44,600 nt of DNA, taken from NCBI GenBank assembly GCA_051860645.1, contig JBHYDO010000001.1:1-44600 (forward strand), in the 5' to 3' direction. Position numbers and translations under genes: made by a program. Under the pieces are notes generated by a model that saw nothing but the letters and a program-made list of their open reading frames with translations, had not been told where the DNA came from and did no database searches. Of the stretch, positions 1 to 44,600 are shown piece by piece. Position 1 is the first letter of the stretch. Each line of letters opens with the position of its first letter. Source of the stretch: Roseococcus sp. Its GTDB lineage: Bacteria; Pseudomonadota; Alphaproteobacteria; Acetobacterales; Acetobacteraceae.

Positions 1-2
1 CC

Positions 3-67
3 GCGCGCACCGGGGAGAGGGTGCGCGGTGAAAGCTGCGCGCACCGGAGAAGGGGTGCGCGGCGAAA
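3..67 (-). repeat. Two tandem 31-nt hairpin units (34-nt period) with CU-rich loops on the minus strand; may continue beyond the window edge
   Basis: Units at 3-33 and 37-67 have identical 8-bp stems CGCGCACC/GGTGCGCG and 8-nt loops GGGGAGAG and GGAGAAGG (minus strand CUCUCCCC, CCUUCUCC). A partial third arm lies at ~66-77. Confidence 0.75.
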
Positions 68-246
68 AGGGTGCGCCCGCCGCGGCATGGCGGCGCGCGG
101 GATTCGTCTTCCGACGCATCCCGTGCGGCCACGGCGGCGGGCGCGGGCCGCCCGCGCTCACCCGGGACGGGAAGGGGGGGCGGCCAAGGGCGGGGCGGTG
201 CCCGGGCGATGAGGCCCGAGGGGGCGGCACGCAGCCCCGCCGATGT

Positions 247-987
247 TCAGCCGCCGACCAGGCGCCGGAACCCTTCGGAGACGCGCTTCACGATCTCAGG
301 CTCACGCGTGCGCCAGTAGCGCGGGTCGCGCATCATGCGGCGCAGTTCGCCCTCATCTTCGGCGGGCGGCGGCTCGACGTCGCGGGCCATCTGCGGCTCC
401 TTTCCCTGCATCATCCGTTCGAGCGCCATCACGCCCTCCTCGGTGGTGGAGAGCGCCTCGAACACCGCGTCGGGCAGGTTCGCGCGGCCCCAGGCGGAGA
501 GCTGGGACGCCACGCGGCGGAACCGCTCCGGCCCGCCATAGCGCGCGTGCAGCTTCTCCAGCTGGCGCTGCGCCTCGAACTGCTGCGCGGCCTCCGCGAT
601 CAGCGGCAGCAGGCGCTCGGCCGCCAGGTCATAGACCAGCTGCACCTGCTGGCGGGAGAAGCCGGCCTCGTAGAGCCGGCGGTTCACCTCGATGTCGGGC
701 GAAGTGAGCTCATGGCGGATCTCGATCTCGTACTGGTCCGGCGCCTCGGGGATGTCGTGCACCTCGCGCCAGCGCCGCACATCCTCGGGGTCCGCGTCCG
801 GGCCGGGCGGGGCGAGGCGCTGCGAGAGCCGGCGCTCCAGCTCGCGGTAGCTCTTCACCAGCGCGTCCACGCGCAGCTCGCCACGCTCCGCGTCCCAGAA
901 CTTTTCCGGCACGTCGCCGGGGCGGGCCTTGGTGTCGGCGGGGCCAGGGGGGGATGCGATGGCGGCGTCCAACAGGCTGTCTTGCAT
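247..987 (-). CDS. Phage capsid assembly/scaffolding protein (T7-like podovirus type)
   Basis: 246 aa directly downstream of the portal gene. Motifs 'RPxDVPEKFWD...LVKSYRELERRL' and C-terminal 'MMRDPRYW...V' are typical of podovirus scaffolds. SD GGAG upstream. Confidence 0.8.
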   Translation of the reverse strand: MQDSLLDAAIASPPGPADTKARPGDVPEKFWDAERGELRVDALVKSYRELERRLSQRLAPPGPDADPEDVRRWREVHDIPEAPDQYEIEIRHELTSPDIEVNRRLYEAGFSRQQVQLVYDLAAERLLPLIAEAAQQFEAQRQLEKLHARYGGPERFRRVASQLSAWGRANLPDAVFEALSTTEEGVMALERMMQGKEPQMARDVEPPPAEDEGELRRMMRDPRYWRTREPEIVKRVSEGFRRLVGG

Positions 988-994
988 GGCGGCT

Positions 995-2416
995 CTACTC
1001 CGTATGGGTCGGGATCAGGATTTCGGCGGGCGCGCCCAGCGTGCGGGCCAGCCAGCGCGCCGCGGCCGCGGCATCCACCTGGCCGCGCGCGTCCTCGCCC
1101 ATCTTCGAGACGGCCTCGAGGAAGAGCAGCGTGTTCGCCGCATCCGCGCGGCCCTGCACGCGGGCGAGCGGGCTTTCGTAGCGCAGCGCGACGCGGCCCT
1201 GGTCGAGCAGCACCGGCGGCACCTCGCCGCGCCGGGCCAGGATGGAGAGGCTGCGCGCCACCAGCGGCGTCAACAATTCCGATTGCAGGCGGCCATAGGT
1301 GGCGCCGAGCAGGCGCGAGGTCTCGGCGCTGCGTTCCAGCACTTCGGTCGCCGTCATCCGGGCGTCGCGCGGGGTGCCCAGGCGGTCCACCAGCAGGGCC
1401 TGGCGGATGCGCTGCCGCAGATCGTTCAGCATGAGCTGCGACACGTCGAAATTGCCGGGGGCGGCGAGCGGCGTAAGGCCCGCGCTTCCGGGCGCGCGCG
1501 GGATGATGGCGCCGGGCACGAGCTGCACGGTGGCGGGGTTCAGCACCCCGTCATCCTCCGCCTGCCAGATGCCGGTGACGGCGATGGAGGCATTCTTCAG
1601 AACCAGCTCCACCACGCGGTTCGCGGTGCGGATATCGGGCAGCGCCTTCACGACCGGGCCGCGGCCATAGACCTCGCCCGGCCCCTTCAGCCAGCGGAAG
1701 GCGATGTAGGGCGGGTCGGCGAAGCCGCCCTGCGCCAGCAGCGTGGGCTCCGTGCCCGTGCTCGCGTCGAGCACGGCGGCGTAGCGGTGGCCGAAGCGGT
1801 CGGGCCACACCGCCTCCACCACGCGCAGCTTCGCCGGTGCCTCGCTGTCCTTCACGCGCTCCAGCGCGGGCGGAAGTTCGGCGAAGGGGAAGCGCCGGCG
1901 GATCTCGGCCAGCGTCAGCGCGGTTTCGCGATAGACATTGTCCAGGCGTCCAGAGGGGCCTTCCTCCAGCACCGCGTGGCGCACCGGCACGGCGGTAAAC
2001 CGAAGGGCGGAGGCCTCGCCGGGCGGCGCTTCCTCCACCAGGATCACGCCGGTGCCGGTGATGACCAGGTCGAGGAAGGCCTGGTGCATCTCGACGGCGA
2101 AGTTGGAGCGGTCGAGGTGGGATTGCAGCACCTCCGCAGTGCCTTCCAGCGCATAGGCCGCGGCCTGCCCGGCCGGCGTGTCGGCCAGGTCACGCGCCGG
2201 GGCGAGGCCGAACCAGCGCGACCAGGGCGGCGTCAGCTCCGCCAGCAGCGAGGCGGCGAGCTGTTCGGCCGCGTCCGCCGCTGTCGCGTCGAACAGGGCG
2301 GTGGCCTCATGCGGCTTGGGCAGCACATGGGCGTAGGCGTCGGTCCAGATGGCCTCCAGCGTACGGCGCTGGTCCAGCGCGTGGCGCTGGCGGTCGAGGA
2401 TGTCGCGCGGGGTCAT
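995..2416 (-). CDS. Phage portal (head-to-tail connector) protein, T7 gp8/BPP-1-like
   Basis: Motifs 'LFDATA..AAEQLAASL...LTPPWSRWF', 'SNF..EMHQAFLDL..TGTG', 'RW.K.PGEVYGRGP' and 'MTATEV.ER..E..RLLG' are characteristic of the podoviral head-tail connector family. Start reassigned to ATG at 2416 (473 aa). Confidence 0.9.
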   Translation of the reverse strand: MTPRDILDRQRHALDQRRTLEAIWTDAYAHVLPKPHEATALFDATAADAAEQLAASLLAELTPPWSRWFGLAPARDLADTPAGQAAAYALEGTAEVLQSHLDRSNFAVEMHQAFLDLVITGTGVILVEEAPPGEASALRFTAVPVRHAVLEEGPSGRLDNVYRETALTLAEIRRRFPFAELPPALERVKDSEAPAKLRVVEAVWPDRFGHRYAAVLDASTGTEPTLLAQGGFADPPYIAFRWLKGPGEVYGRGPVVKALPDIRTANRVVELVLKNASIAVTGIWQAEDDGVLNPATVQLVPGAIIPRAPGSAGLTPLAAPGNFDVSQLMLNDLRQRIRQALLVDRLGTPRDARMTATEVLERSAETSRLLGATYGRLQSELLTPLVARSLSILARRGEVPPVLLDQGRVALRYESPLARVQGRADAANTLLFLEAVSKMGEDARGQVDAAAAARWLARTLGAPAEILIPTHTE

Positions 2417-2421
2417 GGCGG

Positions 2422-2652
2422 TCACTCGCCCAGCAGGGATTTGCGCGCGACGGGGAGTGGCAGCGGCGCCAGCACCCCGCGGGCAGAGGTGGCGATGGTG
2501 CCCGAAAGGCCCTGGCGGGACCGCTGCCGCGCCTCGATGCGGGCGGCCTCGGCGGTGCCGTCGGCCACGGCGGAGCTGACCGGCTCGGCGGCCGGCAGCG
2601 GCGTGGGCGCGGGCACCACGATGGGCTTCGGGGCGCGGAACAAGCCTCCCAT
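2422..2652 (-). CDS. Small putative virion protein preceding the portal
   Basis: 76 aa: MGGLF..PKP, a Pro/Ala-rich linker, 'G..GTIATS..G' and C-terminal 'RKSLLGE', the pattern of small pre-portal podovirus proteins. Strong SD (AGGAG); 5-nt gap to the portal start. Confidence 0.75.
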   Translation of the reverse strand: MGGLFRAPKPIVVPAPTPLPAAEPVSSAVADGTAEAARIEARQRSRQGLSGTIATSARGVLAPLPLPVARKSLLGE

Positions 2653-2706
2653 GCGCGCGGTTCTCCTGTTGGTTCTGGGGGTGGGCTGCCTCGTCGCCCG
2701 CCACGC

Positions 2707-2746
2707 AAAAAGGACGGCGGGCCAGCCCGGTGAGGGCGGCCCGCCG
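2707..2746 (-). terminator. Intrinsic terminator upstream of the head genes
   Basis: Perfect 9-bp outer stem CGGCGGGCC (2715-2723) / GGCCCGCCG (2738-2746) plus a 4-bp inner stem, followed on the minus strand by TCCTTTTT. Confidence 0.75.
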
Positions 2747-2797
2747 CAAGTTGCGGGGAGAGGAGGGATGCCAGCGGACGCAATTCGCCCGTTGACG
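2707..2797 (-). ncRNA. Candidate ~90-nt sRNA or attenuated leader RNA with a CU-rich anti-SD-like motif (suhB/MmgR-like layout)
   Basis: Bounded by a sigma70-like promoter and a terminator. Contains CAUCCCUCCUCUCCCCGCAACUU just before the terminator stem. The 5' end is estimated. Confidence 0.45.
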
Positions 2798-2802
2798 AGA
2801 CC

Positions 2803-2850
2803 TGTCTAGCGGGGGGAGGAGCCGCCAGTCAAGTATTTTTTCCTATTTTC
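2803..2850 (-). promoter_or_regulatory. Sigma70-type promoter with an adjacent TAGGAA operator-like motif
   Basis: Minus strand: AAATAGGAAAAAATAC-TTGACT-N16-GCTAGACA. An AT-rich patch within the 3' end of the 145-aa gene. Confidence 0.6.
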
Positions 2851-3243
2851 AGCGCGAGTGCTCAGCGCAATATACAACCCGTAGGGGGTCCAGGCGCGGG
2901 GCGCGTGCGGCCCCAGCACGGCCCGGCAGACCGAGACGCAGTTCAGCGGCAGCGGCCCGCGCGTGGGGCCGAGGGTGGTTTCATCGAGGGCAAATGGCCC
3001 CACCGGAACCATTCCGGCACGACGGTAGAAGGCCGGTGCGTCAAAACCGGACGGTACATCCAGGCGCGTCAGCAGCAGGCGCCCGGTCAGCGCCTCCAGC
3101 ACCAGCCAGCCCTGCTCGTCCTCGATCGCGGCGAAGCAGTGGCGAAAGCCCGGGCGCAGCCAGCGCTGCCAGGCGTGGTCCGCCCGGCCGCCGAAGACGA
3201 TCCAGGCGCGCTGCGTGGCCTGGCGCCGATGGCTCGGCCTCAT
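2806..3243 (-). CDS. Hypothetical protein, possible permuted papain-like (NlpC/P60-type) thiol peptidase/amidase
   Basis: 145 aa. His in 'GFRHCF' precedes Cys in 'LNCVSVC', with C-terminal 'TPYGLY..L', which is the permuted papain-fold order. ATGA overlap with the upstream gene. Confidence 0.55.
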   Translation of the reverse strand: MRPSHRRQATQRAWIVFGGRADHAWQRWLRPGFRHCFAAIEDEQGWLVLEALTGRLLLTRLDVPSGFDAPAFYRRAGMVPVGPFALDETTLGPTRGPLPLNCVSVCRAVLGPHAPRAWTPYGLYIALSTRAENRKKYLTGGSSPR

Positions 3244-3671
3244 GCGCGGAGGGGCGCGAAGGTCAGCACCTCCGCATCCGCCTCGATACGGGGCGCGCCG
3301 GCCACGATCCCTTTGACACGAAGTGGAAATTCAAGCCGCGACATGGCCTCCCGCCAGAGCCGGAAGTCGCCGCGCTCGGTGGCGTGGCGCGGGCTGGGGG
3401 GCAGGCCGCGCTCACCCCAGATGCGCATGATGCGGGCGTGACAGAGTTCGATGCGGCGCTGCCGGTAGAGCCGGTCCAGACACTTGATCACGTCGTCCGG
3501 ATCGCAGGGACGCAGCGCCACGCCCTTGCCGGCGGTGACCCTTGCGCCGTCCCGCCGGGCCGTCAGCGCCGCCATGGTCCAGAACCAGGCCTCCTCGGCG
3601 GAGCGGAAGGGCTCGGCCTTCGCGAGGCTCGCATAAATCGGCGAATGGCTGGGGCGGGGGGAGGAAGACAT
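3240..3671 (-). CDS. Hypothetical protein, candidate regulator of the phage-like cluster
   Basis: 143 aa from ATG 3671 (SD AAGGA). Basic and helical-looking: 'PFRSAEEAWFW', 'RPCDPDDV...LDRLYRQRRI', 'LWREAM.RL..PLR.KGIV'. First gene of the leftward operon. Confidence 0.7.
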   Translation of the reverse strand: MSSSPRPSHSPIYASLAKAEPFRSAEEAWFWTMAALTARRDGARVTAGKGVALRPCDPDDVIKCLDRLYRQRRIELCHARIMRIWGERGLPPSPRHATERGDFRLWREAMSRLEFPLRVKGIVAGAPRIEADAEVLTFAPLRA

Positions 3672-3734
3672 CGGCACATCCTTCTTCGGGGGCGCTTGGG
3701 GGGGAGGTGCATCGCCTGGCAGAGATGCATACCC

Positions 3735-3812
3735 AGGGTTGTGACTCATCTTTCCGGCGAAAAGCAAGATTTTCCTATTGCATCATGACCGCCGACCTAA
3801 CATCTTCCTGCC
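3735..3812. promoter_or_regulatory. Divergent promoter region with repeated TTCC(T) half-sites
   Basis: GCAA-gatt-TTCCTA (3764-3777) and CTAA-catc-TTCCTG (3797-3810). On the minus strand, ATAGGAAAATC abuts a TTGCTT -35-like box. Confidence 0.5.
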
Positions 3813-3813
3813 C

Positions 3814-4467
3814 ATGCGACACGATGACATCTGGCGGGCGCTCGATTCGCTGGCCGCCGAGAACGGGCTCTCGCCCTCGGGACTCGCGCGTCGCGCAGGG
3901 CTCGACCCGACGGCGTTCAATCCCTCCAAGCGGGTGGGCCCCGACGGGCGCGCGCGCTGGCCCTCCACGGAGAGCATCGCAAAGGTGCTGGCCGCGACCG
4001 GGGCAGGAATAGAGGCCTTTTCCACCCTGGTCTCTGGCAGCTCCACCCTGCCCAACCTGTCGCGCGGGGGGCGCGGGCTGGTGCGCCGCGTGCCGCTGAT
4101 CGGCCTCGCGCAGGCGGGCAGCGACGGGTATTTTGACGATGGCGGCTTTCCGGTCGGCGGCAGCTGGGACGAGATCAGCCTGCCCGAGATCGGCGATCCG
4201 AATGCCTATGCCTTGGAGATTTCAGGCGATTCCATGTCGCCGGTGTTCCGCGACGGCGATGTTGTCATCGTCTCGCCCGCCGCCCCCATCCGCCGGGGTG
4301 ACCGCGTGGTGCTGCGCACCCGCCGGGGCGAGGTGATGGCGAAGGAGCTTCGTCGGCAAAGCGCCAAGCGCGTGGAGGTGGCGAGCCTCAACCCGGCCCA
4401 CCCAGACTACAGCTTCGACCTGCAGGACGTGGCCTGGATGCACCGCATTCTCTGGAGCAGCCAGTAG
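3814..4467 (+). CDS. LexA/CI-like HTH repressor with a peptidase S24 domain
   Basis: N-terminal HTH 'IWRALD.LA..NGLSPSGLARRAGLDPTAFN.SKR...RWPSTESIAKVL'; Ala-Gly site 'AQAG'; catalytic Ser in 'GDSM' and Lys in 'MAKEL'. Start reassigned to ATG 3814. Confidence 0.9.
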   Translation: MRHDDIWRALDSLAAENGLSPSGLARRAGLDPTAFNPSKRVGPDGRARWPSTESIAKVLAATGAGIEAFSTLVSGSSTLPNLSRGGRGLVRRVPLIGLAQAGSDGYFDDGGFPVGGSWDEISLPEIGDPNAYALEISGDSMSPVFRDGDVVIVSPAAPIRRGDRVVLRTRRGEVMAKELRRQSAKRVEVASLNPAHPDYSFDLQDVAWMHRILWSSQ

Positions 4468-4473
4468 GCTGCC

Positions 4474-6387
4474 TTAGGCGGCCTGCACGGCATCGAGGTC
4501 GCGCTGGGCGTCGCAGGCCAGGTAGCGGCCGGGGCGCCTGGCATCCACCAGGGTCTGCAGGCCGGTGTCGGCGTAGATGCGCAGATGCTCGGGGCCGACA
4601 TCCACGAAGGCAGGGCGGGCGCCATGGCGCTCGCACAGGTCGCGGAAGCGCCAGATGGCGGAGATGGCGTCCCGCTCCTCGCCCGCCGGGTCGCCATGCG
4701 CAATCCAGACGCGGCCATGGCGGCTGAAGGCGAAGCCGGCGCGCTCCGTCTCGCCCCACAGCACGGCGTCGGCCGTGGCGGGCAGGCGGGCGCCCAGGGC
4801 GGCCAGGCGTTGCCTTGCTTCGATGGTGAAGGGCAGCGCCTCGATCCGCGCAGGACGCAGCAATTGCACCGCGCCGGCCAGCAGCAGCACGGCCGTGATG
4901 CCCACGGTGAAGCGCAGCTGGGGCGTGGCGTCGCCCATCAGCACGATCTCCCACCAGGTCTCACCTTGCACTTGGCCCGCATTGGCCAGCAGGGCGAGGG
5001 TGAGGCCGCAGATGGAGGCCGCCGCCAGCGGCAGCAGGATCTCATTCGACAGCGGTTCGCGCCGCAGCCGGCTGCCCCGGTAGAAGGCGGGCCGCATGGT
5101 GGCGAGCAGCGCCGCCACCACCAGGAAGACGCCCCAGGTCCACCAGGCTTCCTCGCGCAGCCAGCCGATGGCGGCGCCGTTCAGCAGCAGGAACAGCGCG
5201 CCCCACCACGCGATGGCCAGCCGCCGCGCCAGCCCGAAGGCCATGACCACCAGCAGGGAGCCCACAATGGAGGCGGCGAATTGCGACGCCAGCGCCGCCT
5301 CATACCCCGCCCATTGCTTGAGCACGGTGACCGACAGCGGCAGCCCGCCCAGAAAGATCAGCAGCGCGCCGCCGATGGCGACGAGGCCGGCCAGTGCGGG
5401 CACCTCCAGCGGCATGGCGCCGCGGCCCAGCGCGCCGAAGCGCGTCAGCAGGTCGCTGCGCTGCGTCACCTCGAAGCCGGCGAAGAGTGCGCCCGAGATG
5501 AACAGCGGCACGATGTAGTAGTAGAGGCGGAACACCAGCAGCGCGCCCACGACCTCGGCCGCGCCCATGTAGGGGGCAAGGCCCAGCAGGATGGCACCGT
5601 CGAACACGCCAAGCCCGCCCGGGACATGCGCGGCGATGCCCGCCGCATAGGCCGCGAGGTAGATGCCCACGAAATGCAGGAAGGTGAGGCCGGGTGCCGC
5701 GGGCAGCAGCACGAAGAAGATCGAGGCCGTCACCGCCACGTCCACCGTGGCGAGCGTGGTCTGCACCAGCGCCATCCGCACGCCCGGCAATTCCACCACA
5801 TGGCCGAAGACACGGATGGTGCGGCGGAAGCGGCTGAGCAGCACATAGCCCAGCACGATCGTGAAGAGCGGCACGGACATGAGTTGCAGCGCCCAGCGTG
5901 GCAGGTGGTCGCCCGCCCAGGGCAGCACCTCCGGCTCGAACAGCAGCACCATCCCGCCCAGCGCCATGCCGCCCAGCCCGAAGGTGAGCGAGGTGAAGCC
6001 GATGATCTTGCCGATCTCGACGGTGGAATAGCCCCAGGCCGAATACAGCCGGTAGCGCACTGCAGCCCCGGACACAGCCGCGAAGCCGATGTTGTGCGCC
6101 AGCGAATAGCCGCAGAAGGAGGCCAGCAGCGCCCGCGGCCAGGACGAAGGGCGCCCCGCATAGCGGGCGCCCAGCCAGTCGTAGATGGCCAGCACGCTGT
6201 AGGCCAGCACCGTCAGCGCCGCCGCCAGCAGCAGGCCGGAGGTGGGAAGTTCCGCCAGCGCCTGGCGCACATCGGCCATGGAGAGGTTGCGGAATTCCCG
6301 CTGCACCACCCAGATGGCGCCGACCAGCAGCGCCAGTCCGAAGACGGTGGCACCATGCCGCCGGACGAAGGGCCAGAGGGTCTTCAT
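4474..6387 (-). CDS. MprF-like lysylphosphatidylglycerol synthase/flippase membrane protein with a short C-terminal domain
   Basis: Multi-TM N-terminus with 'SGAAVRYRLYS', 'HVPGGLGVFD' and 'LVFRLYYYIVPL'. The C-terminal domain begins ('WIAHGDPAG') but the protein ends at 637 aa. Confidence 0.8.
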   Translation of the reverse strand: MKTLWPFVRRHGATVFGLALLVGAIWVVQREFRNLSMADVRQALAELPTSGLLLAAALTVLAYSVLAIYDWLGARYAGRPSSWPRALLASFCGYSLAHNIGFAAVSGAAVRYRLYSAWGYSTVEIGKIIGFTSLTFGLGGMALGGMVLLFEPEVLPWAGDHLPRWALQLMSVPLFTIVLGYVLLSRFRRTIRVFGHVVELPGVRMALVQTTLATVDVAVTASIFFVLLPAAPGLTFLHFVGIYLAAYAAGIAAHVPGGLGVFDGAILLGLAPYMGAAEVVGALLVFRLYYYIVPLFISGALFAGFEVTQRSDLLTRFGALGRGAMPLEVPALAGLVAIGGALLIFLGGLPLSVTVLKQWAGYEAALASQFAASIVGSLLVVMAFGLARRLAIAWWGALFLLLNGAAIGWLREEAWWTWGVFLVVAALLATMRPAFYRGSRLRREPLSNEILLPLAAASICGLTLALLANAGQVQGETWWEIVLMGDATPQLRFTVGITAVLLLAGAVQLLRPARIEALPFTIEARQRLAALGARLPATADAVLWGETERAGFAFSRHGRVWIAHGDPAGEERDAISAIWRFRDLCERHGARPAFVDVGPEHLRIYADTGLQTLVDARRPGRYLACDAQRDLDAVQAA

Positions 6388-6397
6388 GGCGCGCGTC

Positions 6398-8020
6398 TCA
6401 AGCGGGCGCGCTCTCCCGCGCCAGTGCGGCCTCGATCATGGCGCAGGCCTCGTCCACCCCCATGATGGCGACGGTGCTGCCGAAGCGCGGGCCTTCGCTC
6501 TTGCCCAGCAGCACCTCGTAGAGGGCCTGGAACCAGGCGCGGCCCACGCCGAGCGAGCCGTCCTTCTTGTTCACCACCGCGAAGGGCTCGCGGCGGCCGG
6601 CGTCATAGACGGCGTTCTGGATGGCGGCCTCGCGCTCCGGGCCCGGCGGCAGGGCGGCGAATTCCGGCGCGCGTTCGCGCAGCAGCCGTACCAGTTCGCG
6701 CATCGCCGCGGCTTCCTCGGGCGTGGCGGGGCGGAAGCTGCGCTCGGGCGCGATCCAATCGCGCCAATAGGCGCAGGCGTTGTGCACCAGCCGGTCCAGC
6801 ATGGGCTCATGCTCGGGCGCGGCATCGGGGTAGTATTTGCGGATGAAGGCCCAGAGCCGCGCGGGGTCATCGGTGTTGGCGATGCCGGCCAGGTTCAGCA
6901 GCGTGGCGTAGGAGATGGGCGGCAGCTTTTCGTTGGGCGCCACGCCGCCATGGATGTGCCAGGCGGGGTTGGCGGCGTCGGGGGCCGTGCGCAGCTTCTC
7001 GACCCCTGCCATCCAGTCATCCACCGCGCGCGGGATCACGCCCTTGTGGAGGCGCTTCGCACTCCCGGGCGTGGCGAACATGAAGAAGGCGAGGCTCTCG
7101 GGCGGGCCGTATTCGAGCCATTGCTCGATGGTGAGGCCGTTGCCCTTGCTCTTGCTGATCTTTTGGCCGTGCTCGTCGTTGAACAGCTCATAGGTGAAGG
7201 TGACGGGCGGCTCGCCGCCCAGCACGCGGCAGATGGCGGAACTCAGCCGGACGCTGTCGATCAGGTCCTTGCCGGACATCTCGTAGTCCACGCCCAGCGC
7301 ATACCAGCGCAGCGCCCAGTCGGCCTTCCACTGCGCCTTGCAGGCGCCGCGGGTGACGGGCGTCTCGAAGCGCTCGCCGCTGTCGGGGTCGGTCCAAATG
7401 ATGGTGCCCGCCTCGGGCCGCGTCTCGTCCATGGGCACTTGCATCACGATGCCGCTGCGCGGATGGATGGGCAGGAAGGGCGAGTAGGTGGCCCGGCGCT
7501 CCGGGCCCAGGGTGGGCAGGATGACGGCCCGCACCTCCTCATGCAGGGCCAGCATGCGCAGCAGGGCCGCGTCGAAGGTGCCGTCCGCGTAGTAGTCGGT
7601 GGAGGAGGCGAACTCGTAGTCGAAGCCGAAGGCATCGAGGAAGGCCCGCAGCCGCGCATTGTTGTGGGCGCCGAAGCTCGGGTGGGTGCCGAAGGGGTCG
7701 GGGATGCGCGTCAGCGGCTGGCCGATGTGCCGCGCCAGCATCTCCTTGTTGGGCACGTTGTCCGGCACCTTGCGCAGCCCGTCCATGTCGTCGCTGAACG
7801 CCAGCAGGCGGGTGGGCTGGCCGGTCATGGCGGTGAAGGCGCGGCGCACCCAGGTGGTGCGCGCCACCTCGCCGAAGGTGCCGATATGCGGCAGGCCAGA
7901 GGGGCCATAGCCGGTCTGCAGCAGCGCCTTCGCCTTCCCCGAGGCCGCCAGCCTATCGGCGAGCTTCGCCGCCTCCTCGAAGGGCCAGGCGCGGACGGAA
8001 CGGAGGGCAGGGTCGGGCAT
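6398..8020 (-). CDS. lysS: Lysine--tRNA ligase, class I
   Basis: 'TGYGPSGLPHIGTFGEV' (HIGH), 'KISKSKGN' (KMSKS), 'YEMSGKDL' and 'GPRFG'. Start reassigned to ATG 8020. Confidence 0.95.
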   Translation of the reverse strand: MPDPALRSVRAWPFEEAAKLADRLAASGKAKALLQTGYGPSGLPHIGTFGEVARTTWVRRAFTAMTGQPTRLLAFSDDMDGLRKVPDNVPNKEMLARHIGQPLTRIPDPFGTHPSFGAHNNARLRAFLDAFGFDYEFASSTDYYADGTFDAALLRMLALHEEVRAVILPTLGPERRATYSPFLPIHPRSGIVMQVPMDETRPEAGTIIWTDPDSGERFETPVTRGACKAQWKADWALRWYALGVDYEMSGKDLIDSVRLSSAICRVLGGEPPVTFTYELFNDEHGQKISKSKGNGLTIEQWLEYGPPESLAFFMFATPGSAKRLHKGVIPRAVDDWMAGVEKLRTAPDAANPAWHIHGGVAPNEKLPPISYATLLNLAGIANTDDPARLWAFIRKYYPDAAPEHEPMLDRLVHNACAYWRDWIAPERSFRPATPEEAAAMRELVRLLRERAPEFAALPPGPEREAAIQNAVYDAGRREPFAVVNKKDGSLGVGRAWFQALYEVLLGKSEGPRFGSTVAIMGVDEACAMIEAALARESAPA

Positions 8021-8187
8021 GGGTGTTGGGATGGCAGGGGGCGGGCCTGGGGTCAATGTGCCGTGGGCGGCGTTTGCACAATCCCGCGCCACCATTGCCA
8101 AGAAGGGGCGCATCGGTGGAATGCAGGCCCTGGATGCCCCGATGGCGCCCCCTGGCGCGCGACGGCGCGGGGGCTGAAACAGGGCGG

Positions 8188-8388
8188 ATGTCCACCTTCG
8201 ACCCTGCAGCCTATGCCCGCCATGCCGCCGCCGCCGTGGGGCTGCCCCTGCACGAGCGGCATCTGCCCGGCGTGGTGATGAACCTGGCCCTGGCCGCGCG
8301 GATGGCCGGGATGTTGGCGCAGATGCCCCTCACCCCGACCGACGAGGCCGCGCCGGTCTTCGTCGCGGGCCGGAGCCTGCCGAAATGA
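8188..8388 (+). CDS. AtzG/HpxX-like (DUF4089) small amidase accessory subunit
   Basis: 66 aa with 'AAAVGLPL....PGV..NL.....MA......PL....E.APVF'; overlaps the amidase start codon. Confidence 0.75.
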   Translation: MSTFDPAAYARHAAAAVGLPLHERHLPGVVMNLALAARMAGMLAQMPLTPTDEAAPVFVAGRSLPK

Positions 8389-9764
8389 GCGCCGCGGCCC
8401 TGGCCGCCGAGGTCCGCGCCGGGCGCCGCCGCGCGGTGGAGGTGCTGGAAGCCCACCTGGCCGACATCGCCGCCCGCAACCCGCGCTACAACGCCTTTAC
8501 CGACGTCACCGCCGCCCGCGCCCGCGCCGAGGCGGCCGCGGTGGACGCTGCTGTGGCCGCTGGCCAGGACCCCGGCCTCTTGGCCGGCGTGCCCGTCGCC
8601 GTGAAGAACCTGTTCGACCTGCAAGGGTTGGTCACCCTGGCCGGTGCCAGGATCGAGCGCGACAGCCCGCCCGCCGCGGCCGATGCCTTCCTGGTTCAGC
8701 GCCTGACCGCGGCCGGCGCCGTCATGGTCGGCGCGCTGAACATGGACGAATATGCCTATGGCTTCACCACCGAGAACGCGCATTTCGGCCCCTGCCACAA
8801 CCCGCACGACCTGACGCGCATCGCCGGCGGCTCCTCGGGCGGGAGTGCCGTGGCGGTGGCGGGCGGGCTGGTGCCGATCACGCTTGGCAGCGACACCAAT
8901 GGTTCCATCCGCGTGCCGGCCTCGCTCTGCGGCATCTGGGGCCTGAAGCCGACCTATGGGCGGCTCTCGCGGCGCGGCGCCTTTCTTTTCGTGGGCGGGC
9001 TGGACCATCTCGGGCCGTTCGCCCGCGACGTGGCGGACCTCGCTTTGGCCTATAACGCCTTGCAGGGCGACGATCCGCTGGACCACGCCCAGCAATGGCG
9101 GGGTGAGGAGCCTGTTTCGCTGGAGGGCGGCACGGAGGGGCTGCGCATCGCGGTGCTGGACGACCACTTCGCCCGCAACGGCCACCCCGAAGCCTTCGCG
9201 GCCGTTGCCAGCGTGGCGCAGGCGCTGGGCGCCACCCGCCGCGTCACCCTGCCCGATGCGGCCATCGGCCGCGCGGCCGCCTTCCTCATCACCATGGCGG
9301 AGGGGGCGAACCTCCACCTGCCCAACCTCCGTAACCGCCCCGATGACTTCGACCCCAGCACGCGCGACCGTTTCCTGGCCGGCGCCCTGCTGCCTGCAAC
9401 CTGGGTGCAGCAGGCCCAGCGCGTCCGCGTCGCCTACCGGGCGCGCGCCCTGGCGCTGTTCGAGGAGGTGGACATCCTGATTGCCCCCGCCACTCCCTAT
9501 GTGGCGCCGCCCATCGGGCAGGAGATGATCGAGGTGGATGGGCAGACCATCCCGGTGCGGCCCAACCTTGGCGTCTACACCCAGCCCATCTCCTGCATCG
9601 GCCTGCCGGTGATCGCGGCCCCGGTGGCAGGCATGGCGAAGCCGGGCGGCATGCCCATCGGCGTGCAGTTGATCGCGGCCCCCTGGGCGGAGGACAAGCT
9701 GTTCCGCCTCGCGGCGCATCTGGAACGCGTCGGCGCCTGCGCCGCCCCCCTGCCGAGGAATTGA
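8385..9764 (+). CDS. AtzE/HpxY-family amidase (amidase signature)
   Basis: 'PVAVKNLFD', 'LNMDEYAYGFTTEN', 'GGSSGGS' and 'LGSDTNGSIRVPA'; flanked by atzG- and atzH-like genes. Confidence 0.9.
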   Translation: MSAAALAAEVRAGRRRAVEVLEAHLADIAARNPRYNAFTDVTAARARAEAAAVDAAVAAGQDPGLLAGVPVAVKNLFDLQGLVTLAGARIERDSPPAAADAFLVQRLTAAGAVMVGALNMDEYAYGFTTENAHFGPCHNPHDLTRIAGGSSGGSAVAVAGGLVPITLGSDTNGSIRVPASLCGIWGLKPTYGRLSRRGAFLFVGGLDHLGPFARDVADLALAYNALQGDDPLDHAQQWRGEEPVSLEGGTEGLRIAVLDDHFARNGHPEAFAAVASVAQALGATRRVTLPDAAIGRAAAFLITMAEGANLHLPNLRNRPDDFDPSTRDRFLAGALLPATWVQQAQRVRVAYRARALALFEEVDILIAPATPYVAPPIGQEMIEVDGQTIPVRPNLGVYTQPISCIGLPVIAAPVAGMAKPGGMPIGVQLIAAPWAEDKLFRLAAHLERVGACAAPLPRN

Positions 9765-9767
9765 GCC

Positions 9768-10154
9768 ATGCAAGAGATCAACAACCCCGAGGCGCTGGCC
9801 GAACTCACCGCCGCCTTCATGCGCTACGAAGCGGCACTCACGACCAATGACGTGGCCGTGCTGGACGAACTCTTCTGGGTGAGCGAGCACACGGTGCGCT
9901 ACGGCGCAGGCGAGAACCTGCACGGATACGAGGAAATCGCGGCCTTCCGCGCCGGGCGCCCGGGCCCCTTCGGCCGCGACCTGCTGCGCACGGTCATCAC
10001 GACCCATGGCCGCGACTTCGGCACCGCCAACACCACCTTCCGCCGCCATGGCAGCGACCAGGTGGGCCGACAGTCGCAGACCTGGGTGCGGAGGCCCGAG
10101 GGGTGGCGGGTGGTGGCGGCGCATGTCTCGCTGCTGCCGCCCGGCGTGGGGTGA
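9768..10154 (+). CDS. hpxZ: AtzH/HpxZ-like (DUF3225) protein
   Basis: 'YEAAL..NDV.VLDELFW....TVRYG.GENL.G', 'GRQSQTW' and 'WRVVAAHVS'. Confidence 0.85.
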
Positions 10155-10251
10155 GGCCCTGGCTGGCGGAAGTGTAACGCACCCTGGCATCCGCCCCGCC
10201 GCCGCCCAATTTCCCCCGCAGGCTGGCCCACGCCAGCGACGGGAGAACATC

Positions 10252-10788
10252 ATGGGCAAGAAGGGCATCGCGGCCTGCGCTTTTGCCGCATTGGGTCTGG
10301 GGGCGTGCGCCATTCCGCCTCCCAGCGGGCCGACCATCACGGCGCTGCCACCAGGAGGCAAGGATTTCGCGCAGTTCCAGCGCGAGGACGTCTTCTGCCA
10401 GCAGACGGCCTTCCAGGGCATTGGCGGCGGCACGCCTCAGCTTGCCGCCAACCAGGCGGCGGTAGGCTCGGCGGTGCTGGGCACAGCGCTGGGCGCCACG
10501 GCCGGGGCGCTGCTGGGGGCTGCCAGCGGCAATGCCGGGGCGGGTGCCGCGGTGGGCGCGGGCGTGGGGCTGCTGGGTGGCAGCGCCGTCGGCGCCAACC
10601 AGGCGCAAATGGGCGGCATGGGGCTGCAGCGCCGCTATGACGTGGTCTATGCACAATGCATGGCGTCCTACGGCAACACCATCCAGGAACCGCGCACGGT
10701 GGTGACCGTGGTCGAGCAGCCCTACTATTACGCCCCGCGTCCGCGCTGGCGCGGCCATTACTATGGAGGCCGCGGCTGGGTCTGGTGA
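10252..10788 (+). CDS. Glycine-zipper lipoprotein
   Basis: Lipobox LGAC; GxxxG repeats; 'LQRRYD..YAQCM...GN'; SD GGGAGA. Confidence 0.8.
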   Translation: MGKKGIAACAFAALGLGACAIPPPSGPTITALPPGGKDFAQFQREDVFCQQTAFQGIGGGTPQLAANQAAVGSAVLGTALGATAGALLGAASGNAGAGAAVGAGVGLLGGSAVGANQAQMGGMGLQRRYDVVYAQCMASYGNTIQEPRTVVTVVEQPYYYAPRPRWRGHYYGGRGWVW

Positions 10789-10934
10789 GCGCGGGCCACC
10801 CTTGCGCGCGGGCGGGCGCAAAGGTCGAACGCCTCGACGCACCGCGCCTTGCCGCCGGACGGCAAGACCGTGAATCACGCGACATGACAGAGGGATAGAC
10901 CATGGCCGGCGCTCCGGTCAGCGCCGATGATGGG

Positions 10935-12153
10935 CTAGCCGCGAACGAGACGCATGGCGAAGAATCCGTCCATGCCGCCCGGAAATCCCTGATCCGGGCG
11001 GGTGCGCAGCGCCCCCTGGGGGGTGATGCAGCCCTCCAGCCCCGGCAGTTCCTCGGGGCGAATGGCATCGAGGCGCATCCCCTCGGGCAGCTGCGCCAGA
11101 TGCGCCTCGCCCTCCTCGGCCTGGAGCGAGCAGGTGGCGAAGACCAGCCGCCCGCCCGGCTTCAGCAGTTTGCAGGCGGCGTGCAGCAGGCGTCTCTGGT
11201 CGCTGGCCAGCTTGGCCACATCCTTGGGCCGGCGCAGATGCGGCACGTCCGGGTGGCGACGGATGGTGCCGGTGGCGGTGCAGGGGGCGTCCAGCAGGAT
11301 GGCGTCCAGCGCCTCGGGGGGCTGCCAGCGGGCCACGTCCTCGCAGACCAGTTCGGGAGCGAGGTTCAGGCGCAGCATGTTCTCGCGCAGGCGGGTCATG
11401 CGGGCGCTGTCGCGCTCCACCGCCACCACCCGGGCGCCGGTGAGCGCCAGTTGCGCGGTCTTGCCGCCCGGGGCGGCGCAGAGATCGGCCACGTATTCGC
11501 CCGGGCGGGCGGCCAGCAGGCGCGCAGGCAGCGCGGCCGCGGCGTCCTGCGCCCAGAAAACCGGGCAGTTCGGTGATGCGCGTGCCGGCGGGCAGGCGCG
11601 CGGTGCCGGTGGAAAGCCGGATGGCGCCCTCGGGCAGCGCGGCGCCGGGGCGCAGGCTGAGGTCGAGGGGCGCTTCTTCGCGATGGGCGGCGGCTATGGC
11701 GCGCACGCCCTCGCCATAGGCGGCGTGCCACGCGGACCAGAGCCAGGCGGGGTTGTCCAGCCGCTCGGCGTCCACGCCGTCCAGCGCGGCGGGGCCGGCC
11801 TCGGCCAGGCGGCGCAGCACGGCATTGACCAGCCCGGCCAGCGGGCGCGGCGCCAACGAGACGGCCGAGGCCACGGCGGCGTGTGGCGGCGTGCCCAGCA
11901 ATAGCAGTTCAGCGGCGCCGATCCGCAGCGCACGCAAGGCGGGCGCGGGCGGCGCGCGGCGCAGCCAGGGTTCCATGGCCGCGTCCAGGCTGCCCAGGCG
12001 GCGCAGCACGGCGGCGGCGATGCGGTGCCCGGCCGCCTTGTCGCGCGGTTCCATGGCGGGGACGGTGTCCAGCGCCTCTTCCAGGGAGCGCTGCGCCTCC
12101 AGCACGGTTTCGAGCAGGTGGGCGGCGGCGCGGCGGGCGGGCGATGCGGACAT
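10935..12153 (-). pseudogene. rsmB: RsmB/NOP-family (Sun-like) SAM-dependent rRNA methyltransferase, frameshifted near 11556
   Basis: A NusB-like N-terminus is in one frame; 'WAQDAAA', 'DLCAAPGGKT', 'LDAPC..TGT.RRHPD' and 'ATCSL..EEGE' are in another. The frame switches at GGT TTT C TGG. Confidence 0.8.
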
Positions 12154-12200
12154 GGCCGGTTTATGGCCCCCTGGCCTGCCCTGTGCTAGACGCCGCGCCC

Positions 12201-12815
12201 ATGATGGACATGATCACCGAATGGGTCGCCGCCGGCGGGTATCTGGGCGTATTCGCCCTGATGTTCCTGGAGAACCTGTTTCCCCCGATCCCTTCGGAGC
12301 TCATCATGCCCTTCGCGGGCTTCGCCGCCGCGCGCGGCGAGTTGTCGCTGTCCGGCGTGGTATTGGCGGGCGTCGCAGGCACCATCGTCGGCAATGCCGT
12401 GTGGTTCGAGGGCGCCCGTGCCTTTGGCGCCGAGCGCACCAAGCGGCTCTGCGCCCGCTTCGGCGGGTATGTCGGCGTGAAGCGCGAGGACCTGGACGCG
12501 GCCGAGGTGGCGCTGCGCCGCTGGGGCCCGATGGCGGTGTTCCTGGGCCGCATGATGCCGGGCATCCGCACCGTCATCTCCATCCCGGCGGGGCTGATCG
12601 AGATGCCGCGGCTGACGTTCTACGCCTGGACCATGGCAGGCACCTTCCTCTGGGTCGGGGGCCTGGCCCTGCTCGGCTTCATGCTGGAGGACGCCTACAC
12701 GCAGATCGAGCAATCCATCGGCGGGGCAGGCAAGATCTTCGTGGTGGTCGCGGCGGTGCTGGTGCTGGCCTACGGGTTCTACGCCTGGCGGAAGCGGGCG
12801 CGCGCCCCGCGCTGA
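12201..12815 (+). CDS. dedA: DedA family membrane protein
   Basis: 'ENLFPPIPSELIMPFAGF' and 'GRMMPGIRTVISIPAG'. Confidence 0.9.
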   Translation: MMDMITEWVAAGGYLGVFALMFLENLFPPIPSELIMPFAGFAAARGELSLSGVVLAGVAGTIVGNAVWFEGARAFGAERTKRLCARFGGYVGVKREDLDAAEVALRRWGPMAVFLGRMMPGIRTVISIPAGLIEMPRLTFYAWTMAGTFLWVGGLALLGFMLEDAYTQIEQSIGGAGKIFVVVAAVLVLAYGFYAWRKRARAPR

Positions 12816-12886
12816 GGCCGGCGCCAGGCTTTTGTTTAATCGCGTGATTCACGCCTCCGGGCGTACCGCCCTCCGGCGATCAGGCT

Positions 12887-13780
12887 CTATGCCGGCCGGC
12901 GCAGCAGCGCCACCACGACGGTGAGGCCGGCCAGCGTGCCGATCAGCCCCGCCGCGCTGAGGGCGAAGTTCATGCCGAGCGCCGCCGGCAGCGTGCCCGC
13001 CAGCAGAACGCCGGCGGCGCCCACGCCCGCCCCAAGCGCCGCGCCGCCCCAAACCTGGACCGCGTAGCGGTCGGTCATCAGCCGGAGCGCCACGGCGGGG
13101 CAGACCAGCAGGGCGATGACCAGGATGCTGCCCACCGCCTCGAAGGCGGCCACGGCGGCGGCGGCGATCATGAGGTTCAGCAGCATCTCCCAGCGGCCCA
13201 TCCGCAACCCCACGCTGCGGGCGAAGTCGGGGTCGAAGCACAGCAGCTTCAGCGGCCGCCAGAAGGCCAGCACGAAGGCCGCGGCCGCCAGCGCCACACT
13301 CGCGAGCAGCCCCAGCTGCCGCGGCAGCCCCGCCAACGCCGCAGGGTCAAGCAGGGAAGCAAGACCCGTCGCCTCCAGCCAGACCAGGGTTTCCAGCTGG
13401 CCGAACAGCACGCAGTCGATGTCGATGTCGGCGTTGCGGGCGCCCGTCACCTCCAGCAGCACGAGGCCCAGTGCGAAGAATGCGGTGAACACCAGGCCCG
13501 TGGCCGCGCCCGCCTCCATCCGCGCCGCCCGACGGATCCAGCTGATGGCGATGGTGGCCAGCAGCGCCGCGCCCAGCGCGCCCAGCAGCATGGGCACCGC
13601 GCTGCGCAGCCCGGTCAGCGCGAAGCCGGCCACGATGCCCGGCAGCACGGCGTGGGAGAGCGCGTCACCCAACAGGCTTTCGCGTCGCAACACCAGGAAG
13701 CTGCCCAGCAGGCCGCAGGTGCCCCCGGCCAGCATGGCGGCCAGCATGGGGGAGAAGTCCAGGCGAAGGAAATCCATCAT
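12887..13780 (-). CDS. Mn/Zn/Fe ABC transporter permease (TroD-like)
   Basis: 'LGSFLVLRRESLLGDALSHAVLPG', 'DIDIDCVLFG' and 'AFEAVGSILV'. Confidence 0.9.
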   Translation of the reverse strand: MMDFLRLDFSPMLAAMLAGGTCGLLGSFLVLRRESLLGDALSHAVLPGIVAGFALTGLRSAVPMLLGALGAALLATIAISWIRRAARMEAGAATGLVFTAFFALGLVLLEVTGARNADIDIDCVLFGQLETLVWLEATGLASLLDPAALAGLPRQLGLLASVALAAAAFVLAFWRPLKLLCFDPDFARSVGLRMGRWEMLLNLMIAAAAVAAFEAVGSILVIALLVCPAVALRLMTDRYAVQVWGGAALGAGVGAAGVLLAGTLPAALGMNFALSAAGLIGTLAGLTVVVALLRRPA

Positions 13781-14616
13781 GCGCGGCGCAGCCGTGACAG
13801 GCCGAGGGCTGCCGCAAACACCGTGACGCCGGCCAGCACCACCGCCGCCCCAGTCGGGATGCTGGAAAACCGGGTGGAGACCAGCGCGCCCACCGCGCCC
13901 GCGATGGCGCCGAAGGCCGCGGCCAGGCCGAGCATGGCGGGCAGCCGCGGCGCCAGCAGCCGCGCCGAGGCCGCCGGCACCACCAGCAGCGCCACCACCA
14001 GCACCAGCCCCACCGCCGGCAGGCCGGCCACGCAGACGGCCAGCAGCAGGCCAAGCAGGGTCAGGTCCAGCGCGCGCACCGGCAGGCCCTGGCTGCGGGC
14101 GAAGGCCTCGTCGAAGCAGAGCGCCCGCAGCGGCTGGAACAGCGCCACCGCGACGGCGACGCAGCCCAGCGCCAGCGTGCCGGCCAGCAGGGCGTCGTTC
14201 TCGGTAAGCGTCGCCGCCTGCCCCAGGATGAAGTTGGACAACCCCGCCTGGGCGACGCCCGGCAGGGTCTGCGCGATGGACAGCCCCACCGTGCCCAGGG
14301 CGTAGAAGGCCGAGAGCACCACCGCGATGCCCGCATCGGGCCGGATGCGGCCGGAGGCGGTCAGCCGCCGCAGCGCCAGCAGGCCAAGCCACCCCGTCAG
14401 CGCGCCGCCCAGCAGCAGCGGTGCCAGCGCCCGGCTGTCACCGCCCAGCAGCGCCACGATCATGGCCGCCAGCACCACGCCGGGCAGCGCCGAATGGCCG
14501 ATGGCGTCTGCCAGCAGGGCGCGGCCGCGCAGCAGGGCAAAGCTGCCCACCACGCCCGCCGCCACGCCGAGCGCGGCGCAGCCCAGCAGGACGACAAGGG
14601 TGTTGTGGCCGATCAC
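13777..14616 (-). CDS. Mn/Zn/Fe ABC transporter permease (TroC-like)
   Basis: 'GSFALLRGRALLADAIGHSALPG'; ABC-3 family hydrophobic pattern. Confidence 0.9.
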   Translation of the reverse strand: MIGHNTLVVLLGCAALGVAAGVVGSFALLRGRALLADAIGHSALPGVVLAAMIVALLGGDSRALAPLLLGGALTGWLGLLALRRLTASGRIRPDAGIAVVLSAFYALGTVGLSIAQTLPGVAQAGLSNFILGQAATLTENDALLAGTLALGCVAVAVALFQPLRALCFDEAFARSQGLPVRALDLTLLGLLLAVCVAGLPAVGLVLVVALLVVPAASARLLAPRLPAMLGLAAAFGAIAGAVGALVSTRFSSIPTGAAVVLAGVTVFAAALGLSRLRRA

Positions 14617-15353
14617 GCCAGGACCTCGGCCGGCGCGCGGCCAGGCAGGCCGCCGAAGGCGCGGGCGATGGAGATGTCGGTGAAGGCCTCGCGCACCGGG
14701 CCGGAGGCGACGACGCGGCCGGCCAGGATCAACACCTCGTCGAAATGTGCCTGCACCAGGGAAAGGTCATGATGGACCATCAGCACCGACTTTCCGGCCC
14801 GGACCAGGCCGTGCAGCACGTCCAGGATGGTCTGCTCGGTCACGGCGTCCACGGCCGCGAGGGGTTCGTCCATCAGGAAGAGGTCGGCTTCCTGCGCCAG
14901 GGCGCGGGCGAGGAAGACGCGCTGCTGCTGCCCGCCGGAGAGACGGCCGATCTGCCGGTCGGCGAAGTCGGCCATGCCGACGGCGTCCAGCGCGGCGCGC
15001 GCCGCCTCGCGCTCGGCGCGGGGCAGGCGGCCGAACCAGCGGGTTCGCGGCAGGCGCGCCATGGCCACCACATCCAGCGCGCTGGCCGGGAAGTCCCAGT
15101 CGACGCTGGCACGCTGGGGCAGGTAGGCCAGGCGCGGCCGCGCCTCCGCCAGGGGTTGCCCGAAGAAGCGCACCTCCCCGCCCGCCAACGGGATCAGCCC
15201 CAGCACGGCCTTGAGCAGGGTGGATTTCCCCGCCCCGTTCGGCCCCAGGATGGCGGTGAGGCCGGGTGCCGCGGCCCAGGTCACGCCGGTCAGGGCCGGC
15301 CGTTCGCCGTAGAGGACGTCGAGGCCCCGGATGTCGAGCGGTGGGGCGTTCAC
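14613..15353 (-). CDS. Metal ABC transporter ATP-binding protein (TroB-like)
   Basis: Walker A GPNGAGKS, 'YLPQRASVDWDFP', LSGGQQQR and MDEP. Confidence 0.95.
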   Translation of the reverse strand: MNAPPLDIRGLDVLYGERPALTGVTWAAAPGLTAILGPNGAGKSTLLKAVLGLIPLAGGEVRFFGQPLAEARPRLAYLPQRASVDWDFPASALDVVAMARLPRTRWFGRLPRAEREAARAALDAVGMADFADRQIGRLSGGQQQRVFLARALAQEADLFLMDEPLAAVDAVTEQTILDVLHGLVRAGKSVLMVHHDLSLVQAHFDEVLILAGRVVASGPVREAFTDISIARAFGGLPGRAPAEVLA

Positions 15354-16312
15354 AGGCGGTTGTTCAGCCCGCGCGCCGGCGGGTTGCCGCCCAGCGCGCG
15401 CGCGATCGTGGTGCTGTTGTGGTCCATCATGCCCTCATAGGTGCCGGTATAGGTGCCGGGGCGTCCCATCGAGTCGGAGTACAAAACGCCGCCCATGGCA
15501 AGCCGCTGCCCGCGCGCGCCCGCGCCCTCGATCAGGGCGCGCACCGCGCGGTCCGGCACGGAGGATTCCGCGAAGACGGCGGGGATGCGCCGCTCCACGA
15601 TCAGCGTCACCATGGCCTCGATGTTGGCCAGGCTGGCCTCGGCCTCGGTGGAGAGGCCCTGGATGCTCTCGACCTGCAGGTCGTAGCGCGCACCGAAGTA
15701 GGAGAAGGCGTCATGCGCCGTCAGCAGCACGCGGGAGGTGGCGGGGATGGGGGCCAGCACCTCGCGCGCATAGGCGTCTATCCGAGCGAAGCGCAGGCGC
15801 GTGGCCTCGACGCCGCGGCGGAAATCCTCCCGGGGGAGCAGGCGGGCCAGCGTGGTTGCGACGGCTGGGGCGCAGTCGGCCCAGAGCGTCGGGTCCATCC
15901 AGACATGCGGGTCGGCAGCGTCAGGGTAGTCCTCGTTGGGGCGGAGGCGCTCGCGGGGCAGGGTCTCGGCCACGGCCAGCACGGGGCGGCCCTGGGCGCC
16001 GGCGCGTTCCAGCACCTCGTTCATGCGGCCTTCCAGGCGGTGGCCGGTGTAGAAGACCGCATCCGCGCGCAGCAGGCGGGCCACGTCATTGCGGGTGGGG
16101 CGGAACAAATGCGGGTCCACGCCCTCGCCGATCAACGTCTCGACGGTGACCGCCTCGCCGGCGACGCCGCGCACGAGGTCGGCCACCATGCCGGTGGTGG
16201 CGAGCGCCACGGGCCGTGCGGCGCGCTGCGCCCGTGCCGGGGCCGCGAGGGCGGTGGTGGCGAGGGACGCAGCAAGGACCGCGCGGCGCCCAATAGCTGC
16301 ATAGCTGTTCAT
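15350..16312 (-). CDS. Metal ABC transporter substrate-binding protein (TroA-like), Tat-like signal
   Basis: Metal ligands in 'DPHLF', 'DPHVWMDP', 'TAHDAF' and 'LYSDS'; N-terminal 'GRRAVL'. Confidence 0.92.
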   Translation of the reverse strand: MNSYAAIGRRAVLAASLATTALAAPARAQRAARPVALATTGMVADLVRGVAGEAVTVETLIGEGVDPHLFRPTRNDVARLLRADAVFYTGHRLEGRMNEVLERAGAQGRPVLAVAETLPRERLRPNEDYPDAADPHVWMDPTLWADCAPAVATTLARLLPREDFRRGVEATRLRFARIDAYAREVLAPIPATSRVLLTAHDAFSYFGARYDLQVESIQGLSTEAEASLANIEAMVTLIVERRIPAVFAESSVPDRAVRALIEGAGARGQRLAMGGVLYSDSMGRPGTYTGTYEGMMDHNSTTIARALGGNPPARGLNNRL

Positions 16313-16315
16313 GTC
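16292..16315 (-). promoter_or_regulatory. SmtB/ArsR-type operator overlapping the substrate-binding protein start codon
   Basis: Minus strand GACATGAACAGCTATGCAGCTATT is close to the SmtB/CzrA-type imperfect inverted repeat (TGAA-N6-TTCA core, here TGAA-N6-TGCA). AT-rich and next to a divergent ArsR gene. Confidence 0.6.
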
Positions 16316-16411
16316 TTCATTTCTCCTTTTAAAATCAAGCCATTAGCCGTTGATGTTGCGTGTGGCTCGGGAAACGTCAAGGCTGGGGTCGCGTTGGAGG
16401 CGTGGACCGGG

Positions 16412-16738
16412 ATGAAGGCGAAGCTGCGCATCAACGACGATGAGGTGGTGGAACTCGCGGAAATGTTCCGCCTGATGAGCGACCCGACGCGGCTCAAGAT
16501 CATCCTGGCCTGCCTGGACGAACCGGCCTCGGTCGGCGCGATGGCCGATCGGCTCGACATTTCCCCAAGCCTCGTCTCGCACCATCTGCGGCTGCTGCGC
16601 GCGGCACGGCTGCTCCAGGCGGACCGGCGGGGACGCATGGTTTTTTATGTTGTGGGAGACCCTCACATTCGCTCCATGCTCACCGACATGGCAGATCACG
16701 TTGCGGAGGATGTGGAGGGCGAAATCGAGCCGGGCTGA
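16412..16738 (+). CDS. ArsR/SmtB-family metal-sensing repressor (alpha5 site)
   Basis: 'FRLMSDPTRLKI', 'SLVSHHLRLLR' and a C-terminal D-x-H-x10-H-x2-E motif (DPHIRSMLTDMADHVAE). Confidence 0.9.
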   Translation: MKAKLRINDDEVVELAEMFRLMSDPTRLKIILACLDEPASVGAMADRLDISPSLVSHHLRLLRAARLLQADRRGRMVFYVVGDPHIRSMLTDMADHVAEDVEGEIEPG

Positions 16739-16931
16739 CGGCAGCCGTGCCAAAGCGGCGCATAAGCCCTCGCTGACACTTGCCGCTTCACAGGCCGGCC
16801 ACTATGGTCCGGCCGCTCTGCCGGGTGTGCTTCCCTTGGGGGAAACGACCGCGGGCAGGCGCGCAAGAAGGTGGTCATGTGGCCGCCGGGCGGGGTCCGA
16901 AGAAGGCCTCGCTTCCAAGTTCGAGGGCAAG

Positions 16932-17852
16932 GTGCTGCGCGTGATAGGGCGTATCGGACGGATCATCATGATGGCGGCGGTGCTTCTGGCAGGCACCGCA
17001 TCCGCATTTGCGCAAACGGCGCCGGAAGCGGCCTCCCCCTCAGCGGAGGCACCCATGGTCGGCGCCCCGGTGCCCTGGGGGCTTGGCCTTCAGGCGTCGG
17101 GCGGACCGATCAAGGACGCGATCAGCGACTTCAACACGCTGGTTTTCAACATCATCGTGGCAATCACGATCTTCGTGGCGCTGTTGCTGGCCTGGTGCAT
17201 GTGGCGCTACAGCGCCAAGCGCAACCCGGTGCCGTCGCAGACCAGCCACAACACCACGCTGGAAATCGCCTGGACGGTCATCCCGGTGCTGATCCTCGTG
17301 GTCATCGCCATCCCTTCCTTCCGCCTGATCTACTACCAGGACCGCGCGCGCGACGCCGACTTCACGATCAACGTGACCGGCCACCAGTGGTACTGGAACT
17401 ACCGGATGCCGGATCACGGCAACTTCGCCTTCGACAGCCGCCCCGTCTTCGACGAGGACCTGACTCCTGGCCAATTCCGCAACCTGGAAGTGGACGAGCC
17501 GCTGCTGATCCCCGTGGGGGCCACCGTGCGCGTGCTGACGCAGGGTGCGGACGTGATCCACAGCTTCTTCGTCCCCTCGCTCGGCGTGCAGCGCTACAAC
17601 ATCCCGGGCCGCACGCTCGAGACCTGGATGCAGGCGGACCGCCCCGGCACCTTCTACGGCCAGTGCAATCAGATCTGCGGCACGAACCATTGGTTCATGC
17701 CGATCGTGATCCGGGCCGTGCCCCAGGAAGAGTTCGAGGCCTGGGCGGCGAGCGCGCGGACGCGCTTCGCGCACACCATCCCCGGGAATGGCGCGCCGGC
17801 CCTTGCGGCCCCTGGCGCCGACCCCATCCGTATCGCAGCGGCCCAGCAGTGA
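16932..17852 (+). CDS. coxB: Cytochrome c oxidase subunit II (start approximate)
   Basis: 'LEIAWTVIP', 'GHQWYWNY', 'DVIHSF' and CuA motif 'CNQICGTNHWFM'. Confidence 0.93.
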   Translation: MLRVIGRIGRIIMMAAVLLAGTASAFAQTAPEAASPSAEAPMVGAPVPWGLGLQASGGPIKDAISDFNTLVFNIIVAITIFVALLLAWCMWRYSAKRNPVPSQTSHNTTLEIAWTVIPVLILVVIAIPSFRLIYYQDRARDADFTINVTGHQWYWNYRMPDHGNFAFDSRPVFDEDLTPGQFRNLEVDEPLLIPVGATVRVLTQGADVIHSFFVPSLGVQRYNIPGRTLETWMQADRPGTFYGQCNQICGTNHWFMPIVIRAVPQEEFEAWAASARTRFAHTIPGNGAPALAAPGADPIRIAAAQQ

Positions 17853-17891
17853 CCGCCGTAGGCTGAAGAAGAAGAGAAAGGCGACCGGACA

Positions 17892-19481
17892 ATGGCATAC
17901 GCTGCGGACGCGCATGGTCACGACGACCACAAGCCGAACTTTGTGAACCGCTGGCTGTTCAGCACGAATCACAAGGACATCGGCACCCTCTACATCCTGT
18001 TTTCGCTGTTCGCGGCGATCATCGGGGTGGGGCTCTCCTTCCTGATGCGGCTGGAGTTGCAGTCCCCGGGGCTGCAGATCTTCGCCGACGGGCAGATGTG
18101 GAACGCCTATGTCTCGGCCCATGGCCTGATCATGGTGTTCTTCGTGATCATGCCGGCGCTGATCGGCGGGTTCGGCAACTGGTTCGTGCCCATCATGATC
18201 GGTGCGCCGGACATGGCCTTCCCGCGCCTGAACAACATCAGCTTCTGGCTGCTTGTGCCGGCCTTCCTGCTGCTGGGCGGTTCGCTCTTCGTGGGCGGCG
18301 GCGCCGGCGCGGGCTGGACCATCTATCCGCCGCTGTCCGATGACACGTACCAGACGGGCCCGGCCATGGACATGGCGCTGTTCGCGCTGCACCTGGCGGG
18401 CGCCAGCTCCATCCTGGGCGCCGCCAACTTCATCACGACCATCTTCAACATGCGCGCCCCGGGCATGACGCTGCACAAGATGCCGCTGTTCGTGTGGTCC
18501 ATGCTGGTGACGGCCTTCCTGCTGCTGCTGGCCGTGCCCGTGCTGGGCGGCGCCATCACCATGCTGATCACGGACCGGAACTTCGGCACGGCCTTCTTCG
18601 ACCCGGCCGGCGGCGGTGACCCGGTGCTGTTCCAGCACCTGTTCTGGTTTTTCGGCCACCCCGAAGTGTACATCATGATCCTGCCGGCCTTCGGCATCGT
18701 CAGCCACATCATCTCCACCTTCAGCAAGAAGCCGGTGTTCGGCTATCTCGGCATGGCCTACGCCATGGTGGCGATCGGTGTGGTGGGCTTCGTCGTGTGG
18801 GCGCACCATATGTACACCTCGGGCATCGACGTGGACACCCGGGCCTACTTCATGGCCGCGACCATGGTCATCGCTGTGCCGACCGGCATCAAGATCTTCT
18901 CCTGGATTGCCACCATGTGGGGTGGCTCCATCCGGATGGAGACGCCGATGCTCTTCGCCGTCGGCTTCATCTTCCTCTTCACGGTGGGCGGGGTGACCGG
19001 AGTGGTGCTGGCCAATGCGGGCATCACGCAGATCCTGCACAACACCTACTATGTGGTGGCGCACTTCCACTACGTGCTGAGCCTGGGCGCGGTGTTCGGC
19101 ATCTATGCCGGCATCTACTACTGGATCGGCAAGATGAGCGGCCGGCAGTACCCTGAGCGGCTTGGCCAGATCCATTTCTGGCTGACCTTCGTGGGCGTGA
19201 ACCTGACCTTCTTCCCCATGCACTTCCTGGGCAACCAGGGCATGCCGCGCCGTTACCCGGACTATCCGGACGCCATGTGGGGCTGGAACATGGTCGCCTC
19301 GGTCGGCTCCTACATCGCGATCGCGAGCTTCCTGTTCTTCTTCTACGTGATGTGGGTGACGCTGCGCCGCGGCGCGGTGGCCGCGCCGAACTACTGGGGC
19401 GAGGGCGCCACCACGCTCGAATGGCAGGTCAGCAGCCCGCCGCCCTTCCACACGTTTGACGAACTGCCCCGCATCCGCTGA
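17892..19481 (+). CDS. coxA: Cytochrome c oxidase subunit I (A1 type)
   Basis: 'STNHKDIG', 'GHPEVY', 'WAHH', 'HFHY', D-channel '[10 protein letters not shown]' and K-channel 'PTGIK'. Confidence 0.98.
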
Positions 19482-19508
19482 GCGGGGACACTGGACCAGG
19501 ACCCCGTC

Positions 19509-20483
19509 ATGAGCGACGCGACCATGAGCCGAACGGGGGGGGCGCAAGCCCCCCTCGTCATATCAGCGCCCGGCGCGGAGGCCCTCGCGGGTTCCGAGGT
19601 GCGGGACTGGATCATGCTGCTCAAGCCACGGGTTCTCTCCCTTGTGGTCTACAGCGGGGTGGCGGGGCTGCTGGTGGCGCCGGGCGTGGGCGCGATGCCG
19701 CTGGTGCTTGCGCTGGCGGCCATCCTCTGCATCACCATCGCCGCCGGCGCGGCGGGCGCGATCAACATGTGGTATGATCGTGACATCGACGCCGTGATGC
19801 GCCGCACGCAGAAGCGGCCCATCCCTTCCGGGCGCATCAGCGCCGATGGTGCGCTGGCCTATGGCGTGCTGCTGGGCGTGGGTTCCGTGGCCATGATGGG
19901 CCTGGCCACCAACTGGCTGGCCGCCGCGGTGCTGGCGGGTTCCATTCTGTTCTACGTGGTCATCTACACCATGTGGCTGAAGCGCCGCACGCCGCAGAAT
20001 ATCGTCATCGGCGGTGCGGCCGGGGCCTTCCCGCCGCTCATCGGCTGGGTGGCGGTGACGGGCAGTGTCGAGGCGCTGCCGCTTGTGCTGTTCGCCATCA
20101 TCTTCGTGTGGACTCCGCCGCATTTCTGGGCGCTCTCGCTCTGGGCGCACCAGGACTACCAGCGGGCGGGCGTGCCCATGTTGCCCGTGGTCTCGGGCGC
20201 GCGGGAGACGCGGCGCCAAGTGGTGATCTACACCGTGCTTCTCGTGCCGCTGACGCTGGCGCCCTGGCTGATGGGCTTCAACTCCTGGGCCTATGGGCTG
20301 GTGGCCGCGGCGCTGGGCGCAAACTTCCTGCGCCACGCCTGGATGGTCTGGCACGACAAACAGGATGAGACGGGCGTGTCCCTCACCAACGACATGCCCG
20401 CTAAGCGCTGCTTCAAGTTCAGCATCTCCTACCTGTTCCTGCTGTTCGGCGCGCTGGTGGCCGACCGTCTGTGGCTGGCATGA
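19509..20483 (+). CDS. ctaB: Protoheme IX farnesyltransferase (heme O synthase)
   Basis: 'LKPRV', 'NMWYDRDID.VM.RT..RP' and 'WTPPHFWAL'. Confidence 0.95.
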   Translation: MSDATMSRTGGAQAPLVISAPGAEALAGSEVRDWIMLLKPRVLSLVVYSGVAGLLVAPGVGAMPLVLALAAILCITIAAGAAGAINMWYDRDIDAVMRRTQKRPIPSGRISADGALAYGVLLGVGSVAMMGLATNWLAAAVLAGSILFYVVIYTMWLKRRTPQNIVIGGAAGAFPPLIGWVAVTGSVEALPLVLFAIIFVWTPPHFWALSLWAHQDYQRAGVPMLPVVSGARETRRQVVIYTVLLVPLTLAPWLMGFNSWAYGLVAAALGANFLRHAWMVWHDKQDETGVSLTNDMPAKRCFKFSISYLFLLFGALVADRLWLA

Positions 20484-20629
20484 CCGCGCCCCTGGACAGG
20501 CCGATGACGCCTGAGGAGCGCGCGGTGTTCGACCGCCGCCGGCGGGCCCGCAACTGGGCCATCCTGGCCGCGCTGATGGGCCTCGTCGTGCTGTTCTTCT
20601 TCATCTCCACCGCAAGGCTGCTCCGCTGA
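20480..20629 (+). CDS. 49-aa single-TM protein in the cox operon (below the ORF-track cutoff)
   Basis: MTAPLDRPMTPEERAVFDRRRRARNWAILAALMGLVVLFFFISTARLLR; overlaps the ctaB stop (ATGA) and the ctaG start (TGATG). Confidence 0.8.
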   Translation: MTAPLDRPMTPEERAVFDRRRRARNWAILAALMGLVVLFFFISTARLLR

Positions 20630-21252
20630 TGCGCTTTGAACGCCCTGACCCCGCAGTGCTGGCGCGCAAGAACCGGCGCCTGGCCATCGCCTCCTTCGGC
20701 TTCGTGGGCTTCATGGTCGGCGTCTCCTTTGCCGCCGTGCCCCTTTACGACCTGTTCTGCCGCGTCACGGGCTTCGGCGGCACGCCGATGATCGGCCAGG
20801 CGGCACCGGCCACGGTGGGCGAGGCGACCATCACCGTCCGTTTCAACGCCAACACCCAGCCGAACCTGCCCTGGCAGTTCGCCGCCCAGAGCCAGGCGAT
20901 GACGCTGCACGTGGGCGAGGAAGGCCTGGCCTTCTACACCGCCCGCAACACCGCCCCCGGGCCGGTGACGGGCATCTCCACCTACAATGTCACGCCCGAG
21001 ATCGTCGGCCGCTACTTCCACAAGACCGCCTGCTTCTGCTTTGAGGAGCAGACGCTGGAGGGCGGCCAGCAGGTGGACATGCCCCTGACCTTCTGGGTGG
21101 ACCCGCGCATCGCGCAAGACCCCGCCACGCGCGGCATCCGCACCATCACGGTCAGCTACACCTTCTTCCGCACCCTCCAGGATGCCGAACGTGCCGGCGC
21201 CCTCGCGAGTGCCGGGCCGCATGTGGGCCCGAGGAGCACGACGACCCGCTGA
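20629..21252 (+). CDS. ctaG: Cytochrome c oxidase assembly protein Cox11/CtaG
   Basis: 'VPLYDLFC.VTG.GG' and Cu-binding 'CFCF'. Confidence 0.95.
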   Translation: MRFERPDPAVLARKNRRLAIASFGFVGFMVGVSFAAVPLYDLFCRVTGFGGTPMIGQAAPATVGEATITVRFNANTQPNLPWQFAAQSQAMTLHVGEEGLAFYTARNTAPGPVTGISTYNVTPEIVGRYFHKTACFCFEEQTLEGGQQVDMPLTFWVDPRIAQDPATRGIRTITVSYTFFRTLQDAERAGALASAGPHVGPRSTTTR

Positions 21253-21348
21253 AGCCCGTCCGCGGGGTTGATTTCCCGCGGATTTTCCGGGATTGATGCG
21301 GCCCATCCAGCGCGGGAACGAACCCGCCGAACGGGTCAGGATTGAGCG

Positions 21349-22185
21349 ATGGCAAGCACCGGCGAGGGCGGCAGCCCCTACAAGCACCCCTACCACCTGG
21401 TGGACCCTTCGCCCTGGCCGCTGCTCGCGGCCTTCGCGGCCGGCCTGCTGGTGACCGGCATCATCCTGCAGGCGCATTTCGGCATGGTCTGGCCGCTGGC
21501 GCTGGGCGGGGCGGGCGTGCTTGCCTGCATGTTCGGCTGGTGGCGCGATGTGCTGAAAGAGAGCCGCACGCCGGGCCTGCACAGCGCGGTGGTGCGCCTC
21601 GGCCTGCGCTACGGCATGATCCTGTTCATCGCCTCCGAGGTGATGTTCTTCGTCGCCTTCTTCTGGGCCTATTTCCACTTCGCCCTCTATCCGGAGCATG
21701 TGTCGGGTGCCACCTCGGCCATCTGGCCCCCGGCGGGCATCTACACCTTCGACCCGTTCCACCTGCCCTTCCTCAACACCATGATCCTGCTGCTTTCGGG
21801 CTGCACGGTCACCTGGGCGCACCACGCACTGCTCAACAATGATCGCAAGGGCCTGATCACGGGCTTGGCGTTGACGGTGCTGCTCGGCATGATCTTCACC
21901 GGGCTGCAAGCTTGGGAATACGCGGTAGCGCCCTTCCCCTTCCGCGACGGCGGCATCTACCCCTCCACCTTCTTCCTCGCCACTGGCTTCCACGGCTTCC
22001 ACGTCATCGTCGGCACCATTTTCCTCGCGGTGTGCCTGTTCCGCGCCATCGCCGGGCATTTCACCCCGGAGAAGCATTTCGGCTTCGAGGCGGCGGCCTG
22101 GTACTGGCACTTCGTGGACGTGGTCTGGCTGTTCCTCGTCGTGTCCAGCTACTGGTGGGGCGCGGGCGAGATCGCGCATCATTGA
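21349..22185 (+). CDS. coxC: Cytochrome c oxidase subunit III
   Basis: 'HPYHLVDPSPWP', 'FIASEVMFF', 'TGFHGFHV' and 'WYWHFVDVVW'. Confidence 0.97.
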   Translation: MASTGEGGSPYKHPYHLVDPSPWPLLAAFAAGLLVTGIILQAHFGMVWPLALGGAGVLACMFGWWRDVLKESRTPGLHSAVVRLGLRYGMILFIASEVMFFVAFFWAYFHFALYPEHVSGATSAIWPPAGIYTFDPFHLPFLNTMILLLSGCTVTWAHHALLNNDRKGLITGLALTVLLGMIFTGLQAWEYAVAPFPFRDGGIYPSTFFLATGFHGFHVIVGTIFLAVCLFRAIAGHFTPEKHFGFEAAAWYWHFVDVVWLFLVVSSYWWGAGEIAHH

Positions 22186-22266
22186 CGGGGCGCCTGCCGC
22201 CCCCTCCTCTGACCCGGAACGGGCCGCCGCGCGGCCGGGTCGTCCGTGTGGCGTTGCGTTGAGACC

Positions 22267-22995
22267 ATGACCAGCGGTCTTCCCTGGCAGCGCTTGGTGC
22301 TGCCTTCCTTCCTCGCCCTGCCGGTGCTGGCGCTGCTTCTGGCGCTCGGTACCTGGCAGTTGCAGCGGCTGGAATGGAAGAACGGCCTGCTGGCGGAGAT
22401 CGCTGCCGCGCAGGCCGCGCCGCCGGTCCCGGCGCCCGAGGCGCCCGCCCCCTTCGCCCATATCCTCGCCACCGGGCGCTTCCGCCCAGGGGCCGAGGCG
22501 CTACTCGGCCTTGAGGTGCGCGGCACGGTTCTGGGCGCCTCCCTCATCGCGGTGCTCGACCGCGCCGGCGCGCCCCCCTTGCTGGTCGAGCGTGGCTGGG
22601 TGCCCATGGAGGGTGGCGAGGTGGAACGGCCCGCGGGCGAGGTCACGGTCACCGGCTATGCCCGCCCCAGCGACCGGCGCAGCCCCTTCGCCGCGGCCGA
22701 TGATCCGGCCCGCCGGCGTTTCCTCACCTTCGACGCGCCGGCCATCGCGGGGGCGCTCGGCGTGCCGGAGGCGCCGCCCTTCGCGCTCACGGTCGTGCGG
22801 GTCGGACAGGGGCGCGGGCCCTCGGGCTTCGGTGCCGCCCCACCCCCCTCACGCGGCCCCCTGCCCGACGCCGCCAGTGGTTTTCCCGCGCCGCACAATC
22901 CACATCTCGGCTACGCCTTCACCTGGTTCGGACTGGCGGCGGCCTGGGTGGCCGTCTTTGCGGTCTGGGCCAGAGCCCGACTGAGGTCCACATGA
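22267..22995 (+). CDS. surf1: SURF1 family cytochrome oxidase biogenesis protein
   Basis: 'LGTWQLQRLEWK', 'LVERGWVP' and 'N.HLGYAFTWFGLA'. Confidence 0.93.
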   Translation: MTSGLPWQRLVLPSFLALPVLALLLALGTWQLQRLEWKNGLLAEIAAAQAAPPVPAPEAPAPFAHILATGRFRPGAEALLGLEVRGTVLGASLIAVLDRAGAPPLLVERGWVPMEGGEVERPAGEVTVTGYARPSDRRSPFAAADDPARRRFLTFDAPAIAGALGVPEAPPFALTVVRVGQGRGPSGFGAAPPPSRGPLPDAASGFPAPHNPHLGYAFTWFGLAAAWVAVFAVWARARLRST

Positions 22996-24479
22996 ACGCC
23001 GCCTACCAGCGCCTTGCCGAACGTGCAGCCCGCCTCGCCGCCCTGGGCGAAGCGCAGTCCATCCTGCATTGGGACGCCAGCACCATGATGCCGCGCGGCG
23101 GCGGTGCGGCGCGCGGCGAGCAGTTGGCCGCCCTGGCCGGGCTGAGCCACGAGCTGATGACGGCGCCGGCCGTGGCCGAGGACCTCGCCGCCGCGGAGGC
23201 CGCCGACCCCTGGGCCGCCGCTAACCTGGAGCTGATGCGCCGCGCCCATCGCCGCGCCACCGCCCTGCCCACCGCCCTGGTCGAGGCCAGCGCCCGCGCC
23301 AACTCCGCCTGCGAGAAGGTGTGGCGCGAGGCCAAGCCCGCCTCGGACTTCGCCCGCGTGCGCCCCGCCCTGGAGGAGGTGCTGCGCCTTCAGCGCGAAA
23401 CCGCCCAGGCCTATGCCGCCGCCACCGGCCTCACCCCTTATGACGCGCTGATGGAGGGCTACCAGCCCGGCGTGACCGCGGCCGAGGTCGAACCCGTCTT
23501 CACCGCCTACGAGGCCTGGCTGCGCGAGGCGCTGCCGCGCGCGGAGGAACTCCAGGCCCGGAGTGGCGCGCCCCTCCCTCTGCCCGGCTCCTTCCCGGTC
23601 GCGGCCCAGCGCGAGCTTTGCCGGCGCCTCTCGCTGCGCATCGGCCTGGAGGCGGAGCATTCCCGCCTCGATGAGAGCATGCACCCCTTCTGCGGTGGCA
23701 CGCCCACCGATGTCCGCATCACCACCTTCTACAGCGAGGCCGACCCCGCCAAGGCGCTGCTGGGCGTGCTGCACGAGACCGGCCACGCCCTTTATGAACG
23801 CGGCCTGCCCGCCGCCCATGCCAGGCAGCCCGTGGGCGAGAGCGCCGGCATGGCCGCGCATGAATCGCAAAGCCTGATCGTGGAGATGCAGGCCTGCCGG
23901 TCCGACGCCTTCCTGGGCTTCCTGGGGCGCGAGATGCACGCGGCTTATGGCGGGGATGCCACGCCCTATGCGCCGGAGAACCTGGCCCGGCTGTGGCGCC
24001 GCGTGGCGCGCGGGTTCATCCGTGTGGACGCGGACGAGATGACCTACCCGGCCCATGTCATCCTGCGCTTCCGGCTCGAACGCGCCATGATCGGGGGCGA
24101 CCTGGCCGTGGCCGACCTGCCCGGCGCCTGGGCCGAGGGGCTGCGTTCCCTGCTCGGCATCGCCCCGCCCGATGACGCCCGCGGCTGCCTGCAGGACATC
24201 CACTGGCATGACGGCGCCTTCGGCTATTTTCCCAGCTACACGCTGGGCGCCATGGCGGCCGCGCAGCTCATGAAGGCCGCCCGCGCGGCCGAGCCCGGGC
24301 TGGACGCAGCCTTGGCCGAGGGCGACCTCTCCCCCCTGCTGCGCTTCCTGCGCGCGAATGTGCATGCCGACGGCGCGCGGCTCGGCTTCCAGGACCTGCT
24401 GCGCGCCGCCACGGGCAAGCCGCTGGACCCCTCCGACTTCACCGCACACCTCACGGCGAGGTATCTCCATGCCGCATGA
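22992..24479 (+). CDS. Carboxypeptidase Taq (M32) family
   Basis: 'HPF', 'DVRITT', HEXXH 'HETGH', 'HESQS', 'IRVDADE', 'GCLQDIHW' and 'GYFPSY'. Confidence 0.95.
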   Translation: MNAAYQRLAERAARLAALGEAQSILHWDASTMMPRGGGAARGEQLAALAGLSHELMTAPAVAEDLAAAEAADPWAAANLELMRRAHRRATALPTALVEASARANSACEKVWREAKPASDFARVRPALEEVLRLQRETAQAYAAATGLTPYDALMEGYQPGVTAAEVEPVFTAYEAWLREALPRAEELQARSGAPLPLPGSFPVAAQRELCRRLSLRIGLEAEHSRLDESMHPFCGGTPTDVRITTFYSEADPAKALLGVLHETGHALYERGLPAAHARQPVGESAGMAAHESQSLIVEMQACRSDAFLGFLGREMHAAYGGDATPYAPENLARLWRRVARGFIRVDADEMTYPAHVILRFRLERAMIGGDLAVADLPGAWAEGLRSLLGIAPPDDARGCLQDIHWHDGAFGYFPSYTLGAMAAAQLMKAARAAEPGLDAALAEGDLSPLLRFLRANVHADGARLGFQDLLRAATGKPLDPSDFTAHLTARYLHAA

Positions 24480-25264
24480 AACCGCGCTGATCGGCACCAT
24501 CGCGCTGGGTCTGACCTATGCGCTGCTGCTGGGCCTGCTGGCCCGTGCGGCGTGGCTGCCGACCATCGTGGGATATCTCGCGGCGGGGATCGGCATCGGG
24601 CCCTCCACGCCCGGCTTCGTGGGCGACCTGGCCGCGGTGGGCTAGCTGGCCGGGATCGGCGTCATCCTGCTGATGTTCGGCGTGGGGCTGCATTTCTCGC
24701 CGCGCGAACTCGCCGATGCGCAGCATCGCCCTGCCGGGCGCGATCATCCAGATGGCGACCGCCACCCTCATGGGCTGGGGCCTGGCGCGGCTGATGGGCT
24801 GGCCGGACGCGGCGGGGCTGGTGCTGGGCCAGTCCACCCTCAGCCAGAAGGCGGCCGAGCAGACGCTGCCGCTGCGCGACGCCTTCGCGGTGCTCTTCTT
24901 CGTGGCGGTGGGCATGCTGTTCGATTCCAGCATCATCCGGCGCGAGCCGCTGATGCTGCTGGCCACGGTCCTGATCGTGCTGGTGGGGAGGACGGTGGCG
25001 GCCTACGCCATCGCGCGGCTGCGCGAGCTGGACCGGCGGGAGGCCCTGATCACCGGTGCCTCACTGGCGCAGTTGGGGGAGTTCAGCTTCATCCTGGTGG
25101 GCATCGCCGTCACCGAGGGCGTGTTGCCGGAGATGGGGCGCGACCTGATCCTGGCTGCGGCCATCATCAGCATCGCGCTCAACCCCTTCACCTTCAAACT
25201 GGCCTATCTGGTCGGGCAGCGCTCGGCCGTGGCGGCGGTGGAGAAGCCGGCGGAGCGACGCGGG
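24469..25264 (+). pseudogene. Decayed CPA2 cation:proton antiporter (YbaL/RosB-like)
   Basis: Starts 'MPHETALIGTIA'; in-frame TAG at 24643-24645; frameshift near 24715; 'GLVLG' joined directly to 'QSTLS..AAEQTLPLRDAFAVLFF', implying a large internal deletion; no own stop before pmtA. Confidence 0.85.
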
Positions 25265-25942
25265 TCACTCCCCGTTGCGGACTTCCACCAGCGTGAACAG
25301 CGAGATGGGCGGGCAGGCCTCGACGCGCTCGATCTGCGTGTCCGGCTCGAAGATGTCGGACAGCTTGAAGTCCGGATGCCAGCCGAGGATGCGCGCCAGC
25401 GGGGCCGTGCTGCGCTCCAACCACCAGCGGAACCCCTTGTCGGCGGCGAAGTGGTTCACGAAGAGCAACTGTCCGCCCGGGCGCACCACGCGGGCCATCT
25501 CGGCAAACAGCTTCTTCGCATCCGGCACCACCGAGGCGGTGAACATGGCCACGGCGATGTCGAAGCTGTCATCGGCGAAGGCCATGGCCTCGGCGTCCAT
25601 CTCCATCAGGCCATGGACGGCGACGAGTTTCTCCTCGGCGACGCGCTTCTGCGCCTTCAGCAGCATCTCGCGCGAGAGGTCGATGCCGACCACCTCCAGT
25701 TCCGGCCGGTAGTCCGGCAGGGCGAGGCCGGTGCCCACACCGACTTCGAGCACGCGCCGCCCAAGCGTCTGGGAAAGGCGGTTCACCGCGGCGACGGCGC
25801 TGCGGCGCCCAGGGGCGGACACGCCGCCGAACACCACGTCATAGACGCCCGCCCAGCGGCGATAGGCGTCCCGGACAGAGGCAGCGTCGAGCGCGGCGCG
25901 GGGGTGGGCGCGATCGCCCTCGGAGAGTCCCAAACTGGTCAT
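25265..25942 (-). CDS. pmtA: Phosphatidylethanolamine N-methyltransferase (Rhodobacter-type PmtA-like class I SAM MTase)
   Basis: 'AYRRWAGVYD.VFG', 'VLEVGVGTG', 'SVVPD', 'VNHF' and 'LGWHPDF'. Confidence 0.8.
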   Translation of the reverse strand: MTSLGLSEGDRAHPRAALDAASVRDAYRRWAGVYDVVFGGVSAPGRRSAVAAVNRLSQTLGRRVLEVGVGTGLALPDYRPELEVVGIDLSREMLLKAQKRVAEEKLVAVHGLMEMDAEAMAFADDSFDIAVAMFTASVVPDAKKLFAEMARVVRPGGQLLFVNHFAADKGFRWWLERSTAPLARILGWHPDFKLSDIFEPDTQIERVEACPPISLFTLVEVRNGE

Positions 25943-26023
25943 CTTGGCGCGAGCGCCTTCACATGGAGTGCATGGGTTAACCCGCCGCGAACCCTTGCGC
26001 AAGGCGAAGATGACCGCAGCATT

Positions 26024-26809
26024 TCACTCCCGCGACGGTTTCCAGACGGGCTCGGGCGGGGTCCAAAGCACCGGGTCGCGCATGGCGGCGGCCAGGCGGG
26101 TGCAGATGGCTTCCAGCATGGCCTTCCCCTTCTCGGCCGTGGCCGCCCTCGGGTCGCCGCGGACGCCCGTCCGGGGCGCGCGTTCGGCGAAGGAATAGAA
26201 GCGCGAGAAGCCCGGCGGGGCCTGCACGCCTTCGTTGTTGGCGCCGGCGGCTTCCTCCAGCCGGTTCATCCGGACCTGGCTGGGGTCCAGCGCCATCCAC
26301 AGCGCCGTCTCGCCCTCGCAGGCGTGCATGATGCGCGGCTGGGTGGTCAGGATCGCCGCGATCTCGGCGGGCGCGGTGTTTGGCCAGGTGGTGGTCACGA
26401 CCGGGATGCCGAATTCATGCGCCAGCTCGCGCACCGAGACGCCCAGCGGCTCGATGTTGCCGCCATGCCCGTTCACGATCAGCAGGCGCCGGAACCCCTG
26501 CGCCACCAGGCTTCGCACCACGCAGCGCAGCACGGCGTGGAAGGTGGCGTGATCCAGCGTGATGGTGCCGCCGAAGGGCAGGTGATGCTCCGAAAGCCCG
26601 GTCCAGAGCGGCGGCAGCACGATGGCCGGCACGTCCTGCGCCTGTTCCGCCGCCGCTACCGCCACGGCATGGGCGATGAAGCTGTCGGTCCAGACCGGCA
26701 AATGCGGCCCGTGCTGCTCCAGGCTGCCGATGGGCAGGACGGGCAGGGCGCCCTCCGCCGCCAGGGCCTTCAGCTCGGGGCCGGTGTGTCTTTCCCAGCG
26801 GACGTCCAT
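26024..26809 (-). CDS. Creatininase family amidohydrolase
   Basis: 'PIGSLEQHGPHLP..TD', 'SEHH..FGGT', 'NGHGGN' and 'HACEGET'; SD GGAGG. Confidence 0.92.
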   Translation of the reverse strand: MDVRWERHTGPELKALAAEGALPVLPIGSLEQHGPHLPVWTDSFIAHAVAVAAAEQAQDVPAIVLPPLWTGLSEHHLPFGGTITLDHATFHAVLRCVVRSLVAQGFRRLLIVNGHGGNIEPLGVSVRELAHEFGIPVVTTTWPNTAPAEIAAILTTQPRIMHACEGETALWMALDPSQVRMNRLEEAAGANNEGVQAPPGFSRFYSFAERAPRTGVRGDPRAATAEKGKAMLEAICTRLAAAMRDPVLWTPPEPVWKPSRE

Positions 26810-26860
26810 GGCGGTGCCTCCCTCTTGCGATCCGGCAACAAGCTGACATGTCCGGGCGAG

Positions 26861-28393
26861 ATGATCGAGGTGGTCTGGTTCAAGCGGGATCTGCGCGTGC
26901 ACGACCACGCGGCGCTGGCGGCCGCGCGCGGGCCGGTGCTGCCGCTGTATGTCGTGGAGCCGGATTACTGGCGCGGCGCCGATGCCTCGCCCCGGCAATG
27001 GCGCTTCACCCGCGACGCGCTGCAGGATTTGCGGGCGGAACTGGGCAAGCTCGGCCTTCCCCTGGTCGTGCGGGTGGGCGAGGTGGTGCCGCTGCTGGCC
27101 GCCCTGCACGCGCGCCACCCCATCCGCGCCCTGCACAGCCATGAGGAGACGGGCAACCTCTGGACCTATGCGCGTGACCGTGCGGTCGGCGCCTTCTGCC
27201 GTGCCCATGGCATCGCCTGGACCGAGCACCGGCAATTCGCCGTGTTCCGCCGCCTGGACAGCCGAGACCGCTGGGCCGCCCGCGCCGCTGCCCACCATGG
27301 CGCGCCGATGGTGGCGGCGCCGCGCGGGCTGGTGGCGGTGCCGGAGGTGTCGGAGGGCGCCATCCCCGACCAGCCCTTGCCCTGGAACCCCGACGACGGG
27401 CTGCTGCGCCCCCAGCCCGCCGGCCGCGCCGCTGCCCTCTCCCTGCTGGACAGCTTCCTGGCCGGGCGCGGGGCCGACTACCGGCGCGGCATGTCCTCGC
27501 CCCGCACCGCGCCGCGCGCCTGTTCCCGGCTGTCGCCCCACCTGCCCATGGGCAGCGTCTCGATGCGCGAGGTGATGCAGCGCCTCGCCACCGCCCAGGC
27601 GGCGCTGGCCGCCATGGACGCGCGTGAACGGCCCATCCCGCTGGGCGCCGCGCAATCCCTGGCGTCGCGGCTGCACTGGCACTGCCATTTCATCCAGAAG
27701 CTGGAGAGCGAACCGGCGCTGGAACGCCGCGCCGCCCACCCCGCCGCGGAGGCCGCCCGCCGCCCCACCGCCCCGGACGACCCCACCCTGCTGGCCTGGG
27801 CCGAGGGCCGCACCGGCCTGCCCTTCCTGGATGCCTGCATGCGCAGCCTCATCGCCACCGGCTGGCTGAACTTTCGCATGCGCGCGATGGTCCAGGCCGT
27901 CGCCAGCTACCACCTCGCGCTGGACTGGGCGGCCAGCGGGGCGCGGCTGGCCCGGCTGTTCACCGACTACGAGCCGGGCATCCATTGGCCGCAGGTGCAG
28001 ATGCAGTCCGGCGCCACCGGCATCAACACGCCGCGCATCTACAACCCCGTGAAGCAGGGGCTGGACCAGGACCCGGAGGCGGAATTCATCGCCCGCTGGG
28101 TGCCGGAGGTGGCGCATCTGCCGCCCGCCCTGCGCCACATGCCCTGGAAGCTGGACGCTCCGCCCGCCGGCTATCCGGCGCCCGTGGTGGACGTCACCGC
28201 CGCCATGCGCGCCGCCCGTGACCGCCTGACCGCCCTGCGCGCCTCGCTAGGCTTCGAGGCAGCGGCCCGCGGCGTCTATCGCAAGCATGGCAGCCGCGCC
28301 CGCCGCTTCGGCCAGGACGACCCCGCGAGCGAACGCGCCAAGGCCGCCGCCCGCGCCGCCAGGGAAGGCCGGCAGATGCGGCTGGACGTCTGA
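26861..28393 (+). CDS. Photolyase/cryptochrome-family FAD-binding protein
   Basis: 'VVWFKRDLRVHDH', 'SRLSPHL', 'W.EG.TG.PF.DACMR.L..TGWLNFRMRAM', 'DYEPGIHW' and 'RIYNP'. Confidence 0.9.
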   Translation: MIEVVWFKRDLRVHDHAALAAARGPVLPLYVVEPDYWRGADASPRQWRFTRDALQDLRAELGKLGLPLVVRVGEVVPLLAALHARHPIRALHSHEETGNLWTYARDRAVGAFCRAHGIAWTEHRQFAVFRRLDSRDRWAARAAAHHGAPMVAAPRGLVAVPEVSEGAIPDQPLPWNPDDGLLRPQPAGRAAALSLLDSFLAGRGADYRRGMSSPRTAPRACSRLSPHLPMGSVSMREVMQRLATAQAALAAMDARERPIPLGAAQSLASRLHWHCHFIQKLESEPALERRAAHPAAEAARRPTAPDDPTLLAWAEGRTGLPFLDACMRSLIATGWLNFRMRAMVQAVASYHLALDWAASGARLARLFTDYEPGIHWPQVQMQSGATGINTPRIYNPVKQGLDQDPEAEFIARWVPEVAHLPPALRHMPWKLDAPPAGYPAPVVDVTAAMRAARDRLTALRASLGFEAAARGVYRKHGSRARRFGQDDPASERAKAAARAAREGRQMRLDV

Positions 28394-28424
28394 CGGGCTG
28401 GATTTCCTGGACCCTGTTGCCCAG

Positions 28425-28445
28425 TTGAGCGTAACTTCCGCTCAA
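28425..28445. promoter_or_regulatory. Palindromic operator upstream of the Xre-RES module
   Basis: TTGAGCG-N7-CGCTCAA immediately before the SD (AAGGAG). Confidence 0.6.
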
Positions 28446-28456
28446 AGGAGCCGATC

Positions 28457-28882
28457 ATGACCTACGCCGCCATCTACAACGCGCCCGTGACGGCCCGCAT
28501 CGGCCTGATCCGCGAGGGTGTGGCCGCCGTGGTCGCCAAGGAATGGCTCGACCTGCCGGAGCTGGGCCGCAACGCCACCCTCAAGGCGCTGGACCTGGCC
28601 GTCGCCACCTTCAACCGCAAGGTGAAGGAACGCGGCACCCTCTCGCCCGCCGAGAGCGAGCGCGTGCTGGGCCTGGCCCGCCTGGTGGGCCAGGTGGAGG
28701 CCATGGTGCGCGACGCCGGCACGCCCGAGGGCTTCGACGCCCGCGCCTGGCTGGCCCGCTGGCTGCAGGAGCCTTTGCCGGCGCTGGGCCACGCCCGCCC
28801 GCTGGACCTGTTGAACACCATGGAGGGCCAGCGCCTGGTCTCCGACACTCTGGCCAAGGCCGCGAGCGGCGCCTACGCGTGA
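28457..28882 (+). CDS. Xre/MbcA/ParS-family antitoxin
   Basis: HTH region, 'LS.AESER.L.LARL' and C-terminal 'WL..P.PALG..RPLDLL.T.EG..LV..L......G.YA'. Confidence 0.9.
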   Translation: MTYAAIYNAPVTARIGLIREGVAAVVAKEWLDLPELGRNATLKALDLAVATFNRKVKERGTLSPAESERVLGLARLVGQVEAMVRDAGTPEGFDARAWLARWLQEPLPALGHARPLDLLNTMEGQRLVSDTLAKAASGAYA

Positions 28883-29361
28883 GCGTGACCGCCTGGCGCA
28901 TCGCCAGCGACACGCGCGACTGGGCGGCGGATGACCTGACCGGCGCCGGCGCCGAGGCCACCGGGGGGCGCTGGAACGCGGCGGGGCAGCCGGTGGTCTA
29001 TGCCTCGATGAGCCGGGCGCTGGCCTGCCTGGAGACGGTGGTGCACCTGAACGCGGCCGGCCTGCCGCTGAACCGCTATCTGGTGGAGCTCACCGTGCCC
29101 GAAGCGCTGTGGCGGGCGGCGCGGCGCGAGACGCCGGAGAGCCTGCCCGTGGGCTGGGACGAGGAGCCGGCGAGTGCGACCAGCATCCGGTTCGGCGGCG
29201 ATTGGCTGTCGGGCGGGGCGAACGCGCTGCTGCTGGTGCCGTCGGTGGTGGTGCCGGAGGAGTGGAACCTGCTGCTGAACCCGCGCCATGCCGGGGCGGC
29301 GGGGGTGAGGGCGCGGAAGGTGCGGAAGTGGCTGTATGACCCGAGGCTGCGAAGGGCTTGA
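28879..29361 (+). CDS. RES-domain toxin (NAD+ phosphorylase / ParT-like)
   Basis: 'WRI', 'GA...GGRWN..G..VVYAS.S.ALA.LE', 'VPSVVVP.E.N.LLNP.H' and 'YDPRL'; GTGA overlap with the antitoxin stop. Confidence 0.92.
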   Translation: MSVTAWRIASDTRDWAADDLTGAGAEATGGRWNAAGQPVVYASMSRALACLETVVHLNAAGLPLNRYLVELTVPEALWRAARRETPESLPVGWDEEPASATSIRFGGDWLSGGANALLLVPSVVVPEEWNLLLNPRHAGAAGVRARKVRKWLYDPRLRRA

Positions 29362-29398
29362 GGTGGGGGCGCTGGTCCGGTATCCATGGCGGTGCGGC

Positions 29399-29473
29399 GC
29401 GGGCGTAGTTCAGAGGTAGAACGTCAGCTTCCCAAGCTGAATGTCGGGGGTTCGATTCCCCCCGCCCGCTCCA
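29399..29473 (+). tRNA. tRNA-Gly (anticodon CCC), encoded CCA
   Basis: 75-nt cloverleaf: acceptor GCGGGCG/CGCCCGC, anticodon arm TCAGC-TTCCCAA-GCTGA, T-loop TTCGATT. Confidence 0.97.
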
Positions 29474-29518
29474 TCTCCACAACATCCAGGTGCTTGCGGC
29501 GCTTTTGCGTAGTGCGCT

Positions 29519-29833
29519 TCAGGCGGCCCTCACCACAGCCGTCCTCTGCTTCAGCAAGCCCAGGATCACTTGGTGGTCGCGCTCGATGGTCATGAGATAG
29601 GCGCGCATGGCCCCCAACGGCCGATGCCGCCCCTGCTCCCATTGCCGGACCTGATGAACCGTGAACCCGAATGAGGAGGCAAACCCCTCCTGCGAAAGCC
29701 GCGTCTTCTGCCGGATCGCCCGGACGTCCAGCTCGGCCGGCACGTGCAGTTGTGCAGGCTCAGCCTCGCCACGCGCGATGGCCGCCGCTTCGCGCAGTCC
29801 CTCTGCGATCTTGTCGAATGCCTTCTTGCTCAT
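29519..29833 (-). CDS. HigA-like HTH-XRE antitoxin
   Basis: 'AFDKI.EGL.EA' and 'DVRAIR.KT.LSQ..FA..FG......RQWEQGR..P'. Confidence 0.88.
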   Translation of the reverse strand: MSKKAFDKIAEGLREAAAIARGEAEPAQLHVPAELDVRAIRQKTRLSQEGFASSFGFTVHQVRQWEQGRHRPLGAMRAYLMTIERDHQVILGLLKQRTAVVRAA

Positions 29834-30192
29834 CTTCTTGCATCCATCCTGCTGACTCGGTTCGCGTAGCCGGTCACGATGTCCTTGGTGATGGCGGCCA
29901 GCGCGTTCTGTTCCTTCTTCGACAGGTCCGAGCGCTCGCCCTTCCCAAAAACCGTGATCAGAAAGACCGGCAGGTCATCTCCTGAGAAGAAGGTGATGCT
30001 CCGGTATCCTCCGCGCTTGCCGCGCCCGGGCGCAGCCCAGCGAAGCTTGCGGCACCCACCCGTTCCGGGAATGACATCGCCCTCGTCAGGGTTGTTGGCG
30101 AGGTGATTGACCAGCTCCGCGATCTCCTCCTCCAACATGCCAGCCGCCTTGGCCGCACGTCGAAAAGCATGAGTCTCGCAGACGCTGTGCAT
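29830..30192 (-). CDS. HigB/RelE-like toxin (toxin-first order)
   Basis: 'LA.NP..GDVIPGTGG.RKLRW...GRGKRGG.R' and 'FLITVF.K.E..DLS'; ATGA overlap with the antitoxin. Confidence 0.88.
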   Translation of the reverse strand: MHSVCETHAFRRAAKAAGMLEEEIAELVNHLANNPDEGDVIPGTGGCRKLRWAAPGRGKRGGYRSITFFSGDDLPVFLITVFGKGERSDLSKKEQNALAAITKDIVTGYANRVSRMDARR

Positions 30193-30197
30193 CGAGG

Positions 30198-30228
30198 GGT
30201 ATATGCGTGTTTCACGCAGTGTCGTCAA
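30198..30228 (-). promoter_or_regulatory. Promoter and operator of the higBA-like operon, probably leaderless
   Basis: TTGACG-N17-CATATA ends 7 nt before ATG 30192. The palindrome TGCGTG-TTT-CACGCA (30204-30218) spans the spacer and overlaps the -10 box. Confidence 0.65.
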
Positions 30229-30256
30229 CTCTTTTGGTGACCCGCCCGCTCCCCAC

Positions 30257-33200
30257 TCACCCCTCCGCCATCGCCACCGCCTCCCCCAAATCCACGCTCA
30301 ACAACCGCGACACGCCGCGCTCCTGCATCGTCACGCCGAACAGCCGGTGCATCCGCGCCATGGTCAGCGCGTGGTGGGTGATGATGAGGAAGCGCGTGCC
30401 GCCCCCCACCCGCGCCTCGCCCGGACCCTCGGCGCCATCCGCCTCGACGGGGCGTGACATCACGTCCAGCAGGTCGCACAGCCGCTCCACATTCGCGTCG
30501 TCCAGCGGCGCGTCCACCTCGTCCAGCACGCAGACGGGTGCGGGGTGGCAGCGGAACACCGCGAAGATCAGGGACAGCGCCGTCAGCGCCTGCTCCCCGC
30601 CCGACAGCAGCGACAGCGCCGAAAGTTTCTTCCCCGGCGGCTCCGCATAGATCTCGAGGCCGCCTTCCAGCGGGTCCTCGCTGCCCACCATCGCCAGATG
30701 CGCCCGCCCGCCGCCGAACAGCCGGGTGAACAGCGCCCGGAACTCCCGGTCCACCTGGTCGAAGGTGGCGCGCAGCCGCTCCCGCGCCTCGCGGTTCAAA
30801 TGCCCGATCGAGCCGCGCAGCTTGGCGATGGCGGCGCCGATCTCCTCGCGCTCCCGCATCAGGGTGGCGATGCGCGCCTCCAGCTCCTCCAGCTCCGCCT
30901 CCGCGCGGAGGTTCACGGGGCCCATCTCCTCGCGTTCGCGCGCCAAGCGTTCGGCCTTGCGGCGGGCGCGGTCCTCGGCGGCGTCGGTCAGGTCGGCGGG
31001 CGGGTCCGGCAAGGTGGGCGCCTCGCCAAAGCGCTCGGTGATGCGCTCGGCCAGGGAAGCGCCGGCGCGCAACGCCGCCTCCCGCGCCGCCTCGGCCCGA
31101 AGCGCCGCCTCGCGCGCGGAGGCCAGCGCGGCATCGGCCACCCGCCGCGCATCCTCGGCCGAACGCGCGCGGGTGCCGGCGGCCTCCAGCACGTCCACCG
31201 CCTCCGCATGAGCCGCTTCGGCGGCGGTCAAACGGGTCTGCGCCTCCGCCGTCAGCCGCGCGGCCTCCTCCGGCCGGCGGGCCAGGGCGTCGCGGCGGCT
31301 GGCGGCATCGGCGACTCGGGCGGTCAGCGCCTCGCGTCGGGCGGTGGCGTCGGCCAGGCGCTGCGCCCAGGCGGCGCGCTCGGCCAGGGCCGCCTCGCGC
31401 CGCGCGGACAGGCCCTCGCGCTCGGCCCGCAGGGCGGCGGCGCGGCCACGGGCCTCGGCCTCCCGCCCGCGAATGTCGGACAGCGACAGCCGCGCCGCCT
31501 CCACCCCCGCCCCCCCGGCCGCGGGGGGGGGCCGAGGGGGACCGGCGGCGCGGGCGGGGGCCCGCGCGCCCACCCCCGCCGCCAGGTCGGTGGCGCGGCG
31601 CTCTTCCTGCGGGGCCAGCGCGGCCAGTTGCGCGGCGGCGGCCGCCTGCCGTTCGGTCAGGCGCTGCAATTCGGTGCGGCGGGCGGCGAGCTCTGTCTCC
31701 GAGGTGGCGCGGGCGCGGCGGGCGGCGTGCTCGGCGGCCTCGGCGCGGGTGGCGGCGGCGGCTTCCTCGGCGGCACCGCGCGGGGCGGGCAGGGCGGCCA
31801 GCGCGGCCTCGGCCTCGTGCAGGGCCGCTTCCGCCTCGGCGCGTTCGGCGGCGGCGCGGCCGGCCTGGGCGGTGGTCTCGGCCAAGCGGCGTTCGGCGGC
31901 GTCGAGGTTCGCGGCCAGTCGCGCGGCGCGGGCCTCTGCCTCGCGCGCCTGGGTTTCGGCGATGTTGCGGGCGCGGCGGGCCGTCTCCTCGGCGGCTTGC
32001 GCGGCGCGGTCGGCGGCGACGGCCTCGGCGCGGGCGGTCTCGGCGGCGCGGGCGGCGGGGGCGGCCTCGGCCAGCTTTGCCTCGGCCTGACGCAGACGGG
32101 CCAGCGCCTGCAACCGCGCGGCCCCGGCCTGCGCGCCGCCCGGCGCCAGCACATAGCCATCCCAGCGCCACAACGCCCCGCCGCGCGAGACCAGCGCCTG
32201 CCCCGGCCGCAGCGCCGCCTGGTGCGGCGCCCCATCCTCCGCCAGCCCGATCTGCGACAGCGCACGCGAGAGTTCCGCCGGCGCCTCAACCAGCGAGGCC
32301 AAGGACACCACGCCTGAAGGCAGCGGCGGCGGCTCGGCCAGGGGCGGCAGGGCACGCCAGAAGCGGCTGCGCCCGCTGCCGCGCCCGCCCTCCAGCCCCT
32401 CGCCCAGCGCGGCACCGAGGGCCGCTTCCAGCCCGGCCGGCACGCGCAGGGTGCGGGCGATGGGATTGGCCTCGGCGGCATCGCCCGTCGCGGCTTCCAA
32501 CCCCTGCAACTCGGCCTTCAGGCGCGATTCGGCGGCGAGGGCGGCGGTTTCCGCGGCGCGGGCCTCGGTGGCGCGGCGGGTGGCGGCGTCGCGGGCGGGG
32601 AGGGCCTGGGCCAGCGCCGCCTCGGCCTCTCGCAGCCTGGCAGCCGCGGCATCGGCGGCGGCGCGGGCCTGGGCGGCCTCAGCGGCATCGGGGCGCGCGG
32701 CGGCGAGGCGCGCCTGTTCGCCCCGCGCCGCCCCGTCGCGCGTGCGGGCGGATTGCGCACGGGTGGCGGCGGCGGTGCGGGCGCGGTCGGCGGCGGTGCG
32801 CTCGATCTCGGCGGCGCGGGTGGCGCGCTGCGCCTCGGCGGCCTGTTCGGCGGCCTGGCGACGGGCGCGCTCGGCGGCTTCCAGCGCGGCGCGGGCCTCG
32901 GTCAGCGCGGCCTCGGCGGCGGAAACCGCCTCAGCGGTGGCCAAGCGGACGGGCTCGGGGACGGATTGCGCCTCGGCCGCGCGACGCTGGGCGTCGAGCT
33001 GGGTGCGGAGGTCGTGCAGCCGCTTCGCGCGCTGGTCGGCGAAGGCGAGTTCGGAGGCCAGCTGGTTCGCCCGCGCGGCCAGCTGCGCCGCGGCCTCGGT
33101 GGATTCCTGCAACCGTGCCTCGGCGGCGGCGATCTCGGCGGAGAGGGCGTCGGCGGCGGGCGCGGCCTCGGCGATGCGGGTGGGCAGTTGGCCGTAGGCA

Positions 33201-34309
33201 CCGGCAAGCCCGGCGGCCTCGCGCCCTGCGCGGGTTTCGGCGGTGCGGGCGTCCTCTTCAAGGCGTTCGGCATCGGCCACGTCGGCGCGGAGCTGGGCCA
33301 GGTTGGCCTCGGCCTCGCGCAGCGCCTCGGCGGCGCGGGCGGATTCGGCGGCCAGGTTCTCGGCCTCGACGCGCCGGCGTTCCAGCAGGGTGCGGGCCAG
33401 GCCTTCCTCGGCCCGGGGCGCGTCCAGCGCTGCGGCAAGCACCTCGGCGGCGCGGGTGGCCTGGGCGGCGCCGGCCTCCGCCTCGCGCAGGGCCTCGCCG
33501 CGCCCGGCCAGGGCCGCGCTCGCGTCCTCGATGGCCGCCTCGGCGCGGGCGACGAGGATGGCGAACCAATCCCCTTCCGCCTCGCGCACCAGGGTGGAGA
33601 GGTTGCGGTAGCGGGCGGCCTGCCGGGCCTGCTTCCGGAGCGATTCCTGCTGGGTGTTCAGGTTGTTGAGCAGGTCCTCGCTGCGCCCGAGATTGGTCTC
33701 GGCTTGGCGAAGCTTCAGTTCTGCCTCATGGCGGCGCGCGCGCAGGCCGGCGATGCCCGCCGCCTCCTCCAGCACCGAGCGGCGTTCCTCGGGCTTGGCG
33801 CCGATCAGCATGGCGACCCGCCCCTGGCTGACCATGCCCGAGGCGCGTGGTCCGCTGGCGAGGTCCGCGAACATGGTGTTCACGTCGCGCGCCCGCACCT
33901 CGCGGCCATTGATCCGGTAGGAACTGCCGGAGCCACGCTCGATGCGGCGGATCACCTCCAGCTCGGCGGCGCGGTCCATCGGCGGGGGGGCGACGCCCAG
34001 CGCGTCCTCCAGGCGCAGCACCACCTCGGCCAGGTTGCGGGCGGGGCGGGTGGCGGTGCCGGCGAAGATGACGTCATCCATCTCGCCGCCGCGCAGGGAT
34101 CGCGCGTTGCTTTCGCCCATGGCCCAGCGCAGCGCCTCCACCACGTTGGACTTGCCGCAGCCATTGGGGCCGACAATTCCCGTCAGCCCGGGCAGGACGG
34201 GCACCTGCACGGGTTCGGCGAAGCTCTTGAAGCCGGCGATGGACATGCCGGTGAGGGTGGCGGAAAGGCGGCGCCGCGCCTCTTCCGGCTCAGGCGTCGC
34301 CTCGCTCAC
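30257..34309 (-). CDS. smc: Chromosome segregation protein SMC (~1350 aa)
   Basis: 'GFKSF', Walker A 'GPNGCGKSN', hinge 'LEAALGAALG...LWRWDG', signature 'LSGGE' and Walker B/D-loop 'VLDEVDAPLD'. The GTG start overlaps the dsbA-like stop. Confidence 0.93.
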   Translation of the reverse strand: MSEATPEPEEARRRLSATLTGMSIAGFKSFAEPVQVPVLPGLTGIVGPNGCGKSNVVEALRWAMGESNARSLRGGEMDDVIFAGTATRPARNLAEVVLRLEDALGVAPPPMDRAAELEVIRRIERGSGSSYRINGREVRARDVNTMFADLASGPRASGMVSQGRVAMLIGAKPEERRSVLEEAAGIAGLRARRHEAELKLRQAETNLGRSEDLLNNLNTQQESLRKQARQAARYRNLSTLVREAEGDWFAILVARAEAAIEDASAALAGRGEALREAEAGAAQATRAAEVLAAALDAPRAEEGLARTLLERRRVEAENLAAESARAAEALREAEANLAQLRADVADAERLEEDARTAETRAGREAAGLAGAYGQLPTRIAEAAPAADALSAEIAAAEARLQESTEAAAQLAARANQLASELAFADQRAKRLHDLRTQLDAQRRAAEAQSVPEPVRLATAEAVSAAEAALTEARAALEAAERARRQAAEQAAEAQRATRAAEIERTAADRARTAAATRAQSARTRDGAARGEQARLAAARPDAAEAAQARAAADAAAARLREAEAALAQALPARDAATRRATEARAAETAALAAESRLKAELQGLEAATGDAAEANPIARTLRVPAGLEAALGAALGEGLEGGRGSGRSRFWRALPPLAEPPPLPSGVVSLASLVEAPAELSRALSQIGLAEDGAPHQAALRPGQALVSRGGALWRWDGYVLAPGGAQAGAARLQALARLRQAEAKLAEAAPAARAAETARAEAVAADRAAQAAEETARRARNIAETQAREAEARAARLAANLDAAERRLAETTAQAGRAAAERAEAEAALHEAEAALAALPAPRGAAEEAAAATRAEAAEHAARRARATSETELAARRTELQRLTERQAAAAAQLAALAPQEERRATDLAAGVGARAPARAAGPPRPPPAAGGAGVEAARLSLSDIRGREAEARGRAAALRAEREGLSARREAALAERAAWAQRLADATARREALTARVADAASRRDALARRPEEAARLTAEAQTRLTAAEAAHAEAVDVLEAAGTRARSAEDARRVADAALASAREAALRAEAAREAALRAGASLAERITERFGEAPTLPDPPADLTDAAEDRARRKAERLAREREEMGPVNLRAEAELEELEARIATLMREREEIGAAIAKLRGSIGHLNREARERLRATFDQVDREFRALFTRLFGGGRAHLAMVGSEDPLEGGLEIYAEPPGKKLSALSLLSGGEQALTALSLIFAVFRCHPAPVCVLDEVDAPLDDANVERLCDLLDVMSRPVEADGAEGPGEARVGGGTRFLIITHHALTMARMHRLFGVTMQERGVSRLLSVDLGEAVAMAEG

Positions 34310-34917
34310 GTGCGCGGGGCGTTGCGCACCTGCCGCTCGAACTCGCCGAAGGAGAGCCCGCCCGTGTGCAGCCGCCCGTTGAAGGTGAAGCTGGGCGTGG
34401 CGCGAATCTGAAATTCCTGCTCCGCCGCCAGGCGCTGGGCCAGGATGCCGCGGTGGAAATCCTGGTCGGCGGCGACGGCGTTGAAGGCCTCGCGGTCCAT
34501 GCCGGCCAGGGCGGCAAGCCGGGCGAGTTCCTCCGCCTGCCGGCCCTGGGCGAAGGCCCAGCGCGGCTGGGTCTGGAACAGCGCGGTGAGGAAGGCCTCG
34601 TAGCGGTCGGCCGGCATGGCGCGGGCGACGGCGGAGGCCAGCAGGGCGATGCCATCCAGCGGGAAGTCGCGCCAGACCATGCGGATGCGGCCGCTCTCGA
34701 CCAGTTGGCGGCGCACCTGCGGCCAGACGTCGTTGTGGAAATTCGCGCAATGACCGCAGGTGAGGGAGAAGAACTCCTGCACCACCACCGGTGCATCGGC
34801 CTGGCCGGTGCTGCGTTCGGCGAGGCGCGGGTCGCTGGGGGCGGGCGTCTGGGCAAGCGCCGGCGAGGCGACGAGGCCGGTGCCGAGGACGCCGAGGATA
34901 CGACGGGAAATCCGCAT
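34306..34917 (-). CDS. DsbA-family thiol-disulfide oxidoreductase
   Basis: CGHC active site, 'RDFPLD' and cis-Pro 'ATP.F'; twin-Arg-like signal. Confidence 0.9.
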   Translation of the reverse strand: MRISRRILGVLGTGLVASPALAQTPAPSDPRLAERSTGQADAPVVVQEFFSLTCGHCANFHNDVWPQVRRQLVESGRIRMVWRDFPLDGIALLASAVARAMPADRYEAFLTALFQTQPRWAFAQGRQAEELARLAALAGMDREAFNAVAADQDFHRGILAQRLAAEQEFQIRATPSFTFNGRLHTGGLSFGEFERQVRNAPRT

Positions 34918-34978
34918 GGAATTTAGTCTCCTGTGCTTTGGCTGGAGTTTACCCGCCGCCGCGCCGCGGCACAAAGAA

Positions 34979-35467
34979 TCACCCGCGGCGGGCGAAGACC
35001 CCGCGGGCCAGGCGTTCGAGCGCGGCGCGCAGTTCGCCCTCCGGCAGGGTGCCGAGGCGGGCGGTGGTGCCCTCCGGCAGGGTGACCGGGGCGGGCGGCG
35101 GTGCCGGCGGGGCGGGCAGGGCCCTGGGTGCGCGCTGGATGAAGGCCAGCTTGCGCACCGCCACCCGGCCCAGATGGGCGTTGATGCGCTCCATGACCAT
35201 GGGGCCCATCAGGGTCAGTTCCATGGCGGCCGGCCCACCGCAGGCCAGCGTCAGCGTGCCGGCGGACAGCTTGACCGGCTCGGCCATGGCGCCCAGCTCC
35301 GCCCCCATGATGCCGGGCCAGTCGGCCATGATCTGCGCGGCCTCGGCGCTGCGGCGGCGAAAGGCGGGGCGGGCCAGGCGCGGGATCAGCGCGCCCAACT
35401 CGTGCGGGCCGCGATACTCGGGGGCCGGGCTGGACAGCGGCGCCGGCGCGCCTTCCTTCTTCGCCAC
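34979..35467 (-). CDS. DUF721/DciA-like protein
   Basis: 'IMADWP.IMG.ELG..AEP.KL..GTLTL' and 'ERIN.HLG..AV.KL.F.Q'; usual position upstream of dsbA-smc. Start uncertain. Confidence 0.8.
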   Translation of the reverse strand: MAKKEGAPAPLSSPAPEYRGPHELGALIPRLARPAFRRRSAEAAQIMADWPGIMGAELGAMAEPVKLSAGTLTLACGGPAAMELTLMGPMVMERINAHLGRVAVRKLAFIQRAPRALPAPPAPPPAPVTLPEGTTARLGTLPEGELRAALERLARGVFARRG

Positions 35468-35468
35468 G

Positions 35469-36509
35469 ATGAAACCCTCCGCCCAAGACCTGCTGGCCTG
35501 GTATGACCGCACCGCGCGCCGCCTGCCCTGGCGCGGCACGGCCGACCCTTACCGCATCTGGGTCAGCGAGGTCATGCTGCAACAGACCACGGTGGCGGCG
35601 GTGGGGCCGCGTTATGCGCGTTTCCTGGCGCGCTTCCCCGACGTGGCGGCGCTGGCACGGGCCGAATGGGCCGAGCTGGCGGAAGAATGGGCCGGGCTGG
35701 GCTACTACGCCCGCGCGCGGAACCTGCACGCGGCGGCCCGGGCCATCGCGGGCGGCGCCATGCCGGACACAGTCGAGGCCTGGCGCGCCCTGCCCGGTAT
35801 CGGTCCCTACACCGCGGCCGCCATAGGGGCCATTGCGCTCGGCGCGCCTGTGGTGCCGATGGATGGCAATGTGGAGCGCGTGGTGGCGCGGCTGCACGCA
35901 ATGGAGGCCCCGCTCCCAGGCGCGCGCCCCGAACTGGCCCGCTTGGCGCAGGGCTTCACGGCGCAGCCGGCCATGCGCGCCCGCCCCGGTGACTTCGCCC
36001 AGGCGCTGTTCGACCTCGGCGCCACCATCTGCACCCCGCGCAATCCGGCCTGCGCCCTGTGCCCCTGGCGCGAGGCGTGCCGGGGGTTCGCTTCCGGCCT
36101 GGCGCCCAGCCTGCCGCGCAAGGCGCCGAAGGCCGCGCGGATGGTGCTGCATGGGGTGCATTTCGCCCTGCTGGACGCCGAGGGCCGCCTGCTGCTGCAC
36201 CGCCGCCCCGAAACCGGCCTGCTGGGCGGCATGCTGGCGCTTCCCGGCACCCCCTGGCGCGCAACGCCCTGGCAGGAGGCGGAAATCTCGCCCCATGCCC
36301 CGGCGCCGGGAGTGAACTGGCGCGCCCTGCCGGGCGAGGCCCGGCACGGCTTCACCCATCGGGAGTTGACCATGCGGCTCTGGGCCGCGCGGGCGTCCCG
36401 CCTGCCCCAGGGCGCCGAGAGCCTGTCGCTGGACGAGGCCGCCCGCCACCTGCCCAGCGCCATGCGCAAGCTGCTGCCGCTCCTCGCCGCCGGATTCATG
36501 GCGCCTTAA
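35469..36509 (+). CDS. mutY: A/G-specific adenine DNA glycosylase
   Basis: 'LPWR', 'WVSEVMLQQT', 'GLGYY.RARNLH', HhH 'LPGIGPYTA', 'DGNV.RV' and Fe-S C-x6-C-x2-C-x5-C. Confidence 0.95.
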   Translation: MKPSAQDLLAWYDRTARRLPWRGTADPYRIWVSEVMLQQTTVAAVGPRYARFLARFPDVAALARAEWAELAEEWAGLGYYARARNLHAAARAIAGGAMPDTVEAWRALPGIGPYTAAAIGAIALGAPVVPMDGNVERVVARLHAMEAPLPGARPELARLAQGFTAQPAMRARPGDFAQALFDLGATICTPRNPACALCPWREACRGFASGLAPSLPRKAPKAARMVLHGVHFALLDAEGRLLLHRRPETGLLGGMLALPGTPWRATPWQEAEISPHAPAPGVNWRALPGEARHGFTHRELTMRLWAARASRLPQGAESLSLDEAARHLPSAMRKLLPLLAAGFMAP

Positions 36510-36561
36510 CCGGCCGGGGTCATGGTGCCCCCGCGGCAGGAGGCTGCGGACGGGGAACATC

Positions 36562-37632
36562 TTGGCCAAGCGCGGCAAGGACAAGGGCGGCACGATCGTC
36601 ATCAAGCGGATCGAGGAGGGCGGCCATGGGCATCATGGCGGCGCCTGGAAGGTCGCCTATGCCGATTTCGTGACCGCCATGATGGCCTTCTTCCTGCTGA
36701 TGTGGCTGCTGAACGCCACCACCGAGGAGCAGCGCCGCGGCCTCGCGGACTTCTTCAACCCGTCCAATGCCCTGGCCTCCGGCCAATCCGGCCTCGGCCA
36801 GCCCTTCGGCGGCACCACCCCGCACAGCGTCGGAAGAATGGCCGCCGACACCGGCTCGCCCCGCGTTGAACGCGGGCCGCGCCCCACCCAGTCCGAGGCC
36901 GAGGAGGAGGAGGAGGAAGTGCTCCCCCCCATCGCCGATCAGGCCAACCCCAATGCGCCCCCCGGCGAGGAAAGCGCCCCGCCGCCGCGCCGCGTGGCCG
37001 AGGGCGAGGCCGGCAGCATCGAGGGCACGGCCGAGCCCGGCGCCGGGCCGATCACGGAACTGGGCACGCCCGGCGCCGAGAGCGAGGCCGCCCCGCTGGG
37101 CGAGGCGGCAGCGGCAGAGCAGGCCCGCCGCATCGCCGCAGTGGAGGCGGAGCAGGCCGCCTTGGAGGAGGCCGCCGATGCGTTGCGCGCCGCCTTCACC
37201 GCCGACCCCGCCCTGGCGGAACTCGCGCGGCAGATGCTGGTGGAGATCGTGCCCGAGGGTTTGCGCATTCAGATGCTGGAAAGCGACGGCACGCCGATGT
37301 TCGGCACGGCCGGCGCCACGCCCAATGAGCGCACGCGCCGTGCCATCCGCCAGGTGGCCGAGACGGTGGCCGGCCTGCCCAACCCGTTGACCGTGACCGG
37401 CCACACCGACAGCACGCCCTTCCGCGGCGGCACCCGCACCAACTGGGACCTCTCGGCCGACCGCGCCAACGCCACCCGCCGCCTGCTGACGGAGGGCGGC
37501 GTGGCCGAGGAGCGCCTGCGCGGCGTCATCGGCATGGCCGACCGGGAGCCGTTGCTGCCCGCCGACCCCCGCGCGGCGGGCAACCGCCGCGTTTCCATCA
37601 CCCTTCTGCGCCAGGCGGAGATGCCGCGATGA
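36562..37632 (+). CDS. motB: Flagellar stator protein MotB
   Basis: 'HHGGAWKVAYADFVTAMMAFF' and OmpA-like 'GHTD...NWDLS.DRAN...NRR'; TTG start. Confidence 0.92.
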   Translation: MAKRGKDKGGTIVIKRIEEGGHGHHGGAWKVAYADFVTAMMAFFLLMWLLNATTEEQRRGLADFFNPSNALASGQSGLGQPFGGTTPHSVGRMAADTGSPRVERGPRPTQSEAEEEEEEVLPPIADQANPNAPPGEESAPPPRRVAEGEAGSIEGTAEPGAGPITELGTPGAESEAAPLGEAAAAEQARRIAAVEAEQAALEEAADALRAAFTADPALAELARQMLVEIVPEGLRIQMLESDGTPMFGTAGATPNERTRRAIRQVAETVAGLPNPLTVTGHTDSTPFRGGTRTNWDLSADRANATRRLLTEGGVAEERLRGVIGMADREPLLPADPRAAGNRRVSITLLRQAEMPR

Positions 37633-38495
37633 CCACGATCGGTGGCTTCATCTTCCTGCTCATCATGGTGTTCGGCGGCTATCTGATCGCCGGCGGCAAG
37701 TTCGACATCATCATCAAGGCGCTGCCCTTCGAGATGATGATGATCGGAGGTGCCGCCATCGGTTCGTTCCTGATGGCCAATTCGATGCACGACGTGAAGC
37801 ACACGATGGGCGGCATCGGGAAGATCATCAAGGGCGGGCGCTTCAAGAAGCAGGACTACACGGATCTGTTGTCGCTGCTGTACTTCTTCGTACGCCTCGC
37901 CCAGACCAAGGGCGCGATGGCGCTGGAGCCGCACATCGAGAAGCCCAGCGAGAGTGCGGCCTTCGCGAAATTCCCCAAGATCCTGGCCGACCACCACGCG
38001 ACCGACCTGATCTGCGACTATCTCCGCATGGTCGGCATGAACGCCGACGACCCGCACCAGATCGAGGACATGATGGCGCGGGAGCTGAAGAAGATCAAAG
38101 AGGAGGAGCTCCACTCCTCGCACGCGCTGCAATCCGTGGCGGATGCCTTCCCGGCGCTGGGCATCGTGGCCGCGGTGCTGGGCGTGATCAAGACCATGGC
38201 CTCGATCGACCAGCCGCCTGCGGTGCTGGGCAAGATGATCGGCGGCGCGCTGGTCGGCACCTTCCTGGGCGTGCTGCTGGCCTATGGGCTGACGGGGCCA
38301 ATGGCGGCAAGGCTGAAGGGCGTGGTGGAGGAGGAGTCACTCTACTACGAGGTGATCCGCGCCGTCATCGTCGCGCATCTGCACGGCAATGCGCCGCAGG
38401 TCTCGGTGGAGACGGGCCGCAAGGTGGCCCCCACCCAGTTCATGCCGAGCTTCGCCGACATGGACGCCGCCCTGCAGGAGCTGACGGTGGCTTGA
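37629..38495 (+). CDS. motA: Flagellar stator protein MotA
   Basis: 'LEPHIE.P..S..F', 'PALGIVAAVLGV' and 'GALVGTFLG.LLAYG...P'. Confidence 0.93.
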   Translation: MTTIGGFIFLLIMVFGGYLIAGGKFDIIIKALPFEMMMIGGAAIGSFLMANSMHDVKHTMGGIGKIIKGGRFKKQDYTDLLSLLYFFVRLAQTKGAMALEPHIEKPSESAAFAKFPKILADHHATDLICDYLRMVGMNADDPHQIEDMMARELKKIKEEELHSSHALQSVADAFPALGIVAAVLGVIKTMASIDQPPAVLGKMIGGALVGTFLGVLLAYGLTGPMAARLKGVVEEESLYYEVIRAVIVAHLHGNAPQVSVETGRKVAPTQFMPSFADMDAALQELTVA

Positions 38496-38528
38496 CGCGA
38501 CCGGGCGCGGCCCCTCCCCTTCCAGCCC

Positions 38529-38987
38529 ATGGACCTGCCCGAACATTTCCGCGCCCAGGCGCATTCGCCCTTCCACGACCTGCTCGGGATCGACATCATC
38601 CTGTGGGAGGAGGGCCGGGCCCGGTTGCGCTGCCTCCCCGGCCCGCTGCACGGCAACCGCTCCGGCATCGTGCATGGCGGCGTGATGCTGGCGCTGCTGG
38701 ACCAGGCCAACGCCTTCGCAGGGCTGTTCTGCCCGACGCCCGGCCGCCGCCGCCATGCCGTGACGCTGGACCTCGACACGCGATTCACCGGGCAGGGCAG
38801 GCTGGGCGTGCCGCTGATCGCGGAGGGTATGCTGGTCACCGCCGGCCGCAACATCTTCTTCGCGCGGGGCGAGGTGCGCGACGAGGGCGGTGCGCTGGTG
38901 GCCTTCGGCGCCTCCACCCACCGGTACCGGTCGGGCAGTCATGAACTGCAGGGCGTGCCTGCGGCCGGGGCTGACGGAAGCGCTTGA
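38529..38987 (+). CDS. PaaI-family hotdog-fold thioesterase
   Basis: 'H.N..GIVHGGV...LLD'. Confidence 0.88.
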   Translation: MDLPEHFRAQAHSPFHDLLGIDIILWEEGRARLRCLPGPLHGNRSGIVHGGVMLALLDQANAFAGLFCPTPGRRRHAVTLDLDTRFTGQGRLGVPLIAEGMLVTAGRNIFFARGEVRDEGGALVAFGASTHRYRSGSHELQGVPAAGADGSA

Positions 38988-39055
38988 CGCCGGGCCGAAC
39001 TCATGTGGATTGTCATGGAAATGGCCACCCAGGCTGCATGACGGAAGAGAAACAG

Positions 39056-40663
39056 ATGATGCCGAGCCTCCCCAAGCGCGCCCTGCTCTCCGCCGGCGGT
39101 GCGGCCCTCGCCGCCGCCGCCCTGCCCGGCGCGCGGGAGGCGCAGGCCCAGACGCCGCGCACCGCCCTCGTGATCGCAGATCAGATTGACGGCCTCGTTG
39201 CTCTCGACCCGCACCACTCCTTCGAGGTCATTGGCAGCGACCTGCTGAAGAACGTCTATGACCAGCTCTTCACGCTCGATCCCACCAAGCAGACGGCCGA
39301 GCTGCAACCCGGCCTCGCCGAGAGCTTCACCGTCTCCGACGATGGCCGCACCTTCACCTTCCAGATCCGCCAGGGGGTGCGCTTCCACTCGGGAAACGCG
39401 CTGACCGCGGCCGACGTGGTCTATTCGCTGCGCCGCCCGCTGCTGATCAACCGCACGCCCTCCTTCATGTATCGCAGCGTCGGCCTGACGCGCGACAATG
39501 TGGAGCAGACGGTGCGGCAGGCGGGCGAGTTCACCGTCTCCGTCACCTTCAACCGCGCCTATGCGCCCAGCCTCATCCAGAACCTGTTCACCGCCACCAT
39601 CGCCTCGGTGCTGGACAGCCGGTTGGTGCAGCAGAATGCCGGCGAGGACATGGGCAACGCCTGGCTCAACCGCAATTCCGCGGCGTCGGGCGCCTACCGC
39701 ATTGCGCGCTACCAGCCCAATGAGAGCTACACGCTGGAGCGCAACGACAATTGGTGGCGCGGCCGCGCGAACATGCAGCGCGTCATCGTCCGCCATGTGC
39801 CCGAGGCGGCGACGCAGCGCCTGCTGCTGGAGCGTGGCGACGTGGACGTGGCGCGCAACCTGACGCCCACCGACATCGCGGCACTTCGCGGCCGGCCCAA
39901 CCTCACCATCGCGGAATTCCCGCGCGGCACCATCCAGTATTTCAGCGCCAACGTGACCTTCCCGCTGTTGCAGAACCCGAAGGTGGTGGAGGCGCTGAAG
40001 TATCTGGTGGATTATGACGGCATCGCGAACAGCCTGCTGCCCGGCCAGGTGTTTCCGCACCAGAGCTTCATCCCGCGCGCCATCCTGGGCGCCGTGGACA
40101 CGCGGCCCTACACCTACGACCCCGACCGCGCCCGCCGACTGCTGGCCGAGGCGGGTCACAACAACGGCATCGCGCTGACCATCGACACGGCCAACAGCTT
40201 CCCCTCGCTCGACGTGGCGCAGACGCTGCAGGCCAGCATGGCCCGCGGCGGCGTTCGGCTGGAGGTGCTGCCGGCCACCGGGGCCCAGGTGCTGGCCAAG
40301 TTCCGGGCCCGCAACCACCAGCTGTTCATCGGCATCTGGGGCCTGGGCTATCCGGACCCGCACTACAACGCGGACAGCTTCAGCAGCAACCCGCCGGGCG
40401 CCGACAACCCGGGCAAGCTCACCTGGCGCAATGGCTGGGACATTCCCGAGCTGACGCAGCGCACCGCAGCGGCGATGAGCGAGCGCGACCAGAACGCCCG
40501 CGCCGCCATCTACCGCCAGATCCAGGAGGAGTTCATGAACACCTCCCCCTTCGCCATCTTCGCGCAGCAGCAGGTGCAGGTGGCGCACCGCTCCAACCTG
40601 AGCGGCTACATGGCGAGCTCGCCCGGCCTGTCCGCGATCTACTGGCTCGCGACCAAGGGCTGA
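39056..40663 (+). CDS. Peptide/nickel ABC transporter substrate-binding protein (family 5)
   Basis: 'LDP', 'LAESFTVSDDGRTFTF.IRQGVRFHSGN.LTA.DV.YS'; Tat-like signal. Confidence 0.92.
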   Translation: MMPSLPKRALLSAGGAALAAAALPGAREAQAQTPRTALVIADQIDGLVALDPHHSFEVIGSDLLKNVYDQLFTLDPTKQTAELQPGLAESFTVSDDGRTFTFQIRQGVRFHSGNALTAADVVYSLRRPLLINRTPSFMYRSVGLTRDNVEQTVRQAGEFTVSVTFNRAYAPSLIQNLFTATIASVLDSRLVQQNAGEDMGNAWLNRNSAASGAYRIARYQPNESYTLERNDNWWRGRANMQRVIVRHVPEAATQRLLLERGDVDVARNLTPTDIAALRGRPNLTIAEFPRGTIQYFSANVTFPLLQNPKVVEALKYLVDYDGIANSLLPGQVFPHQSFIPRAILGAVDTRPYTYDPDRARRLLAEAGHNNGIALTIDTANSFPSLDVAQTLQASMARGGVRLEVLPATGAQVLAKFRARNHQLFIGIWGLGYPDPHYNADSFSSNPPGADNPGKLTWRNGWDIPELTQRTAAAMSERDQNARAAIYRQIQEEFMNTSPFAIFAQQQVQVAHRSNLSGYMASSPGLSAIYWLATKG

Positions 40664-40667
40664 GTTC

Positions 40668-41708
40668 ATGAGCGCCACGACGAGCGGGGCCGGCGCGCTG
40701 CGGGGCGCCCGCCGGGGGGGCGAGTTCGTCCTCCAGGTGGCGCTGACACTGCTGGGCCTGCTGGCCGTCACCTTCTTCATCGGCCGTGTGGTGCCCATAG
40801 ACCCGGTGCTGGCCGTGGTGGGCGACCAGGCGCCGCGCGACGTCTATGAGGCGGTGCGGATCGAGCTGGGGTTGGATCAGCCGCTGTGGTGGCAGTTCTG
40901 GCTCTATGTGCAGAAGATGGCGGTGGGGGATTTCGGCAATTCGCTGGTGACGAACCGGCCGGTACTGGACGACATCGCGCGCGTGTTCCCCGCCACGCTG
41001 GAGCTGGCCACCATCGCCACCATCATCGGCGTGGTGCTGGGCGTGCCGATGGGCATCGCCGGGGCCGTCTATCAGGATCGCTGGCCGGACCAGCTGGTGC
41101 GGGTGATCGGGCTTGTCGGCTATTCGGTGCCGATCTTCTGGCTCGGCATCATGGGGCTGCTGGTGTTCTACGGCATCCTGGGCTGGGTCTCGGGGCCGGG
41201 GCGGCTCGGCGTGTTCTTCGAGGACATCGTGGACCCGGTGACGGGCGTGATCCTCATCGACTCCGTCATTGCGGGTGAGTGGGAGGTGTTCTGGAACGCC
41301 GTCAGCCACGTCGTGCTGCCGGCGGCGGTGCTGGGGTATTTCTCCATCGCCTACATCGCGCGCATGACCCGCAGCTTCATGCTCGACCAGCTCAGCCAGG
41401 AATATGTGGTGACGGCGCGGGCCAAGGGGCTTTCCGAGGCGCGCATCATCTGGGTGCACGCTCTGAAGAACATCTCCGTCCAGCTCATCACCGTCATTGC
41501 GCTGTCCTATGCGCGGCTGCTCGAAGGCGCGGTGCTGACCGAGACGGTCTTCGCCTGGCCGGGCCTCGGCCGCTACCTCACCACCGCGCTGCTGGCCGGT
41601 GACATGAACGCGGTGCTGGGCGGCACGCTGGTGGTGGGCGCGGTCTTCGTGGGGCTGAACCTGTTGTCGGATGCGCTCTACAAGCTGATGGACCCGAGGG
41701 CACGATGA
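40668..41708 (+). CDS. dppB: Peptide ABC transporter permease (DppB-like)
   Basis: 'LGLDQPL..QF', 'PATLELA', EAA loop 'YV.TARAKG' and 'ETVFAWPGLG'. Confidence 0.9.
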   Translation: MSATTSGAGALRGARRGGEFVLQVALTLLGLLAVTFFIGRVVPIDPVLAVVGDQAPRDVYEAVRIELGLDQPLWWQFWLYVQKMAVGDFGNSLVTNRPVLDDIARVFPATLELATIATIIGVVLGVPMGIAGAVYQDRWPDQLVRVIGLVGYSVPIFWLGIMGLLVFYGILGWVSGPGRLGVFFEDIVDPVTGVILIDSVIAGEWEVFWNAVSHVVLPAAVLGYFSIAYIARMTRSFMLDQLSQEYVVTARAKGLSEARIIWVHALKNISVQLITVIALSYARLLEGAVLTETVFAWPGLGRYLTTALLAGDMNAVLGGTLVVGAVFVGLNLLSDALYKLMDPRAR

Positions 41709-42658
41709 ACCATCCGCGCGCCTCCGGCGAAATCAACGATCCGCGCGCCTCCGGCGCGACGACCACCTGGCGCGCGCAACTCCTGACCGACACGCCGGCC
41801 TCGCGCAACCAGGCGCGGATGGGGCAATTCTATCGCGGCTGGTTGCAGTTCAAGCGCAACAAGCTGGCGGTGCTGGGCCTGCTGATCGTGCTGCTGCTGA
41901 TCGTGGTCGCTGCCTTCGCGCCCTGGATCGCCACGCATGATCCCTACGCGCAGGACCTGGCGCGGCGCCTGCTGCCGCCGGGCACCTCGGGCCACTGGCT
42001 CGGCACCGACGAATTCGGGCGCGACACCTTCTCGCGCCTGGTCTATGGCGCGCGCATCACGCTGATGATCGTGGTGCTGGTGGCGGCCATCGCGGCCCCC
42101 ATCGGGCTGCTGGTGGGCACGGCGGCGGGCTATGCGGGCGGCTGGCTGGATGCGGTGCTGATGCGCGTCACCGACGTCTTCCTGGCATTCCCGAGCCTCA
42201 TCCTCGCGCTGGCCTTCGTCGCCGCCCTGGGGCCGGGCATCGAGAACGCCATCATCGCCATCGCGCTCACGGCCTGGCCGCCCTATGCGCGCATCGCCCG
42301 CGCCGAGACCATCACCATCCGCAACAGCGACTACATCGCGGTGGCGCGCATGCAGGGGGCGCGGACGGCGCGCATCCTCTGGGCCTACATCATGCCGCTC
42401 TGCGTGGCGTCGCTGGTGGTGCGCGTGACGCTGGACATGGCGGGCATCATCCTCACCGCGGCGGGCCTGGGCTTCCTGGGCCTCGGCGCGCAGCCGCCCA
42501 TGGCGGAGTGGGGGGCGATGATCTCGGCCGGGCGCCGCTATGTGCTGGACCAGTGGTGGGTCGCGACCATCCCTGGCATCGCCATCATCACCGTCAGCCT
42601 CGCCTTCAACCTGCTGGGCGATGGGCTGCGCGACGTGCTGGACCCGCGCAAGTCATGA
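41705..42658 (+). CDS. dppC: Peptide ABC transporter permease (DppC-like)
   Basis: 'HWLGTDEFGRD.FSR..YGAR', 'LGFLGLG.QPP..EWG' and 'FNLLGDGLRD.LDP'. Confidence 0.9.
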   Translation: MNHPRASGEINDPRASGATTTWRAQLLTDTPASRNQARMGQFYRGWLQFKRNKLAVLGLLIVLLLIVVAAFAPWIATHDPYAQDLARRLLPPGTSGHWLGTDEFGRDTFSRLVYGARITLMIVVLVAAIAAPIGLLVGTAAGYAGGWLDAVLMRVTDVFLAFPSLILALAFVAALGPGIENAIIAIALTAWPPYARIARAETITIRNSDYIAVARMQGARTARILWAYIMPLCVASLVVRVTLDMAGIILTAAGLGFLGLGAQPPMAEWGAMISAGRRYVLDQWWVATIPGIAIITVSLAFNLLGDGLRDVLDPRKS

Positions 42659-43479
42659 CGACGCCCCTGCTGGAGGTCGAGGACCTCCGCGTCACCTTCC
42701 CAACCCCCACCGGGCCCTTCCGCGCGGTGCGCGGCGTGTCCTTCACACTGGGCCGCGAGCGCCTGGGCATCGTGGGCGAGAGCGGCTCGGGCAAGTCGCT
42801 GACGGGGCGGTCGCTGCTGCGGCTGCTGCCGGCGCATGCGAAGCTGGAAGCCAAGCGCCTGCGCTTCGACGGGCAGGATTTGCTCTCGGCCAGCCCGCGC
42901 GAGATGCGCGCGCTGCGCGGCAAGCGCATCTCTCTGGTGCTGCAGGACCCGAAGTATTCGCTCAACCCCGTGATGCGCGTGGGCGAGCAGATCGCCGAGG
43001 CCGTGCGCGACCGCGGCGACCCGAAACGCCGTGCCCTGGAAATGCTGGAGGCCGTCCGCATCCGCGACCCGGAGCGCGTCTATGGCCTCTATCCGCACGA
43101 GGTCTCGGGCGGCATGGGCCAGCGCATCATGATCGCGATGATGCTGGCGCCGGAGCCGGATTTGCTCATCGCGGACGAACCCACATCCGCGCTGGACGTT
43201 ACGGTTCAGATGCAGGTGCTGGCCATCCTGGACGATTTGGTGGCCAGGCGCGGCATGGGGTTGATCTTCATCAGCCATGACCTCGACCTCGTCGCCTCCT
43301 TCTGCGATCGCGTGCTGGTGATGTATGGCGGCCGCGTGATGGAGGAGCGCAACGCGCGTGACCTGCGCGCCGCCATCCACCCCTACACCCAGGGCCTGCT
43401 CAACAGCCTGCCGCGCATCAACGACGACCGCGCCGAACTGCCCACCCTCAAGCGCGATCCCGCATGGCTGGAGGAATGA
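42655..43479 (+). CDS. dppD: Peptide ABC transporter ATP-binding protein (DppD-like)
   Basis: GESGSGKS, 'YPHEVSGGM' and 'IADEPTSALD'. Confidence 0.92.
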   Translation: MTTPLLEVEDLRVTFPTPTGPFRAVRGVSFTLGRERLGIVGESGSGKSLTGRSLLRLLPAHAKLEAKRLRFDGQDLLSASPREMRALRGKRISLVLQDPKYSLNPVMRVGEQIAEAVRDRGDPKRRALEMLEAVRIRDPERVYGLYPHEVSGGMGQRIMIAMMLAPEPDLLIADEPTSALDVTVQMQVLAILDDLVARRGMGLIFISHDLDLVASFCDRVLVMYGGRVMEERNARDLRAAIHPYTQGLLNSLPRINDDRAELPTLKRDPAWLEE

Positions 43480-43483
43480 CCGC

Positions 43484-44257
43484 ATGATCAACGTGCGGAA
43501 CCTCACCGTGACATTCGGCCAGGGCGCGCAGGCCGTGCAGGCGGCGCGCGACGTCACCTTCACCGTGGCCGAGGGCGAGAGCTTCGGCCTCGTGGGCGAA
43601 AGCGGCTCCGGCAAGTCCACCGTGCTGCGCGTGCTGGCGGGGCTGAACCCGAGCTGGAAGGGCGAAGCCGCGGTGGCGGGTGTCTCGGTGGGCGCGCGCG
43701 ATGCGCGGCTGCCGCGCCTCGTGCAGATGGTGTTCCAGGACCCCTATTCCTCGCTGCACCCGCGCCACACCGTGGACCGTGCGCTGTCCGAGCCGCTGGA
43801 AATCCAGGGCATCGGCGATGTGGGAAGGCGGGTGGAGCGGGCGCTCTCCGATGTGGGCCTCGGCCCCGCCTTCCGCTTCCGCTACCCGAACCAGCTTTCC
43901 GGTGGGCAGCGGCAGCGCGTGGCCATCGCGCGGGCGCTGATGCTGGAACCCAAGGTGCTGCTGCTGGACGAGCCGACCTCCGCGCTCGATGTCAGTGTGC
44001 AGGCGGAAATCCTGAACCTGTTGCGGAAGCTGCGCCGGGAACGCGGGCTGACCATGCTGCTGGTGAGCCACAATCTGGCGGTCATCGCCCATATGTGCGA
44101 CCGGCTGGCGGTGATGAACCGCGGCGCCATCGTCGAGGAGATGGACGTGGCCACGCTGCGCCGGGAGGCCCCGCGCGAGGCCTATACGCGGCAGCTTCTC
44201 CTCGCCAGCCGCGGCTATGACCGCGAGGTGGCGGCGGGAATCGTCACCTATGATTGA
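43484..44257 (+). CDS. dppF: Peptide ABC transporter ATP-binding protein (DppF-like)
   Basis: GESGSGKS, 'QMVFQDP', LSGGQRQR and 'LDEPTSALD'. Confidence 0.92.
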   Translation: MINVRNLTVTFGQGAQAVQAARDVTFTVAEGESFGLVGESGSGKSTVLRVLAGLNPSWKGEAAVAGVSVGARDARLPRLVQMVFQDPYSSLHPRHTVDRALSEPLEIQGIGDVGRRVERALSDVGLGPAFRFRYPNQLSGGQRQRVAIARALMLEPKVLLLDEPTSALDVSVQAEILNLLRKLRRERGLTMLLVSHNLAVIAHMCDRLAVMNRGAIVEEMDVATLRREAPREAYTRQLLLASRGYDREVAAGIVTYD

Positions 44258-44371
44258 TGGGGCCGTGCCGGCCGCCCGGCGCCCAACCCTGCTGGCGGTT
44301 GTGTCCTGGCCGGACCGCAAGCGGCGCTGAACCGCGCCATGAGCGACGCCCTGCGCCGGCCCCGCCCCGCT

Positions 44372-44600
44372 TCAATCCTGCCGCGCCACGTAGCGCGCCA
44401 ACCCCAACAGCGCCGGCTGCGGGTGCGCGATGACGTGCACCGGGACGCGCGAGAGATAGGCCTGCATCTTGGGCTTGTCGCGGAATCGGTTGAGGAAGGC
44501 CTCCACCGGCAGCAGGTCGAACAGCTTCTGGGCGGCGCCCCCGGCCAGATATACGCCGCCGCGTGCGCCCAGCAGCAGCGCCGCGTCGCCGCAGAACCCG
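44372..44600 (-). CDS. glk: Glucokinase, C-terminal part (gene runs off the window)
   Basis: Manual translation GFCGDAALLLGARGGVYLAGG...F..RF.DK..M..YL..VPVHVI.HP.PALLG matches the Glk C-terminus. Confidence 0.8.
   Translation of the reverse strand, partial: GFCGDAALLLGARGGVYLAGGAAQKLFDLLPVEAFLNRFRDKPKMQAYLSRVPVHVIAHPQPALLGLARYVARQD

Follow-up and report, generated by a model that had tools for sequence, protein, structure and literature searches.

The analysed stretch (the window) comprises the first 44,600 nucleotides of a Roseococcus sp. contig (JBHYDO010000001.1, assembly GCA_051860645.1; C1 below). Its left edge is the contig end, with no gene left of base 1 on this contig. The genes called by the earlier note, i.e., scaffold, portal, a small virion protein, two hypothetical proteins (hyp1, hyp2) and a divergent S24 repressor (Table 1), were recovered by ORF calls and Pfam/phrog matches. 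As it had described, the stop codons of the repressor (4465-4467) and the mprF-like gene (4474-4476) lie 6 nt apart, with lysS beyond, and the interval between repressor and head genes holds no integrase, replication, recombination or terminase gene. Its claim of host-like GC and codon style held for portal and scaffold (among 3530 genes, their codon scores rank at the 73rd and 68th percentile), whereas the codon scores of the repressor, hyp1 and hyp2 fall in the lowest 5%. In Caulobacter and other families, lysS adjoins the repressor as well. The scaffold-capsid spacer truncated at the contig end measures 279 nt in the complete genome G004.

Table 1 Features at the left end of the window
Feature	Position	Strand	Basis or remark
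Scaffold-capsid spacer	1..246	.	cut by contig end amid short GC-rich repeats
T7-type capsid scaffold, 246 aa	247..987	-	PF05396 E 6e-13; dN/dS 0.09-0.27
T7/BPP-1-type portal, 473 aa	995..2416	-	PF12236 E 2e-122; dN/dS 0.11-0.17
Small virion protein, 76 aa	2422..2652	-	phrog_831 E 1e-6; conserved before portal
Terminator-like GC hairpin (2716-2745) and U tract, late leader	2705..2745	-	fold
Conserved 16-nt element just behind late promoter, also at C23 satellite	2779..2794	-	exact match
Predicted late promoter	2801..2846	-	operator 2832-2846, TTGAC -35 2828-2832, -10 near 2803-2808
hyp2, predicted permuted papain-like (NlpC/P60, YiiX-type) hydrolase, 145 aa	2806..3243	-	fold and residues
hyp1, predicted Q/AlpA-like late activator or antiterminator, 143 aa	3240..3671	-	fold model pLDDT 87
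Predicted RogA-type operator, shared repressor/early promoter region	3764..3778	-	one mismatch to GGAA-N4-TTCC (Gozzi 2022)
Weaker predicted operator site, repressor/early promoter region	3796-3811
RogA-orthologous CI/LexA-like S24 repressor, 217 aa	3814..4467	+	PF00717 E 3e-21, phrog_4; dN/dS 0.03-0.05
Host flank: mprF-like gene and class I lysS	4474..8032	-

The operon continues on a second contig of the source genome (G000:C14:1-9000), joined here by gene order in relatives; the sequencing runs checked contained no read bridging the C1-C14 gap. The order on C14 is capsid, adaptor, nozzle, gp14-like protein, spike, TerS, TerL, holin-like gene and cell-wall hydrolase (endolysin-like), followed by the host genes DUF952, EamA and pyrD. 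The full kit thus stands in order on C1 and C14, as it does in relatives, and forms a cluster of ~13 kb whose chromosomal position, with lysS on one side and DUF952-pyrD on the other, is fixed. Neither an integrase nor a replication gene was found between these host flanks in the source genome or relatives, although related true prophages have them. The capsid and tail genes predicted beyond the left end were therefore located, while the terminase, expected elsewhere in the genome, proved to be inside the cluster as both TerS and TerL. TerL belongs to a T7-like family (phrog_38) and keeps the Walker A/B motifs and nuclease aspartates. TerS has ~90-140 aa, and the copies within the genus match no Pfam family; GTA small terminases are reported to lack a DNA-binding domain in the accessible part of a published account (PMC11841831). 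A PF11351 holin is present in the clusters of some families. From an RNA run, only short low-depth pieces of relatives were recovered.

The source genome also has a satellite locus on C23, where another spike and a gene linked to the capsid lie behind a late promoter common to C23 and the main cluster. One of the genome's two pectate-lyase-like spikes is the one found there. Exact matches to the 16-nt element occur in the source genome only at 2779-2794 and C23:8535-8550, and a reversed-pattern control gave 0. The notion of a system split across loci applies to this satellite but not to the main head-tail-terminase kit, which sits in one cluster.

The podovirus head lineage proposed earlier is supported by the PF12236 portal, the PF05396 scaffold and LME-1-like structures. 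The nearest solved structure to the portal is the LME-1 portal 9EFK (E 4e-34), the capsid is likewise closest to LME-1 (E 6e-28), and the nozzle matches it at E 1e-27 (PDB 9EG4, 9EFK). The gene order is also that of LME-1 and T7/BPP-1-like podophages. The k12 protein had no sequence match to the LME-1 decoration protein, and its label 'decoration' therefore reflects gene position only. Among cultured phages, portal identity was at most 37%, except for one unannotated 5-kb record at 50%, and TerL identity at most 32%; no hyp1 was found, and the repressor was matched only through its C-terminal domain. The best identity among plasmids did not exceed 32%.

The repressor is 48% identical to RogA of C. 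vibrioides (E 8e-58) and is RogA's only match in the source genome. By sequence comparison it is the RogA orthologue, being a single-copy best match with the same termini and lysS as neighbour; in a weakly supported tree, RogA branches among the repressors of clusters and of empty sites. The window repressor retains the S24-domain Ala-Gly site, Ser and Lys, as do 34 of 42 cluster repressors and 13 of 20 empty-site repressors, whereas Caulobacter RogA lacks the catalytic Ser and Lys.

RogA-type operators are predicted on both cluster promoters, the window sites deviating from GGAA-N4-TTCC by 1 and 2 mismatches. Sites with at most one mismatch occurred in 25 of 39 homologous early spacers (2.5 in shuffled sequence) and in 13 of 36 homologous late regions (2.8 shuffled). 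The late operator touches the -35 box, a layout conserved in relatives, and is the genome's best-scoring operator site under a matrix trained on these very loci. An exact LexA box was present in 14 of the 39 early spacers, compared with 0.19 expected from shuffling. Six of 10 congeners tested have both lexA and the box and four lack both; as this is a single clade, the joint loss counts as one event. The source genome has lost lexA together with the box, which was found neither in the window promoters nor upstream of recA in that genome. Host-type regulation, another element of the earlier note, is consistent with the RogA orthologue, the operator-like sites and the LexA box in relatives.

For hyp1, the two best folds were phage Q (Z 6.2, rmsd 4.1, 91 aligned) and AlpA (Z 5.7), both scoring below the tool's reliable level, and a weak Atlas lead pointed to PF06530 (0.79). 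We predict from these weakly similar folds that hyp1 is a Q/AlpA-type antiterminator. An assignment to GafZ/DUF6456 was rejected as hyp1 has no such Pfam match; DUF6456 gave only marginal matches in the source genome, all outside hyp1 (the best, E 2e-5, lies at the cut-off), whereas Caulobacter gives E 1e-43. For hyp2, the three best folds were TseH (Z 7.8), YiiX (6.5) and 3kw0 (5.7), Cys102 is invariant and His35 nearly invariant among 34 homologues, and modelling predicts a permuted papain-like hydrolase. Foldseek searches against PDB and viral models returned no match for either protein. The leader hairpin recurs in 14 of 28 homologous leaders, compared with 2.95 when shuffled and 7 on the opposite strand; a strict promoter and terminator scan called nothing, the leader hairpin included.

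Within the genus, 20 of 24 congeners have a single copy of the portal (69-93% identity) and TerL occurs in 23 of 24 genomes. A close portal was found in 53 of 401 genomes of the class, while within the family the capsid turned up in no more than 33 of 151 genomes; gene order and site are the same across many families. Five structural proteins from 29 genomes shared 14 of 26 splits with rpoB (0.2 when shuffled; patristic r 0.93), and in a 16-genome comparison the cluster shared 8 of 13 splits with rpoB and the host gene pyrD 6 of 13. Three pairs of well-supported splits contradict rpoB at deep nodes. For capsid, portal, adaptor, nozzle, TerL and spike, dN/dS was 0.05-0.30, with dS like that of host neighbours. 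Decay was also visible: G013, G014 and G024 have internal deletions, G022 lacks portal and TerL, insertions of other elements interrupt the portal in G069 and in two contigs from viral databases, and in some lineages the kit near the portal persists only in part. Vertical inheritance, as earlier claimed, is upheld by the structural-protein trees tracking rpoB and by the fixed chromosomal site, and the dN/dS values, mostly 0.05-0.3, indicate purifying selection. We are highly confident that the cluster is domesticated and chromosome-inherited.

In line with the earlier note, no RcGTA-type genes were found: the HK97-type portal PF04860 was absent from all 5 genomes searched (Caulobacter control positive), where the window portal is PF12236, and the megatron GTA_TIM PF13547 had no match in the source genome. 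A close portal is absent from all 35 genomes that carry the RcGTA marker PF13547, a pattern that follows clades and so is not independent, while the repressor is present in 19 of these 35 and in 44 of the 53 close-portal genomes. As far as the accessible portions of the reports describe it, the RcGTA family (Rhodogtaviriformidae; PMC9662315, PMC5721377, PMC7296036) resembles the cluster in its ~13-15 kb head-tail layout, vertical descent, purifying selection, satellite spike locus and, in some families, a PF11351 holin. It differs in that no portal or megatron is common to both, and the cluster occurs in genomes without the PF13547 marker. The accessible text of Shakya 2017 credits Rhodospirillales and Micavibrio with nothing beyond small RcGTA-like clusters, and that of George 2022 (PMC9254644) treats RcGTA homologues, not this cluster.

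The closest regulatory parallel is Caulobacter crescentus, where RogA represses gafYZ in the parts of the reports at hand (PMC9632790, PMC11150451). In both systems an orthologous repressor (48%) lies beside lysS; the operator type is the same, and the window repressor, like RogA, would gate a predicted antiterminator and a leader terminator. However, the window repressor adjoins its own predicted targets, hyp1 has no DUF6456/GafZ match, and the Caulobacter GTA structural genes are HK97/siphovirus-like rather than T7-like. Another GTA-type particle, Dd1 of Desulfovibrio, has a short-tailed shape. FpGTA of Faecalibacterium is called podovirus-like in the available text (PMC12946183), and a podovirus-like GTA thus has a precedent there, likened by description only. 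Bartonella BaGTA, also compared by description only, has a lambda-like portal and terminase and a run-off replication origin in the section accessible to us (PMC2697382), as opposed to the T7-like portal here. Going by such partial descriptions, FpGTA, BaGTA and Dd1 (PMC11841831) are likewise independently domesticated DNA-packaging particles, in other hosts. The literature searched, which was thin on subscription papers and bioRxiv supplements, contained no description of this cluster.

Taken together, we consider the cluster, known here from its genes alone, to be probably a gene transfer agent, likely an undescribed one. The earlier interpretation stands in descent, selection and podovirus head and probably in type of regulation, but not in the location of the terminase. 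An old short-tailed prophage would have been kept by the host as its own 13-kb gene set. The RogA-type repressor would bind the operator-like sequences that precede hyp1 and the head genes and shut two promoters until stress, when RecA would stimulate repressor self-cleavage, a trigger suggested by the retained Ala-Gly, Ser and Lys. In relatives, host LexA may act as a second lock, lost here along with lexA. Antitermination by hyp1 at the leader hairpin would then open late transcription, and the cell would build T7-like particles, load them with host DNA and lyse. Packaging of chromosome fragments by TerS/TerL is proposed because the locus cannot excise or replicate, and is among the weakest steps.

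Delivery is the other weak step. The three large ejection proteins were found neither in the cluster, nor in the rest of the source genome, nor in the cluster-bearing genomes searched (control positive in G003 and G012), and DNA delivery is therefore a problem for the gene-transfer reading. Without them, DNA may reach the periplasm only and be taken up through ComEC and DprA, both present in the genome, as for RcGTA, which in the accessible text ejects DNA only into the periplasm (PMC7296036). LME-1, which unlike the fixed cluster is a mobile prophage with internal virion proteins (only the gp14-like one is kept here), is described in the available part of its report as packing only its own DNA into a T=7, 60-nm head (PMC12407071). 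By this analogy, an LME-1-type T=7 head could hold the whole 13-kb cluster, which counts against gene transfer. The missing ejection proteins also favour a host-owned particle with another job, namely a stress-induced lysis device that frees DNA-filled or empty heads together with depolymerase spikes for capsule or biofilm remodelling, as decoys or for attack on competitors' outer membrane. The presence of two pectate-lyase-like spikes, of which one belongs to the co-regulated satellite, and the partial kits near the portal in some lineages point the same way. However, the TerL motifs are intact and under purifying selection, which argues for DNA packaging, and the layout and repressor fit known GTA logic; we regard these other jobs, taken jointly, as rather unlikely. 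Model members of the T7-like TerL family pack their own genome specifically, a further point against gene transfer.

True podo-prophages of the same genus (L238/L296/L298 in G003; L239/L297/L299 in G012) share the order hyp1, hyp2, small protein, portal, scaffold, capsid, adaptor, nozzle, gp14-like protein and spike. What sets them apart from the cluster is an integrase, primases, a terminase of a different type and three large virion proteins, and in the portal tree they branch outside the chromosomal clade (support 0.99). As two of them encode a hyp1 homologue (46-49% identical, following the primase) and temperate podophages of the genus encode the missing ejection proteins, the cluster might be a resident helper or defence kit that acts only with an incoming phage or element, supplying or spoiling heads or packaging satellites; the integration of other elements into the portal gene would also suit this. 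However, the cluster has a switch, lysis genes and spikes of its own, identity between its structural proteins and their prophage counterparts is only 26-37%, and most carriers searched show no such prophage, which makes a helper role improbable. An ordinary or decaying prophage with early genes elsewhere or recently lost, although compatible with the divergent CI-type repressor, phage gene order and deletions in some relatives, is very improbable and already largely refuted by the same site and order across many families, a tree that tracks rpoB, dN/dS far below 1, host codon style and the lack of integrase and primase between the host flanks.

Returning to the gene transfer agent, a broader reading can be put forward tentatively, and we hold it to be possible rather than probable. 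The cluster would be a second alphaproteobacterial GTA, class-wide and domesticated independently, with a T7-like podovirus as its basis; it would have lain between rogA and pyrD in an early ancestor, with RogA as its old prophage repressor. Lineages that deleted the kit, leaving empty-site remnants, would have rewired RogA to the later siphovirus-type GTA, and delivery would proceed without a T7-type ejectosome.

A gene transfer agent of this kind would fill a gap in GTA distribution, as Rhodospirillales-type lineages without full RcGTA appear to carry a different domesticated particle, and many 12-13 kb 'viral' IMG/VR contigs (80 loci retrieved) would in fact be host genes. It would also suggest where RogA came from, so far the one direct repressor known to act on the GTA activators of Caulobacter. 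A self-cleavable version of RogA would let the inducing signal be examined, and a single-gene change, loss of the repressor, could probe the system in culturable bacteria.

All six genes claimed by the earlier note lie where it had placed them (see the table), with 6 nt separating the repressor stop from that of the mprF-like gene, and the computed GC content and codon use of portal and scaffold resemble those of the host. The mprF-like gene (4474-6387, 637 aa) covers ~620 of the 841 positions of the MprF model and lacks most of the C-terminal transferase domain. The first base of the window is the start of contig C1. The capsid, tail and lysis genes expected to its left were found on another contig of the source genome (G000), C14, where positions 1-9000 were matched by the cluster proteins of a complete relative at 72-97% identity. 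The order there is capsid (PF19821), adaptor, nozzle, gp14-like protein, pectate-lyase-like spike, TerS, TerL (phrog_38), one-helix holin-like protein and cell-wall hydrolase; beyond them lie DUF952, EamA, pyrD and HAD, all host genes. The terminase had been predicted to lie elsewhere; TerS and TerL instead sit inside the cluster, and the ATPase and nuclease motifs of TerL are intact. From repressor through hydrolase, the set spans ~13 kb and contains no integrase or replication gene. The C1-C14 junction was placed by relatives' gene order, with ~200 nt missing, and no sequencing run spans it. GC-rich short repeats with hairpin potential at window positions 1-110, longer than those of the relative G004, probably caused the assembly break. 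A conserved 73-aa gene of no family follows TerL on the opposite strand (G000:C14:7885-8106, L061); it also survives beside the repressor of an empty site (L177:6459-6674).

Annotated genes and predicted operators of the cluster within the window
Feature	Position	Strand	Family or remark
Repressor	3814-4467	+	PF00717
RogA-type operator, predicted	3764-3778		repressor-hyp1 spacer
hyp1 (hypothetical)	3240-3671	-	no Pfam or PHROGs family
RogA-type operator, predicted	2832-2846		two mismatches; abuts TTGAC box
hyp2 (hypothetical)	2806-3243	-	no Pfam or PHROGs family
Small protein	2422-2652	-	phrog_831
Portal	995-2416	-	PF12236
Scaffold	247-987	-	PF05396

In Caulobacter, RogA is described as a LexA-like repressor of 213 aa that lacks the catalytic residues and recognizes GGAA-N4-TTCC at gafYZ (PMC9632790, Gozzi 2022). 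We located rogA in Caulobacter vibrioides DSM 9893 by a published primer, the second primer site also being present. Its product (213 aa) is 48% identical to the window repressor, its sole match in the source genome, and both genes face lysS. The window repressor is a RogA orthologue. However, it has kept the Ala-Gly, Ser and Lys motifs, which are present in 34 of 42 cluster repressors.

Across a class-wide draw of 401 genomes, 105 had a portal match, 53 of them close (51 with E <=3e-100 plus two split genes), and 103 had a RogA orthologue; G054 enters only as a tally row in this draw. Of 20 genomes selected because they have the repressor but no close portal, 17 carry pyrD on the repressor's promoter side and 12 carry lysS on its other side. 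In two of the 20, a remaining cluster gene separates the repressor from pyrD (E 1e-34 and 2e-30), indicating that the empty site arises by deletion, at least sometimes. The RcGTA marker PF13547 was present in 35 genomes, 19 with the repressor and none with a close portal (4.6 expected if independent, which related genomes are not).

RogA operator sites with at most one mismatch occur in 25 of 39 repressor-hyp1 spacers (2.5 when shuffled), where their distance to the start of the repressor gene is most often the same. Around the hyp2 stop, 13 of 36 regions have such a site (2.8 when shuffled). The site at 2832-2846 is followed by a conserved 16-nt element and then a hairpin with a U tract. At a threshold of our choosing, such hairpins were counted in 14 of 28 leaders, whereas shuffling left 2.95 and the opposite strand gave 7; a strict terminator scan did not call the leader hairpin. 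The only other exact copy of the 16-nt element in the source genome is on contig C23, before the capsid-linked gene of a satellite operon with the late-promoter layout (G000:C23:4591-8660, L254). This operon encodes a k12-like capsid-linked protein with a C-terminal extension, a 782-aa pectate-lyase-like spike and phage-like proteins of 104 and 124 aa. In other families the capsid-linked gene is located in the main cluster, and G004, G008 and G015, three of the four complete relatives examined, share the satellite with its promoter.

The hyp1 model (pLDDT 87) gave modest fold matches, best to phage Q (Z 6.2) and AlpA (Z 5.7), then to sigma region 4; Foldseek returned no match. Because of these folds, the leader hairpin and the position of its homologue after the primase in related prophages, hyp1 is best read as a predicted late antiterminator, comparable to GafZ, which CcGTA uses as antiterminator (PMC11150451). 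The hyp2 fold matched permuted papain-like hydrolases (Z 7.8, 6.5 and 5.7), with a His and a Cys conserved among homologues.

An exact alphaproteobacterial LexA box (consensus from PMC8565304) is present in 14 of 39 repressor-hyp1 spacers (0.19 when shuffled), and was found neither in the window spacer nor in those of the three closest relatives. The lexA gene is present in six congeners having the box and was not found in these four genomes (G000, G003, G004 and G018, a clade including one complete genome). This joint absence counts as one loss event and would tie the locus to a host regulon; in the lexA-less clade, the repressor that remains for RecA-stimulated cleavage may be the RogA-like protein. 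Separately, a ~185-aa gene with only a DUF4096 (IS5 N-terminal) domain was seen in five genomes, each with 1-8 copies (e.g., G000:C164:4618-5187 and C257:2060-2611; L255, L256, L284-L295). By eye and with no control, the start is directly preceded by a TTGA box together with a site resembling the RogA operator in most of the 12 copies inspected.

The vertical inheritance proposed by the earlier note is borne out. Portal, capsid, adaptor, nozzle and TerL from the 29 genomes having all five (G100 was omitted for want of rpoB) gave a tree in which 14 of 26 splits recur in that of rpoB (on shuffling, a mean of 0.2 and at most 4), with a patristic r of 0.93. Well-supported splits clash in three pairs, none of them within the genus. 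For 16 genomes, the structural tree matched 8 of 13 rpoB splits and host pyrD 6 of 13. By the Nei-Gojobori method, six species pairs (only five in the case of hyp2 and pyrD) gave these dN/dS ranges: capsid 0.05-0.09, TerL 0.07-0.16, portal 0.11-0.17, hyp1 0.12-0.23, hyp2 0.12-0.27, spike 0.15-0.30, hydrolase 0.27-0.44 and TerS 0.27-0.69, compared with 0.08-0.23 for host pyrD.

Within the genus, 21 of 24 congeners had a portal match (20 at 69-93% identity) and 23 of 24 genomes, including the source genome, a TerL match. The capsid was found in 33 of 151 family genomes, the best copies at >=68% identity; named homologues belong to Rubritepida, Roseococcus, Belnapia, Siccirubricoccus, Roseomonas and allies, which places the host among the Roseomonas-like Acetobacteraceae. 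The 41 extra-genus loci, picked by portal score and 20 kb each, contained scaffold (34), hyp2 (31), repressor (30, two distant or fragmentary), hyp1 (26), capsid (25) and TerL (24), all lower bounds because the kit is split in several lineages. Internal deletions were observed in G013, G014 and G024, and neither portal nor TerL was found in G022. Foreign elements interrupt the portal gene in G069 (L247/L248, a 17-kb insert), L142 (5663-8198, where an integrase adjoins the truncated portal) and L115, which suggests an integration hot spot.

In some families, tandem two-gene arrays lie in the scaffold-capsid spacer (L051:7785-19975, L070:1807-12083, L052:7565-9211), consisting of six repeats of peptidoglycan-binding and Sel1 genes or five of DUF6973 and a 350-390 aa gene; inside a late operon, they resemble toxin-immunity arrays. 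Another conserved and compact set of podovirus head, tail and lysozyme genes (L234, L236, L237; genomes G367, G041, G282; family f18) has host-like genes on both sides, no large ejection proteins and a portal of another clade, and is possibly a separate domestication. The 5-kb unannotated 'Bacteriophage sp.' record MT838907.1, with a portal 50% identical to that of the window, is possibly a copy of the cluster from a bacterium.

Two relatives, G003 and G012, hold related prophages in addition to the cluster. These carry an integrase, primases, hyp2, a hyp1 homologue (46-49% identical), three large virion proteins and the head-tail order of the cluster, and their portals fall outside the chromosomal portal clade (support 0.99). 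A search with the three large virion proteins, whose positive control matched in G003 and G012, returned only short transglycosylase-domain matches in the source genome and the other cluster-bearing genomes searched. Database comparison revealed no close relative among cultured phages. The closest solved structures are those of LME-1, a podophage (T=7, 60 nm) reported to package its own genome only (PMC12407071).

We are highly confident that the host has domesticated the cluster. Moderately favored as the most likely reading of its role, with all steps beyond gene content inferred, is a gene transfer agent (GTA): stress would lead to repressor cleavage and hyp1 production, the late and satellite operons would be transcribed, chromosomal DNA would fill the heads and the cell would lyse. 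Spikes would then attach to the recipient capsule and DNA would enter the periplasm, to be taken up by competence proteins, as described for RcGTA (PMC7296036). The source genome encodes ComEC and DprA, though these are common proteins. A particle locus with a job other than gene transfer is the strongest rival, albeit an unlikely one. A helper or defence kit is less probable again. A prophage remnant, despite the shared head-tail order, is very improbable for genes with such dN/dS values and a tree that tracks rpoB.

RcGTA-like clusters are described as only small in Rhodospirillales and Micavibrio (PMC5721377, Shakya 2017), and a podovirus-like, GTA-like element has been published from Faecalibacterium (PMC12946183); our literature search found no description of the present cluster. 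As read from its genes, the locus is an ancient, host-kept, podovirus-type particle locus with a RogA orthologue. By predicted anatomy and control logic it is GTA-like, yet it falls outside the RcGTA family, and it probably represents a gene transfer agent that arose independently and is so far undescribed.
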